DNA from: Octopus sinensis
Taxonomy: Eukaryota
DNA length: 64,000 bases
Assembly: GCF_006345805.1 (NCBI RefSeq)
Contig: NC_043000.1
Coordinates: forward strand, 101,680,001 to 101,744,000
Direction of reading: 5' to 3'
The notes beneath the pieces are model-generated. The model was given only the letters and a program-made list of their open reading frames with translations, was not told where the DNA came from and did no database searches. Below, piece by piece: positions 1 through 64,000 of the stretch (position 1 is its first letter; the number at the start of each line of letters is the position of its first letter). The position numbers and the translations under genes were made by a program.

Positions 1-329
1 TCTTCACTTCTCTTAATTATTGATTAATCAATGCAATAAATACATAGAAATAATGAGGTAAAAACAAGAATAAGAACAGTAATATAAAATAAAAAAGAAT
101 GAAATAAAATAGTTTTATGCCAGTCCTAAGAAGGAATACCAATGATTCCATCATGAAAAAAAAACAGATGTGTGATGTAAAATCATCGCTATAAAATTTT
201 GTAACTACGCACCTAACATCACTAATGCTTTGTACTTTCTGTTCATTACTGCATAATTCATTAGGACATATATATGTGTGCGTGTGTGTAGGTATATAGA
301 GAGCTAGACAGATATCTATAGATATACAT

Positions 330-427
330 ACATACATAGACATATATACAATTATGTGTATAAATGCATGTAAGCATGTATATGTATGTTATATCCGCAC
401 ACATATACTTACACACATATATGCATG

Positions 428-459
<32 letters not shown>

Positions 460-549
460 ATATATATATATTTATATATTTATATACACATACATGCATA
501 CACACACACATGTACACACATATACATACTACATACATACATACATACA

Positions 550-581
<32 letters not shown>

Positions 582-682
582 CATATGTATGCATGCATAG
601 ATATATTGGTTAACAAGCCAAAACTTCAAAGTCATTGCCAGTAATATTCTTGTTTATATATATATATACACATACACACATA
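330..682. repeat. Compound (TA)n/(CA)n/(TACA)n microsatellite block
   Basis: Directly visible simple repeats; source of the spurious YI/HT-rich ORFs. Confidence 0.9.
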
Positions 683-1699
683 CTTCAGTATGAGGCAGGC
701 AAATGGTAGAGCTTTTACATCATCAGAGAAATCTCTTGCAATTTTTCTGGCTCATTTGTAGTTTATTCCACACTAAAAACATGCCCAGGCACCTTGACAC
801 AATGTGATCTTTGTAGACAAGAGTCTCATTCATGGGGTGTTATTTGCTTCCAATTCTCTATGTAATCATATCAAGGTAGTTTGTTGTTTGATGGACTAGG
901 AAATTTTTAGTGTACTTGGGAAATAAGTGGGGGTTGTCACCAGGAAGGGCATCTAGACATAGAAAACTGCATCAGTGTACTCCTGTCTCAGTCATGCAAA
1001 CATGGAAAAGTAAAACGAATTATTAAAGATGTGTTAAAAAATATTCTTCATCGTCTTCTTTTTATTGGATTATTTATTTTTTGCCAACCCATTTTATGGT
1101 ATAATCATTGTGAAACTTGGCTTTTCTATACCTGAGGAATTCCTGCTTTGGCCTGGAACCCAGTAGTATTGATAGTCCAATAGTGCTTCTCTGGAAATAC
1201 CCTGACTTCACTACTTGATCTTAGATGATATATATATTTTGTAGAATAAGAAGTATAAATAGAAAGTCCTTGGTACAGTATTATATATTTGAAAAAATGG
1301 ATGAAAATGTCTTTTGTGATAATTTTTCCACTTTTATAATTAGACATGCATAATTTATTAGGTGCTTAGGAACATCTAATTATTAGAGTGGAAAAATCAT
1401 TGGAAAAGCTGTTTGTATTCATTTTGTCAAACATCTACTATAATAATACTCTTGTTGTTTTTCTCCGTCACAACATATGAATAAGAAAGGAAGGGGTGAA
1501 AAAATCCAACAGCATTTCAACTCTGTGTGAGTATATGTGTGTATATGTAAAAGGGAGGTGTGTGTGTGTGTGTGTGTGTGTGCAATAGAAGTAGGATGGT
1601 GAGCATTCAAAGCTGGAAAGAAAAATCAAAGTGTTTCAACTCTGTATGAGTATATGTGTGCATGTGTACAAGGGAAATATGTGAATGCTTGTATGTGTG

Positions 1700-1869
1700 A
1701 ACCAGCACTCTTTCAGTAGCTAACGATGATTGATGTCACATCTCAAAAGGCAACCGCTAGATAACATTGACAAGTGTATTAATTTGATTTACCATCCATA
1801 TATATCCATATAAAATACATAAAATACTACAATTAGCCATCATTTTAGACAGCACGGGGCCAGCTAGTA
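1700..1869 (+). mobile_element. Possible non-autonomous Helitron-like 3' end
   Basis: Ends in gcacggggccagCTAGt next to (TA)n; CTAG 3' terminus with a GC-rich subterminal tract resembles Helitron ends. No 5' end identified. Confidence 0.3.
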
Positions 1870-4199
1870 TATATATATACACACACACACACATATATAT
1901 ATATTTACATACATAGACTCATGCACTCACACAAGTGCATACATATGATAATTTGTTCTTTGATGTTATGAATAAACTGTTACACCAAGTTCATACACCA
2001 CTTCCTTAAGTTTGTATGTGAATTAGGCCTTTTTCTTTTCATTTATCCTGGAAAGTCGTTTTTTTACTTTATCTTATTTTATTTATTTATTTATTTATCT
2101 ATCTATCTATTTATTTATTTATTTATTGCTAAACCCATTATCTGAAGAAAGAGTTGAGTGTGCTTTTCAGTGACTGTAAATCTTTTGCTCCAACTCAACA
2201 TGTAGATTTTGATGCCTCATAGCAATTTTAATATCTGTAACTCTTCTTTACTTTTAGTTTCTTGCTTTCTGTTGACTTTAAAATCAGTTATACAACTGGA
2301 AAGACAATGGTGATAAACTATAAACTATCATTCCTTCCAGAAAATAGAGGGGAAAAGTTTTCTTTCTGCTTGAACATGATGAAAACAGTCAGTAAATAGC
2401 AACATAAGAGGTTCTGATGGGGGTCGCTAGAAATATTTAATTTGGTTTCCTTGTTGAAAATATTTAGTGACAATAATTCATAAATTTAGAAAGCCATTTT
2501 AGTCTTTTATTGGTTCCATTCTGAGAACCTGCCTTCAAGGTTGAAAGAAAAAAATTTTTTCCTCCACAGGAAGCAATATTTATTTTTGTGCTAGTTAAAT
2601 TAAAATTATTACAAAATTCACATGCGAATATTTACTTCCCAATCTGAAGGAAGCCTCTTGCTGCATATGTTGCTGCATATGTAGGTGTGCATGAGTGTAT
2701 AGATGCTCATCAACCACCCATCTAAGTGCATGTGTGTGATTGCCATTTTACAGTGTTAAATCTTATATTACCGTTTTCTTTTACAATCAATAACTTCTAC
2801 GTAAATAGGGCTCTATTCTCAGAATCCTATCTGTACTCTAAGCAATATCCTTAACTTAAATACAGTTATCAATTGAATACTCCAAATTTGATGTTAATTT
2901 CAGGATTTTCCTGTCATAAATCTGGTCCTTAACATTGACATTTTTACATAGACCTGTCATATTATTCTTTCAGATTTCATACTACCATATCTTTAATTTG
3001 ATTTCAGAATTTCTTGAAATAAAAATATATAAACACAACTAAAAGCTAAAAGACATCTGCATGATATCGAGATAAATTTTATTTCATATTTTCCAAATAA
3101 AAATATCAAATTCAATATTGTTGTTCTTCTCATATACTGACAAATGTTTTAGGAAGATATTTCTGTCTGTTTTCCTCATGTTATTTTCATTCTTTTTCCT
3201 TTCTGTCTTTCTCTCTCTTTATAAACTGATTAATCACAAGCAAACTTTCAAATAATTTTCTTATTTTTATATATGCTTTGTACCTGTGTGCATATATGTG
3301 TGATATCACAACACATGCATGTGTATTAACACATCAGTTTGTTATAGTATGTATGTGTGTATTACCATATACATGTATCATAACATACATGAGTATTATA
3401 ATGCAATACATTTGTGTGAAAATTATATTTGCTAGCTAAGAAAAATGAGATGTTAAACAGTAAAGAAAGGAAAAGTGATAACACACACACACACACATAT
3501 ACACATACACACACTGAGACACAGACACAGACAGACACAGACACACACACACACACTCACACACACACACACACTCACCACACACACACACACACACACA
3601 CTAATGCATTCTTTCTCCATATATTCTAAATACGTAATGTGATTCATTATCCATATGTTGTGAGATCAAATCTTGCTATGGTATATAATTATTCCCATAA
3701 GCATTATTAATCTCTTCATTTAGCTCTCAAAACCTAGCAGGAATTTATAACTTACACTATAGCAATTTTTGTGACTGGCTTGCTGGAAAATACGATAATT
3801 AGGCAAATAAACATACCACGCTCTAAGATTTTAGGAAAATGCTTTGAGCTATACCAATGCTGTTGTTGTTGTTGTTGTTGTGTAGCAGCCCCCCCCCCTG
3901 AACATATCAATGTGGAATGTTAAAACGAATGATACTGCATCAAAAAGATTATGAAACAACTGTAATCATATGAAAGAAATACCTCCTCAATTATATGATT
4001 GTTCCTTAATCCTCATGAAAATATTTACTGCTTGTATACCCTGGATTTTAATTTGCATGGACATGTTATCTTACATCATAATTTAATTATGCTGTGAACT
4101 GATAGCTGATTCCTAGCAGAAGTGCTTATTATGAGACCTTCTTGATTCTCTGAATCCAATTCTCTACCTTATATGCATATGCACACACACTTTTTTATT

Positions 4200-4445
4200 T
4201 TATTTTATTTTTGTCATTCATTGGAGCGCAGTTATGCTCGAGCAGTTCCTTGAAGACTTTAACCAAACAAATCACCCCAGTACTTACTGCTTTTAAAGTG
4301 CTTACTCGATCGGTCCCTTTTGTCAAACTGCTAAGTTACAGGGATGTAAAAACACATGTCCACTGTGTCACATAGTGGGATTGAACCCAGAATTATATGT
4401 ATGGGAAGCAAACTTCTAAACCACAAAGCCACAACTGCACCTATA
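4200..4445 (-). mobile_element. SINE family B, internally deleted copy
   Basis: Reverse-complement similarity to head and tail of the full copy at 19762-20340. Confidence 0.65.
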
Positions 4446-4617
4446 ATTCGTGTGTGTGTGTGTATATATATATATACATTTGTATATGAATGTCTACTTA
4501 TGTATATGTATGTATGTATGTATACGATATTATTCATTAAAACTGTCTGACGAACAAGAATAGGGAACTCAGAGTAACAGTTCTATGAATATTTTACAAC
4601 TTTTATAATAAAGCATA

Positions 4618-4865
4618 GTGGAGGCATGTGGCTTAGGGGTTAGGGTGTTGAACTCATGATCATAAGGTTGTAGTTTCGATTCCTGGACCAGGCAATGCGT
4701 TGTGTTCTTGAGCAAAACACTTCATTTTCACGTTGCTCCTGTCCACTCAGCTGGCAAAAATGAGTAATCCTGCGATGGACCGGCGTCCCGTCCAGGTGGG
4801 TAATTTCTATGCCACTGAAACCAGGAAACCAGCCCTTATGAGCCTGGCATAGCTTGAGAAGGAAC
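4618..4865 (+). mobile_element. tRNA-derived SINE family D with target-site duplication
   Basis: A-box-like gtggcttaggggtt, B-box-like gtttcgattcc, core gcgatggaccggcgtcccgtccagg; perfect 13-bp TSD ataataaagcata (4605-4617 / 4866-4878). Confidence 0.85.
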
Positions 4866-5860
4866 ATAATAAAGCATATTACTCTACCCTTGGTATTTGA
4901 GTACTATTTTTTCTACATTGTTTGCACTTAAGTGACTACTTATGTGTATGTATATATAAAATATATATTGATGTGTATCTGCTTCCTGCCTATTTCTTGG
5001 ACTGAACCATTATATCAACACTCCACCTGGATTACCATTGGAACTTTATACTTCTTGGAATCTACCATCATGGATTTTACTGTACACGATTGTGAGCTGA
5101 ATATCCTAACCACACACCTTCACAGCATATGTATAAAAATAGGATAAAACATTGGAATTTGTCACATTTCTGTCTTTTATGTATTATTTGTTCCACTCAT
5201 TAGATTGCAACCATGCTGGAGCACTGCCTTGAAGGGTTTTACTTGAATAAGTCAACCCCAGTACTTATTGTTTTTTTAAAAATCTGTTACTTATTCTATT
5301 GGTCACTTTTGACAAACTGCTAAGTCACAAGGTTGTAAAGAAATCAACACCAGTTTTCGAGTGTGAGGGAACAAATAAAACCACTCATCTACAGAATTTA
5401 AGCCCAAGTGTAACAATTTTTTTTTGTCTTTCTCTTTGGTCAGTAAATGTTATTTCCTATTTGCTTCTATCTAGAAATCAAAGGAAATGACTACTGTTCC
5501 CTTCCCTTCAAACTTTGTTTTTGTGGCCTAGACATCAATGTTTTGAAACTGACCTATTTTTCATTCAATTTCAAACTGATTCAATGCTGAGTTGTTGAAG
5601 CAGAAATATCGTTATAGCAAATATTCTGCTCATATCACAGATTTGCTTGTCAGTTGCTTGACCTTAACCACTTGAATATGTCCCTCAGTGGCATGCAATT
5701 TGTGCATCTGTAATTATGATCAGTAGTGGGGGAGCATCATAGTCATATGTTAAGAGGAATTCTCTGGGGTTTGAATTAGTGTACCAAAAGCAAAGTTTAA
5801 AGGAAATATAAGCCATTTTTTCATACTTTCAAGGGGTAAGCAAATAGAAATTAACAGTTG

Positions 5861-6282
5861 ATAAGGCAGTGAGCTGGCAGAAACATTAGCATGCCAGGCA
5901 AAATGCCTAGCGGTATTTCGTCTGCCGCTACGTTCTGAGTTCAAATTCTGCTGAGATCGACTTTGCCTTTCATCCTTTCAGGGTCAATTAAATAAGTACC
6001 AGGTACACACTGGGGTCGATATAATCGACTTAATCCGTTTGTCTGTCCTTGTTTGTCCCCTCTCTGTTTAGCCCCTTGTAGGTAGTAAAGAAATAGGCAT
6101 TTTGTCTGCCGTTACATTCTGAGTTCAAATTTCCGCCGAGGTCAACTTTGCCTTTCATCCTTTCGGGGTCGATAAATTAAGTATCAGTTATGCACTGGGG
6201 TCGATGCAATCGACTTAATCCCTTTGTCTGCCCTTGTTTGTCCCCTTTATGTTTAGCCCCTTGTGTGTAATAAAGAAATAAA
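5861..6282 (+). mobile_element. tRNA-derived SINE family A (Meta-domain-like core), body duplicated in tandem
   Basis: tggcagaaacattagc / gagttcaaattc Pol III boxes; core gtcgactttgcctttcatcctttcggggtcgataaattaagtaccag; body occurs twice (~5913-6095, ~6096-6280); TSD-like taacagttg on both sides. Confidence 0.85.
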
Positions 6283-6718
6283 AAAATAACAGTTGCTACC
6301 CAAGAAAAAATTGTTTTACACAGTGTAATAGAAAACGCTTTGTCCAAGGTGTTTTGCACAGTGAGATTGAACCCAAAATCACATGGTTCTAAAGTAAGAT
6401 TCTTAACCACATGGCCACAACTTATTGAAATTTAGCACACAATTTAAAAAACCCACTTTTGCTGAAGTTAATAGATATATATCCATGAATCCTATAATCA
6501 TCATTATAAGTAAAGTCTGATATACAGATGTAGGAAGAATATCTTGTATATCTATTGCTATTAGTTTATATATGTCCTCAAGTAGAATATCTAACAGAAC
6601 CTGTAATTCTATGTTTCTTTATTTAAATAAAATGGAAGAACAAAATAAAATTCCAGATCTTTAACATCAACCTTGCACTATTTAGTAACATACTTTATTT
6701 TGTTTTTCCTATTTCCAG

Positions 6719-6841
6719 GCTAGCATACTCAATATTAGTTGGTGGTGTTCTGAATTTCAAAGTCGAACATTTTCAAATGGTGAATGGATATTCAAATTTG
6801 TACTGGGGCTGGGGAGCAGAAGACGATGACATGGCTTACAG
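6719..6841 (+). CDS. Internal exon of a GT7-family beta-1,4-galactosyltransferase / beta-1,4-N-acetylgalactosaminyltransferase (B4GALT/bre-4-like)
   Basis: Polypyrimidine tract + tttccag acceptor, ag|gtaaga donor, 123 bp, phase 2/2. Translates [40 protein letters not shown](R), matching the GT7 signature GGV...NG(F/Y).N.YWGWG.EDDD...R. Confidence 0.95.
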
Positions 6842-6901
6842 GTAAGAAGACTTTTTAAAAATCTTTTTTTTTTGTTTCTTCTTTGATATGCTTTTTGCCT
6901 T

Positions 6902-7316
<415 letters not shown>

Positions 7317-7489
7317 CAGTAAAAAAAAAAACTGCTTTCTTCAGTATATTTGGCTGATACCAAATTCCCCTCATGTCAAGCTGTATATTCCATGTCCTCA
7401 CCTTCCATCTCTACCAACTTCTTTTTTACAGTTACAATTCTCATATATATCTATATAATACTTAATCTGTAATACCTGGTGACTATCTG

Positions 7490-7817
7490 TACTTGATAAG
7501 ATGAGTCAAGCTAAGTAAAATCGCTGGCTTCAACACATACAGGCTTGTTCTTTCAGATACTGATGCCGCTTAAAAAGCACCCATACCAGTGCAGCATTGA
7601 TGCACCCATGCCGATGTTGCATAAATGCACCTATGCCGGTGGCACATGAAAGGCACCAAGCACGCTCTGTTATATAGTTGGCATTAGGAAGGATATCCAG
7701 CTGTAGGAACCATGCCTCAACAGACAACTGGAGTCTGGACAGTTCCTTGCTAACCAGCTCCATGTCAAACTGTCCAACACATGCCAGCATGGAAAGCGGA
7801 TGTTAAACGATGATGAT
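7490..7817 (+). mobile_element. Retroposon family C, (GAT)n-tailed
   Basis: Core ttggcattaggaagg.catccagctgtag...ccaac.catgccagcatggaaagcgga.gttaaacgatgatgat recurring many times in the window. Confidence 0.8.
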
Positions 7818-7904
7818 ATTTGTAATACCTGATTGCTGATGTCGCTATATCATTATCACATATAGTAACTCATACCTGATGCTTGGTCTTCAAAGAGAAC
7901 TTAT

Positions 7905-8092
7905 ACATGATGGTTCAATTTACTAGAGATAGCAACCATATCACTTGATTCACACAACGCCATCTTAAAAAAGGAAGTACACATTGGATAATGTAGTCTT
8001 AGATAGCCCTAAAATGCCTGTGCATGATAGTCACTGCAAGATTGCCCTTGAGGAAAAATGTACATGATCGAGATTGACTTTGGCCTAAAAAC
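7905..8092 (+). mobile_element. Dispersed repeat family E (ctagaaatagcagccaaatctc core, AAC-type tail), decayed
   Basis: Similar blocks at ~13555-13790, 13825-14020, 16795-16970, 19185-19375, 26310-26470, 32780-33010, 38280-38470, 62735-62860. Confidence 0.6.
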
Positions 8093-9439
8093 TGCCATTA
8101 AAGAAGAGAGAAAAAGAGAGAGAACTTGAATGAATTTATTAGATATGGGTGCATGGTTAAACGGTTAAAAGTGTTCTCTTTGGAATTTCTAATACCTCCA
8201 TAAAACACTAGTTACTACTACTCATGCCTCCTTTATATGGAAATGTAGGAGATATAATTGATCAAAAGAGACTAATTAAATCTCTCTTCCTTGAGATTCC
8301 AAATAAATTTAGCTAATGAAGAGTTAAGTAATTTTCTTTTTAAAATAATGTTTGTGATTATTCCATTATAATTTAGATTCTGTGGTACCTATACAACATT
8401 GTACTTTATCAGGTTTTTGAACAGAATTTTTATATATTAAATATGTTTGGAGGTACAGATTACTTAAAGATCACTTATATTGATCCTTACTATCACATGG
8501 ATCATATAAGCTGCTAAAACATTATTAATTGTGGCAGTATTAATTCTATCTATATTGAATAGAGGCCTATTATTAATAAAGGCACGATAGTTACATCTAT
8601 CTCTCAGATAATTAGCATCATGTATGCTATTGTTAATACTAATTGGTTTGCTGCAGCTGATAGTAGCTATATTCTCAGCTAGATTAAATATGGTGGATTA
8701 TGCTTTTTCACAGTATTCCTATTAAATATTTTGTTATACTTACTTGGAAGGGAGTAAGTGCCTCTTCAACATGGGGAAGAAAATTCCAAAACCATCAGAG
8801 GCTACTTGTAATCCAAAAGAAGCAAGGAGGGGTTAAACTATGGAATATTTTGCTTACATAATCTGTTTTCTTCCTATTATTGTTGTGGTGGGTGATATAT
8901 CTAACTTTAGAATTAACTGTTTTACTGTCTTAAAAGGTGTAGTGATTATTATCATTATAATATTTGGCATAATTATATTTAGTCTTACCATATTTAATAA
9001 ATAGAGTTATGCTTTCCAAGTTTGTAAGGTTTGAATTAGGGTTTTTGAGGGAAGTCTGTGAAAATTTGGGACTATTTTCATTATTAACATGAGATATTTT
9101 TTGCTGTGATTATTTCCCTATTATTTTTCCTTATAATTTTTCAACAACCGAAGTGAGAGCTCGGCACATTTTTAACCTGTGATTAATATTATTGCAATTT
9201 TTATGCCCTTTTGTTATTACCATCAATGAGAAATGCTGCATTGCTTTGTTTATATTCTTGAGAATAAGGCCTACTATACCAGGAATACATTACTTTTACT
9301 GAATATTCAGTTTGTATACAACATTTTTGGATAAACTGGATGATTTTTTCCTCTCTCTATACATTTTACTAACTGGGACTTCACATAGGGTGCTGACTGA
9401 AAATATCATCTGGATTTTCCCCTTCTCTTATTTTATATA

Positions 9440-9654
9440 TCTTTTATCTTTTACTTGTTTCCATTATTAGACTGCGTGGTACCACCTTGAAGAAATTTTA
9501 GTCAACTGTATCAACCCCAGCTTATTTTCTTTAAGGCAAGGTACTTGATCTTTTTTGCTGAACTGCTAAGTTATGAGGGTGTAAACACACCATCACCAGT
9601 TGTCAAGCAGTGGTGGAGGAAGAAACACAGACACAAAGATACACACACATCAAT

Positions 9655-9685
<31 letters not shown>

Positions 9686-9856
9686 TGTCTTCAATGGACT
9701 TGTTTCAGTTTCCATCTACCAAAATACACCCACAAGGCTTTGGTTAGCCCAAGGCTATAGTGGAAGACACTTGCCTAAAGGTGCCACACATTGAGACTGA
9801 ACCCCGAACCATGTGGTTGAGAAGCAAGCATTATTCCACACAGTCATGCCTGCCCT
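9440..9856 (-). mobile_element. SINE family B
   Basis: Near full-length reverse-complement match to 19762-20340, including the internal (CA)n. Confidence 0.85.
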
Positions 9857-10137
9857 TATAGCCACAGTGTGTATGCACATGTGTATGCAATTTGTAACAA
9901 GACACATAAGCATTGGCAAGTAAGTTGCTAATTTCGCACTTTTGAAGAAAAATCCTCTGTGATATTTGTTCCTCCCATTGTTAATTCAGCAAAAACGTGA
10001 TAAGTCTGTTGTAAATATGCAACCAATGATGCCTTTGTACACAAAATGTGACATAAAATCAAAGCAAATTCCAATCGCTCATAGGCTGACAACATACTCA
10101 CAAACACTTCAACCTACACATACAAACATGTGCACGT

Positions 10138-10171
<34 letters not shown>

Positions 10172-10992
10172 GCTCTATCTCTCTTAAGAAAAATGTCTCT
10201 GTAAACTAACTGATTTCTCACAATAGTGTTTTAATTACCATATTCCATCTGTTTCCTTTATTGATTTTGAAACATAGTAAATCTATTGTCCAACTTCTCT
10301 GCTCCTTCTTCTTACCAGTCTTAACAGCTCATGCACAATAGACACTCACACACATACAAACACTCGTGCACAGGCACCTATGCAGACATACTGATGCATG
10401 TGCATATATACATACAGACATTTAGGTCAGCAGGTTTCTTTTTTCTTTTTTTTTTTCTTTTAGTTTTTAGCTTGATCCTTAAATAACATCTCAACCTTTA
10501 AACAGACCTACAGACAAAGTTCGATTGGTGCTGGCAGATTGGTTATCTAGCCATAAGCTTTTTGACCCACGCCATTTTATTGAAGATATTGGTTGATAAA
10601 GCTGGGATTGGAGAAAAGAGAATGTTTACACAAGTTCCTGAAATGTCAAAGTACCAACGGACGCAAGACAAACCAACTGTTAGAAAATGAATATTATTAT
10701 TGCCATTGAAGCAGATACGGATAGTGATGGGGATTTAATGTTTCATATTAAAGATTTTGTGATTTTTTTTTTTTTCTCTTTGTCATATTCTTTTCTGCTT
10801 TGACTGAATTATTGCTGAAGATATAATACTTTTGTTGTTATTATTGTTGCTATTGCTGTCATCATTGTTGTTTTTGTTTTTGTTGTTGTTGTTGTTGTTG
10901 TGTAGTCTTAGTCAACCCTGATCAAAGACACCTATGCTTAAAGCCATTCCAACAAGCAACAACTCGTGTTTTTGTTTAGTCATAATATAATG

Positions 10993-11235
10993 GTTCCTTC
11001 GTCAGTCAGAGTGGTCTGGTGGGCTGAAACACAGACCTGGGAACAAAAGAACAAACCAGGTTCAAATCCTGTTGGAGACAGGATTTTGGAAAGCAGCAGG
11101 AAGACACTTAGGAGTCATGACCTGGGTGGGCCTAGCTCCCATATAGTGTCAGGTCTAAGGGCTGAAATACTTGTCAGATAGGATTTCTTCCTCTGAAGAT
11201 CTATCCTGTTGTGTGCTCAGAGTTTCTGTTATATA
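10993..11235 (+). mobile_element. Probable tRNA-derived SINE (family F, single copy here)
   Basis: gtggtctggtggg A-box-like and ggttcaaatcc B-box; GC-richer island interrupting a family E repeat. Confidence 0.5.
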
Positions 11236-11401
11236 TTCCAGACTTCTTTATCTGACATCCTTCTTATTTTTATATTTTCTGAAGAGTTGAAGAGTATAGT
11301 CAAAGGAAAATTTGATTGCTTTTTCTAGCAGGGCAAGTTATAATACAAAGATTTTTTGTTAGCTCATATTGTATTGTTGTTTGGCCAACCTGTATACACA
11401 T

Positions 11402-11438
<37 letters not shown>

Positions 11439-11668
11439 AATAATGAGAAATATTTCACAGATGGAGATTAATATATTTCTCCTGCACTACACGGAGTACC
11501 ACAAACATAACAATCCTATACATTTAACTTGGTAAGTTGGGAATAATATACAGAAACTAGCAACAAGTAGCATAGGGACTTTTATGAGAACACTGGTAGC
11601 TGTTTGCCATATACCAAATACAAAGATCATCATCAGCATATTCATCATTTAACATCTGTTTTCCATGC

Positions 11669-11711
<43 letters not shown>

Positions 11712-11859
11712 TGTGTGTGTGTTTATGAATTTGTGATCCAGAATACTTGATGTGAAGACATGTGTTGAAACAGATATTGTTATATTTCAGCATGGATCCC
11801 TTTTTTTTTTGCCAATTGAACATATGTGCTATATATTCATTCTTCACTTGTTTATTACT

Positions 11860-12210
11860 GTTCTGGTGGCATGTAAAAGGCACCCTTCAAATGTCTGGCC
11901 TCACAGAGGCAGTGACAAGTGACCAAGAGCTTTAGCAATATATTATGCTTGGGACCTGTCAAACTAAGTGAGATCATAGTTGCAGTCAATGCCAATGTTG
12001 TGTAACTGGCACCCATGCTGGTGGCATGTGAAAAGGACCCACTACACTCTTGGAGTGGTTGACATTAGGAAGGGCATCCAGCCATAGAAACCATACCAAA
12101 TCAGATTAGAACCTGGTACAGCCCCCCAGCTTACCAGTTTTTCAGGGAAACTGTCCAACCTATGCCAGCATGGGAAATGGACATTAAATGATGATGATGA
12201 TGATGATGAT
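11860..12210 (+). mobile_element. Retroposon family C
   Basis: Family C core and (GAT)n tail. Confidence 0.8.
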
Positions 12211-12544
12211 AATGTGTGTGTGTGCATATGCATGCATGCACACAATTTAAATAACTTTGTCAGAGACCAGTTTTAAATTCAAATGTGGGTAAGATATTCT
12301 TCATTTTTGGTATGGAGGATTCTTCATTGGCTTCTTGGTTGATGTTGTTGTTGTTGAAAATCATAGAAAAAAAATTCAGGAAAGCAAGTCACAGAAAAAT
12401 GTAAAACCCCACTAAATGAGAAAACCTGTAATCAAAAACATTCCAGTTGTAACCATCATTTTTTTACTCTGAAGTAAGAAACTATAGCCACATAGACTGC
12501 TGAGTGATTTGAGGTGGATTTTGGCTGCTATTTATAATCATAAT

Positions 12545-13150
12545 TTTTTTTTTCTATGATTTTTTTCTGTTTTTTCCTGTGAAATTTTGTTTGTTTTTCC
12601 ACTCTTTCCCTTAGCCTTTTTACCTGTATCTCTCCTGGGATTTTTCTGTGACTTTTGTATGTAACGTCTTTCCTACACCATTCTTCTTGTTATAGTTCTC
12701 CAACTTACCCCATGATTTTTTCCATGACATTTTTCCCCTCTGACTATCTATGGCTTTTTTTTTTCTGTTTTTCCCATGCTTTTTTACATATGTCTATCTT
12801 TCCTGGCATTTTTTTGGCGGGGTGGGGGTTCCTTTCCTATGACTTGTTCACACAGCCTTTTCTTCTCTGTGGCAATTTCTTCCTGTGATTTCTTCCCCGT
12901 CACTTTTTCCCTGTCATTTCTGTTCCTTCATTTTTCCATGAAATTTTCTTTTCTGTGACGTTTTTTCCAATGACTTTATTTGTGATTTTTTACCTATGGT
13001 ATTTTTCTCTAACTTTTTTTCTCTGTGATATTTTCCCTGTTATTTATTTCCTATGATTTATTCTTCTGTGACTTTCATTCCTCTGATATTTTTCTTGTGA
13101 TATTTTCCCTATGACTTATTTTGTGACTTTTTCTGTGACTCTTTTTTATT
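12545..13150. repeat. Degenerate pyrimidine-rich minisatellite (~12-15-bp unit, approx. TTTTTCCTGTGA)
   Basis: Recurrent tttttc(c)t(g/a)tga(c/t) words across ~600 bp. Confidence 0.7.
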
Positions 13151-13324
13151 TTCTTGCTGGTTTCAGTTTTCTGTCATTGTTGCTGTGTTTGTAGTTTCAT
13201 TTATTACTACATATGTTGTTGCTGTGTAGGGTGAAATGCAAGAAATCATAATGTGTGTGTGTGTGTGTGTGTGTGTGTCTGTGTGTGTGGTGTGGTGTTG
13301 GTGGTTATATTAATCTTGTTATTA

Positions 13325-13545
13325 AACCAGCAAGTTGGCAGAATCATTAGCATGCCGGGCAAAATGCTTACCAGAATTTTGTCCGTTGTCACATTCTGAG
13401 TTCAAATTCTGCAGAGGTTGACTTTGCTTTTCATTCTTTCGGGGTCAGTGAGATAACTATCAGCTGAACACTGGGGTTCAGTGTAGTTGACTTGGACCCT
13501 TCCCTGAAATCGCTAGCCTTGAGCCAAAACTTGAAGCCAATATTA
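13325..13545 (+). mobile_element. SINE family A
   Basis: Head boxes and family A core. Confidence 0.8.
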
Positions 13546-14699
13546 ATCTTGCGGTTTAACACTAGGTCAACTTTGACTGAGCAGTCTTATGATCAAAAAC
13601 ACTCCAGTTATGATATGACAATCCTTTTATTTATTCAAACATAAGATATTATTTAGGACACTGTTATCCATTGTGGCCTTCCTTTACTATTATCTGTTCT
13701 GACCTTTCCAGTTGCACATGATTTGAAATTGATCTGAATGCCATTTCTAATTAATCAAGCAACCATGTTGACATTTCCTGTTTGGTTTGCATCTCTCATT
13801 GGCTGGTCTTAATTTTCTGTTTGCTGTTGTTTAGCCCTAGGTCAGTCCTGAACAAATAGTTTTATGATCAGAGATATTCCAGCCATGATGAACCTGTCTT
13901 TTATTTTAGGACTATGTAGGTCAACCATTTTTGAATATGTTCATCTTCAAATGGAATACTTTTATGCGATTTTAGGGAAAGTTGGATGCTATTTCTAGTC
14001 AGTCAAACAGCCTCATATAACTCAAATTAATTTTGTTATCATTGTTGTTATGGCAGTTTTGTTGTTAATATCAATATAAATTTCACAAATGCCACCAGAG
14101 TCGACATTGCCTTTCATTCTTTTGGTGGGTCAATAAAATAAGTACCAGTTATGCACTGGGATCAATGTAATTGATTTACCCCCGCTTCTGAACTTGTTGG
14201 CTTTGAACCAAAATTCGAAAGCAAAATCAATGTGAATTCCTGTGATCTGGTGTGGTCAGCATAGCATTTTTCATCTTTCCAGGATTAAAAAAATATATTA
14301 GCATATTAGTACAAGTGTTGATTTAATTGACTTTAATCTTCCGTTAAATGGCGTAAATTTGAACAAATGCTAGAAATCATTATAAACATAGATGGCAAAA
14401 ATGGCAAAATGCCAGGACAAAGGTCTTTTGGCAATCATTTTGATTTCTGTTGGGTCATCTTTGCCTGCCAGTCCATATAGGTAATAATGTGTGTGTGTGT
14501 GTGTGTGTATATGTACAAGAAGAGGTCAAGCTCTACAAGGATTAAATGGTCACCATATACATATACTACATTTATTATAGGACTGACTGTTCCATTGTAC
14601 ATCCACTACAGTAAATACATGACCTTGTTTCAATGTTACAAATCGATATTTGTATCAGTGCAGCCTTGGGAATGCTATTGTTGCTAATAGTTAGAAATT

Positions 14700-15245
14700 G
14701 TGAAGGCATGTGGCCTAACAGTTAGTGGTGTTTTACTCATGATCGGAAGATCGTGGTTTCAATTCTCGAATTCTGTGTGCTTTGTGTTCTTGAGTAAAAT
14801 GCTTCATTTCACACTGCTCCAGTCCACTCAGCTGTAAACGAATGACTTTGTTTGTTCCTTCTCAAGCCACGCCTTGCTCATAAGGGCCGGTTTCCCGGTG
14901 CGTATAGGTTCCCCACCTGGATGGGATGCTGGTCCATCACAGGTGAGCTGCAAGATGCAGGAGGAAAGAGTGAGAGAAAGTTGTGGCAAAAGAATCAGCG
15001 GAAGTTCGCCATCACCTTCTGCTGGAGCTGCGTGAAGCTTAGTTATTTTTCTCATAAACACACACATTGCCCGGTCTGAGATTTGAACCCGCAATTCCTC
15101 AACCACGAGTCCGCTGCTCTAACCACTAGGCCATGTGCCCGCACTAATGAATTACCTTGCAATGGACTGGTGTCTTGTCCAGTGGATATGTTAGGATTCC
15201 AATCATTTTTATGCCACAAAATCCAGGCAACCACAGAAATGTCCA
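14700..15245. mobile_element. Nested family D SINEs (plus-strand copy interrupted by minus-strand copy ~14848-15143)
   Basis: Outer copy head 14700-14845 resumes at ~15145 (gcaatggactggtgtc); inner copy is the reverse complement of the 42013-42305 type. Confidence 0.75.
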
Positions 15246-15711
15246 CAGAGTGATAATGAGTGATTTAAAAATTGTTTGGTGGGGAGTAGCTCCTTGTATA
15301 TTATGAACCAGTCACTTTCAACCATTAAAGATCCACAACACACTGAATAAGGTCCTGTGAATCAAATAATGACATACCATCAGCTTCTAAAAAATTTTTT
15401 TAAATTTTGGGTGAGTGGTTAAGAATGTAGGTTTGCAAACATGTGGCTTTGGGTTCAGTCCCACTGGGCATATAATCTTGGACAAGTTTCTTCTTCTATA
15501 CACCCAGACCAACCAATGCCTTGCAGGTGAATATGGTAGATGGAAACTTCTGGCATTCAAGTGTGCTGCACTACAGTGATTTGAAATATGTGCTTTCGAG
15601 CAGCCTGTTGGTCCAGCATATTGGATACATAAATATTAAGTCAGTCAAATGTAAATTGCAGTATTTAGCATTCTAGTCAAGAGCATCTAAACTTCTTTTA
15701 TTGCTATTGCT

Positions 15712-15810
15712 GGTCTCTTTTGCCAAACCGCTAAGTTACAGGGATGTAAACACACCAGCATCGGTTGTCAAGCGATGTTGGGGGACAAACACAAACACAC
15801 AAATATATAT

Positions 15811-15853
<43 letters not shown>

Positions 15854-16010
15854 ATATGATGGGCTTCTTTTAGTTTCCATCTACCAAATCCCCTCACAAG
15901 GCTTTGGTCAGCCTGAGGCTATTGTAGAAGACACTTGCCCAAGGTGCCATGCAGTGGGACTTAACCCAGAACCGTGTGGTTGGTAAGCAAGCTACTTACC
16001 ACACAGCCAC
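15712..16010 (-). mobile_element. SINE family B
   Basis: Reverse-complement match to 19762-20340. Confidence 0.85.
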
Positions 16011-19000
16011 GTTTTGCTATTTATTTTTTAAATGGTGGTGGTGGTGAATAATTTGAGGAGAGTTGGCTGCTAAATCTAACCTATGAAACAACCACATAGT
16101 GCAATGGTGGGAAACTTTTTAATGCCAGATGCAAGTTGCATGTGCATAAGAACTTGTTAGCTTAAACTGCACTTAGAACAATAATGAATCTATTGGTGTT
16201 GTTGATAATTCTGTTGCTGTTCTTTGAAGTTTGTTTCTATAAGACATAACTGATTGACCTTTCATTGGATGGAAATATTTACTACAACTGAAGAAATGTC
16301 AGTGATTTGGATATCAATCAATTAGTTCTCTGTACTTAAAACTGACATATGGCACTATGTCTTCTGGGTTCATGCAGAATGAATTTGCAATTCTTCTCAA
16401 GTTCCAAAAGTGTTCAACTTTATTTTTGTCCATTTCTGAAATGTCTTTCATGGTATAATGGACCAATTATATCAGCTTTTAAACTCTTAATTAAATTCTT
16501 TCCAATTTATTTGTATTTTCTTTGAGAATTTTCTCTAATTAGAAATTGCATGGCCTCATGTAGAGAATTGGGGTATATGACACTTTAACATCTTCATTAT
16601 TGTTTCAGTTGCAATTCATTTTTTGTTTCAATTAATTTTTAAAACAAGGAAAACATGAGTAAAATAATTTTGTTATTATTAAAGTGGTGTTTAGAATTTT
16701 GAGAGATTTTAATTTAGGTCGCTTTAAACCAAGAAGGGCAGTCTCGGGTAGGCTGATATCAATAGGGTTAAAACCACTGTAAGTAATTATTGTTTTGACC
16801 AGGTGGGCACTGATCAAGTAGACTTATAACCAAAGGTATTTCAGATTGGACCATCCCAAAAGAATACAGGACTAGCCTATCCAACCAATCATTCCCTTGT
16901 TAAGATATTATGATGTAATTTGAGGTCGAGTTGATTGCTTACTCTAGTAAGGTGAGTGACTTTGAAGAAGTACTGAGTAAAATGAATGAAATAACTGCTT
17001 CTAATTAGATGTCTACATATTTTAATCATAATCAACAAAATATTTAATTTTATCAGAAACTGATATCAAACCAAGTGAGCCAAGACTCAACATTTGTAGA
17101 TTTTGACTTGAAAGTAACCTGGGAAGCTGTAGCCAGTTTCACTCAAATAGACTAAAGCCTCTGATTCCAATGTTCAGGAGTAGTCTCTCTCTATCTTTCT
17201 GCTGACTGTTTCAAGTTAGGTTTGCAGTAACAGCTTCTTTAACAATAATTTCATTTACATTTAGGATGCATTACAGAAATACAGATCATCCCCAGTACTT
17301 GACTGGTCTGTAGGATTGATCTGTAGGTGTGAAGTGTTCACCATGCACACTCAGAGCATGCATGTACAGAACAGGATTCCTTTAAAAATTTCTTTAAAAA
17401 CTTTCCACCTGCAAGGTACTGGTCAACCTGAGACTATAATATAAAACATTTTCTCAGGGTACTATGCAGTGGGATTGATCCTGGAACCATGTGGTTGTGA
17501 AGTGAACTTCATTACCACACAACCTTGCCAGAGCCCCTGTATAAAATTGAAATTTGGAGACTGAGAGCCATCATCTGGCTGCTAAAATTTTACTCTCTCC
17601 TTCATTCACTTGGAAAATCTGTGAGCAAAGTTTTCAAATTTACGGCATGATGACATGTTCAATGAATTGCATAAATTGTGACTTTCCTTGTTCCATGATC
17701 TGCTTTGATGCACAAATCTTTTCAAGTACTTTGTTGAAAGAATGAGAATGCCATTGCTATTCACAGTAACATTCAATGAATGCTCTGTTGCAAGGTTTTG
17801 GTTAAGCTCGTAAATCCCTTCCAGTGTATAATTAAGAAATATTTATCTCCTCAAAGAAAACAAAAACGAAAATTACAAAAACTCTTCCCAAACTAGTCGA
17901 TGATAAATAGCTTTACCCACTCATGTTCCTTTAACACTTAATTGAATTTTACTTATGTATCATGTGTGAAGAAACATGGCTATTTGAGCTTAACAAAGCT
18001 TGAAAGTAATTTGATACAAAAATTAAGAGTTTCCTATCGCTTTTTGTTTTTCTCCTTTTTCTTTCTTCTTTTTTTGATATTTTCTTGATATATTGATTCT
18101 TATTCACTGCATTTTACTGCTTTAAACTAATAAGATAACTATCAGCGTGCTAAACTGTCAGTGAGAAGAGATTAAGTCATTAAATTCCATGCCAAGACTA
18201 CAATCTGTATATTCTGACACATTTATAGATTTCCAACATTTTGATGGGATGTTTTATGTCTTAATTAAACATGAACATTTCAATATAAGTAACTTAGAGC
18301 TGTCTCTCATTTAATGAATGGGTGATAAAAAGTTTGAAATTTATGGTCATAATAGTTTGTAAATCTGCACAGTTCATTGTCTGATGTGACCGAGAAAGAC
18401 CTTAGAAGGTATCTATTCTGACCTTGCGGTCGTTCATTGTTATTGGAATTCAACAGCAAGTAGGAAATTGCATTTGTAATTATTGTAACATGAAGTCAAT
18501 AACATAATTGAAATGCATCTTCTCTGCTTCTTGGAGACAATTATCAATTGAACTGTCAGAGAGCCCTATGTGATGCTCGAAGTATGCAAATATGAGTCAA
18601 ACATTAGAAAACTTAAATGACAGCATGTAAATGATTAACATCATCCTTTTCACATCTGCTTACATCCATGTTGACATGATTTATCTGAGTCTGCTATAAA
18701 GCAGCCTTTCACATGTTTAAACCCATAATGCACACTGCACCAGCACACATGTGCACACACATACACACACACAAACACATCCACACATACTATGATGGCT
18801 CTTCTGATGCATCTGCTTGTGTGTTTCCAACTACACTATGTTGTATAAGACTTCGGTTGCTTGCTCTATGGCTTGATGCTTTTCCTGTTGGCGACTGCTA
18901 ATAATACTCAGCCTATGTAAATAAATAACCTTAATTAAAATGTTGTGCATTGTCAGGGTTGTTGGAGCAGCAGACAAAATACCAAGCAGAATTTCTTTCA

Positions 19001-19614
19001 GCTCTTTATGTTCTGAGTTCAAATCCTGTTGAGGTCACCTTTGCTTTCCATTATTTTCTAGCTCAATAAAATTAAGAACTTCTCAAGTAGCAGAGGTTAA
19101 TGATAGCATTTAACCCCATCCCCTCAAAATTATTGACTGCATGTCTAAATTAGAAATAATTATGAGCTGTTGAGAAAACCTTTACATGGCTGCTCAATCT
19201 GCTAGGAATAACAACTAAATCTCCTCCAAACCACATACTACTGCCTTGCAAAAAGGGTAGCATACATCAGATAATGCATATTTAGATATCATTGCTAAAA
19301 AGAGAGGATGTCTTGGCCATAAGGCTTTTGACCATAGGTTTGCTTGATCTGGTTTGATCTTGGACCAAACTAAAACATGTCTTACTATAGTCATTCTAGA
19401 TTTAGTATTACTACAATTTCAATTTTATTTATTAATCTAAATAAGAAGGAAGCACTGACATAATCTTTCTTAATCCTTCTAAACTAAGAGAGATAATTGA
19501 ATGAAGATGCTATTGTTGTTGCTCTTGTTGCTGCTACTACTACTCCTATTTCTGCTGTTGTTGTTGTTGTTGTTTAGCCATCTCAGATCAACTCTGCTCC
19601 AACAACCTATGACC

Positions 19615-19737
19615 AAAGTCCCAAGGGTTTAATCAGCCTCGGGTTATAGTTGAATGCCCTTACTCAAGGTGATATACAGTGGAACTGAACCTGAAACTAC
19701 CTGGTTGGGGGCAAACTTCTCAACCATTCAGCCATAC
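19615..19737 (-). mobile_element. SINE family B head, decayed
   Basis: Reverse complement of family B 5' region; head-to-head with the next copy. Confidence 0.7.
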
Positions 19738-19761
19738 TTATATATATATACATATATACAT

Positions 19762-19923
19762 AGGCGCAGGAGTGGCTGTGTGTTAAGTAGCTTGCTTACC
19801 AACGACATGGTTCCAGGTTCAGTCCCACTGTGTGGCACCTTGGGCAAGTGTCTTCTACTATAGCCTCAGGGTGACCAAAGCCTTGTGAGTGGATTTGGTA
19901 GACGGAAACTGAAAGAAGCCGGT

Positions 19924-19995
<72 letters not shown>

Positions 19996-20340
19996 CAGTG
20001 TGTGGTTATTATAGTAGTTGTGACTTTAAGATTCCCTCCTAGCATGAGGCATTTATGTATAGTAATGTCCTTAATATAAATAAAATAAAATTTAAAAAAT
20101 ATACATATATATATGCATGTGTGTGTATATGTTTATGTGTGTGTGTGTGTCCCAGCATTGCTTGATAACCAAAGCTGGTGTATTTACATCCCCGTAACTT
20201 AGCGGTTCGGCAAAAGAGACTGATAGAATAAGTACTAGGCTTACAGCAAATAAGTCCTGGGGTTGATTTGCTCGACTAAAGGTGATGCTCTAGCATGGCC
20301 ACAGTCAAAATGACTGAAACAAGTAAAAGAGTAAAAGAGA
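19762..20340 (+). mobile_element. SINE family B, full length (tRNA-like head, internal TA/TG microsatellite, gtaaaaga tail)
   Basis: gtggctgtgtg.taag A-box-like, ggttcagtccc B-box-like, ccttgggcaagtgtctt core, tail (gtaaaaga)2; more than 10 copies or fragments in window. Confidence 0.88.
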
Positions 20341-20368
20341 GAGTACACATAGTGACACATCATATTCC

Positions 20369-20450
20369 AGGCTCTGATGAAGCTATAAGGTGTTACTCAA
20401 GCATTCAACTATGAGTCAACTGCATCTAGTAGCAGAAACAGCTGTAATTT
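20369..20450 (+). ncRNA. Decayed minimal type-I hammerhead ribozyme motif
   Basis: CTGATGA (20374-20380)-a-GCTA...TAGC-a-GAAA-C-AGCT-G-TA (to 20446); stem I poorly paired. Confidence 0.55.
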
Positions 20451-20700
20451 TATGAAGTTCATAAGATAATTTGTTTATTCCTTTGTCCTCTCATTTTCTT
20501 ATTACCACTCTGTACTCGACTAACACTTCATTCTGAAGTATATATGTATTGAGTTCTACACCAGGTTATTAGTCTCACAATGTATAAGTGAAATATAGAT
20601 ATATATCTACTTGTCAAAGTTGCCGTGGGTTCAAACCGAAACCATGTGGTTGTGAAGCAAACTTCCCAACCACACAGCCATGCTTGCACTCCTATATATG

Positions 20701-20914
20701 CAGGGTGGCCCAAAAGTAGGTTTACAGTTATCCCGTAGGCACTTTGAATTTCTGTTAAAACATTTTATTACATTTTAAAATTTCTATCTTAAATTAACTA
20801 ACTTAGCATAGAATAATGGTTTCATAGTTTTTTTATAATCAAGATCTAAACTGCTAATATATGAATGCAAAAGAGACAGTTGAATAACTGTAAACCTACT
20901 TTTGGGCCACCCTG
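20701..20914. mobile_element. Tc1/mariner-type MITE
   Basis: Perfect 31-bp TIRs cagggtggcccaaaagtaggtttacagttat (20701-20731 / 20884-20914); right flank TA, left flank TG. Confidence 0.9.
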
Positions 20915-21236
20915 TATATAAAATATCAAATATTATTATTAAGGTTGAAAATGGAGAGATTTATTGGATATGAACTAATTTATTAATTAATTATCCTTAT
21001 TGCTTATAATTGTTTCATTTCACACCCAATTTAAATTACAAAACTTATATAAATATATGCTTGCATTTCAAAATAGCTTGGGGTAAAAATCTTCAGGTCA
21101 TGAAACAGGACAATACAGAGATTACATTTTGATTGGTTGAAAAACTCCAATAGCCTAAGAATATATAAGCATGTTTATCATGTGTGTATATGAGTGTGCA
21201 TGCATGCATTAAAATTATTATTTTTAATTTTAATTC

Positions 21237-21287
<51 letters not shown>

Positions 21288-21779
21288 CATGAATATTGAG
21301 TTACATTATATAAGAGTAAAAATATATAATGAATGAAATGAAATAAAAGTGAATTAAAATTTATGCTCATATTTGTATACATGCATGCGTATGTGTATAT
21401 GTATATATATATATGTGCAACAAGTATGGATGTCGATTGTTTCAGCACCAATGTGTGCGTGTGTGTGTGTGTGTGTGTGCATATATGTTTCCTTCCTAAG
21501 TTACTTATTAGCATATGTAAATTAAAGTATATTGGAGTAAAAATAAAAAAATGAAAAATAGAAATAAAAATTTAAAATAAATAATAAAATTAAATAAATA
21601 AAGCAGATTGAATAAAAGTGAAATAAATTCAAGTGTGTATATGTGTGTGTGAACATATATGTGTATATGTATATATACATATTAAACAGGTATGGATGTC
21701 TTTGTTTATGTGTTATCGTGTGTGTGTGTGTGTATGTTTTCTTCCTAAGTTATTTTATTATTTCGTAAGTATGTATGTG

Positions 21780-22005
21780 TCCATTGTCCATGCTTGTATG
21801 GGTTGGACAGTTTGACCAGGGCTGGTAAGCTGGGAGGCTGCACTAGACTCCAGTCTGATTTGGCATGGTTTACTACTGCTGGATGCCCTTCCTAATGCCA
21901 ACCACTCCAAGAGTGCTATGGGTGCTTTTATATGCCACTGGCATGGGTGTCATTTGCATGACACCAGTATCTGTCATGACTGCGATTTTACTTGGTTTGA
22001 TAGGT
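21780..22005 (-). mobile_element. Retroposon family C
   Basis: Reverse complement of family C core. Confidence 0.75.
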
Positions 22006-22071
22006 CACGATGTTCTGGTGTTCTGATGAACTAGCTTTCTTTATAATTCTTTGTATAATTCTTTGTACTGA

Positions 22072-22242
22072 AGGCACAAAGCCATGAAATTTTGAGGGAG
22101 GGGACTAGTCAATTACATCGACCCCAGTGTTTCACTGGTACTTAATTTATCGATGGATGGAAGGCAAAGTTGACCTCAGTGGAATTTGAACTCATAACAA
22201 AGCAACGGGTGAAATACCGCTAAGCATTTCACCCAGTGTGCT
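22072..22242 (-). mobile_element. SINE family A
   Basis: Reverse complement of family A core and B box. Confidence 0.75.
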
Positions 22243-22407
22243 TGTATTGTATAATGTAGAGCATGCATCTTAGTACAGACATGTAAACATAATTTATTAT
22301 ACACTGAAATTATTATTACATGAAGAAAGAGGTGAAATGGCTGAAATCTTGAGTAGTCAAATAAATATAATCACCTGTCATACCACCTGATTTCTTATGG
22401 TTTACAT

Positions 22408-22594
22408 CAGTGCTCTGCAGCTGGTATGCCATGGTACACTGGTTTGCCATGAGATGATGCTAGGTGTGCCACAGTGTAACCTGAATATAATTTTTTTTGC
22501 TATACTTTTAGTTCTTGTTTCAGTTCAGATATGCTGTCAAATTTTGTAAAGAATATAAGTGTATTGCAAGTGAACAAAAGGTCTTGGAACACTG
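22408..22594. mobile_element. hAT (Charlie-like) MITE, decayed
   Basis: CAGTG...CACTG termini, subterminal tgcc(a/g) repeats, 8-bp TSD gtttacat (22400-22407) / gtttatat (22595-22602). Confidence 0.7.
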
Positions 22595-22781
22595 GTTTAT
22601 ATTGTCCTCATGAAACAATTTCATCAAGTGGATCTCCTGACTGGATCAGCTTCATGGACACTCTGCATTATACACCTTTGTATTGGATTGCTATGTGATC
22701 TGTTAGCTGAGACCATTAGAAGAGCTTTCTGTGATAACCACATGATTCTATGAATTTATATTTATTACACTACAAATAGAT

Positions 22782-22839
<58 letters not shown>

Positions 22840-22842
22840 AAT

Positions 22843-22885
<43 letters not shown>

Positions 22886-23804
22886 TGTACATTGGTATAC
22901 TTTCTATATGAATATATGTATATGCATGTGTATGTATGTATTATGTCCATGAGGTTGTGAAGAAACGTGAACTAAAAATATCAATAAATCTTTTTTGTCT
23001 TTTGTACTCTGTGAAACTGGAAACTTTTCCTCTTTTTTTTGTCTTTTATTGCTATTTTTATTGAAGTGTTGCAGAATATGATGGGCGAGGGAAGGGGGAT
23101 TATAATTTTTTTTTTTTTTTTGTTATTTTACATATCAATAAATTTTTTATTTATTTATTTGATTGTCAATCTAATTTTCTTCTCACCATGGAAACCATAA
23201 TGACAATAATAACAGCAACATGAATCTCTTCATGAACTATAGAACGACTATATTGAAATTGCACCCGGAGAAATCTGTTTCCAACACAGAACTTGCTGCA
23301 ACATGCTTTGATGTATTTAGGTAATATTCAATGAACAAAGCACTACTTAACTGGTCATTATATGCTGAAATACAGAAACATGAAATATATCAACTAGACA
23401 ATATTCATACATCAATAGCAAATATATAGCAACTAGACAATGCTTGTAAGATCAATAGTGAGTTTCATGTTTTGTTTGTACATTTAGTCACAGTTAGTTG
23501 GGGTAGCACACAGCCCAAGGCTTTTTTAAGTTGTAACTACAAATGCCAGATTTAGAAAGCTGTGTAAGATATGTATATGGTTAAGAACAAGTAATTGAGA
23601 CTGAAACATTAGAGAAATAATTCAAGATACATTGTTTTGGGGTGTTTTTGTTTTTGTTTTTTTTTTTGTTGTAAGTGGCAAATTTGTAAGTACAAATTTG
23701 TCACTTGCTAATTGTGGTTTAAGAGTTAGAGATAGATGACGGCAAAGTGTGCATGGCATTGTGGATAATGTTCTAACATGTGTGTGTGTGAGCATATAAA
23801 TAGA

Positions 23805-23975
23805 CACTGGCATGATTGTGTGATTAAGAAGTCAACATCTTAACCATGTGGTTATGGGTTCATTCTCATTACAAGGCACCTGGAGTGAACGTCTTCTGCT
23901 ATAGTTTTGGACCAAACAAAGCCTTGCGAATGGATGTGGTAGATGGAAACTAACAGAAGTCCATAGTACATATAG
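23805..23975 (+). mobile_element. SINE family B 5' half
   Basis: Similarity to 19762-19925. Confidence 0.7.
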
Positions 23976-24399
23976 GACTCTGTGTGTGTGTGTGTGTGTG
24001 TATCTGTGTGTGTGTGTGCGTGTGTGTGTGTGACTGTGTGTGCGCGCATGTGTGTGTGTGTGTGTGTGTGTTTAGGTAGTTCTCAGTGTATTTGTATAGT
24101 TGTATTTCTTTGTCTCAACATGGTATAATAGTTGTAATCAAGCATCAGATCATACCAATGGTGTTTCTTGTTTCCAGTCTTCCATGAAAACATGTCTGGT
24201 CATAGGAAAATATTAGCTGGTTTGAAAATAGGTTGGGGTTGACAACAGGAAGAGCATCTAATCCAGTTGTAGAAAATCTGCCTCTCTACCTGACCCATAC
24301 AAGCATGGAAGAGTGTATGTTAAAATGATGATGATACATACACTTGTATGTAAGTGCTACCTCTATTGTGTGAAACTAAAGAAGTGTGTGTAATTCTTT

Positions 24400-24768
24400 T
24401 ATAATTTTACTTCTTTCAGTCATTTGACTGTGGCCATGCTAGAAAACTGCCTTAAAGGGTTTTAGTCAAACAAATTGACCCCAGGCCTTATTTTTTTTAA
24501 AGACTTGTAATTATTCTGTCAGTTTCTTTTGCTGAACTGCTAAGTTATTGTGATGGAGGGACAAACACAAAGACAGACAGACACACACACACACACATAC
24601 ACACACAACAGGCTTCTTTCAGTTTCCATCTACCAAATCCACTCACAAGGCTTTAGTTGGCCTGTGGCTCTGGTTGAAGATACTTGCCCAGGGTGCCATG
24701 CAGTGAGACTGAACCCAGAACCATGTGGTTGGGAAGCAAGCTTCTTACCACACAGCCATACCTGTGCC
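24400..24768 (-). mobile_element. SINE family B
   Basis: Reverse-complement match to the full copy. Confidence 0.85.
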
Positions 24769-25181
24769 TATCTATGTATTTTATATAACGTCTATTACAT
24801 TTTTTAGGCAAATTACTATATGACCAAAACCAGAAAATAAAAAGTTTTATTAGCAAATTGGTACTGAATTCTAGACAAAATAAAAACTATTTTTATGAAT
24901 ATTGTATCAGTTGGTCTTCTGTTTGTTACATCAGACTGAACTTGAGTGACATTTTGAATTTCCTGATACATTTTACTTAGTACAAAGTCAGTACTCAGTT
25001 TGACACTTATACATGAACTTGACAAATTAATGTTCAATTCCTATGGTTTGTTGTATGGTAGCTAAACTGCATGGGATTTTTGTTTATTCATCAAGATGTC
25101 ATCCAATGCCAACAGAGGTTTCTTGCACATAGAGATTGCAGTCTAACATGAAATTGTTTTAATACTTGGTAATCATGATCT

Positions 25182-25486
25182 GTGAAGGTGCGTGGCTTAG
25201 TGGTTCAGGTAATCAGCTCACAATTGAAAGGTCATGAGTTCGATTCCTGGTGATGCATTGTATCCTTGAGCAAGACGCTTTATTTCACATTGCTCCAGTC
25301 CACTCAGCTGGTAAAAATGATTTGTACCTGTAATTCAAATGGCCAGCTTTGTCACATTCTCTGTCACACTGAATCTCTGTATGTGTGTCTGTGGAGTGCT
25401 CAACCACTTGCACATTAATTTCACAAGCAGGCTGTTCTGTTGATCAGATAAACTGGAACCCTTGTCATTGTAACTGATAGAGTGCC
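25182..25486 (+). mobile_element. tRNA-derived SINE, family D-related head with a different tail
   Basis: gtggcttagtggtt / gagttcgattcc boxes; 11-bp TSD aatc(a/t)tgatct at 25171-25181 / 25487-25497. Confidence 0.8.
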
Positions 25487-25711
25487 AATCTTGATCTCCA
25501 ACTTAACTGTCATATTTCCTTTGAGAAAATCTCTTATAAGGACTTGGATCTCCATGTTAATTTGGAGATCAAGATTATATTTTGGTAATAATTCTCCTTC
25601 TGTTGCTCTTAATTATTTTTTTAATACTCCCATGGACTATTTCTGATACTAATGCCTGAATAGATACTGAGCTTCTATATATCATTGATGGAACATTCAG
25701 CTGTTATTGCG

Positions 25712-25778
25712 CTACTGGACATCTGTCACTGAGGAACTCATGGCAGGGTGAAATCATGAGATCTAGCAGTTCTGGTGG
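25712..25778 (+). ncRNA. Candidate type-I hammerhead ribozyme
   Basis: CTGAGGA 25729-25735; stem II actc/gggt; GAAA 25750-25753; stem III atc/gat; cleavage triplet ATC ending 25763; long imperfect stem I ctactgga-cat-ctgtca / tagcag-t-tctggtgg. Confidence 0.55.
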
Positions 25779-27429
25779 CTGTAGCAAACGATTCAGTCAA
25801 CGATATAATTACATGTACTTATATTCCTCAAGAGTCATTATTAGAGATTCTCTCAAAATAAATAATACAGTATTCTGTAGTGAAGGTGCATAGCTCAGTG
25901 GTTAGAGTGTTAGGCTCACAACTATGAGGTAGTGAGTTCAATTTTTGGACCTTTACTCTGTATTGTGACACAACCTCCGCATTAAGTTAGAACTCAAGAT
26001 TGCCATTTTAGTAACAATACTACTTCTGTTGCTGCCAATTAACAACTTTTAAAACAGTTTCAAACACTGTTAAAGCAATTTTTGGACTGCAGCCATGTTG
26101 GGGGACAGTCTTGAAGGGTTTTAGTCAAACAGATCAATCCTAGTACTTATTTTTAGGTCTGGTACTTAGTTTAGTCAAGTTAAGCAGTGGAGTGGGGAAG
26201 CGTGACAACCACACACTCAAAGACACACTTACACACACACAAAGACACACAGACACACACAGCCACACACATACATGACAAATTCAATGTCTCTTGTACT
26301 TAAGTTAGTGTTGTTGTTTTTGCCCCCAAGTTAGCTTCAACTGAGTAGATCTATGATTAAAAGTAGCCCAAACTTGAACATCCTGTCTTTTATTCAGGCA
26401 CAGTGTATATAAGACTACATTATTTAATGCTCCTATTTCTAGCAGGTCCGATAGTCACACAGAGATATCCTCTTGGGTTAGAGAGATTAAAGTACACAAT
26501 TAAGATATAATGGGTTATCTATTATATAAAATCCATTCTATCTGTCTGTGTGTGTATCTTCTAGGATCTCAGGCATCCTCCATCTGATTGCACTCAAATT
26601 TGATATGTAGATATCGACTGTATCAGGGCGTGTATAAGTCTTGAAAATATTACAAAAATCGATTCCAGATGAGAATGCGATTGATAAAGCCGTGGAAATG
26701 TACATTTGTACGCACAAGTACATCAGCTGTTGTGACGTACTTACTGGTACTTTAAACTCTTCGGTTGCATATTTATGTGAATAAAATCGTTTTTCTTCGG
26801 AATAGAAAAAAATTCTATCTTTATTTCTTCTTTTGCTGGTGTCTCAAATTTAGGTTAAATCAGTGTTTCTCAAAGGGGAGACATATGGGATGGTCGTACA
26901 AGTTGTTTTGAGAAAATTTGGTTTAAATATTTGACAATTCAGCATCAGGGGGGCGTTTTGCTCGTTTACCTATATTTTGTTAATGTTTGGTGCTGAAAGT
27001 TTTGATGTATAGAGAGATTCTGTGCATGCAGTTCTAAATAGTTTGAAATCAGAATCCTGTCATGGTCTTATAAAAATTGGGTGACTTATATATAATAAAT
27101 CACCATGTAATTTTGGGATTTGGGACCAGTGGCACTTGATTCCATTCATTCGGCCGTGGTTTGATCCACTACTGTATGAAAGCCTGAGCACTGCCAGTGT
27201 ATCTGTGCAGGTGGTAGGCCTACCTGACCATGTTGACCAAGTGTTGTGTCAGAAACTCAATCAAGGACACAACATGCTACTTGGTCCAGGAATCAAAGTT
27301 GTGTGTGTGTGTGTGTGTGAGTGAGTGATCATGAGCACAACACTTTTAACAACTAACCCACATGCCTCACGTGCCTTCATAAATGTGCAACATCAAGGTA
27401 CCTAGTTATATACCAACACTGTAACCAAA

Positions 27430-27770
27430 TGAAGGTGCATGGCTTAGTGGTTAGAGCCTTGGATTCACAATCATGAAGTAATTAGTTTAATTCATAGACC
27501 AAGCTGTGTTCCTGAACAAGACACTTTATTTCAAATTGCTCTAGTTTATTCAGCTGTAGAAATGAATTGCAACATCACTGGTGGCAAGCTTTATCAGCTT
27601 TTGCTTTTCCTTTGGACAATATAGATGGTGTTGAAAGGTGAGGCCAGTATGCAAAGGTGGGGAATTGCTGGCCTTTCATAAAAACAACTTTGCTTGGGCT
27701 TGTGCCTAGGAGGGGAACTTTCTAGGTGCAATCCCATGGTCATTTGTGATCATAGGAGTTCTTTACTTTA
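27430..27770 (+). mobile_element. tRNA-derived SINE, family D-related head
   Basis: Same head as 25182 and 25880 copies (gaaggtgcatggcttagtggttagag). Confidence 0.7.
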
Positions 27771-27874
27771 CTAGTTATCCACAGATTGGAGTATGATCCA
27801 AATGTATACATCACCAGTCAAGAAGGATTTGCAAATCTTATGAGTGCAGCACCTTCCTCCTCCTCCTCCTCCTC

Positions 27875-27905
<31 letters not shown>

Positions 27906-28494
27906 ACATCTTGGTGTTGTGACATCAAACAAGAGCAAGATGACAGAAAGTAATAGACAAAGTAACTTGGCGCATAGGTTCCTGCTGAAGTAGAAAGCGT
28001 CATACACTATCTTTAGATCAGAGCCTTACTCAAAGTGCTCACATCAGAACAAACTCTATGAAAGGCTCCCAAGGGCCAGGTGTGCATGGAGATGGTGGTA
28101 GTGTTAAAGCAGAGGGTAGATTAGGTCTATCACCTTTGGTTTTGTATTTTCTCTCTTTGTTGCATTAAGATAGAATTTAAATGACTTCAATTTCATTGAT
28201 GAATTGAGTTTTATTGCATCATTCTTCCTATTTATGTGTAAAAGAACTAAAATAAAATGAACATTCTTATTTATTTTCTATGAATTTCCACTTTGAATCA
28301 CTGTTTCCATTTAGTTTCTATGGAAACAATATAAATATTTATATATTAACTTTTGATTCTACCAACTATTTTGTTATTTTTTTATAGTTACAATGCTTTA
28401 TATCAATCCATTTAAGTGTGTATATGTGTATGGGTATGTGTGTGTGTGTAGATGCATGCACCTATATGCATAAATAAATCTATCTATCTATATG

Positions 28495-28554
<60 letters not shown>

Positions 28555-29969
28555 AGTGTGTGTGTGTGTATTCATTTGTTTCCTGGTGCATCTATATCCA
28601 TCAATAAATATATTTGTTTTTCTATTTATGTAATTACCACTGTGTATATATATATATGTGTGTGTGTGTGTGGGCACATGCATGTCCATGTATGTTTGTG
28701 TGTGCATGTGTGTGTGTGTGTGTGTGTGTGTAGCTGCATGTGTATGTAAATACATTTGGATTATAAATCTGGTGCAGTACTGCTAAACCAAACCTTCTGA
28801 CTTAATCTTCTATGAATATATTTATTTTGTAAAAATATATCAAGTTTGCATCAAGCAGCATGGGGCATGAGGAATTTACAAATATCTGTTTCCATCTCTC
28901 AATCTCTCTCTCTTTCCCTCTCTTCCTCTTTCTCTCTCACTTTCTCTCCTCCTTATATATGTATGTGTGTGTGTGTTTATATATCTATATATAATGTATG
29001 TGTGCTGTATATGTAGATATATATTATCTATATATATAATATATATACATGTGTATAAATATATATGTACAAATGTATGTATATATATAAATGTACATAT
29101 ATATATATGCATGTGTGCATATATTATATGTTTATATATATATATATATATATATAATATAATATATATTATACATATATGCAATATAATATATATTATA
29201 TGCCACATATATATGTGTACAGATATGAACATATATATTTATATATATATATATATTCTATATATATATATATTTATATATTATATATATATATATATAT
29301 ATTATATATATTATATATATACATATATATATATCTATATATATATATAATATATATATACATGTGTGTGTATACACACACACTCACAGACAAATGTTCC
29401 TCCAGAACCACCCACCAACGTACAAAATTAGTTATTTTTATCATTCCTCATTATCTTTGTCTTCTTTGTCACTGTAATCATCACAACTGTGTTTTTAACC
29501 AACAATTTAAAATTCTCCATTTGTTGTTGTTGTTGTTGTTGATGGTGGTGGTGCCGATGTGTTCTCGAACACCATTATCTCTATGTTACTGTGTTGCAGA
29601 TAGTCTAATGATTAGTCTATCTCCATCAGTTAATATTGCTCAAAGTTAATATTACATCAGTTTACATTACTAAAAGAGAAAAAGCATACAAAATCACTTA
29701 AACATATCAATATGAACTCTAACCATAGCTGTGTGGTTAAGAATTTCACTTTGCATTAATCATTTAGTTCCTGTTTCAACCCCACTGCATGACACACTTT
29801 GTACTATAGTTTCAGATTAACCAACCCTCCTCAGTATCAGCATTTAATGTTCATTTTCCTTGCTGGCATGGGTTGGATGGATGAACAGGAGCTAGCAAAC
29901 CTGCGGACTACAACAAGCTTTCGTGTCTGCTTTGGCATGTATGTCTAATACCTTGCTGTTATTCTCTCT

Positions 29970-29971
<2 letters not shown>

Positions 29972-30002
<31 letters not shown>

Positions 30003-30200
30003 TTAATGTCTGTTTTCCTTGCTGACATGGGTTGGATGGTTTGACAAGAGCTAGTAAGGCCAGAGGTTGCACAAGGCGTCATTTTCTGTTCTGGCATGGT
30101 TTCTGCAGTTGGATGCCCTTCCTAATGCCAACCACTTTACAGAGTATACTGGTGGTGCACCAGTGCTTTTAATGTGGCACCAGCACAAGTGTATTCTCTA
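29972..30200 (-). mobile_element. Retroposon family C
   Basis: (CAT)n followed by reverse-complement core. Confidence 0.8.
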
Positions 30201-30291
30201 TATATGTATATTTCTGTGTGTGTGTGTGTGTGTGTATGTGTGTATTTCTATGTGTGTGTATTTCTATATGTATGTATGTGTGGGAGTATTT

Positions 30292-30528
30292 CTTATTTCT
30301 TTATTGCTCATAAGGCGCTAAACACAGAGGGGATAAACAAGAACAGACAAAGGGATTAAGTCAATTACATCAACCCCAGTGCATAACTGGTACTTAATTT
30401 ATCGACCCCGAAAGGATGAAAAGCAAAGTCAACCTTGGCAGAATTTGAACTGAGAACGTAACGGCAGACCCAAATGCTGCTAAGCATTTTGCCCAGCATG
30501 CTAACGTTTCTGCCAGCTCACCGCCTTC
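30292..30528 (-). mobile_element. SINE family A, full length
   Basis: Complete reverse-complement copy; TSD tg(g/a)gagtattt 30281-30291 / 30529-30539. Confidence 0.88.
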
Positions 30529-30730
30529 TGAGAGTATTTGTGTGTGTGTGTATGTGTGTGCATGTGTGCATATGCATGTCTAGTGCCAAAACCAGTTGAA
30601 TGTCCAGTCAGTCATGCCAATCCTCAGTGTCAAAACAGCCATGTCCAGTTATCTCTTTCCATGTGTGATGCTGGGGAAAACATAAACACAGATTGAGGGA
30701 CACAAGTTTATACCAATGTAAAAATTGATA

Positions 30731-30947
30731 AACTCTATGATCAAAAGTATTAGAACCACAAACTTCACATATTTCGAGAAGTATCACTGCTCAATCAGTG
30801 ATGACTTTTGGCTCAGCAACAACGTCTTTTTCATTCAATCTGCTAGAAATAGCAACCAAATGTCCGTCAATCAAACTCTCTCATCTTAAAAATTATATAT
30901 GTATGTGTGTGTGTGTGTTTATATATATATATAAATGTATGTGTGTG

Positions 30948-30988
<41 letters not shown>

Positions 30989-31169
30989 GTGTATAAATAT
31001 ATATGTACAAATGTATGTATATATATAAATGTACATATAATATATGCATGTGTGCATATATATATATGTTTATATATATATATATACACACACATATATG
31101 CATATATATATATATATATATGCACACATATATATGTGTACAGATATGAACATATATTTTATATATAAG

Positions 31170-31201
<32 letters not shown>

Positions 31202-32112
31202 TACATGTGTGTGTATACACACACACTCACAGACAAATGTTCCTCCAGAACCACCCACCAACGTACAAAATTAGTTATTTTTATCATTCCTCATTATCTT
31301 TGTCTTCTTTGTCACTGTAATCATCACAACTGTGTTTTTAACCAACAATTTAAAATTCTCATTTTGTTGTTGTTGTTGTTGTTGATGGTGGTGGTGCCGA
31401 TGTGTTCTCGAACACCATTATCTCTATGTTACTGTGTTGCAGATAGTCTAATGATTAGTCTATCTCCATCAGTTAATATTGCTCAAAGTTAATATTACAT
31501 CAGTTTACATTACTAAAAGAGAAAAATCATACAAAATCACTTAAACATATCAATATGAACTCTAACCATAGCTGTGTGGTTAAGAATATAATACTTTTGA
31601 TCATAGAGTTCTTCAAGATCAGAGCTAAACTAGGACTGAACAACAACAACAACAGTAATAACAACAAAAACAACCGCAAAAATACAATCATTACTATATG
31701 TGCTCTACACAGTAACCACTGTATACTATAGAATACATGAATCATCACTCAATAAGATAAAACTACATATAATCTATAATCAATGCTCAATACTATAACA
31801 CTGCTCACGTGGCAACAACAAAATGTTTCTTATTCTACGTGGTTGCCCAATAATATTACACAACACATACACACACACACCTCACAGGGCATCTATTCTA
31901 CACAGTCACCATCTGATAGAGAATACACTTGTGCTGGTGCCACATTAAAAGCACTGGTGCACCCAGTATACTCTGTAAAGTGGTTGGCATTAGGAAGGGC
32001 ATCCAACTGCAGAAACCATGCCAGAACAGAAAATGACGCCTTGTGCAACCTCTGGCCTTACTAGCTCTTGTCAAACCATCCAACCCATGTCAGCAAGGAA
32101 AACAGACATTAA

Positions 32113-32145
<33 letters not shown>

Positions 32146-32559
32146 AGAGAGAATAACAGCAAGGTATTAGACATACATGCCAAAGCAGACACGAAAGCTT
32201 GTTGTAGTCCGCAGGTTTGCTAGCTCCTGTTCATCCATCCAACCCATGCCAGCAAGGAAAATGAACATTAAATGCTGATACTGAGGAGGGTTGGTTAATC
32301 TGAAACTATAGTACAAAGTGTGTCATGCAGTGGGGTTGAAACAGGAACTAAATGATTAATGCAAAGTGAAATTCTTAACCACACAGCTATGGTTAGAGTT
32401 CATATTGATATGTTTAAGTGATTTTGTATGCTTTTTCTCTTTTAGTAATGTAAACTGATGTAATATTAACTTTGAGCAATATTAACTGATGGAGATAGAC
32501 TAATCATTAGACTATCTGCAACACAGTAACATAGAGATAATGGTGTTCGAGAACACATC
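30731..32559. repeat. Composite local duplication/inversion insertion (four flank-derived segments)
   Basis: 30731-30894 = rc(32803-32966); 30893-31587 = 28953-29744; 31589-31919 = 32945-33275; 31916-32559 = rc(29556-30201). Confidence 0.9.
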
Positions 32560-33329
32560 AACAAGGGCCAGACTGAACTGAAATAGCTACTAAGTTTGAT
32601 TTGATCAATTAAATCCTTGAAGGCATTGCCCCAGCATGGCCACAGTTCAGTCACCGAAACAATAAAAGGAATAAAATATTAAGTGAGATATAAATAACTA
32701 AGATGTCAGATATGATAGCAAAAAACACTTAGAGTAAAAATTGGAGCACTAGAGTTGTTAAAGAAGAACACAGAAGGAGAACATTATCCAATGTGTACTT
32801 TCAATTTTTAAGATGAGAGAGTTTGATTGACAGACATTTGGTTGCTATTTCTAGCAGATTGAATGAAAAAGACGTTGTTGCTGAGCCAAAAGTCATCACT
32901 GATTGAGCAGTGATACTTCTCGAAATATGTGAAGTTTGTGGTTCTAATACTTTTGATCATAGAGTTCTTCAAGATCAGAGCTAAACTAGGACTGAACAAC
33001 AACAACAACAGTAATAACAACAAAAACAACCGCAAAAATACAATCATTACTATATGTGCTCTACACAGTAACCACTGTATACTATAGAATACATGAATCA
33101 TCACTCAATAAGATAAAACTACATATAATCTATAATCAATGCTCAATACTATAACACTGCTCACGTGGCAACAACAAAATGTTTCTTATTCTACGTGGTT
33201 GCCCAATAATATTACACAACACATACACACACACACCTCACAGGGCATCTATTCTACACAGTCACCATCTGATAGTATAACACCTGTCACATTATACCTA
33301 GACACTCCATGCCAAACTTGCACCGACCT

Positions 33330-33675
33330 TCTGAAGACATGGTTCCAGGTTGAGACCCTTCTCATCATACCTTGAGCAACTGTCTCCTACTATAACCTCA
33401 GGCTGTTCAAAGCCTTGTGAGCAGATTTGGAAGACAGAAACTGAAAGAAGCCTAAAATATGTGTGTGTGTCTTTGTGTCTGTGTTTGTCCTCTGACATTG
33501 CTTGACAACCAGTATTGGTGTGTTTACATCACTGTAAACTTAGGAATTCAGCAAAAGAGACTAACAGAATAAGAACCAAATTTATAAAAATAAGTACTGG
33601 TCTCGATCCAATTGACTAAATTCTTCAAGGTGCCCCAGCATGGCCACAGCCCAATGACTAACACAAGTAAAAGGT
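33330..33675 (+). mobile_element. SINE family B, 5'-truncated
   Basis: Similarity to 19805-20330. Confidence 0.8.
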
Positions 33676-33779
33676 AAACAATATCCTCTAATGGAGTCAT
33701 ACCAAGCTTCTCTCTTTCAAAATCAGAAGATACTATCACTGTTCATATTAACAAAACATCATCGCACCTATTGGAAATG

Positions 33780-34110
33780 TTATCTAAACCAGGCCTTACC
33801 ATTACTGTGAATTTCTTATTATGAGGGTTCATCCTTAACATAGAACCACATCTCAAAGATTGGTCTTTCTCTTCAACGTCACATAATTGGTTAACCCAAA
33901 TACTAAATGATCCTCTACAAAGTTCATGTGAGACTCAGATTGGAGTGTTGCTCCCACATCTTGGACGGTGTTACTACATATCTGTAGACATCTTTAACTG
34001 CACCCAGAGAATGGTCACTCAATTGTACGGCATCCAATCACTTACAGACACACTCCAGCCTCTGAACCACAGACATGCTGTTTCTTCTCCCTGCTGCTTT
34101 TTACTGCTTC
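33780..34110 (+). mobile_element. Decayed CR1/Jockey-group LINE ORF2 fragment (post-RT thumb region)
   Basis: Translates ILYKVHVRLRLECCSHILDG...DIFNCTQRMVTQLYG..SLTDTLQPLNHRHAVSS, resembling LYKAQVRP.LEYCSHIW...LDRIQRRA...LQPL.HRR; frameshifted. Confidence 0.7.
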
Positions 34111-34234
34111 TATAATTGCTTCTGTTACTTGTCTCTGGCTGATCTCATAGTTTCAGACCACTTCCAGTCAGGCACTTCCAACTCATTCATCCCTCCTCCT
34201 CCTATCCTTCTTCATGTGTCTTACCCTTGTATTC

Positions 34235-34875
34235 TGCACTAATCACTGCACTGTATGAAAGTGAAACTTGGATGCCATACACATGCCAAGAGCGTCGCCT
34301 AAATATCTTTCACCTGCGCTGCCTCCAGAAAATCCTTGGCATCAAATGGCAGAAGCATATCCCCAACAAAGATGTCCTCAAGCAAGCAGGAATACCACAC
34401 AAAGACGTATGAGATGGCTTCGACATGTTAGCCATATAGAAGATGGCAGAATTCCTAAGGACATACTCTACGGAGAGCTTGCTGGGGGCACTAGGTCTGT
34501 GGGAAGACCGTTCTTACAATACAAAGATATTTGAAAAAGGGACATGAAGGCCTGCGACATCGATATTAGCAACTGGAAAGCAGTTGCCAGCAACCGTGGA
34601 GATTGGCGATGTACCGTAAAAGAGGGAACACAAAGAGTGACATAGAGAGGAGAAATGGAAAGACAAGAAAAGACGTCAACAAGAAAGTATGACATTACAA
34701 CCAGCCAGGCAAAGTCTTCACTACATTTGCGGCACCTGCCAGAAGGAGTGTTTGTCCAGGATAGGACTACACAGCCACAGCAGGAGATGTATTAGGACAT
34801 GAAATGTAAAAGCCAGACTAGATAATTTTATGTGCAACTCCATTGTCTCTAAAGACAAAAAAAGGATGCCAACTG
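34235..34875 (+). mobile_element. RTE-clade LINE 3' fragment (pseudogenised)
   Basis: LYESETW..Y..QERRLNIFHLRCLQKILGIKWQ..IPNKDVL; RRMRWLRHVSHIEDGRIPKDILYGEL..G.RSVGRP; C-terminal C2H2-like YICGTCQKECLSRIGLHSHSRRC; frameshifts and stops. Confidence 0.9.
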
Positions 34876-35054
34876 CACCTAATTACTCCTCACAATGACA
34901 TTAGCCTTCTGGAGTTCTTTTTCTGCTCATGCCTTCTTCCTGCAGCTGTTGACTTGCAACAGTTTAAGTGGACTATTAGCACCATCAATCTTGCACCAGT
35001 CTTGGAGAGCTGGCTTTGGCCACTAAGCATTAACTCTTCCTTCAAACTTAGCAA

Positions 35055-35400
35055 CCATCATCATTTGACATTTTCTATTCTGGCATGGTTTGGACAGTTT
35101 GACATGAAAATGGCCAACTGGGAACTATCCAGACTCCAGTTGTCTATTGTATCATGATTTCTATAGCTGAATGCCCTTCCTAATGCCAACCACTTTACTG
35201 TGTGTGCTGGGTGCTTTTTATGCACCAACAGCATGGGTGCATTTATGCAACACCTGCACAGGTGCGTTAATGCTGTACCAGCATGGGCGCTTATTAAGTC
35301 GCACCGACACCTGAAAGGACAAACCTCTGTGTGTGGAAGATAGTGATTTTACTTAGCTTGATGCAAATTGCCACATCTCCCGGTCTCTTGTCAGTTTCTC
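35055..35400 (-). mobile_element. Retroposon family C
   Basis: Reverse complement similar to 7490-7817. Confidence 0.75.
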
Positions 35401-35660
35401 AGTGAGATAATTAAATAACAAAATTCATAAAATAAAAAAATAGAAAAATTAAAAAAAAAATAAAAATCCAACAGTGAAACACATTAAAAATTCCCCAGTG
35501 TGCAACGCAATCACCGCCTGACATGTATGAGATATAATTCACATCGTGTTTAAGCGTACATGATTACTACCACCCGGCAGACACAAGAACACATAACGCA
35601 CACCACAACTTGCACAGAACACAATCACCATCGAATCGAACACAACAGTACATCTCTCAC

Positions 35661-35766
35661 CTGACACATATTCCGTGCAACTAAGTGCCAAAACATTAAG
35701 AGTAACGCAGAAATAAAGCAAAAATGTAAAAAAAAAAATGAGAAAAAAACCCGCAAAACAATCCAT
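35661..35766 (-). CDS. Candidate first coding exon encoding a signal peptide (unknown secreted/membrane protein)
   Basis: ATG at 35766; MDCFAGFFLIFFFTFLLYFCVTLNVLA-LSCTEYVS then strong phase-1 donor cag|gtgaga; lies in a locally CpG-retaining unique stretch. No partner exons found. Confidence 0.35.
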
Positions 35767-35932
35767 TGAAAAAGGAAAATGTTAACTGATTTAGTAGACA
35801 AACGCAACTTGACAATCCCAGACGATAGTACTGCATACACACATACACACACACACACACACACGCACTTGCACAAACTGCAAAAGTATGCAGGTGCACT
35901 TTGTAGTACATTAGTGACTTGTATGAAATTGT

Positions 35933-35933
<1 letters not shown>

Positions 35934-35965
<32 letters not shown>

Positions 35966-35994
35966 GCAGTAAAAAGAAGGAACACGATAATGAC

Positions 35995-36042
<48 letters not shown>

Positions 36043-36191
36043 CATAGTAATAATAAAATAATTCTTCGTGCTTTCTTTTTAGTTTTTCGTTTTCAGCATT
36101 CTTTCTATTTCTTTTCACAATCTGATCTCTTGTTACAACACATAATTTTAATCTAGTAACATATTGAAATAATAATAATAACAACAACAAC

Positions 36192-36229
<38 letters not shown>

Positions 36230-36230
36230 T
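35934..36230. repeat. (AAT)n/(AAC)n microsatellite cluster
   Basis: Directly visible. Confidence 0.9.
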
Positions 36231-36544
36231 TAAATGTAAAAAAAAAAAAAATTAATAAAAAAAAGAAGTTCCAGTAATTAGTTAATTAACAATGTATCTG
36301 TTGGCATTTTATGGTACGAAGTCACTGATTATCTTTCTACTGCTAGAAGTTAATTATGAGATTAATGGTAATGAGTAGATTAGGAACTCAGATCGTTCTA
36401 TGTATGAAATCTTTCCAATTTGCCTGTTGCTGCTGTTATCACCATTGCTGTTCTTGTTCTTGTGGTTGTCGTTGCAGCTGTTGTTGTTACGTTGTTAATT
36501 ATTGTTGTTGTTGTTTTTGTTGCATTCAAGTGCATGTTTGGGTT

Positions 36545-37125
36545 AGATGAGGGTAGCGAGGGTGGTGGGGACGGTAGGTAGTGATTGTAGTAACTGTAGT
36601 GGTGTTGATGGTGGTGAATGTGGTAAAGACGATGGCAAAAGTGATGGTGCTGCTGGTGGCGGCATTGGTGGTAGTGGTGGTGGTGATGGTGGTGGTGGCG
36701 GCGGCGGTAGGGGTATTGGCAGTGGTGATACTGGTGGTCGTGTTGGTGATAGCAATGGTAGTGGTGGTGGTGGTGGTGGTGGTGGTGCTAGGGGTATTGG
36801 CAGTGGTGGTACTGGTGGTTGTGTTGGTGATAGCAATGGTGGTGGTGGTGGTGGTGGTAATGTTGGTGACGGCGATGGTGTCGGTGGTCATGATAGTGGT
36901 GAAGGTGGTAATGGTGGTAACAGTTGTAATAGTAATGATGATGGGTGGTGTAGTTGTGATGTCATGTAAACGGAGGTGGTGGTAGCGATGGTGGTGGTGA
37001 TGGTGGTGATGGTAGGGTTGTGATAATGGTGGTGTTGGTGATGGCAGTGGCAATAGCATTGGTGGTAATGGTGGTGGTGGTGGTGGTGGTGGTGATGATG
37101 ATGGTGGTGGGGGTGGTGGCGGAAT
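36545..37125. repeat. (GGT)n-derived cryptic low-complexity tract with an ~81-bp internal duplication
   Basis: taggggtattggcagtggtg.tactggtggt.gtgttggtgatagcaatggt occurs at ~36708 and ~36789. Confidence 0.8.
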
Positions 37126-39227
37126 GCAATGCTGAATAAACCATCAGTCTTTGATCGGAGAAGGGGAAAGTGTTAATCGATTCCGAATTGTATTAATAAA
37201 TAACGACTAATTACAATATATAATGAATTACCAAGAAAAGTGTGATGATGTTGACGATGAATTAACTTGCTGCAACCACAACCGCAACTGCAACGACAAC
37301 AAAAATAATAGCGAAGCAAAAAAAAAATAAAGAGAAAAAGGTGCAAAGATGAAAGCAACACGGAGGGGGAAAAAGAAATGAAATGATTTTTAATTTCTTT
37401 GTCAGTAGTTAATGAGCAAAATCTTATGATACTGATGATAATGATGAGGAAGAGAAGTGGCCATGGGGCAGAGGATTGGCAGAGGAAGAGATATGCATGG
37501 AGGAGGTGGAAAAAAGGAAGTGGTGATGGTGACGAAGGGAAATCTGTGATTATCTTTTTATTGTCTCCTATTAAAATGGATGTATTGAAATGATAGAACA
37601 GAGCTGTGTTTAATATGTACTATAAACACTATAAATACATAACACCCATGGACACATACTTGGGTATGGTTTATGAGGCATGGCTATGTGGTAAGTTGTT
37701 TGTTTCCGAATCAATATAGTTCCAGGGTTCAATCCCACTGTAGTTTTCTAATATAACTCATGTTCGTAAGATGGTGGTTTCAATTCCAGGAGCAGGCAAT
37801 ACATTGTGTTCTTGAGCAAAACACTTCATTTCACATTGTCTCTGTCCACTCAGCTGGAAAAAATGAATAATCCTGCAATGGACCAGTGCTCACTCCAGAA
37901 GGGGAATTTGTACATCGTGGAAACTAGGAAACCAACCCTTATGGATCGGTATGACTCAAGGAGGAAACTTTACCTTACCTTAATGTCCTAGCTTGGCTGC
38001 AGTCCAATGACTGTAACAAGTAAAAGATATAAAAAATATGTCCATTTATACCCAGTTATATGGACATGTAAAATATGAAGGTAAATTTGTATGTGGATGT
38101 ATGCACATACAAATTATAGTCTATATACACAGACATTCTATATATGTATGCATACATACATTCTATATTCTATACAAATACACATTCTACATAGACACCC
38201 TCTTTCCCTTTCATGACTGCATATCCACACACACTATACTCAGACAGACACACACAAGCTCACTAAAGATTCTATGGGATTGCTTGATCTGCTAGAAATA
38301 ACAGTTAACTCTCCTTCAAATGCTACTCTACCATCTTAATGAAGGACACATTAGATGGTGTAATTACTAATTTCTTGACAATAGAAAATAATGATTGGAT
38401 GGTAATGGTTTGGATGCATTTAATCATAGGTTTCCCTGATCTGATTTGACCTGGGGTTAAGCTACAAAACAACTCACATGCACACACATTCACAAATATG
38501 TGTCCCACAAAATGTCCTTTTTCACTTGTTTGTATAAAGTCAAATCAGGATTATTGTTTAGGACAGGTGGTATGTATAGTTTTTCATTAAACATTATAAC
38601 GAACATGCAGAAACTGTCTCTCACTCAGTCCAACACATACATTTGAGAGCAGAAATAGATGTGTGATTAAAACATGGTTTCTGTTTCAGTACCACTGTAT
38701 GGAACATTGTTGTTTACCATAGCCTCAGTCTGGCTATTAGTGGAATTTTGTAGATGGCAAACTGTGAAAGTATGTCTAAAGACAACCCTTCTTTTATGGT
38801 AAGCTCAGGAACTGTCACCTGGTTATGTTTGGCTGAGTTATCTCTCTTCTGTGATGTTCCCTCCCCCATTTTTTCTTTGGTCCGTCTAGGACATGAGGAT
38901 GAGTTAAGTATGAGACAACATAATGTAATCAACTAAGTTCCTTAATGGCACTGCTCCAGCATGGCAGCTGTTCAAGAACTAAAACCAGTAACAGAATAAA
39001 TGTAACACACGCTTATGTGCATACATGCATATGGACATTCTTGCATATGCACATATGTGTAAGCAGATATATACATAAATGAATAATTGATATTTTATAT
39101 TCTAATCAATATACATATACAGATAAGAATACATGCACATATGCACACACACACACACATACACATCTGCATATATATGCATTTGAGTGTAAGCATCTAA
39201 TTGAACAGTACATTTTATATTCCAATC

Positions 39228-39262
<35 letters not shown>

Positions 39263-39939
39263 TACAGATAAGAAAACTGACACTCACACAAACATATGAA
39301 TATGTACATATATATTAACAGTCTACATTTTATCCTCCCAACCACATATTCATATCACAAACAAAACACAGACTCTCTCTCACATACACACATGCATATA
39401 TACACATACATTTATGCATGTATTAATGGTAATATTCTCATATACATGTGAGCTTATTATAAATGACTTTGTTATATTAAATTTTAAGAATCTACATATT
39501 TACATTTCAAGATGAATTATTGTCAATTTTCAAGATTCCTATGCTATTAATCTCATCAACTTATTCCGATTCCATGTATCCTTGATTCGGTCCTTGTCCC
39601 CTTTTGTTATATGGATTAATCATAAATAAGGAGCTATGTGATGACCCTTTGAAGGTCCTCTTGCGCTAATGAGATTAATGATGTGGTGAATATTCAGTTT
39701 AGTTTGAACATCTGTATATCAATTTTCTGGGAATAGAATTGGTGGGGTTCTGGTGATAGGATCGGCATTATGATTAGTGTAGGCTTCATGATCCATGGGT
39801 GTGTTTCCAGAACCATAGGCTAGAACCTGATAAAAGAAGAGAGTATTGCCACAACAGTTAATGAACTTATGACACTGATGAAGGAACAAGTTATGTGTTG
39901 TGTTCCTCATTGTGTATGATATAGCTGATGGATGGTGAT

Positions 39940-40735
39940 GGTAGTTGCCATGGTGATGGTGGTGGTAGAAGCTGTGGCTGTGGCAGTGGAAGCTGTGGTG
40001 GTGGAAGCTGTGGCTGTGGTGGTGAAAGCTGTGGTTGTGGCAGTGGAAGCTGTTGTGGTGGAAGCTGTGGCTGTGGTGGTGGAAGCTGTGGCTTTGGTGG
40101 TGGAAGCTGTGGCTGTGGTGGTGGAAGCTGTGGCTTTGGTGGTGGAAGCTGTGGCTTTGGTGGTGGAAGCTGTGGCTGTGGTGGTGGAAGCTGTGGCTTT
40201 GGTGGTGGAAGCTGTGGCTTTGGTGGTGGAAAGCTGTGGTTGTGGTGGGGGAAGCTGTGGCTGTGGTGGTGGAAGCTGTGGCTGTGGTGGTGGAAGCTGT
40301 GGCTGTGGTAGTGGAAGCTGTGGCTGTGGTGGTGAAAGCTGTGGTTGTGGCGGTGGAAGCTGTGGCTTTGATGGTGGAAGCTGTGGCTGTGGCAGTGGAA
40401 GCTGTGGTGGTGGAAGCTGTGGCTGTGGTGGTGGAAGCTGTGGTGGTGGTGGTGGAAACTGTGGCTTTGGTGGTGGAAGCTGTGGCTGTGGTGGTGGAAG
40501 CTGTGGCTGTAGCGGTGGAAGCTGTGGCTGTGGCAGTGGAAGCTGTGGCTTTGGTGGTGGAAGCTGTGGCTGTGGCGGTGGAAGCTGTGGTGGTGGAAGC
40601 TGTAGCTGTGGTAGTGGAAGCTGTGGCTTTGGTGGTGGAAGCTGTGGCTGTGGTGGTGAAAGCTGTGGCTGTGGTGGTGGTGAAAGCTGTGGCTGTGGTG
40701 GTGGTGAAAGCTGTGGCTGTGGTGGTGGTGGTGGC
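39940..40735. repeat. 21-bp minisatellite GGTGGTGGAAGCTGTGGCT(G/T)T
   Basis: Roughly 35-40 units with 15/21/24-nt variants; one +1 frameshift near 40230. Confidence 0.9.
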
Positions 40736-40859
40736 GGTCACTAGAGAGAGAGACACACACTATGGTGTAGTGCAACAGGGAGAGCCTGGTGTGTTTGGGG
40801 GCATTGCCCTTTTACCATCTTCAGGGTGCTTTCTCCCTACATATTTTCATGATGCCAGG

Positions 40860-41058
40860 TTGGCTTCGGTGGCATGTACAAAGCATCCACTACACTCTCG
40901 GAGTGGTTGGTGTTAGGAAGGGCATCCAGCTGTGGAAACTCTGCCAGATCAAGATCGGAGTCTGGTGCAGCCATCTGGTTTGTCAGCCCTCAGTCAAAAT
41001 CGTCCAACCTATGCTAGCATGGAAAGCGGACGTTAAACGATGATGATGATGATGATGA
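40860..41058 (+). mobile_element. Retroposon family C
   Basis: Well-preserved core and (GAT)n tail. Confidence 0.85.
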
Positions 41059-41344
41059 TATTGTGGTTAGAATACAAAACCAATGACAAAGTACTATAAA
41101 TGGCAAAAACAAAAGCAATTTTATCAGATACCATCAAAGAGAAAAAAACTAAAATATTTTGGAAATTTAATTAGAAAAAAAAAACTGGTTTGCTAAGATT
41201 GGTAATGGAAACCAAAATGAATTGGAAGGGGGAGAGGAAAAAACAAGAATTATATACATGGATAATAACAAAAAATTAGACAAACTTAAAATACCATTCC
41301 ATTAAGCTCTTTGCTTCCTACGGCTATCTTCTGTGTGTGTGTAT

Positions 41345-41401
<57 letters not shown>

Positions 41402-41972
41402 AGATGGGTTTAACCCTAGGCATAGTGAGAGCCACTGATGGGCATTGTGTTAAGCTTCAAAATGCAAAATCATCGATGATCTGGCTATATTTATAACTGT
41501 AGGGAGCTTGTCTCCCTTATTAGCTTATTACGATAGTGCTTCTGTGGCTATTGAATTGTTTTGACTCTTATTTCTAGCAATACTGGTCCTGATTAGTGCC
41601 CTTTGATCACTTCAGTAACATATATATGTATGTATATAAGTAAATGTCAAGCACACACACACACACACAAGACTGGCTCTTTAATCTTTTGTCTACCAAA
41701 TTATATAGAATCTACCTGCATCCCATTTTTTCTTGTGATTTCTCTTGTTCCAGTGTCCTGACTTATAAACTGAATAGGCCATGTGCACAGACACCCAAAG
41801 ATTGCTTGGAGACACAAGGCATGTTATACAAATCTGTCTAGAATCATGTCTCCAATACATGACATTATTAGTTATACTGTGTACATTAAATAATATTTAT
41901 CTTTCACTGGGTGGAGTACTTTTTTGTTGTTGATCTTACCTTAACAGAACAGTAAACACTCTCTCTCTCTTT

Positions 41973-42012
<40 letters not shown>

Positions 42013-42014
<2 letters not shown>

Positions 42015-42305
42015 AGGCGCAATGGCCCAGTGGTTGGGCAGCGGACTCGCCGCCGAGGGATCACTGCTTTGATTCCCAGACCGAGTATTGTGTGTGTTTA
42101 TTGAGTGAAAACACCTGAAAGCTCCACGAGGCTCTGGCAGAGGGTGGTGGCAACCCATATTGTACTCTTTCGCCACAACTTTCTCTCACTCTCTCTTCCT
42201 GTTTCTTGAGTAACACAGCAATGGACTGGTGTCCTGTCCAGCTGGGGGGAACACATACGCCACAGAAACCAGGAAACCAGGCTAGGCTTGAAAAGGGTGA
42301 CATTT
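42013..42305 (+). mobile_element. tRNA-derived SINE family D inserted in (TA)n
   Basis: ggaggcgcaatggcccagtggtt head; gcaatggactggtgtcctgtccag core; similar to rc(14848-15143). Confidence 0.85.
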
Positions 42306-42309
42306 ATCG

Positions 42310-42312
<3 letters not shown>

Positions 42313-42379
<67 letters not shown>

Positions 42380-42444
42380 TATATACATATATATATATAT
42401 ACACATATATATATATATATACACACATATATATATTATATACA

Positions 42445-42495
<51 letters not shown>

Positions 42496-42526
42496 TATAT
42501 ACATATATATAGATATATATACATAT

Positions 42527-42562
<36 letters not shown>

Positions 42563-42563
42563 C

Positions 42564-42596
<33 letters not shown>

Positions 42597-42655
42597 ACAT
42601 ATATATATATATATATACATATATATATACATATACATATATATATACATATATA

Positions 42656-42754
<99 letters not shown>

Positions 42755-42770
42755 CATAATATATATATAC

Positions 42771-42821
<51 letters not shown>

Positions 42822-42843
42822 CATATATATACATTATATATAC

Positions 42844-42884
<41 letters not shown>

Positions 42885-42965
42885 TTATACATATATATAT
42901 ATATTATATATATATATATATATTATATATATATATACATATATATATGTGTGTGTGCGTGTATG
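42313..42965. repeat. Long interrupted (TA)n microsatellite
   Basis: Directly visible. Confidence 0.95.
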
Positions 42966-44869
42966 CATTTGTGAATGTGTTTGTATCTCCTTGCCTTGAT
43001 TTTGCATGCCAGCTGTAAATGAGTGTCACCGCCAGACAAGAGTAGTGTTATTCATTTCCAATATTCAATGAAAACATGTCTGGCCAAAGAAAAATATGAA
43101 AATGTTACCTTGCTGAGAAAAAAAGGAGAGGGTTGATGACAGGAAGGGTATCCAGCTGCAGAAAAACTGCTTCAGCAAATTGTGTCTGATCTTGCAAGCT
43201 TAGAGAAGTGGACATTAAAACAAAGGTATTAGTCATTGATTTAAAATCAAGTTTTCTGTCATTGCATATTTATTTCAAGTTATCATGAAATATATATGTC
43301 CTGACAAATACCAAATATATTAACACTAACACATTGTTTGCTTTGAAATAAATAGTGTCTCTGAATTATTTATTTTCTCTATAAATATTCAATAGGATAT
43401 GTAGAGAAATATATACAGAATTATCTTAACATAAACGCAACTGAGTAAAAGTATTCATTTGGTCAGGTATTACGATTATGATTTCACTTTTTAACCTTTT
43501 GTTGATTTTGGTCTTTAATACTACATCAGATTTTAAGGGTTTTGGTCGATTTATAATTTCGTCTAATATACATTCTATTGATCTATGCCCTTTAGTATTT
43601 TGAGTTTGTCATTTATCATGAAATATTTCTCTTTTTAAGGAATTGCCTTTGCTCAGGAAGTAAATACCATACAAAGTTTATACTACAATGGTATACAAAG
43701 ACACATACATACACATAAAATGCATACACATGTAAGTAGCATTCATGCATACATACATATGTATGGATGTGTTTGTGTGTGTGTATGTGTGTGTGTGAGT
43801 GTGCATACACATATACTTTTATGTATTTGAGTAGTTTATTCTTGGTTATGGCCATAACTGGTCAGAAAGTTACCATTGGTTTCACATTTCTTATTGTACT
43901 GGACAGTGTTGATGACTCATTAGGCATGCTGGACAAATGACCATTATATATATATATATACACATACACACACTCTTACACATACACACCACACACAGAT
44001 GTCTTACAACTTGAGTTTCATGCCATCATGACACACAATTTCAATTTCCCTTACTCTCTACATGTATTGAACACTTTTCTGTCCTTCATTTGATACAATT
44101 CTGTTTTTATGTTGGGATTCATAAAATAAGTACCAGTTGAACACTGGGGTCAATTTAATCAACTTAGCACCCAACCCTAAAATTGCTGACCTCATGCCCA
44201 AATTTGAAATCATTATTTTCAAGGCAGTACTCCAGCATGATCACAGTCTAATGACTGAAACAAGTAAAAGATAAAAGCAATCTCCATCATACAAACAATA
44301 TTATTTGTTTCAAATTTTGGTACAAGACCTTTTTCTTTACTACCCATAAGGGGCTAAACACACACAACAACAACAACAATGAAAAATACCTTAGGAATGA
44401 GAACCTAGGTTCGAAATTTTCCCAAGTTGAAGGCTGGAGGGTATATCAGCCAAAACGTTGTGTTAGCAACAAACAAGATGAGGACAAATACCTGTCAAAT
44501 ATAAATAATGTAAATAATGAAAATAATGCATTATTAATTTAAAACAATATGAATGAATAATCATTATGTTTGGCAGAAGAATTTGAATGTGAAAGGGTTA
44601 AAGCAACTCACTTCACTCTTCTTGAACCTTACAGCATGGTTTGGTAGTTAGGAAGCTTACTTCCTAGCCACAAGGATTTGGGTTCAGTTCTTTTGCATGG
44701 CAACTTGGGTAAATGTGTTGTACTCTGGCTCTGAGCTAATCAATGCCTTGTCGGGAGATTTGGTCAATGGAAGCTGAAAGAAGCCCATCATATTTATGAG
44801 CATATGTGTATGTGTGTTCATGAAACCCCCTAGCCTTAATATCATGCAATTGTTGTAAGAGAACTCTTT

Positions 44870-45092
44870 AAGGTGGTGAATTACTTGAATCATTAGTGCA
44901 CTGGACAAAAATGCTTAGCAGCATTTCTTCTGTCTATATATTCTGAGTTCAAATGCTACCGAAGTCAGCTTTGCCTTTCATCCTTTTGGGATTCATAAAA
45001 TAAGTACCAGTTGAACACTGGGTCAATTTAATCAACTTAGCACCCAACCCTAAAATTGCTGGCCTCATGCCCAAATTTGAAATCATTATTTT
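44870..45092 (+). mobile_element. SINE family A
   Basis: Head, B box and core present. Confidence 0.8.
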
Positions 45093-45202
45093 CAAGGCAG
45101 TACTCCAGCATGATCACAGTCTAATGACTGAAATAAGTAAAAGATAAAAGCAATCTCCATCATACAAGCAATATTATTTGTTTCAAATTTTGGTACAAGA
45201 CC

Positions 45203-45438
45203 TTTTTCTTTACTACCCATAAGGAGCTAAACACAGAGAGGACAAACAAGGACAGACAAACGGATTAAGTCAATTTTATCGACCCCAGTGCGTAACTGGT
45301 ACTTATCTAATCGACCCTAAAAGGATGAAAGGCAAAGTCGATCTCGGTGGAATTTGAACTCAGAATGTAGCGGCAGGCGAAATACTGCTAAGCATTTCGC
45401 CCGGCATGTTAATGTTTCTGCCAGCTCGCCGCCTTAAC
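45203..45438 (-). mobile_element. SINE family A, full length, nested in an older family A copy (~45175-45645)
   Basis: Imperfect ~21-bp TSD tttcaaattttggtacaagacc (45181-45202) / tttaaattttcgtacaagacc (45441-45461). Confidence 0.85.
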
Positions 45439-45987
45439 GGTTTAAATTTTCGTACAAGACCACCAATTTCAGGGGAGTGGGTAAGTCATTTAGATCGATC
45501 CCCAGTGCCCAACTGGTACATTTTTTATTCCCATCAAAAGGATAAAAGACAAAGTCAACCTCAACAGAATTTGAACTCAGAATGTAAAGACAAACGAAAT
45601 GCTGTGAAGCATTTTGTGCTGACGATTCTGTGAGATCACTGCCTTAAGGGAAATCTCAACCAGCTTGCATACAACTGGGGGTTGCCAACTGGGAAGGCAT
45701 CTAGCCATAGAAAATCTACTTCAGCAAATTCCATCTGACCCATGATGGTGATGATGACAATGACAGCAACAGCAGTGATGACGACAGACTTGCCTCTACT
45801 TATATATCAAATGACATGTTTGATAGGTTACACACTTTCAAAGATTACAAATTTAGACCCTGCTAATTTCAATTATACTTTTGTAGAGTTTTAAACATCA
45901 TATTATTCTAATTTTCTTTTACTTCATTTTGAGCTAATGGAATAGTCTCTAATTTCAACTGGGGAGGCTTCAAATTTTTCCTTCTAC

Positions 45988-46071
<84 letters not shown>

Positions 46072-47047
46072 CACACACCACACACACACACAAACATATA
46101 TATATACATATATATATATTAATGTTTGTACTGTATTTTATTCATTTATATCATTCCTTTCTATCTTTCTCTCCACACACACACACACATCCGCACGCAC
46201 ACATACAAAGAAACAAGAAGCAATTATGGATGCATTTTTAATTTATTTGAAAAATGTTCAAAGAATTTAAGTCTTACTTATGGGAAAATACAGTTGCATT
46301 ATTGTAAATATTCTCTCTATCTCTCTCTTTCATGGAGTTTCTCCCATTCTCTCGATTTCTCTGTCTGACTCTCTTTTTCTCTCTGTCTCTGTATCACTCT
46401 CTCTCTCAGTCTCTATTATTATGCATCATTTTCTGATGTCATCAGTCTATACGTGTGGTGGCAATTGTCTTTGTCTTTTGTTATTTGTTCTTAGTTCTTC
46501 ATTTTTATTTTCAACAATTATATTTGCATTGCAGTAACTGGTTCATGTAAGTTGACTGTTTGCCACATGCAATCCACACTTGTTCACTTACATTATGTAA
46601 CCTCAGAATGAAGACCCCTATATCTATTTGCTAGTGTGTTAAAAAATAAAATGACATACACATCTTTGTTCAATTGCTTTATATTAAATACGATATTATA
46701 TTCATCTATTTCAGTACTTAATTACGCATGCGAATACATATTTGCTCAATTGAGTTGGAAATAGAAATTCTATTTTCAGAAAAGAAAACAATATGCTGTT
46801 GTGATGTTCATGTATTTCAATGTAACGTTAATTACATCCGTTTTTATGTTCTAAGTTCAAATTCCACCAAAGCTGACTTTACCTTTTTCATCCTTTTGGG
46901 GTTGATAAAATAAGTTCTAGTTGAGAAACAGGGTTGATGTAATTGATTCACTCCGTCCCCAAATTTGCTAGTCGTGTATCAAAATGTGAAATTAATTGTA
47001 ATGTTAATTGAAGTATCTAGAAACAGGAACATCATGAATTCATCAGA

Positions 47048-47312
47048 CTAAGTTACAAAGATGTAAACACACCAATATCGGTTGTCAAGCATTGGTGAGG
47101 GGACAACCACAGACACGGAGATGCACACATATAAATATACATACATATATATATGACAGTCTTCTTTCAGTTTCTGTCTACTAAATCTACTCACATGGCT
47201 TTGGTTGGCCTGAGGCTATAGTAGTAGACACTTGCCTAAGGTGCCATGTAGTAGGACTGAACCCAGAACCATGAGGATGGGAAGCAAGATTTGTACCACA
47301 CAGCCACACCTG
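47048..47312 (-). mobile_element. SINE family B
   Basis: Reverse-complement match. Confidence 0.85.
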
Positions 47313-47339
47313 AACTTTATTAGCTTACTGCTGTTTCTT

Positions 47340-47417
47340 CTATAAGATGCTATTAGGTGATACACAAACACTTAACTTTGAAGGTATTGCATCTTGTAGC
47401 CGAAACAGCTGTAACCT
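47340..47417 (+). ncRNA. Decayed hammerhead motif, same family as 20369-20450
   Basis: ctataaga-t-GCTA...TAGC-c-GAAA-C-AGCT-G-TA; downstream gtactc(g/a)actaa...gagttct(a)acaccagg.tatta shared with 20512-20572. Confidence 0.5.
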
Positions 47418-49040
47418 AATGAAGCTTATTACTCAGATTTCTTGTTACCTTGTCATTTATATAATTTTTTATTACACTGTGTACTCAACTAATGCTTTTT
47501 GCAAAACATATGTATAGTGAGTTCTAACACCAGGCTATTAATGTGGCTATATATCTATGTACATGTATTCCATTCCATTCCATTCACCTTTACCAGTCTA
47601 TAATATCTCACCATACTATAGTGTCTCTGTTTATATTGGTACATTCAACAAAAGAACCACATGGTATTTAAATGTTTGCTTTCTTTTACACCAGTGTTCT
47701 GGTTGTATTTCATATCTTATGTACTCAACGAAATAAATACCAAGCAAAGCACTGTCATCAATACAATCAATTAAAACACTTGAAGGCAGTGCCCCAGCAT
47801 GGCCAAGAGCACATGTTACAGCACTACCTTTTACACTGTTGTTTTCTCACTAGGCTCATTTGGAAACTAGTGAAAGAATAAAAGAATAAAAATAGTGAAA
47901 ACTTGTCATAGTGCCTGATTTATTTATTAAGTTTTGTCTCCCTTTCTTCCTCCCGTGCAATAATATATGAGAAGTTATGACTGCATTTCGATAACTAAAG
48001 GTAGTAGACATACATATTCTTGGTTAATCTAAATATATCTCAGGTGTTTGAATATATCTTGTAAACAAACCAGAGATCAGTTAGCCAAGCTTAAGACTGG
48101 CATGTGATAAGTTTTTACTTGCATTCTCTCAATTGTATTATCTCAGTTGTATTATCTCAACAGAAAACCAACCTCGTTAATCATTTCTGTTGTACAACTA
48201 TAGAAAGAACTGTATGTTATGTGTATATATGTGTGTGCATCTTTGTGTGTTTGTGTGTGTGTGTGTGTATGCATGTGTGTATGCGTGTGTCTGTGTCTGT
48301 GTCTGTTTTACATGTTACAATAGTGAACCGTGTTATGTCAGTTTCACTTCTGAGTAGAGTTGTGACTATTTTGCTGATATGATCTGTCTACAAAAATTTC
48401 ATGAGACGTCTGTCCTGTCCATTCTTTATCATCATCATCCAGTGTTTTAAATCTGGGGACAATGCCATAGCAACTGAGATAGGCAGGTGCAGCCCACCCT
48501 GACCTTTGGGCTGGCTGGTACCCATTCTTCTTTGCTATCATGAGACTTTTTGGAGCTGGATTTTCACTTGTTCTCAGCCAGTTTAATTACTAATTGCAGC
48601 TAGCTGTAGTCTCCATCCAATGAAAAGTGCATTTCTTGTACTTCTACTACAACATTTGTGACTTATAGTCACAGGCATGACTGTGCAGTTAAGTAAGAAG
48701 TTCCCTTTTTAGCCACATGATTTTGGGTTCAGTCCCACTGTACAGCATTTTAGGTTGGAAGGTTGTCATATGTATCACCATCGTCTTTTAACATCCATTC
48801 TTCATGCTGTGTCCATCTGGAGAGCTCCCTCGGTTCTGTTTGTCTGTTTTGATTTTGTTTCTATTGGTTGGATGCCTTTCCTAATGCCAACCACTCTACA
48901 GAGTGTGTATAACTCTAATGAGTTATACACACTCTGTAAAGTTACTTAATTAGTTTGTTACCTAACACTCCATTGTATTCTTTACACAAAACCAATTGGT
49001 AAGACTCGGCATGATTGATATTTAATACTATACATTTCAG

Positions 49041-49093
<53 letters not shown>

Positions 49094-49133
49094 AAATTGA
49101 TAAGGCATTAAAACAGAATGACTCTTCCCAGAC

Positions 49134-49211
<78 letters not shown>

Positions 49212-49324
49212 TATATACACATATATATGTATGCATCCATGTGTGTGTGTAAACATATGTATGTGTGTATGTCTTCATGTTTTTCACCATCATCACCACT
49301 TGATAACTGGTATTGGTTTGTTTA

Positions 49325-49556
49325 AGGTGGCGAGCTGGTAGAAACGTTAGCACGCCGGCAGATATGCGTAGCCGTATTTCATCTGCCGCTACGTTCTGAG
49401 TTCAAATTCCGCCGAGGTCGACTTTGCCTTTCATTCTTTCAGGGTCGATTAAATAAGTACCAGTAACGCAGTGGGGTTGAAGTGATTGACTTAATCCGTC
49501 TGTCTGTCCTTGTTTGTCCTCTCTATGTTTAGCCCCTAGTGGGTAGTAAAGAAATA
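49325..49556 (+). mobile_element. SINE family A, full length, inserted in a family B tail
   Basis: 16-bp TSD ggtattggt(t/c)tgttta 49309-49324 / 49557-49572. Confidence 0.9.
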
Positions 49557-49619
49557 GGTATTGGTCTGTTTACATCCCCCAGAATCTAGCAGTTCAGCAA
49601 ACAGGCACATTGAGTTGGT

Positions 49620-51575
49620 TGGCAGAAACCTAAAAATGCACTTACAATTTATTCTGAAATGTCTCGTATCTTCATATTTGTACATGCATAAAAGTTTGCA
49701 TGAATGCATACATATATAGAAAAGAAAATAAGGAACAAGAAGTTTAATCTTGGCCAATCAGCCATTTCCAAAGATATCAAAGAAAAATCACTGAATGTCA
49801 CCAAGGCATGTACCAGGTGCTTTTTTGGTGCTTTTTACAAAGATAGGCATTCATTCTAGAGAAAAATCTGGAGTGAAGGAAAAGAGTTTAATCAGGATGT
49901 CGAGTGATAAGGAGAAATACAAAAGAAATATTTCCCTTGTATTATGCCAAAAGAATACAGCTGCAATGGCAAGACTGTTGAGACTATAATCCCAAGACTT
50001 TCAGGATAGCAAAGTATCAGGAATAGACTTTATCTGATACTAGTACAAATGACATACTGTTATTAGTAGTATCTTATTAACCATTAGCAACAAGCTCTTA
50101 ATGGAGTTATAATCATACCAAGCTGGTTGGTGCTAGCTGGTTGCCAAAACAAAACAAATGCCCCACAGTAATGCCGCTCATGTGGTATAAAACTATTGAC
50201 TAATTGCATACCAGTATCTCCTTCATAAAATATAGTCAGCCTGTCCAAATGTATTTATCCAGAATCACTGTGATAATTGATTAAACAGTTAAGAAGAAAG
50301 GAGTTTGAGAATATGTTGAACAACTTTAACTATGATGCCGAAGATATTGTAGTTTGGATCACAACAAAGTATTGAATTCTGTTTCCTACTCATTGACACT
50401 AAAACGCCTTCAATTTGCTAAAGTTCCAGATACATTATCAGTGGGTAAACCAATCAGACTTTGCCCAAGGCAAACATCCTAAAGGTTAAAACATGAAGTA
50501 GTTTTATTATCACTGACACAATATATATTTCTTTACTACACACGAGGAGCTAAACACAGAGGGGACAAACAAGGACAGACAAAGGGATTAAATCGATTAG
50601 ATCGACCCCAGGGTGTAACTGGTACTTAATTTATCGAACCCGAAAGGATGAAAGGCAAAGTCAACCTCGGCGGAATTTGAACTCGGAACGTAACGACAGA
50701 CGAAATATGACTATGCATTTCGCCCGCCATGCTAACGATTCTGCCAGCTCACCGCCTTACATCACTGACAAAATATAGTACTGCAGGATATATTTCAAGG
50801 GAGCAACCTCACTATGATGCTATTTATACTTTCAATAAGTTCCTTTTTCTTTGTGTTAAGAAAATATGAAGGGTATGTAACTGACTCACAGGAAAACAGA
50901 AACACCAACCTCACACATGAACCCTTACCAGAAATATCCCTATGGACAGTAATATAGACTCTCTACTTAAAACAAAAACAAAATGGCTGAGGCTTAACAT
51001 TAATTCAAACAATATTTGAATGATTTATCAAACCCTTTTGATAACATCTACAAACCACAAAAAGTCGAAGTCCAGCCATGGATCAAGTCTATCTATGTAC
51101 ATAAAACTGACAGCATCATAGAGTTGGAAATAACCTTCTTCAGAAAGTATTTCCTGATTAATGACCAGAAATACATACCCTGATAATTTGTAAAACTCTA
51201 CCACAACAGAACATCAAAAGAAATGCTTTATACATATCAGCAGAAGGTCACATGCATGGCTGTGTTGCCAGAAAATTTCAAAGTAATGGCAACATAGATA
51301 ACCAAAGTACTCTGCACTGAACTAACAAGTGGGATATTAGCTCTAACTTCAAAGGGAGTGCATGCTTTTGCATTACAGGAAGAGGAAATAATCACAAAAT
51401 ACCTGATGCACAAAAGGGATAGGGGTGAAAGTAGACTACCAGATGTGACAATAGAGGTAGACTTTGTATAATTTACTCTGAGGATGTTAAGCACTTCATA
51501 AGTAGATGAACACAAGTGTCATCATAGTATTATCTGCCTATGAGGCTATATGATATGGCCCAAGCATTACACATT
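49620..51575 (+). mobile_element. Highly decayed R4/Dong-like (RLE-type) non-LTR retrotransposon
   Basis: Relic RT motifs LDHNKVLNSVSYSLTLKRLQFAKVP (~LDYKKAFDSVPH) and IFQGSNLTMMLFIL (~GIFQGDSLS); MHG...FALQEEEIITKYLMHKRD; relic CCHC RGRLC...EDVKHFIS...YYLPMR. 5' boundary uncertain. Confidence 0.7.
50526..50760 (-). mobile_element. SINE family A, full length, inserted in the R4-like RT
   Basis: 17-bp TSD atcactgaca(c/a)aatata 50509-50525 / 50761-50777. Confidence 0.9.
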
Positions 51576-51587
51576 GTTATTTCTCTA

Positions 51588-51712
<125 letters not shown>

Positions 51713-51953
51713 TCCGTTTTCAGTATGCAAAGGGACCATTTAAGGCGAATTCAAATTATTACATTATATAAAAGGGCTTAGTAAAATAAATTACTTTGCC
51801 GCATACTGAACTCGTTAGAAATAGCAGCTAAAAAAACTTTTTATAAAACTATTTCCAACACTTAAAGAAAACCTCTCTCATATAGTGTTTGCTCAATTCA
51901 ACTCAAGGAAGTATGGGGGTAGAGACATTAAAAAATCAAATGCAAAGGTTATT

Positions 51954-52006
51954 TGAGTACGTACGTTTCAAGATTAGTCAAAATCGACCCTTCTCTCATC
52001 GGCTCA
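51954..52006 (-). ncRNA. Minimal type-I hammerhead ribozyme (array copy 1)
   Basis: Reverse complement of the motif at 53323-53375. Confidence 0.75.
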
Positions 52007-52515
52007 GAATGCCCTTGTTTGAATTTGAAAACACTGAAAATGGGAGCATACCCTTTCGGCTTGTTATCGTTTCTGAAGATCTGCTCCAAACTAACAGTGC
52101 CAACAAACTCAAATATGCAAGCAAAGAATTTCTGCTCTCCCCTTTCCACCAGCGTGGGTTAAAATCAGCAACACTATGCTTTTTTCGGTAAAATCCGAGA
52201 CATTAAGTAGAGAGAGATGAATTATAATTTCAACAATTGAGGGTAAAATTAATTAATTAATTAATCAATTTCACCAAGTATTCAGTATGCAAAGGGACCA
52301 TTTAAGGCGAATTCAAATTATTACATTATATAAAAGGGCTTAGTAAAATAAATTACTTTGCCGCATACTGAACTCGTTAGAAATAGCAGCTAAAAAAACT
52401 TTTTATAAAACTATTTCCAACACTTAAAGAAAACCTCTCTCATATAGTGTTTGCTCAATTCAACTCAAGGAAGTATGGGGGTAGAGACATTAAAAAATCA
52501 AATGCAAAGGTTATT

Positions 52516-52568
52516 TGAGTACGTACGTTTCAAGATTAGTCAAAATCGACCCTTCTCTCATCGGCTCA
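52516..52568 (-). ncRNA. Minimal type-I hammerhead ribozyme (array copy 2)
   Basis: Same motif, +562 bp. Confidence 0.75.
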
Positions 52569-53322
52569 GAATGCCCTTGTTTGAATTTGAAAACACTGAA
52601 AATGGGAGCATACCCTTTCGGCTTGTTATCGTTTCTGAAGATCTGCTCCAAACTAACAGTGCCAACAAACTCAAATATGCAAGCGAAGAATTTCTGCTCT
52701 CCCCTTTCCACCAGCGTGGGTTAAAATCAGCAAACACTATGCTTTTTTCGGTAAAATCCGAGACATTAAGTAGAGAGAGATGAATTATAATTTCAACAAT
52801 TGAGGGTAAAATTAATTAATTAATTAATCAATTTCACCAAGTATTCAGTATGCAAAGGGACCATTTAAGGCGAATTCAAATTATTACATTATATAAAAGG
52901 GCTTAGTAAAATAAATTACTATTTACTATTACTATAAGTTGCTATTTCTAACGAGTTCAGTATGCGGCAAAGTAATTTATTTTACTAAGCCCTTTTATAT
53001 AATGTAATAATTTGAATTCGCCTTAAATGGTCCCTTTGCATACTGAATACTTGGTGAAATTGATTAATTAATTAATTAATTTTACCCTCAATTGTTGAAA
53101 TTATAATTCATCTCTCTCTACTTAATGTCTCGGATTTTACCGAAAAAAGCATAGTGTTTGCTGATTTTAACCCACGCTGGTGGAAAGGGGAGAGCAGAAA
53201 TTCTTCGCTTGCATATTTGAGTTTGTTGGCACTGTTAGTTTGGAGCAGATCTTCAGAAACGATAACAAGCCGAAAGGGTATGCTCCCATTTTCAGTGTTT
53301 TCAAATTCAAACTAGGGCATTC

Positions 53323-53375
53323 TGAGCCGATGAGAGAAGGGTCGATTTTGACTAATCTTGAAACGTACGTACTCA
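53323..53375 (+). ncRNA. Minimal type-I hammerhead ribozyme (array copy 3)
   Basis: TGAG-CCGATGA-GAGA ag GGTCG attt TGACT aa TCTT-GAAA-C GTAC G-TA|CTCA; predicted cleavage after A53371. Confidence 0.75.
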
Positions 53376-53885
53376 AATAACCTTTGCATTTGATTTTTTA
53401 ATGTCTCTACCCCCATACTTCCTTGAGTTGAATTGAGCAAACACTATATGAGAGAGGTTTTCTTTAAGTGTTGGAAATAGTTTTATAAAAAGTTTTTTTA
53501 GCTGCTATTTCTAACGAGTTCAGTATGCGGCAAAGTAATTTATTTTACTAAGCCCTTTTATATAATGTAATAATTTGAATTCGCCTTAAATGGTCCCTTT
53601 GCATACTGAATACTTGGTGAAATTGATTAATTAATTAATTAATTTTACCCTCAATTGTTGAAATTATAATTCATCTCTCTCTACTTAATGTCTCGGATTT
53701 TACCGAAAAAAGCATAGTGTTTGCTGATTTTAACCCACGCTGGTGGAAAGGGGAGAGCAGAAATTCTTCGCTTGCATATTTGAGTTTGTTGGCACTGTTA
53801 GTTTGGAGCAGATCTTCAGAAACGATAACAAGCCGAAAGGGTATGCTCCCATTTTCAGTGTTTTCAAATTCAAACAAGGGCATTC

Positions 53886-53938
53886 TGAGCCGATGAGAGA
53901 AGGGTCGATTTTGACTAATCTTGAAACGTACGTACTCA
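53886..53938 (+). ncRNA. Minimal type-I hammerhead ribozyme (array copy 4)
   Basis: Identical motif; predicted cleavage after 53934. Confidence 0.75.
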
Positions 53939-54447
53939 AATAACCTTTGCATTGATTTTTTAATGTCTCTACCCCCATACTTCCTTGAGTTGAATTGAGC
54001 AAACACTATATGAGAGAGGTTTTCTTTAAGTGTTGGAAATAGTTTTATAAAAAGTTTTTTTAGCTGCTATTTCTAACGAGTTCAGTATGCGGCAAAGTAA
54101 TTTATTTTACTAAGCCCTTTTATATAATGTAATAATTTGAATTCGCCTTAAATGGTCCCTTTGCATACTGAATACTTGGTGAAATTGATTAATTAATTAA
54201 TTAATTTTACCCTCAATTGTTGAAATTATAATTCATCTCTCTCTACTTAATGTCTCGGATTTTACCGAAAAAAGCATAGTGTTTGCTGATTTTAACCCAC
54301 GCTGGTGGAAAGGGGAGAGCAGAAATTCTTCGCTTGCATATTTGAGTTTGTTGGCACTGTTAGTTTGGAGCAGATCTTCAGAAACGATAACAAGCCGAAA
54401 GGGTATGCTCCCATTTTCAGTGTTTTCAAATTCAAACAAGGGCATTC

Positions 54448-54500
54448 TGAGCCGATGAGAGAAGGGTCGATTTTGACTAATCTTGAAACGTACGTACTCA
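54448..54500 (+). ncRNA. Minimal type-I hammerhead ribozyme (array copy 5)
   Basis: Identical motif; predicted cleavage after 54496. Confidence 0.75.
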
Positions 54501-55161
54501 AATAACCTTTGCATTTGATTTTTTAATGTCTCTACCCCCATACTTCCTTGAGTTGAATTGAGCAAACACTATATGAGAGAGGTTTTCTTTAAGTGTTGGA
54601 AATAGTTTTATAAAAAGTTTTTTTAGCTGCTATTTCTAACGAGTTCAGTATGTGGCAAAGTAATTTATTTTACTAAGCCCTTTTATATAATATATATATT
54701 ATATATATATATATATATAGATAGATAGATAGATAGATAGATAAACAGAGACAGAAAAAAGAAAGAAAGAAAGAAGCAAGCAAAGAAAGAAAGCAAAAAA
54801 TTTGTTTCCATTGGCTGTTTCAGCAGAGTAAAAACATCATCATTCATATAATTATTTAATTGACATCTGTAATTAATTAATTTAAATGTGATGGGTTACC
54901 CATCTCATCTGGAAAAAATGATGAAAATGGAAATAAAAATTCTGTTACTGTGTTAAATATGATATAAATAAGATTAAAAAAAAAAGACAGAGAATAATAT
55001 GATATGAACGCAATAGAAAGAAGAAAAAAGTACAAAGAACAATAAAACGTAGAGAGAGAGAGAGCAATAAAGACAAAAAGTAGGGGATGCACCTATACAC
55101 ACAGGTACTGATCCTACATATGCATAAGACTTTATTTCATCAATATTTGTTGTGGTGTTGT

Positions 55162-55380
55162 AAGGCTGCAAGCTGGCAGAAACATTAGCATGCTGGGCGA
55201 AATGCTTAGCAGTATTTCGTCTGTCTTTACGTTCTGAGTTCAAATTCCGCCGAGGTTGACTTTGCCTTTCATCCTTTTGGGGTCAGTGAATTAAATACCA
55301 GTTGCATACTGAGGTTAATCTAATTGACTAGCACCCTTCCCAAAAATTTCAGGCTTTGTGCCCTGATTAGAAAAGATTAT
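55162..55380 (+). mobile_element. SINE family A
   Basis: Head boxes and core. Confidence 0.85.
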
Positions 55381-55403
55381 ATTCATTTCAAGTTATACAT
55401 AAA

Positions 55404-55778
55404 ATCAAAATCAAAATCGATCAACATCAATGGAAATTGTAGCTGTGATACCAGTGCCAGTGGCACGTAAGAGAACCATCTGAATGTGGCCATTACCAGC
55501 GCCACCCCGACTGGCCTCTGTGCCGGTGGCACATAAAAAGCACCATCTGATTGTGGCTAGTTGCCAGCTTCGTCTGGCCCCTGTGCAGGTGGCAAGTAAA
55601 AAGCACTCACTACACTCATGAAGTGGTTGATGTTAGGAAGGGCATCCAGCTATAGAAACACTGCCAGATCAGACTGGGCCTGGCGCAGCCTTCTAGCTTC
55701 CCAGACCCCAGTTGAACCGTCCAACCCATGCTAGCATGGAAAACGGACATTAAACGATGATGATGATGATGATGATGA
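55404..55778 (+). mobile_element. Retroposon family C, long copy with internal gtgcc.gtggcac.taaaaagcac repeats
   Basis: Core plus (GAT)n tail; three internal subrepeats. Confidence 0.85.
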
Positions 55779-56252
55779 CATACAATGTAAATTGAAACTG
55801 AAGGATTACTTAATACTTTTAAGTAGAGCATATATTCATTTTAAGTTTTACAAGGAAAAGGTTGATAGTAACTTTGCAGGTTCAGCTAACTTGCCTTCAT
55901 TGGACAGCCAAATGAAGGCAGCCATGCATCACTTCTATTTCACGATACCTTTGCTTGTCCCTCTGTTATACTTTAGCCTTTCAACACTTAGCATAGAACC
56001 ACCACCACCACCACCATCCCTTGCAAATAAACTCCCATCAATGCACCTTGAAGTTCTTTTTTTGTTTTTTCTTGTTCTTTTTGTGTTTTGCTAGTTACTT
56101 GGCAATATGACTAGTGCTGGTGGCACCAAAAAAGCACCTGGTGCATGCTGTAAAGTAGTTGGCATTAGGAAGGTCACCCAGCCATAGAAACAATGCCAAA
56201 GCTGACACTGGATCTCAGCACAGCTCTGCAGCTCACTGGATCCTACCAAACC

Positions 56253-56337
<85 letters not shown>

Positions 56338-56341
56338 AAAC

Positions 56342-56875
56342 TGTTAAAAAGGACAACAAACGTTAAGGCAAGGCAAACATCTCAAGTCATATACATTATT
56401 ATTATTATTATTAGAAAACAATTCAAATCTTACAGCTGTTTCTGGGATATCCTAGATTTACTTCTAAATGATCAAAAAGTTGAATAGTGAACTTTTAAGC
56501 CTCTTTTTTCTTATCTTTGTTCATCTCATTCCTTTACTCCTGTCCTCTTTGTTGTCATTTCATTAATCTATACCATTCTCATTTTCCTTATTTGTCTACG
56601 ATGACAGAATATCCCATACTCTGGGATATTCCAGAAACAGCTGTAGGACTTTGAATTTTTTTTCCAATAATAATAATGTATAGGACTTGAGATGTTTGCC
56701 TTGCCCTAATGTTTGTTGTCTTCTGTAACAATTATAGATCCACTATATTGGAAATCTGCAATGGCTCCATAACTACTGTCTTGGCTATAACCTTGGTGCC
56801 CTAGTAATCTATTACAGCACCTACTTTGTGTACCTAGTCATTTAGATCACCTGTGAACTAAACCCCCATATTTTA
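56342..56875. mobile_element. Inverted-repeat element with hammerhead motif (Penelope-like, non-autonomous)
   Basis: Arms 56342-56456 / 56620-56730; HHR-like motif 56594-56649; flanked by (TA)n and (TG)n. Confidence 0.7.
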
Positions 56876-56961
56876 TGTGTGTGTGTGTGTGTGTGTGTGT
56901 TATGTACAGACATGCGTGCCATACATATATACATAAACACATACATACATACATACATACA

Positions 56962-57895
56962 TGAGGCTGATAACATCATAAGACTTGGAAAGCAGCTCCT
57001 TGAGCAGTGTTCTTTATCTCATAACCTTAAATACATGCCCAAAGAAGTTGCACAACTCTATTGCAACATATCAGATGACAGGATGAGTGTATATGAACAG
57101 AAAACCATGCATGGATATGATGGCAGAAAGCTCCGAGATGATAGTAACATTGATCATCAAAGCAGTCTGTCATGGACCAAAAGCTTGATTACTACCCCCA
57201 CTTTGAAGGGTATGTGATTGCAATCCAGGAACAGTAAATATCAACTAAATACCTGATTCACAAAAGGGACAGAGATGCAGGAAAAGCAGTAAAATGTGAC
57301 AACCTATGCACTGATGCAGACTTTGTGGAGTCAACACCAAAGATACCACCCACATTATAAGCAGTTGTCTGATGTAGCTAGGACACTGTATAACAAGATC
57401 CATCAGTAGGATAATCCTGAGGACAAAGAAATATGGTGGAAGTCATAGCCACTCATGATAAAAAGGAATACCGGTGGAATATCCCAGGGGAAACCTCAAT
57501 AAAATGTAAACACAATACACCTGATATAATGATTTAGGATAGAGAAGGCAAACTGTGTACAGTTGTGGAAGTCAGCTGCCCAACAGATGTTAAGATAAAG
57601 CTGAAGATCAGTGGAAAAGAGAATACCTACTCTGAACTATTGAGAAATCTGCAGTTACTTATCCAGATTACAAGTTCAGAAGTTTATCATTTAAGTATAT
57701 ATGAACATTTTTAAGTATTCAACTATATGCATGAGAATGCATACATAAAACAAAACATACAAATCTACACATATACAAACATACAAAAATACCTTTTTGA
57801 TGTTGTTGAAATTCCAATGAAGGAGCCTTGGATCTAGATTAGAAACCGACTCTATCTCTATCGGCAAGAAATCTTGAAATAAAACTGAATAATGA
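56962..57895 (+). mobile_element. 5'-truncated R4/Dong-like non-LTR retrotransposon (CCHC + restriction-like endonuclease)
   Basis: MHGY..RKLRDDSNIDHQSSLSW; FEGYVIAIQEQ.ISTKYLIHKRD; CRLCGVNTKDTTHIISSC; HNTPDIMI.DREGKLCTVVEVSCPTDVKIKLKISGKENTYSELLRNLQLLYPDYKF; (ATAC)n on both sides. Confidence 0.85.
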
Positions 57896-57932
57896 CATAC
57901 ATACATACATACATAAACACATGCATGTTAAT

Positions 57933-57986
<54 letters not shown>

Positions 57987-58510
57987 CTTGCTTTGACCAC
58001 ACACTGTTCCCTTGTTTGTTTTCACCAACATAAATGTAGTGAATCACCAATCGGCTCAGCTGGAAACTGCAGCAACCAGCAATTAAAATTATTGTTCACA
58101 TAGTGCGATCCAACCTAAAATCTAAAATAAATGAATACATCTATCTCTGGAATCTAACTTTCATTACAGGCATTACAATGTTTAATGAGTCTCTTTCTGA
58201 CTTAATTTTAGACTTTATATACAAAATCTCTTTTCACTTTTTTTATTTCTTAATTATTCACATTCAGTCATATTTTATAGTTTATACTTTAGAGAATTAT
58301 TTTAAGATATCTGCTTCTTTCTCTGTTTGTCTGTCTGTCTATATCTGTCTCTGTCTCTCACATATATAAATACATATACATACATGTATGCACAAGTGTG
58401 TGTGTGTGTGTGTGAATATATATATATATATATATATGTATAAATAATACCAAATGTTCTTTCTCAAACCTTTCATAATGTGATACAAGTCTTTGGTGTA
58501 GCAATTGCAT

Positions 58511-58602
58511 GCGGCTGAAGAGGGCTTTAAACTATCTGTTATGTCGATTATACATTGATGTAAGAATAAGTTGTTTTATAAAGCTCGAAACATGTGTACC
58601 GT
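58511..58602 (+). ncRNA. Minimal type-I hammerhead ribozyme with canonical core
   Basis: GCGG-CTGAAGA(58515-58521)-GGGCTTTA...TAAAGCTC-GAAA(58587-58590)-C ATGT G-TA|CCGT; predicted cleavage after A58598. Confidence 0.8.
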
Positions 58603-58823
58603 GACATCCTTTGTGTCCTGTTTTTTATTTCATTTGATACATATATCCTCTCACCTCTGCTACTAGCTGGCATATACAGGTGCTTACATTTATCAAGTAT
58701 TCACACTGAATTTATATATATATATATATATATATTTAATCATATCAAAGGGAAATGGAAATTAATAGAAATTTTCATTTCCAGTGGCCTAGCTTGTAAA
58801 AATTTAGTCCAAAGACTATGTAT

Positions 58824-59307
58824 TAGTCATAAAATACAGTGTACATTTAAGTACATAAAGAATCCACTCATGGGATTCAACACGCTAGAAAGAACAGCTA
58901 GGTTCTATAACCACAAAATTAGGGATAAAATTCGACAGGAATGAAATGAAAAAATAAAAACATTTTACCTTCTAATTTCCTGGACCAATTGGTTTCTGAT
59001 TTCAGTTTAGCAAGTAAATAACATTTACTCGCGAGGTGAAATCGTTTTCAACAGGGACACCTTAGATTTAAATATATAAATGCGAGGCTATCAACTATGT
59101 GCCTCTTGTTTATACATCCTGATTTTTTCAAAATCTACTGCGCAGGTCCAGGAAATTAGATGGTAAAATGTTTTTATTTTTTCATTTCATTCATGTCGAA
59201 TTTTATCCCTAATTTTGTGGTTATAGAACCTAGCTGTTCTTTCTAGCGTGTTGAATCCCATGAGTGAATTCCTTATGTGTTTAAATGTACACTGTATTTT
59301 ATGACTA
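58824..59307. mobile_element. Foldback element with 163-bp inverted arms and a decayed hammerhead in the spacer
   Basis: Arms 58824-58986 / 59145-59307 (few mismatches), TA at both ends; minus-strand CTGTTGA...GATTTCA/TGAAATC-a-GAAA-CCAATTGG-TC at ~58978-59058. Confidence 0.8.
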
Positions 59308-59333
59308 TACATATATATATATATTATATATAT

Positions 59334-59382
<49 letters not shown>

Positions 59383-59424
59383 TATGCACACTCACATTTA
59401 TATATAGATATGTACATATATGTA

Positions 59425-59616
59425 TGAGGAGGGGCTGAAAAGTTCCTGGCTTTAAGGGTATTGTAACACGCCTGGTTGGAGCCTGAACCATCTGAATTCT
59501 TTTTCAGCGATAAGTGTGTGGATCTGAGAGGGGAACATGTTGAATAAAATCATAATTAACTGATCTTTCCATATTTTCTCTTACCCAAAGCCAGGAACTA
59601 TTTCAGCATCCCCTGG
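59425..59616 (+). mobile_element. mariner-derived MITE (internal deletion derivative)
   Basis: Imperfect ~29-bp TIRs (..gctgaaaagttcctggcttt / aaagccaggaactatttcagc..), TA on both sides, residual transposase C-terminus DKCVDLRGEHVE*. Confidence 0.85.
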
Positions 59617-59634
59617 TATACATACAGTGTATGC

Positions 59635-59681
<47 letters not shown>

Positions 59682-59754
59682 GTATGTATACATGTATATA
59701 TATATATGTATATACATGTATATATGTATACATGTATGTGTGTGTATATATATA

Positions 59755-60408
59755 TTCTTTTATTTGCTTCAGTCATTTGACTGCAGCCATGCTGGAGCAC
59801 TGCCTTTAGTCGAGCAAATTGACCCCAGGACTTATTCTTTGTAAGCCCAGTACTTATTCTATCAGTCTCTTTTGCTGAACTGCCAAGCTATGGGTACATA
59901 AACAAACCAACATCGGTTGTCAAGCAATAGTGAAGGAACAAACAAAGACACACAAACACACACACACATATATATGAGGGCTTCTTTCATTTTCCATCTA
60001 TCGAATCCATTCACACACCTTTGGTTAGCCGAAGGGTATAGCAGAAGACACTTGCCCAAGGTACCACACAGTGGAACTGATCCTGGAACCATATGGTTGG
60101 TAAGCAAGCTAGTTTATTTCATCGAATTGACCATGAAGGTCGAACACAGATAGAGGTAGCTGTGGGATGGACAGAGACATTAATGTGTATGAAAACGACA
60201 AAGATGGGAAAAAATGGGAGAAGCACCGGCACCCGCTGACCGATAACCCCTCGAAATCACTGTTCATTTTAAATCAATATAAATCAAAATTATAATCACA
60301 AAAATTCAAAAATTACAATTACAAAAAAATATTTTTCATTATTCTTTGTCTTCCTCATCTGGGCCCCCAAGTAAGCAAGCTACTTACCACACAGCCACTC
60401 CTGCACCT
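59755..60408 (-). mobile_element. SINE family B, full length, interrupted by a 259-bp insertion (60112-60370)
   Basis: Perfect 12-bp TSD gtaagcaagcta 60100-60111 / 60371-60382. Confidence 0.85.
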
Positions 60409-60899
60409 ATATATATATATATACTTTTTTTAAAATTTGTTTACAGAAAACGTTTTGAATATGCAATTAAACCTCCTATTCCATTATGTTAGCCACAGTC
60501 TTATAATCCTGACTAGTGAACCAGTTTTCAGGGGTTGCATCGAGCTGTACCGATATAATATAGGATAAATACTGTACTAATAATAATAATCCTTGGATAG
60601 AATTTATAAACATTTAATGCATCACTACACACATTTCCATGAGTCACATGTCTCTTAAGATCACAATCCGTATTCCTGGGATGATTACACCATAGTCTGT
60701 AGTATCCCTGGGCATCAGGTAGATAATCTTCATTGATTCATTTCTTGAGGCTATTCATGGAACTGTGCGTAGCAATGCATTAAATGTTTATAAATTTCAT
60801 CCAAAGATTATTGTTATTATTACTATATATACATGTGTGTGTTTGTGTAAATAGAAAGATATATATATATATATATATATGTACACACATTTTGTGATA

Positions 60900-61085
60900 T
60901 AGGCGCAGGGGTAAGGAGCTGTGGGGTATATGGCTGTGGGGTAAGGAGCTTGCTTCCCAGCCACATGGTTTCAGGTTCAGTCTCACTGCATAGTACTTTG
61001 AGCAACCATCTTCTAATATAGCCTTGGTTTGAACAAAGCCTTGTGAATGGATTTGGTACATGGAAACTGAAAGAAGCCCATCGTA
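60900..61085 (+). mobile_element. SINE family B 5' half
   Basis: Similarity to 19762-19925. Confidence 0.85.
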
Positions 61086-61582
61086 TATATATATAAAATT
61101 AAATAAGGGTAGAAATTTATATTAATCAATTAAAACCAGTGGCCTAGCATATTTTTAAAAAACCTGAAGATTGAAAATTTTGTATATATATCTGTGTGTG
61201 TGTGGGGGGGGAGATCTCTGTATCTGTTCCACCCCCCCCCCCCACCTGAAGTTTGTTGTTTATGTGTATGTATTTGCATGTGTGTGTCTGTACATGTGTA
61301 TTTCTGTGTGTGTATATGTGTCTTGGTATGCATGTGTATATATCAAAGTGTATAACATGTTAGTTAATTTTCCATTAATGTACACTTTTTTCAAGTGGTA
61401 TAGTAATAGTTAGGTAACTAACCTATTATACCTGACAAACAGTACTGGTGTGTTTACATCCCTGTAACTTAGCAGCTCAGCAAAAGGAGGCTGATACAAT
61501 AAGCACCAAGCTTTAAAAACGTACTGGGGTTGATTTGTTTGACTTAAACAAGTAAAAGAATAAATGAAAAGAATATGAGTGT

Positions 61583-61616
<34 letters not shown>

Positions 61617-62139
61617 GTTTCATTCTATCACATGCAAAGACTATAATTGAAGACACTGGCCCAGGATGCCATTGCAGTGGGACTGAACCAAGAACCATGT
61701 GCTTGGGAAACAAACTCCTTCCCACACAGCCACACCAGATCCTATATAAATCAACTAAACCCCTCACCGACAATAAAATGACTGAAATCTGTAAAATATT
61801 GAAGAAATGATAGAGTTTTTCTTTTAAAGTGTGTCTAGTAGGTTATATAATCTTACCAACATCTGTGAAGCTGGTTTTTTTTTTTTTTAATTTTACTCAC
61901 AATATCTTGTCAGTGGCATGTCAGTATTTTTAGAATAAACAATCAATCAGTCTGTCAATACAATGGTATTCTCTAGAAATTTCTGTTTTAGTCAGTCAAT
62001 AAAATTCAATAAAATTGTTCTTCGCAAGCAACACACCCTGTTGTTTAAAATAAATATGTATTACTGAAATTGTTTTTAGATGTTTATATTTTTTTTTTCT
62101 GAAAAATGTTTACAACACTCCATCTGTTGAAGAACCCAA

Positions 62140-62248
62140 TTTCTTCTTCTTCTTCTTCTTCTTCTTCTTCTTCTTCTTCTTCTTCTTCTTCTTCTTCCTC
62201 CTCCTCCTCCTCCTCCTCCTCCTCCACCACCACCACCACCACCACCAC
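62140..62248. repeat. Graded (TTC)n-(CTC)n-(CAC)n trinucleotide tract
   Basis: Directly visible. Confidence 0.9.
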
Positions 62249-62862
62249 TTCTCACCTGCTTTCCCTCCTCTTCATTATCACTGACACATATACATGCATA
62301 CACACATAAAAATCTTTCCCTCTCACTCACATACACTTACAGTTCTTCAGATTTATTTTACACACACACATACACACGCACACAGATGTATGTAATTATT
62401 TATAGCCATCTATACTTTTTCCTCCAATCTAATTTATCCTACTTGATTTAATTACATTTATCCACTTTACTTTATCATATTAATTAATTAATTAATTTAT
62501 CTACTTTTAATTAGTATTTATTGTAAATATTTCCTATCCTAGCCTCTGGTTTAAATTCTCTACCCACCAGATAAGTGTATTTGTAAATCAAGTTATACTT
62601 GACATTTAGCTGTGCTAAGATTATATTAAAAATTATTTTTCAAATTATAATGTTAAGTTTATCAGCTGCATATTTGAAATCTACTTAACTCTAACTGAAA
62701 AGCAAATCATATCAGTTTAAAGACAACAAGGTTGTTTACAGGCTAGAAATGTCAGCTAAATTTCTTCCCCCTATCCCTTGAATTCCCTTAGGCAAAGAAA
62801 GGCTATATTAGATAATGTAGGCTACATTCCCTTAAAAACTATGAGGATCGCCATGGAGGGAA

Positions 62863-63156
62863 TCATCATCATCATCATCATTGTTTAACGTCCGCTTTCC
62901 ATGCTAGCATGAGTTGAATGATTTGACTGAGGGCTCGTGAACCAGATGGCTGCACCAGGCTTCAATCTTGATCTGGTAGAGTTTCTACAGATGGATGCCC
63001 TTCCTAACGCCAACCACTCCAAGAGTGTAGTTGGTGCTTTTATGTGCCACCAGCACAAGGGCCAGTCAGGCAGTACTGGCAACAGCAACACTCAAATAGT
63101 ATTTTTTTATGTGCCACCTGCACAGGACTGGCTCCTGTGCAGGTGGCACATAAAAA
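62863..63156 (-). mobile_element. Retroposon family C
   Basis: (CAT)n plus reverse-complement core. Confidence 0.85.
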
Positions 63157-64000
63157 TGTTTTTGGTTATAGACTTGTACATTCAAGGTTGATCTTTGGGG
63201 ATGAACACTAAAATGTCACATCAAATACTGCTCTGTCCTGAAATTATTTTCTCATATATCATCAACTTCCTCACATTACCTTCCTTTTCTGATACCTTTG
63301 TCCAGCACACCTGCATGGACGATTTACCTTCACTACATGTCTACATCTCCCCTCAGTCTGAGCAGATAAATCTTTGCTCAAATACTTTTCACACTTTTGG
63401 TTTAATCTATACATTCTTCCTCTTAACTACTCTTTGTTTTTTCTTCTCTCTCCTTCACACACTGTGGTGTATGCGGGAGATTTGAAATAAGGACACCTAC
63501 CTTCTCTTCTTCGATGGAGACCTCCCCAGTGGTAATGCACCCTTCCATGCGGCCTGACCTGAACACTAGAAATAGCAGCTGATTTTCCCCTACCTTAACA
63601 AAGCGCTCAGCTACCTCGATCGAAAGGTCGAATACTGCCCTGCTTGCGCACGCGTCACTCCTGCTCCTTTCTCTTCCGGTCAGCCCCAAGTTCCGGTCAG
63701 CTTCCCAGCTGCTGACATCATCCCACACACACACACACACTGCATTCAATTGCAATGATCTCATTTAGATATATCTCTTTCATGAATTTATGCTATAGTC
63801 GTATAATACACTCATTCAGACCTCCTGTTTTTATGCATTGAATCCTTCACCTGCTGTATGAGAAACCAAAAGTTATTTACTCTATCAAATGTTCTGCTTA
63901 TTTATTCACACTGTTTTGATTTAATCATGCATTATCTCATAGCTTTTAGATTTCAATGATACGATTATTTTTTAGAATCACATAATGAGGGCAAGTGTTG

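Follow-up and report, generated by a model that had tools for sequence, protein, structure and literature searches.

How did three hammerhead-bearing elements of dissimilar sequence, lying within 8 kb of each other in Octopus sinensis, come to share a single inverted layout? They occur in a 64,000-nt stretch of contig NC_043000.1 (positions 101,680,001 to 101,744,000), referred to as the window. In each of the inverted elements A, B and C the left arm is ribozyme-sense on the minus strand and the right arm on the plus strand, and the outer ends adjoin (TA)n. This layout had been described in the first-pass annotation, and its orientation, (TA)n ends and sequence dissimilarity were upheld, with a match of at most 12 nt in a comparison of A, B, C and the nearby element D, while hammerheads in both arms were found only in A. 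The arms of the window elements are unequal, one bearing a tail that is absent from the other. That annotation had missed the most informative feature of these elements, namely that each arm stops at its own fixed site, different from that of the other.

A hammerhead descriptor with a palindromic loop III identified six sites in 51.7-59.3 kb with no more than one core mismatch and none in each of 60 shuffles, which exceeds chance. Against Rfam, the window gave no hammerhead at E<=1, its matches being only microsatellite-driven miRNA. The hallmarks of type I hammerheads (a CUGANGA or U3-A8 core, GAAA, an NUH cut triplet and stems I-III) were present at the family level, U3-A8 being a known hammerhead variant of Penelope-like elements or PLEs (PMC4209133). 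From these motifs, A, B, C and D represent four hammerhead-bearing families with predicted self-cleavage. Each family has two fixed 3' ends, e1 and e2, 70-140 nt apart; q denotes the number of nt after the hammerhead cut, and signed positions are relative to the cut. The features of the locus are as follows.

51675-51709, (TA)n left of A, inside a longer (TCTG)(TCTA)(TA) tract
51716-52920, minus, A left arm, ~2.1 monomers of a 563-nt non-coding repeat, 5' end q163, 3' end q242
51958-52002, minus, A predicted type I hammerhead, core CCGATGA (U4C, private to the window locus)
52520-52564, minus, second minus copy of the A hammerhead, core CCGATGA
52921-52936, 16-nt filler at the A head-to-head junction
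52937-54694, plus, A right arm, ~3.1 monomers, 5' end q129, 3' end q198 (e1)
53327-53371, 53890-53934 and 54452-54496, plus, A hammerheads
54695-54719, (TA)n right of A, followed by (GATA)n
56253-56337, (TA)n left of B
56338-56456, minus, B left arm, -25 to +94, stops at e1, 5' half of the hammerhead missing
56458-56875, plus, B right arm, -190 to +235, ends at e2; putatively the pLTR region at the 3' end of a decayed PLE carrying Hydra-clade motifs
56594-56649, plus, B hammerhead, damaged core ACGATGA
58439-58716, plus, D, single 5'-truncated arm ending at e2; putative pLTR region of a second Hydra-like PLE family
58515-58598, plus, D hammerhead, canonical CTGAAGA core, 65-nt stem II region
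58716-58735, (TA)n common to the 3' ends of D and C
58735-59144, minus, C left (long) arm, -160 to +253, ends at e2; piece of a 484-nt non-coding monomer
58979-59055, minus, C hammerhead, U3-A8 core TTGAAAA at 59051-59045, predicted cut after 58983
59145-59313, plus, C right arm without a ribozyme, from the GTC of the predicted cut to e1
59314-59336, (TA)n right of C

Element A carries five whole hammerheads, two minus and three plus, and every core reads CCGATGA instead of CTGATGA, while all 66 family A cores outside the window were CTGATGA or CTGAAGA. Its left 3' end is also atypical, stopping at q242 with six filler bases where the family end is q297, and since the copy is in addition nested (one arm lying inside the other) it stands outside the rule of paired ends described below. 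Family A forms arrays of up to ~16 monomers with a longest frame of 111 aa and arms from 61 nt to ~9 kb. Element C has a single hammerhead motif, on the minus strand in the left arm, and that arm, which had been thought to start at 58824, runs ~90 nt further to ~58735. Readings of the C ribozyme inside the inverted arms or from nearby CTGTTGA or CCGGCGA words left stem I unpaired and the U3-A8 reading was adopted; TTGAAAA was the core in 13 of 20 family C hammerheads and CTGAAGA in two. The 484-nt period appeared in 2 of 28 family C loci (L034 and L054), with a longest frame of 134 aa, and a tblastn search of A and C against PLE proteins gave no match.

Families A and C resemble the metazoan non-LTR retrozymes in their non-coding tandem monomers, GC content of 32-35%, one type I hammerhead per monomer and palindromic loop III (Cervera and de la Pena 2020, PMC7229834; Li, Clavereau and Pollet, bioRxiv 10.64898/2026.07.22.740005), although the monomers of 563 nt (A) and 484 nt (C) exceed the 150-450 nt described in the available text of those papers. 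Abundant circular RNA monomers are a hallmark of retrozymes, whereas A and C are likened to them by their DNA repeats. Contigs from four runs presumed to be RNA covered most of monomer A, and their end-to-start joints also arise from tandem DNA. A PLE fragment adjoining family A at L238 was considered as a partner and set aside as independent because (TA)n lies between them.

Elements B and D are of another kind. Upstream of sequence matching window B lie a putative endonuclease, bearing CxCX5C, CxxC and CxH motifs, and reverse transcriptase (RT) remnants, which are collinear with the endonuclease and pLTR in L314 and L315. The endonuclease motifs were identified by eye, Pfam giving no GIY-YIG match, and none of 66 candidate homologues among longer proteins was significant; RT+GIY-YIG frames of 775-883 aa exist in genome G000. 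An RT frame downstream of B in L316 was not counted as part of B because (TA)n intervenes. Beyond e2, family D continues into an RT frame in which DKT and RW motifs occur, and in copy L309 DKT, RWA and GLYRDD occur in broken frames after e2; no endonuclease was found in the D copies fetched. The RT pieces of D and the Hydra-like RT pieces of B-linked loci were 34-49% identical to each other, and ~23% identical to Neptune-like RTs. Both families therefore have the DKT and RWK-type RT motifs of PLEs and, unlike non-LTR retrozymes, continue into protein-coding sequence, so that B is an ordinary 5'-truncated PLE copy. The motifs point to B and D being the 3' ends of protein-coding PLEs of the Hydra clade, and the idea that all these elements are diverse non-autonomous ribozyme RNAs fits the non-coding A and C but not B and D. 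The B element has one whole hammerhead, in the right arm, its left arm being cut inside stem II and retaining only the GAAAC...GTA half. Cores in family B were CTGATGA in 14 and CCGATGA in 10 of 35 hammerheads, and in family D CTGAAGA in 34 of 37; the fourth hammerhead reported earlier at 58511 is this canonical D ribozyme, now placed at 58515-58598.

The likeness of B and D to Hydra-clade PLEs, matched by description, extends to the DKT and RW motifs, a canonical hammerhead and (TA)n targets and, in B, to the putative C-terminal endonuclease with CxCX5C linker and CxxC/CxH (Craig et al. 2021, PMC8557442), and Hydra-1_Obim is listed in the supplement of that paper. The tails of ~140 nt (B) and ~72 nt (D) are longer than the 30-40 nt given there, and family B has a long N/T-rich insert between RT and endonuclease that departs from the published description.

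The layout was then counted across 158 sampled loci, which were the best-scoring matches to window queries and not random copies (40 scored of ~1600-2100 candidates, and 40 of 346-440 for upstream queries). Duplicate or overlapping loci were dropped before counting (B L023 and L168; C L035 and L057; D L138, L150, L152, L158 and L164), L098 and L099 of family A were merged, partners more than 300 nt apart such as D L147 were not scored as pairs, and the first D query was such that the main copy necessarily extends beyond e1. Sixty-seven loci were head-to-head and one was tail-to-tail (A 15/0, n=17; B 21/0, n=58; C 14/1, n=28; D 17/0, n=55). TA occurred at 30/30 flanks in A, 38/57 in B, 30/34 in C and 46/65 in D against a 5% background. 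Arm lengths varied among copies, and no empty site was seen. The orientation bias, TA enrichment and variable arms foreseen in the first-pass annotation were thus all borne out, and neither fixed terminal inverted repeats matching a DDE family nor a lack of orientation bias, which it had named as refuting, was seen. Forty-six pairs had both ends at a family terminus and every one combined e1 with e2 (A 14, B 11, C 8, D 13). Single copies terminated at either e1 or e2 as sharply as paired ones. One-armed loci made up 88 of 141 in B, C and D, the majority in B and D and half in C, and 2 of 17 in A. All four families showed the PLE insertion footprint of 5' truncation, an adjacent inverted copy, a tail at one end and (TA)n bias. 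The tail measured 90-99 nt in A and C and ~35 nt in a Neptune-like family of this genome. Beyond neighbouring insertions, A-D had no similarity to Neptune-like PLE ends, and A and C matched no PLE end tested. A search for RNA structure shared at e1 or e2 was abandoned as folds differed between families, AT-rich ends alone being common.

The inner ends varied between copies and met with short overlaps. In family A the overlaps averaged 2.25 nt over 12 junctions against 0.76 at random (P ~0.001), filler occurred in three other junctions, and the mean circular distance between inner ends was 137 nt against 141 expected if independent. By hand count 31 of 46 pairs were nested, some being near-perfect palindromes (B L010 and C L033), and 15 had neither arm inside the other (A 4, B 3, C 3, D 5). 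The arms have no overlap at all in B L011 and D L159, where the e2 arm starts downstream of e1. The two A arms differed in haplotype at none of 15 loci over 11 variable sites, whereas permutation gave 8.9 such loci and never reached 0 in 100000 rounds, with no more than three comparable sites common to both arms in four of the 15. Private changes agreed with this, G451A and T520C in the window copy and G399T at L107 being present in every covering monomer of both arms. Such shared haplotypes could also come from a homogeneous source array or later gene conversion.

The best reading of these data is two separately primed cDNAs from one template lineage, joined centrally, and the two-sided priming with central joining proposed in the first-pass annotation is accordingly retained, junction microhomology agreeing with it. 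We think it probable that the head-to-head pairs are 5'-truncated copies for which a Penelope-type endonuclease/RT primed two cDNAs from the same RNA, one at either side of a break. The enzyme would cut both strands within (TA)n, one DNA end would anneal to the internal, AT-rich e1 site of the RNA and its counterpart to e2, which lies 70-140 nt downstream, and the two cDNAs would extend independently until 1-5 nt of microhomology, or filler, joined their 3' ends. A copy with one arm would represent extension of one DNA end only. For A the template is likely a circular monomer formed by hammerhead cleavage and ligation and copied round several times, or an uncut homogeneous multimer. Inner ends lay within 10 nt of the cut in 1 of 30 cases against 1.07 expected, and as they are rarely near the cut and arms reach ~16 monomers, a cut linear monomer is not the usual A template. 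L1 twin priming uses a single RNA on which two DNA ends each act as primer, and joining of the cDNAs at microhomology gives an inversion. The proposed mechanism shares the two DNA ends, the single RNA and the microhomology joining, but the second L1 primer falls at variable internal sites and little is duplicated, whereas the octopus elements start at two fixed sites and usually have arms that duplicate one another.

The strongest alternative, which we regard as unlikely, keeps two-sided priming and has the unequal ends arise later, by endonuclease resolution trimming one end, or has the cDNAs come from two RNAs of one source locus. It explains the head-to-head bias, non-nested arms and shared haplotypes equally well, and the PLE tail is ascribed to endonuclease-mediated resolution in PMC8557442. 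However, the tail limits in vitro are RT start sites (PMC11167929), the ends of single copies are as sharp as those of paired ones, and the e2 arm in B L011 and D L159 halts just short of e1 as if a second complex blocks the RNA. Self-priming, in which one cDNA or antisense template folds at a palindrome and copies itself (the model of PMC3846280), appears rather improbable. The nested majority of pairs, the few palindromic junctions (B L010, L012 and C L033) and the window A copy, which is compatible with a 34-nt loop, are in its favour. The 15 non-nested pairs cannot be accounted for by simple fold-back, which is excluded at those loci and may still make a minority; moreover, the A inner-end distance fits independent ends, and folding gives no reason for the second arm always stopping at the other terminus.

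It is very unlikely that independent insertions into one TA tract, or later recombination or gene conversion, made and homogenised the arms. PLE copies do pile up in single tracts, as with D and C in the window and at L027, L051 and L238, but stacking yields tail-to-tail or TA-separated neighbours, while the observed arms join 5' to 5', mostly directly, and the e1+e1 or e2+e2 combinations expected in about half of pairs, like mixed haplotypes, were absent. Inverted ends and TA flanks would also be expected of MITEs or fold-back DNA transposons, which bear terminal inverted repeats and duplicate a TA target, but such an origin is scarcely credible given an inverted overlap spanning tens of bases to kilobases, unequal ends, variable arm lengths in place of fixed-length repeats on nearly all copies, the many one-armed loci, the retained tandem monomers and ribozyme cores and the PLE coding sequence joined to B and D. 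Long-read assembly artefacts are equally hard to credit: the window A arms are 99-100% identical and no short-read contig bridged their junction among the matches listed (32 of 8560 contig pieces), but the flanks are unique, the ends fall at two fixed family sites, the B arms are only ~80% alike, and other strand-switch joints, at depths of 12-180, as well as e1-(TA)n junctions are present in short-read contigs from three samples.

The inverted layout, one-sided tail and (TA)n bias are known PLE traits (PMC8557442, PMC3846280, PMC2377424), and the inverted 5'-truncated copy with a tail on one side, drawn for PLEs generally in PMC8557442, is the same in the families here. The origin of both is stated as open in that paper, and strict pairing of one e1 with one e2 is absent from its Hydra/PLE account in the portion available. 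The Penelope elements of Adineta vaga and Drosophila virilis likewise have head-to-head inverted pLTRs of variable size with an optional tail on one, and their cis-acting pLTRs mobilised in trans are a further likeness, but they were explained by palindrome self-priming, whereas here most junctions are non-palindromic and a third of pairs non-nested (PMC3846280, PMC2377424). Opposite-strand hammerhead pairs 100-700 bp apart are described in Schistosoma (PMC4209133). The Anolis Poseidon PLE in vitro (Frangieh et al. 2024, PMC11167929) cut and extended both strands of an AT-rich target, had two internal RT start sites bounding the tail and was a predicted dimer, all resembling what is proposed for the families here. 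Its ribozyme was dispensable for insertion and its start sites showed no strand difference, and the accessible portion of that study is silent on inverted copies and on different start sites at the two ends of one target.

The agent behind DNA copies of animal retrozymes has been inferred only from co-occurrence and hammerhead similarity, with PLEs proposed as the drivers (PMC7229834; bioRxiv 10.64898/2026.07.22.740005). In the available text of these papers there are no head-to-head arrays with two fixed internal ends, the word inverted occurring 0 times in the former and once, in the references, in the latter. No statement of obligate e1+e2 pairing or of inverted retrozyme arrays was found in the openly accessible portions of the literature, and we did not find the strict rule or a PLE footprint on retrozymes in print. 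The tails of A and C resemble those of the Hydra-like families more closely than the Neptune-like tail in length, which bears on their driver. Tentatively, in what would be a twin rolling-circle target-primed reverse transcription, a PLE RT-endonuclease dimer may hold one circular retrozyme RNA and cut both strands of (TA)n, its subunits being obliged to start at different sites and each rolling round that circle.

Protein-coding PLE ends and non-coding retrozymes bear the same insertion footprint in this genome. The footprint predicts one e1 and one e2 start per target and one template lineage per insertion, with a palindrome unnecessary. For annotation, inverted TA-flanked repeats of the A-D kind are to be treated as retroelements. 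If the twin rolling-circle reading is true, the head-to-head arrays would preserve in DNA a direct record of circular ribozyme RNAs that Hydra-type enzymes had copied, and one obligate e1+e2 rule would account for the inverted pLTR and tail in all PLEs.

The four hammerhead-bearing elements of the window, which belongs to a 2.72 Gb genome, were all located within 8 kb (51719-59313) of the 64 kb, a clustering that was judged post hoc. Three were inverted and one had a single arm.

51716-54694, minus then plus arm: element A, 563-nt monomers arrayed head-to-head (5' to 5'), about 2.1 of them in the minus arm and about 3.1 in the plus arm
52921-52936: 16-nt filler at the junction of element A
56338-56875, minus then plus arm: element B, minus arm of 119 nt and plus arm of 418 nt
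about 58735-59313, minus and plus arms: element C, minus arm the long copy, plus arm beginning at the cut triplet
58439-58716: element D, one arm only, with a canonical hammerhead

A descriptor scan returned 6 hammerhead sites in this region versus 0 in every one of 60 shuffles. The Rfam scan of the window returned no hammerhead, and descriptor scans of the remaining window found no further ones, though TA tracts occur throughout it. No sequence similarity among the families was found beyond one 12-nt match, and one TA tract was common to C and D. Element A contained five type I hammerheads with the core CCGATGA in every one. The inverted architecture that the first-pass annotation had described for three hammerhead elements was present, but B is interrupted inside stem II in the minus arm and has a single damaged core in the plus arm, and the sole ribozyme of C, with a U3-A8 core, lies in the minus arm; overall, the observation was confirmed in part and its interpretation supported in part.

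The best matches per family in the genome were sampled, a set skewed toward copies resembling those of the window, and for family A this comprised all 16 further places returned plus the window copy. Positions (q or signed) were counted from the predicted hammerhead cut, the first base after it being +1. Each family had two sharp 3' ends, e1 and, downstream of it, e2, the segment between them being the tail.

Arrangement, 3' ends and TA flanks among the sampled loci (window copies included and duplicates excluded from orientation counts; (TA)4 within 20 nt of ends)
Family A: head-to-head 15/17, tail-to-tail 0; ends q198 and q297; e1+e2 pairs 14; (TA)4 at 30/30
Family B: head-to-head 21/58, tail-to-tail 0; ends +94 and about +235; e1+e2 pairs 11; (TA)4 at 38/57
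Family C: head-to-head 14/28, tail-to-tail 1; ends +156 to +168 and +253; e1+e2 pairs 8; (TA)4 at 30/34
Family D (first query forces the main copy beyond e1): head-to-head 17/55, tail-to-tail 0; ends about +50 and about +122; e1+e2 pairs 13; (TA)4 at 46/65

All 46 of the 46 sampled pairs with both arms at a family end combined one e1 with one e2. Loci that were neither head-to-head nor tail-to-tail were single copies. The divergent orientation (67 head-to-head versus 1 tail-to-tail among best-match loci) and the TA flanks (5.0% of random window positions lie as close to (TA)4) expected from the first-pass annotation were both borne out, as were variable arm lengths; the shortest family A arm measured 61 nt and the longest about 9 kb, so there is no fixed terminal repeat.

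We infer two separately primed cDNAs from one template lineage, joined centrally. The enzyme of a Penelope-like element (PLE) would cut both strands of (TA)n, and the two cDNAs would start at e1 and e2 respectively before being joined; in family A a circular template, copied through several rounds, is likely. These biochemical steps are proposed because of in vitro PLE results described in PMC11167929, including cutting and extension of both strands, two internal start sites bounding the tail and a predicted dimer. Fold-back of one cDNA would also make an inverted arm, with one arm necessarily lying within the other and near-palindromic junctions favoured. This fits the 31 of 46 pairs that were nested and the few that were palindromic, but by hand count neither arm contained the other in 15/46 pairs, two of which had no arm overlap whatsoever, and the inner ends of family A were spaced like independent points (137 versus 141 nt). 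Overlaps at A junctions averaged 2.25 nt versus 0.76 (P ~0.001, approximate because of BLAST ends), filler was present at 3/15 A junctions, and inner ends of A were not enriched at the predicted cut (1/30). Two-sided priming with central joining, as first proposed from the sequence, gains from the non-nested arms and junction overlaps and loses from the nested pairs and the few palindromic ones. Also counting against it, the window A copy had an atypical left end, and neither an empty site nor an RNA circle was seen.

Gene conversion, or a source array that is homogeneous, could give the appearance of a circular template. Other inversion joints, as well as e1 ends joined to (TA)n, were seen in short-read contigs of three samples. 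This speaks against an artefact of assembly in general, but the A junction of the window itself was absent from the bridging contigs listed. Independent insertions should give mixed end types and haplotypes, in contrast to the uniform e1+e2 pairing, to arms without a single difference in 15 A loci at the 11 variable sites scored (8.9 on average under permutation; 4 of the 15 had three or fewer comparable sites) and to private changes common to all monomers of both arms in window A and locus L107.

Families B and D are, by motif match, putative Hydra-like PLE ends. Upstream of family B were a long 3' region, a frame with CxCX5C, a YIG-type core, CxxC and CxH, and then a long Asn/Thr-rich insert separating this putative endonuclease (EN) from reverse transcriptase (RT) remnants; a comparable insert is described for rotifer PLEs (PMC3846280). 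The window B arm matched EN-linked copies at 73-86%, and a Pfam search of the family B endonuclease frame gave no confirmation. In one D copy, e2 was followed by an RT frame that carried the motifs RW, DKT and GLYRDD. The features of B and D together are Hydra-clade marks in section 11 of PMC8557442, whose supplement includes an Octopus Hydra family with (TA)n insertion. The label of non-autonomous ribozyme RNA fails for B and D, both of which adjoin PLE coding sequence. A conserved stretch of degenerate (TG/TA)n, longer than 1 kb, lay in the 3' region of family D (L278, L284, L286).

Families A and C consisted of non-coding tandem monomers without a match to PLE proteins and are retrozyme-like. 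Their tails (99 nt in A, about 90 nt in C) are nearer to the Hydra-like values (72 and 140 nt) than to the approximately 35 nt of young Neptune-like PLEs with intact RT+GIY-YIG frames in the same genome, a weak hint to the driver. These Neptune-like copies (L241-L244, L246) were 98-99% alike, with a 762-781 aa RT+GIY-YIG frame, a 479-aa frame upstream and a minimal U3-A8-type hammerhead. At L244 (6971-7629) a full-length copy was joined at its 5' end, with no TA tract between, to a C-related inverted element at the e2 end of the latter; this junction speaks against the Hydra-type hint and may reflect either a nested insertion or template jumping, which in the latter case would identify a driver. 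A full-length PLE at L241 lay between direct repeats (1-1153 and 5934-7091) of at least 1.15 kb, composed of the PLE's own 3' end and downstream flank.

At the family level the ribozyme motifs are real, as predicted hammerheads. Cores were CTGATGA or CTGAAGA in 66/66 cases for family A outside the window and CTGAAGA in 34/37 for D, while B (n=35) included CTGATGA (14) and CCGATGA (10) and C (n=20) included TTGAAAA (13), CTGAAGA (2) and U3-G8 forms (3); U3-A8 covariation is known from PLE hammerheads (PMC4209133). By hand count, the 5' ends of C lay within 12 nt of the predicted cut in 6/27 non-window loci (L044, L045, L047, L051, L054, L056; about 1 expected if evenly spread) and at 59145 in the window, several retaining 3-7 nt upstream of it, for which the candidate causes are cleavage by the hammerhead and a stall of RT at its fold. 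One A-family arm at L238 terminated exactly at the predicted cut, with a reiterated 9-mer. Additional hammerhead families, some within inverted elements, were present at L228, L243, L245 and L285, and these loci included an older A-related tandem array of 77% identity.

Elsewhere in the window, unique DNA at 29094-33275 was locally rearranged, with 29556-30201 present inverted at 31916-32559 (99.7%), 31589-31919 repeated at 32945-33275 (100%) and additional copies of 164-189 nt, possibly through templated insertions or an assembly artefact. A broken coding fragment at 56958-57700 (+), with a related piece at 51098-51422, resembles in translation the 3' end of an R4/NeSL-type non-LTR retrotransposon with a restriction-like endonuclease. 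A 21-nt tandem array (37 copies, 39959-40728) and a GTG-rich array (36641-37119) are possibly low-complexity coding or satellite DNA.

Inverted 5'-truncated copies, one-end tails, (TA)n bias and non-autonomous forms are among the PLE traits described in PMC8557442, PMC3846280 and PMC2377424, hammerhead pairs on opposite strands and proposed circular templates in PMC4209133, and PLEs as likely retrozyme drivers in PMC7229834 and bioRxiv 10.64898/2026.07.22.740005. An obligate e1+e2 rule, non-nesting as an argument against self-priming, tails of 70-140 nt and head-to-head retrozyme arrays were not found in the accessible literature that was searched. A to D are new families that belong to kinds of element already known, and the footprint common to them makes an open mechanistic question testable.
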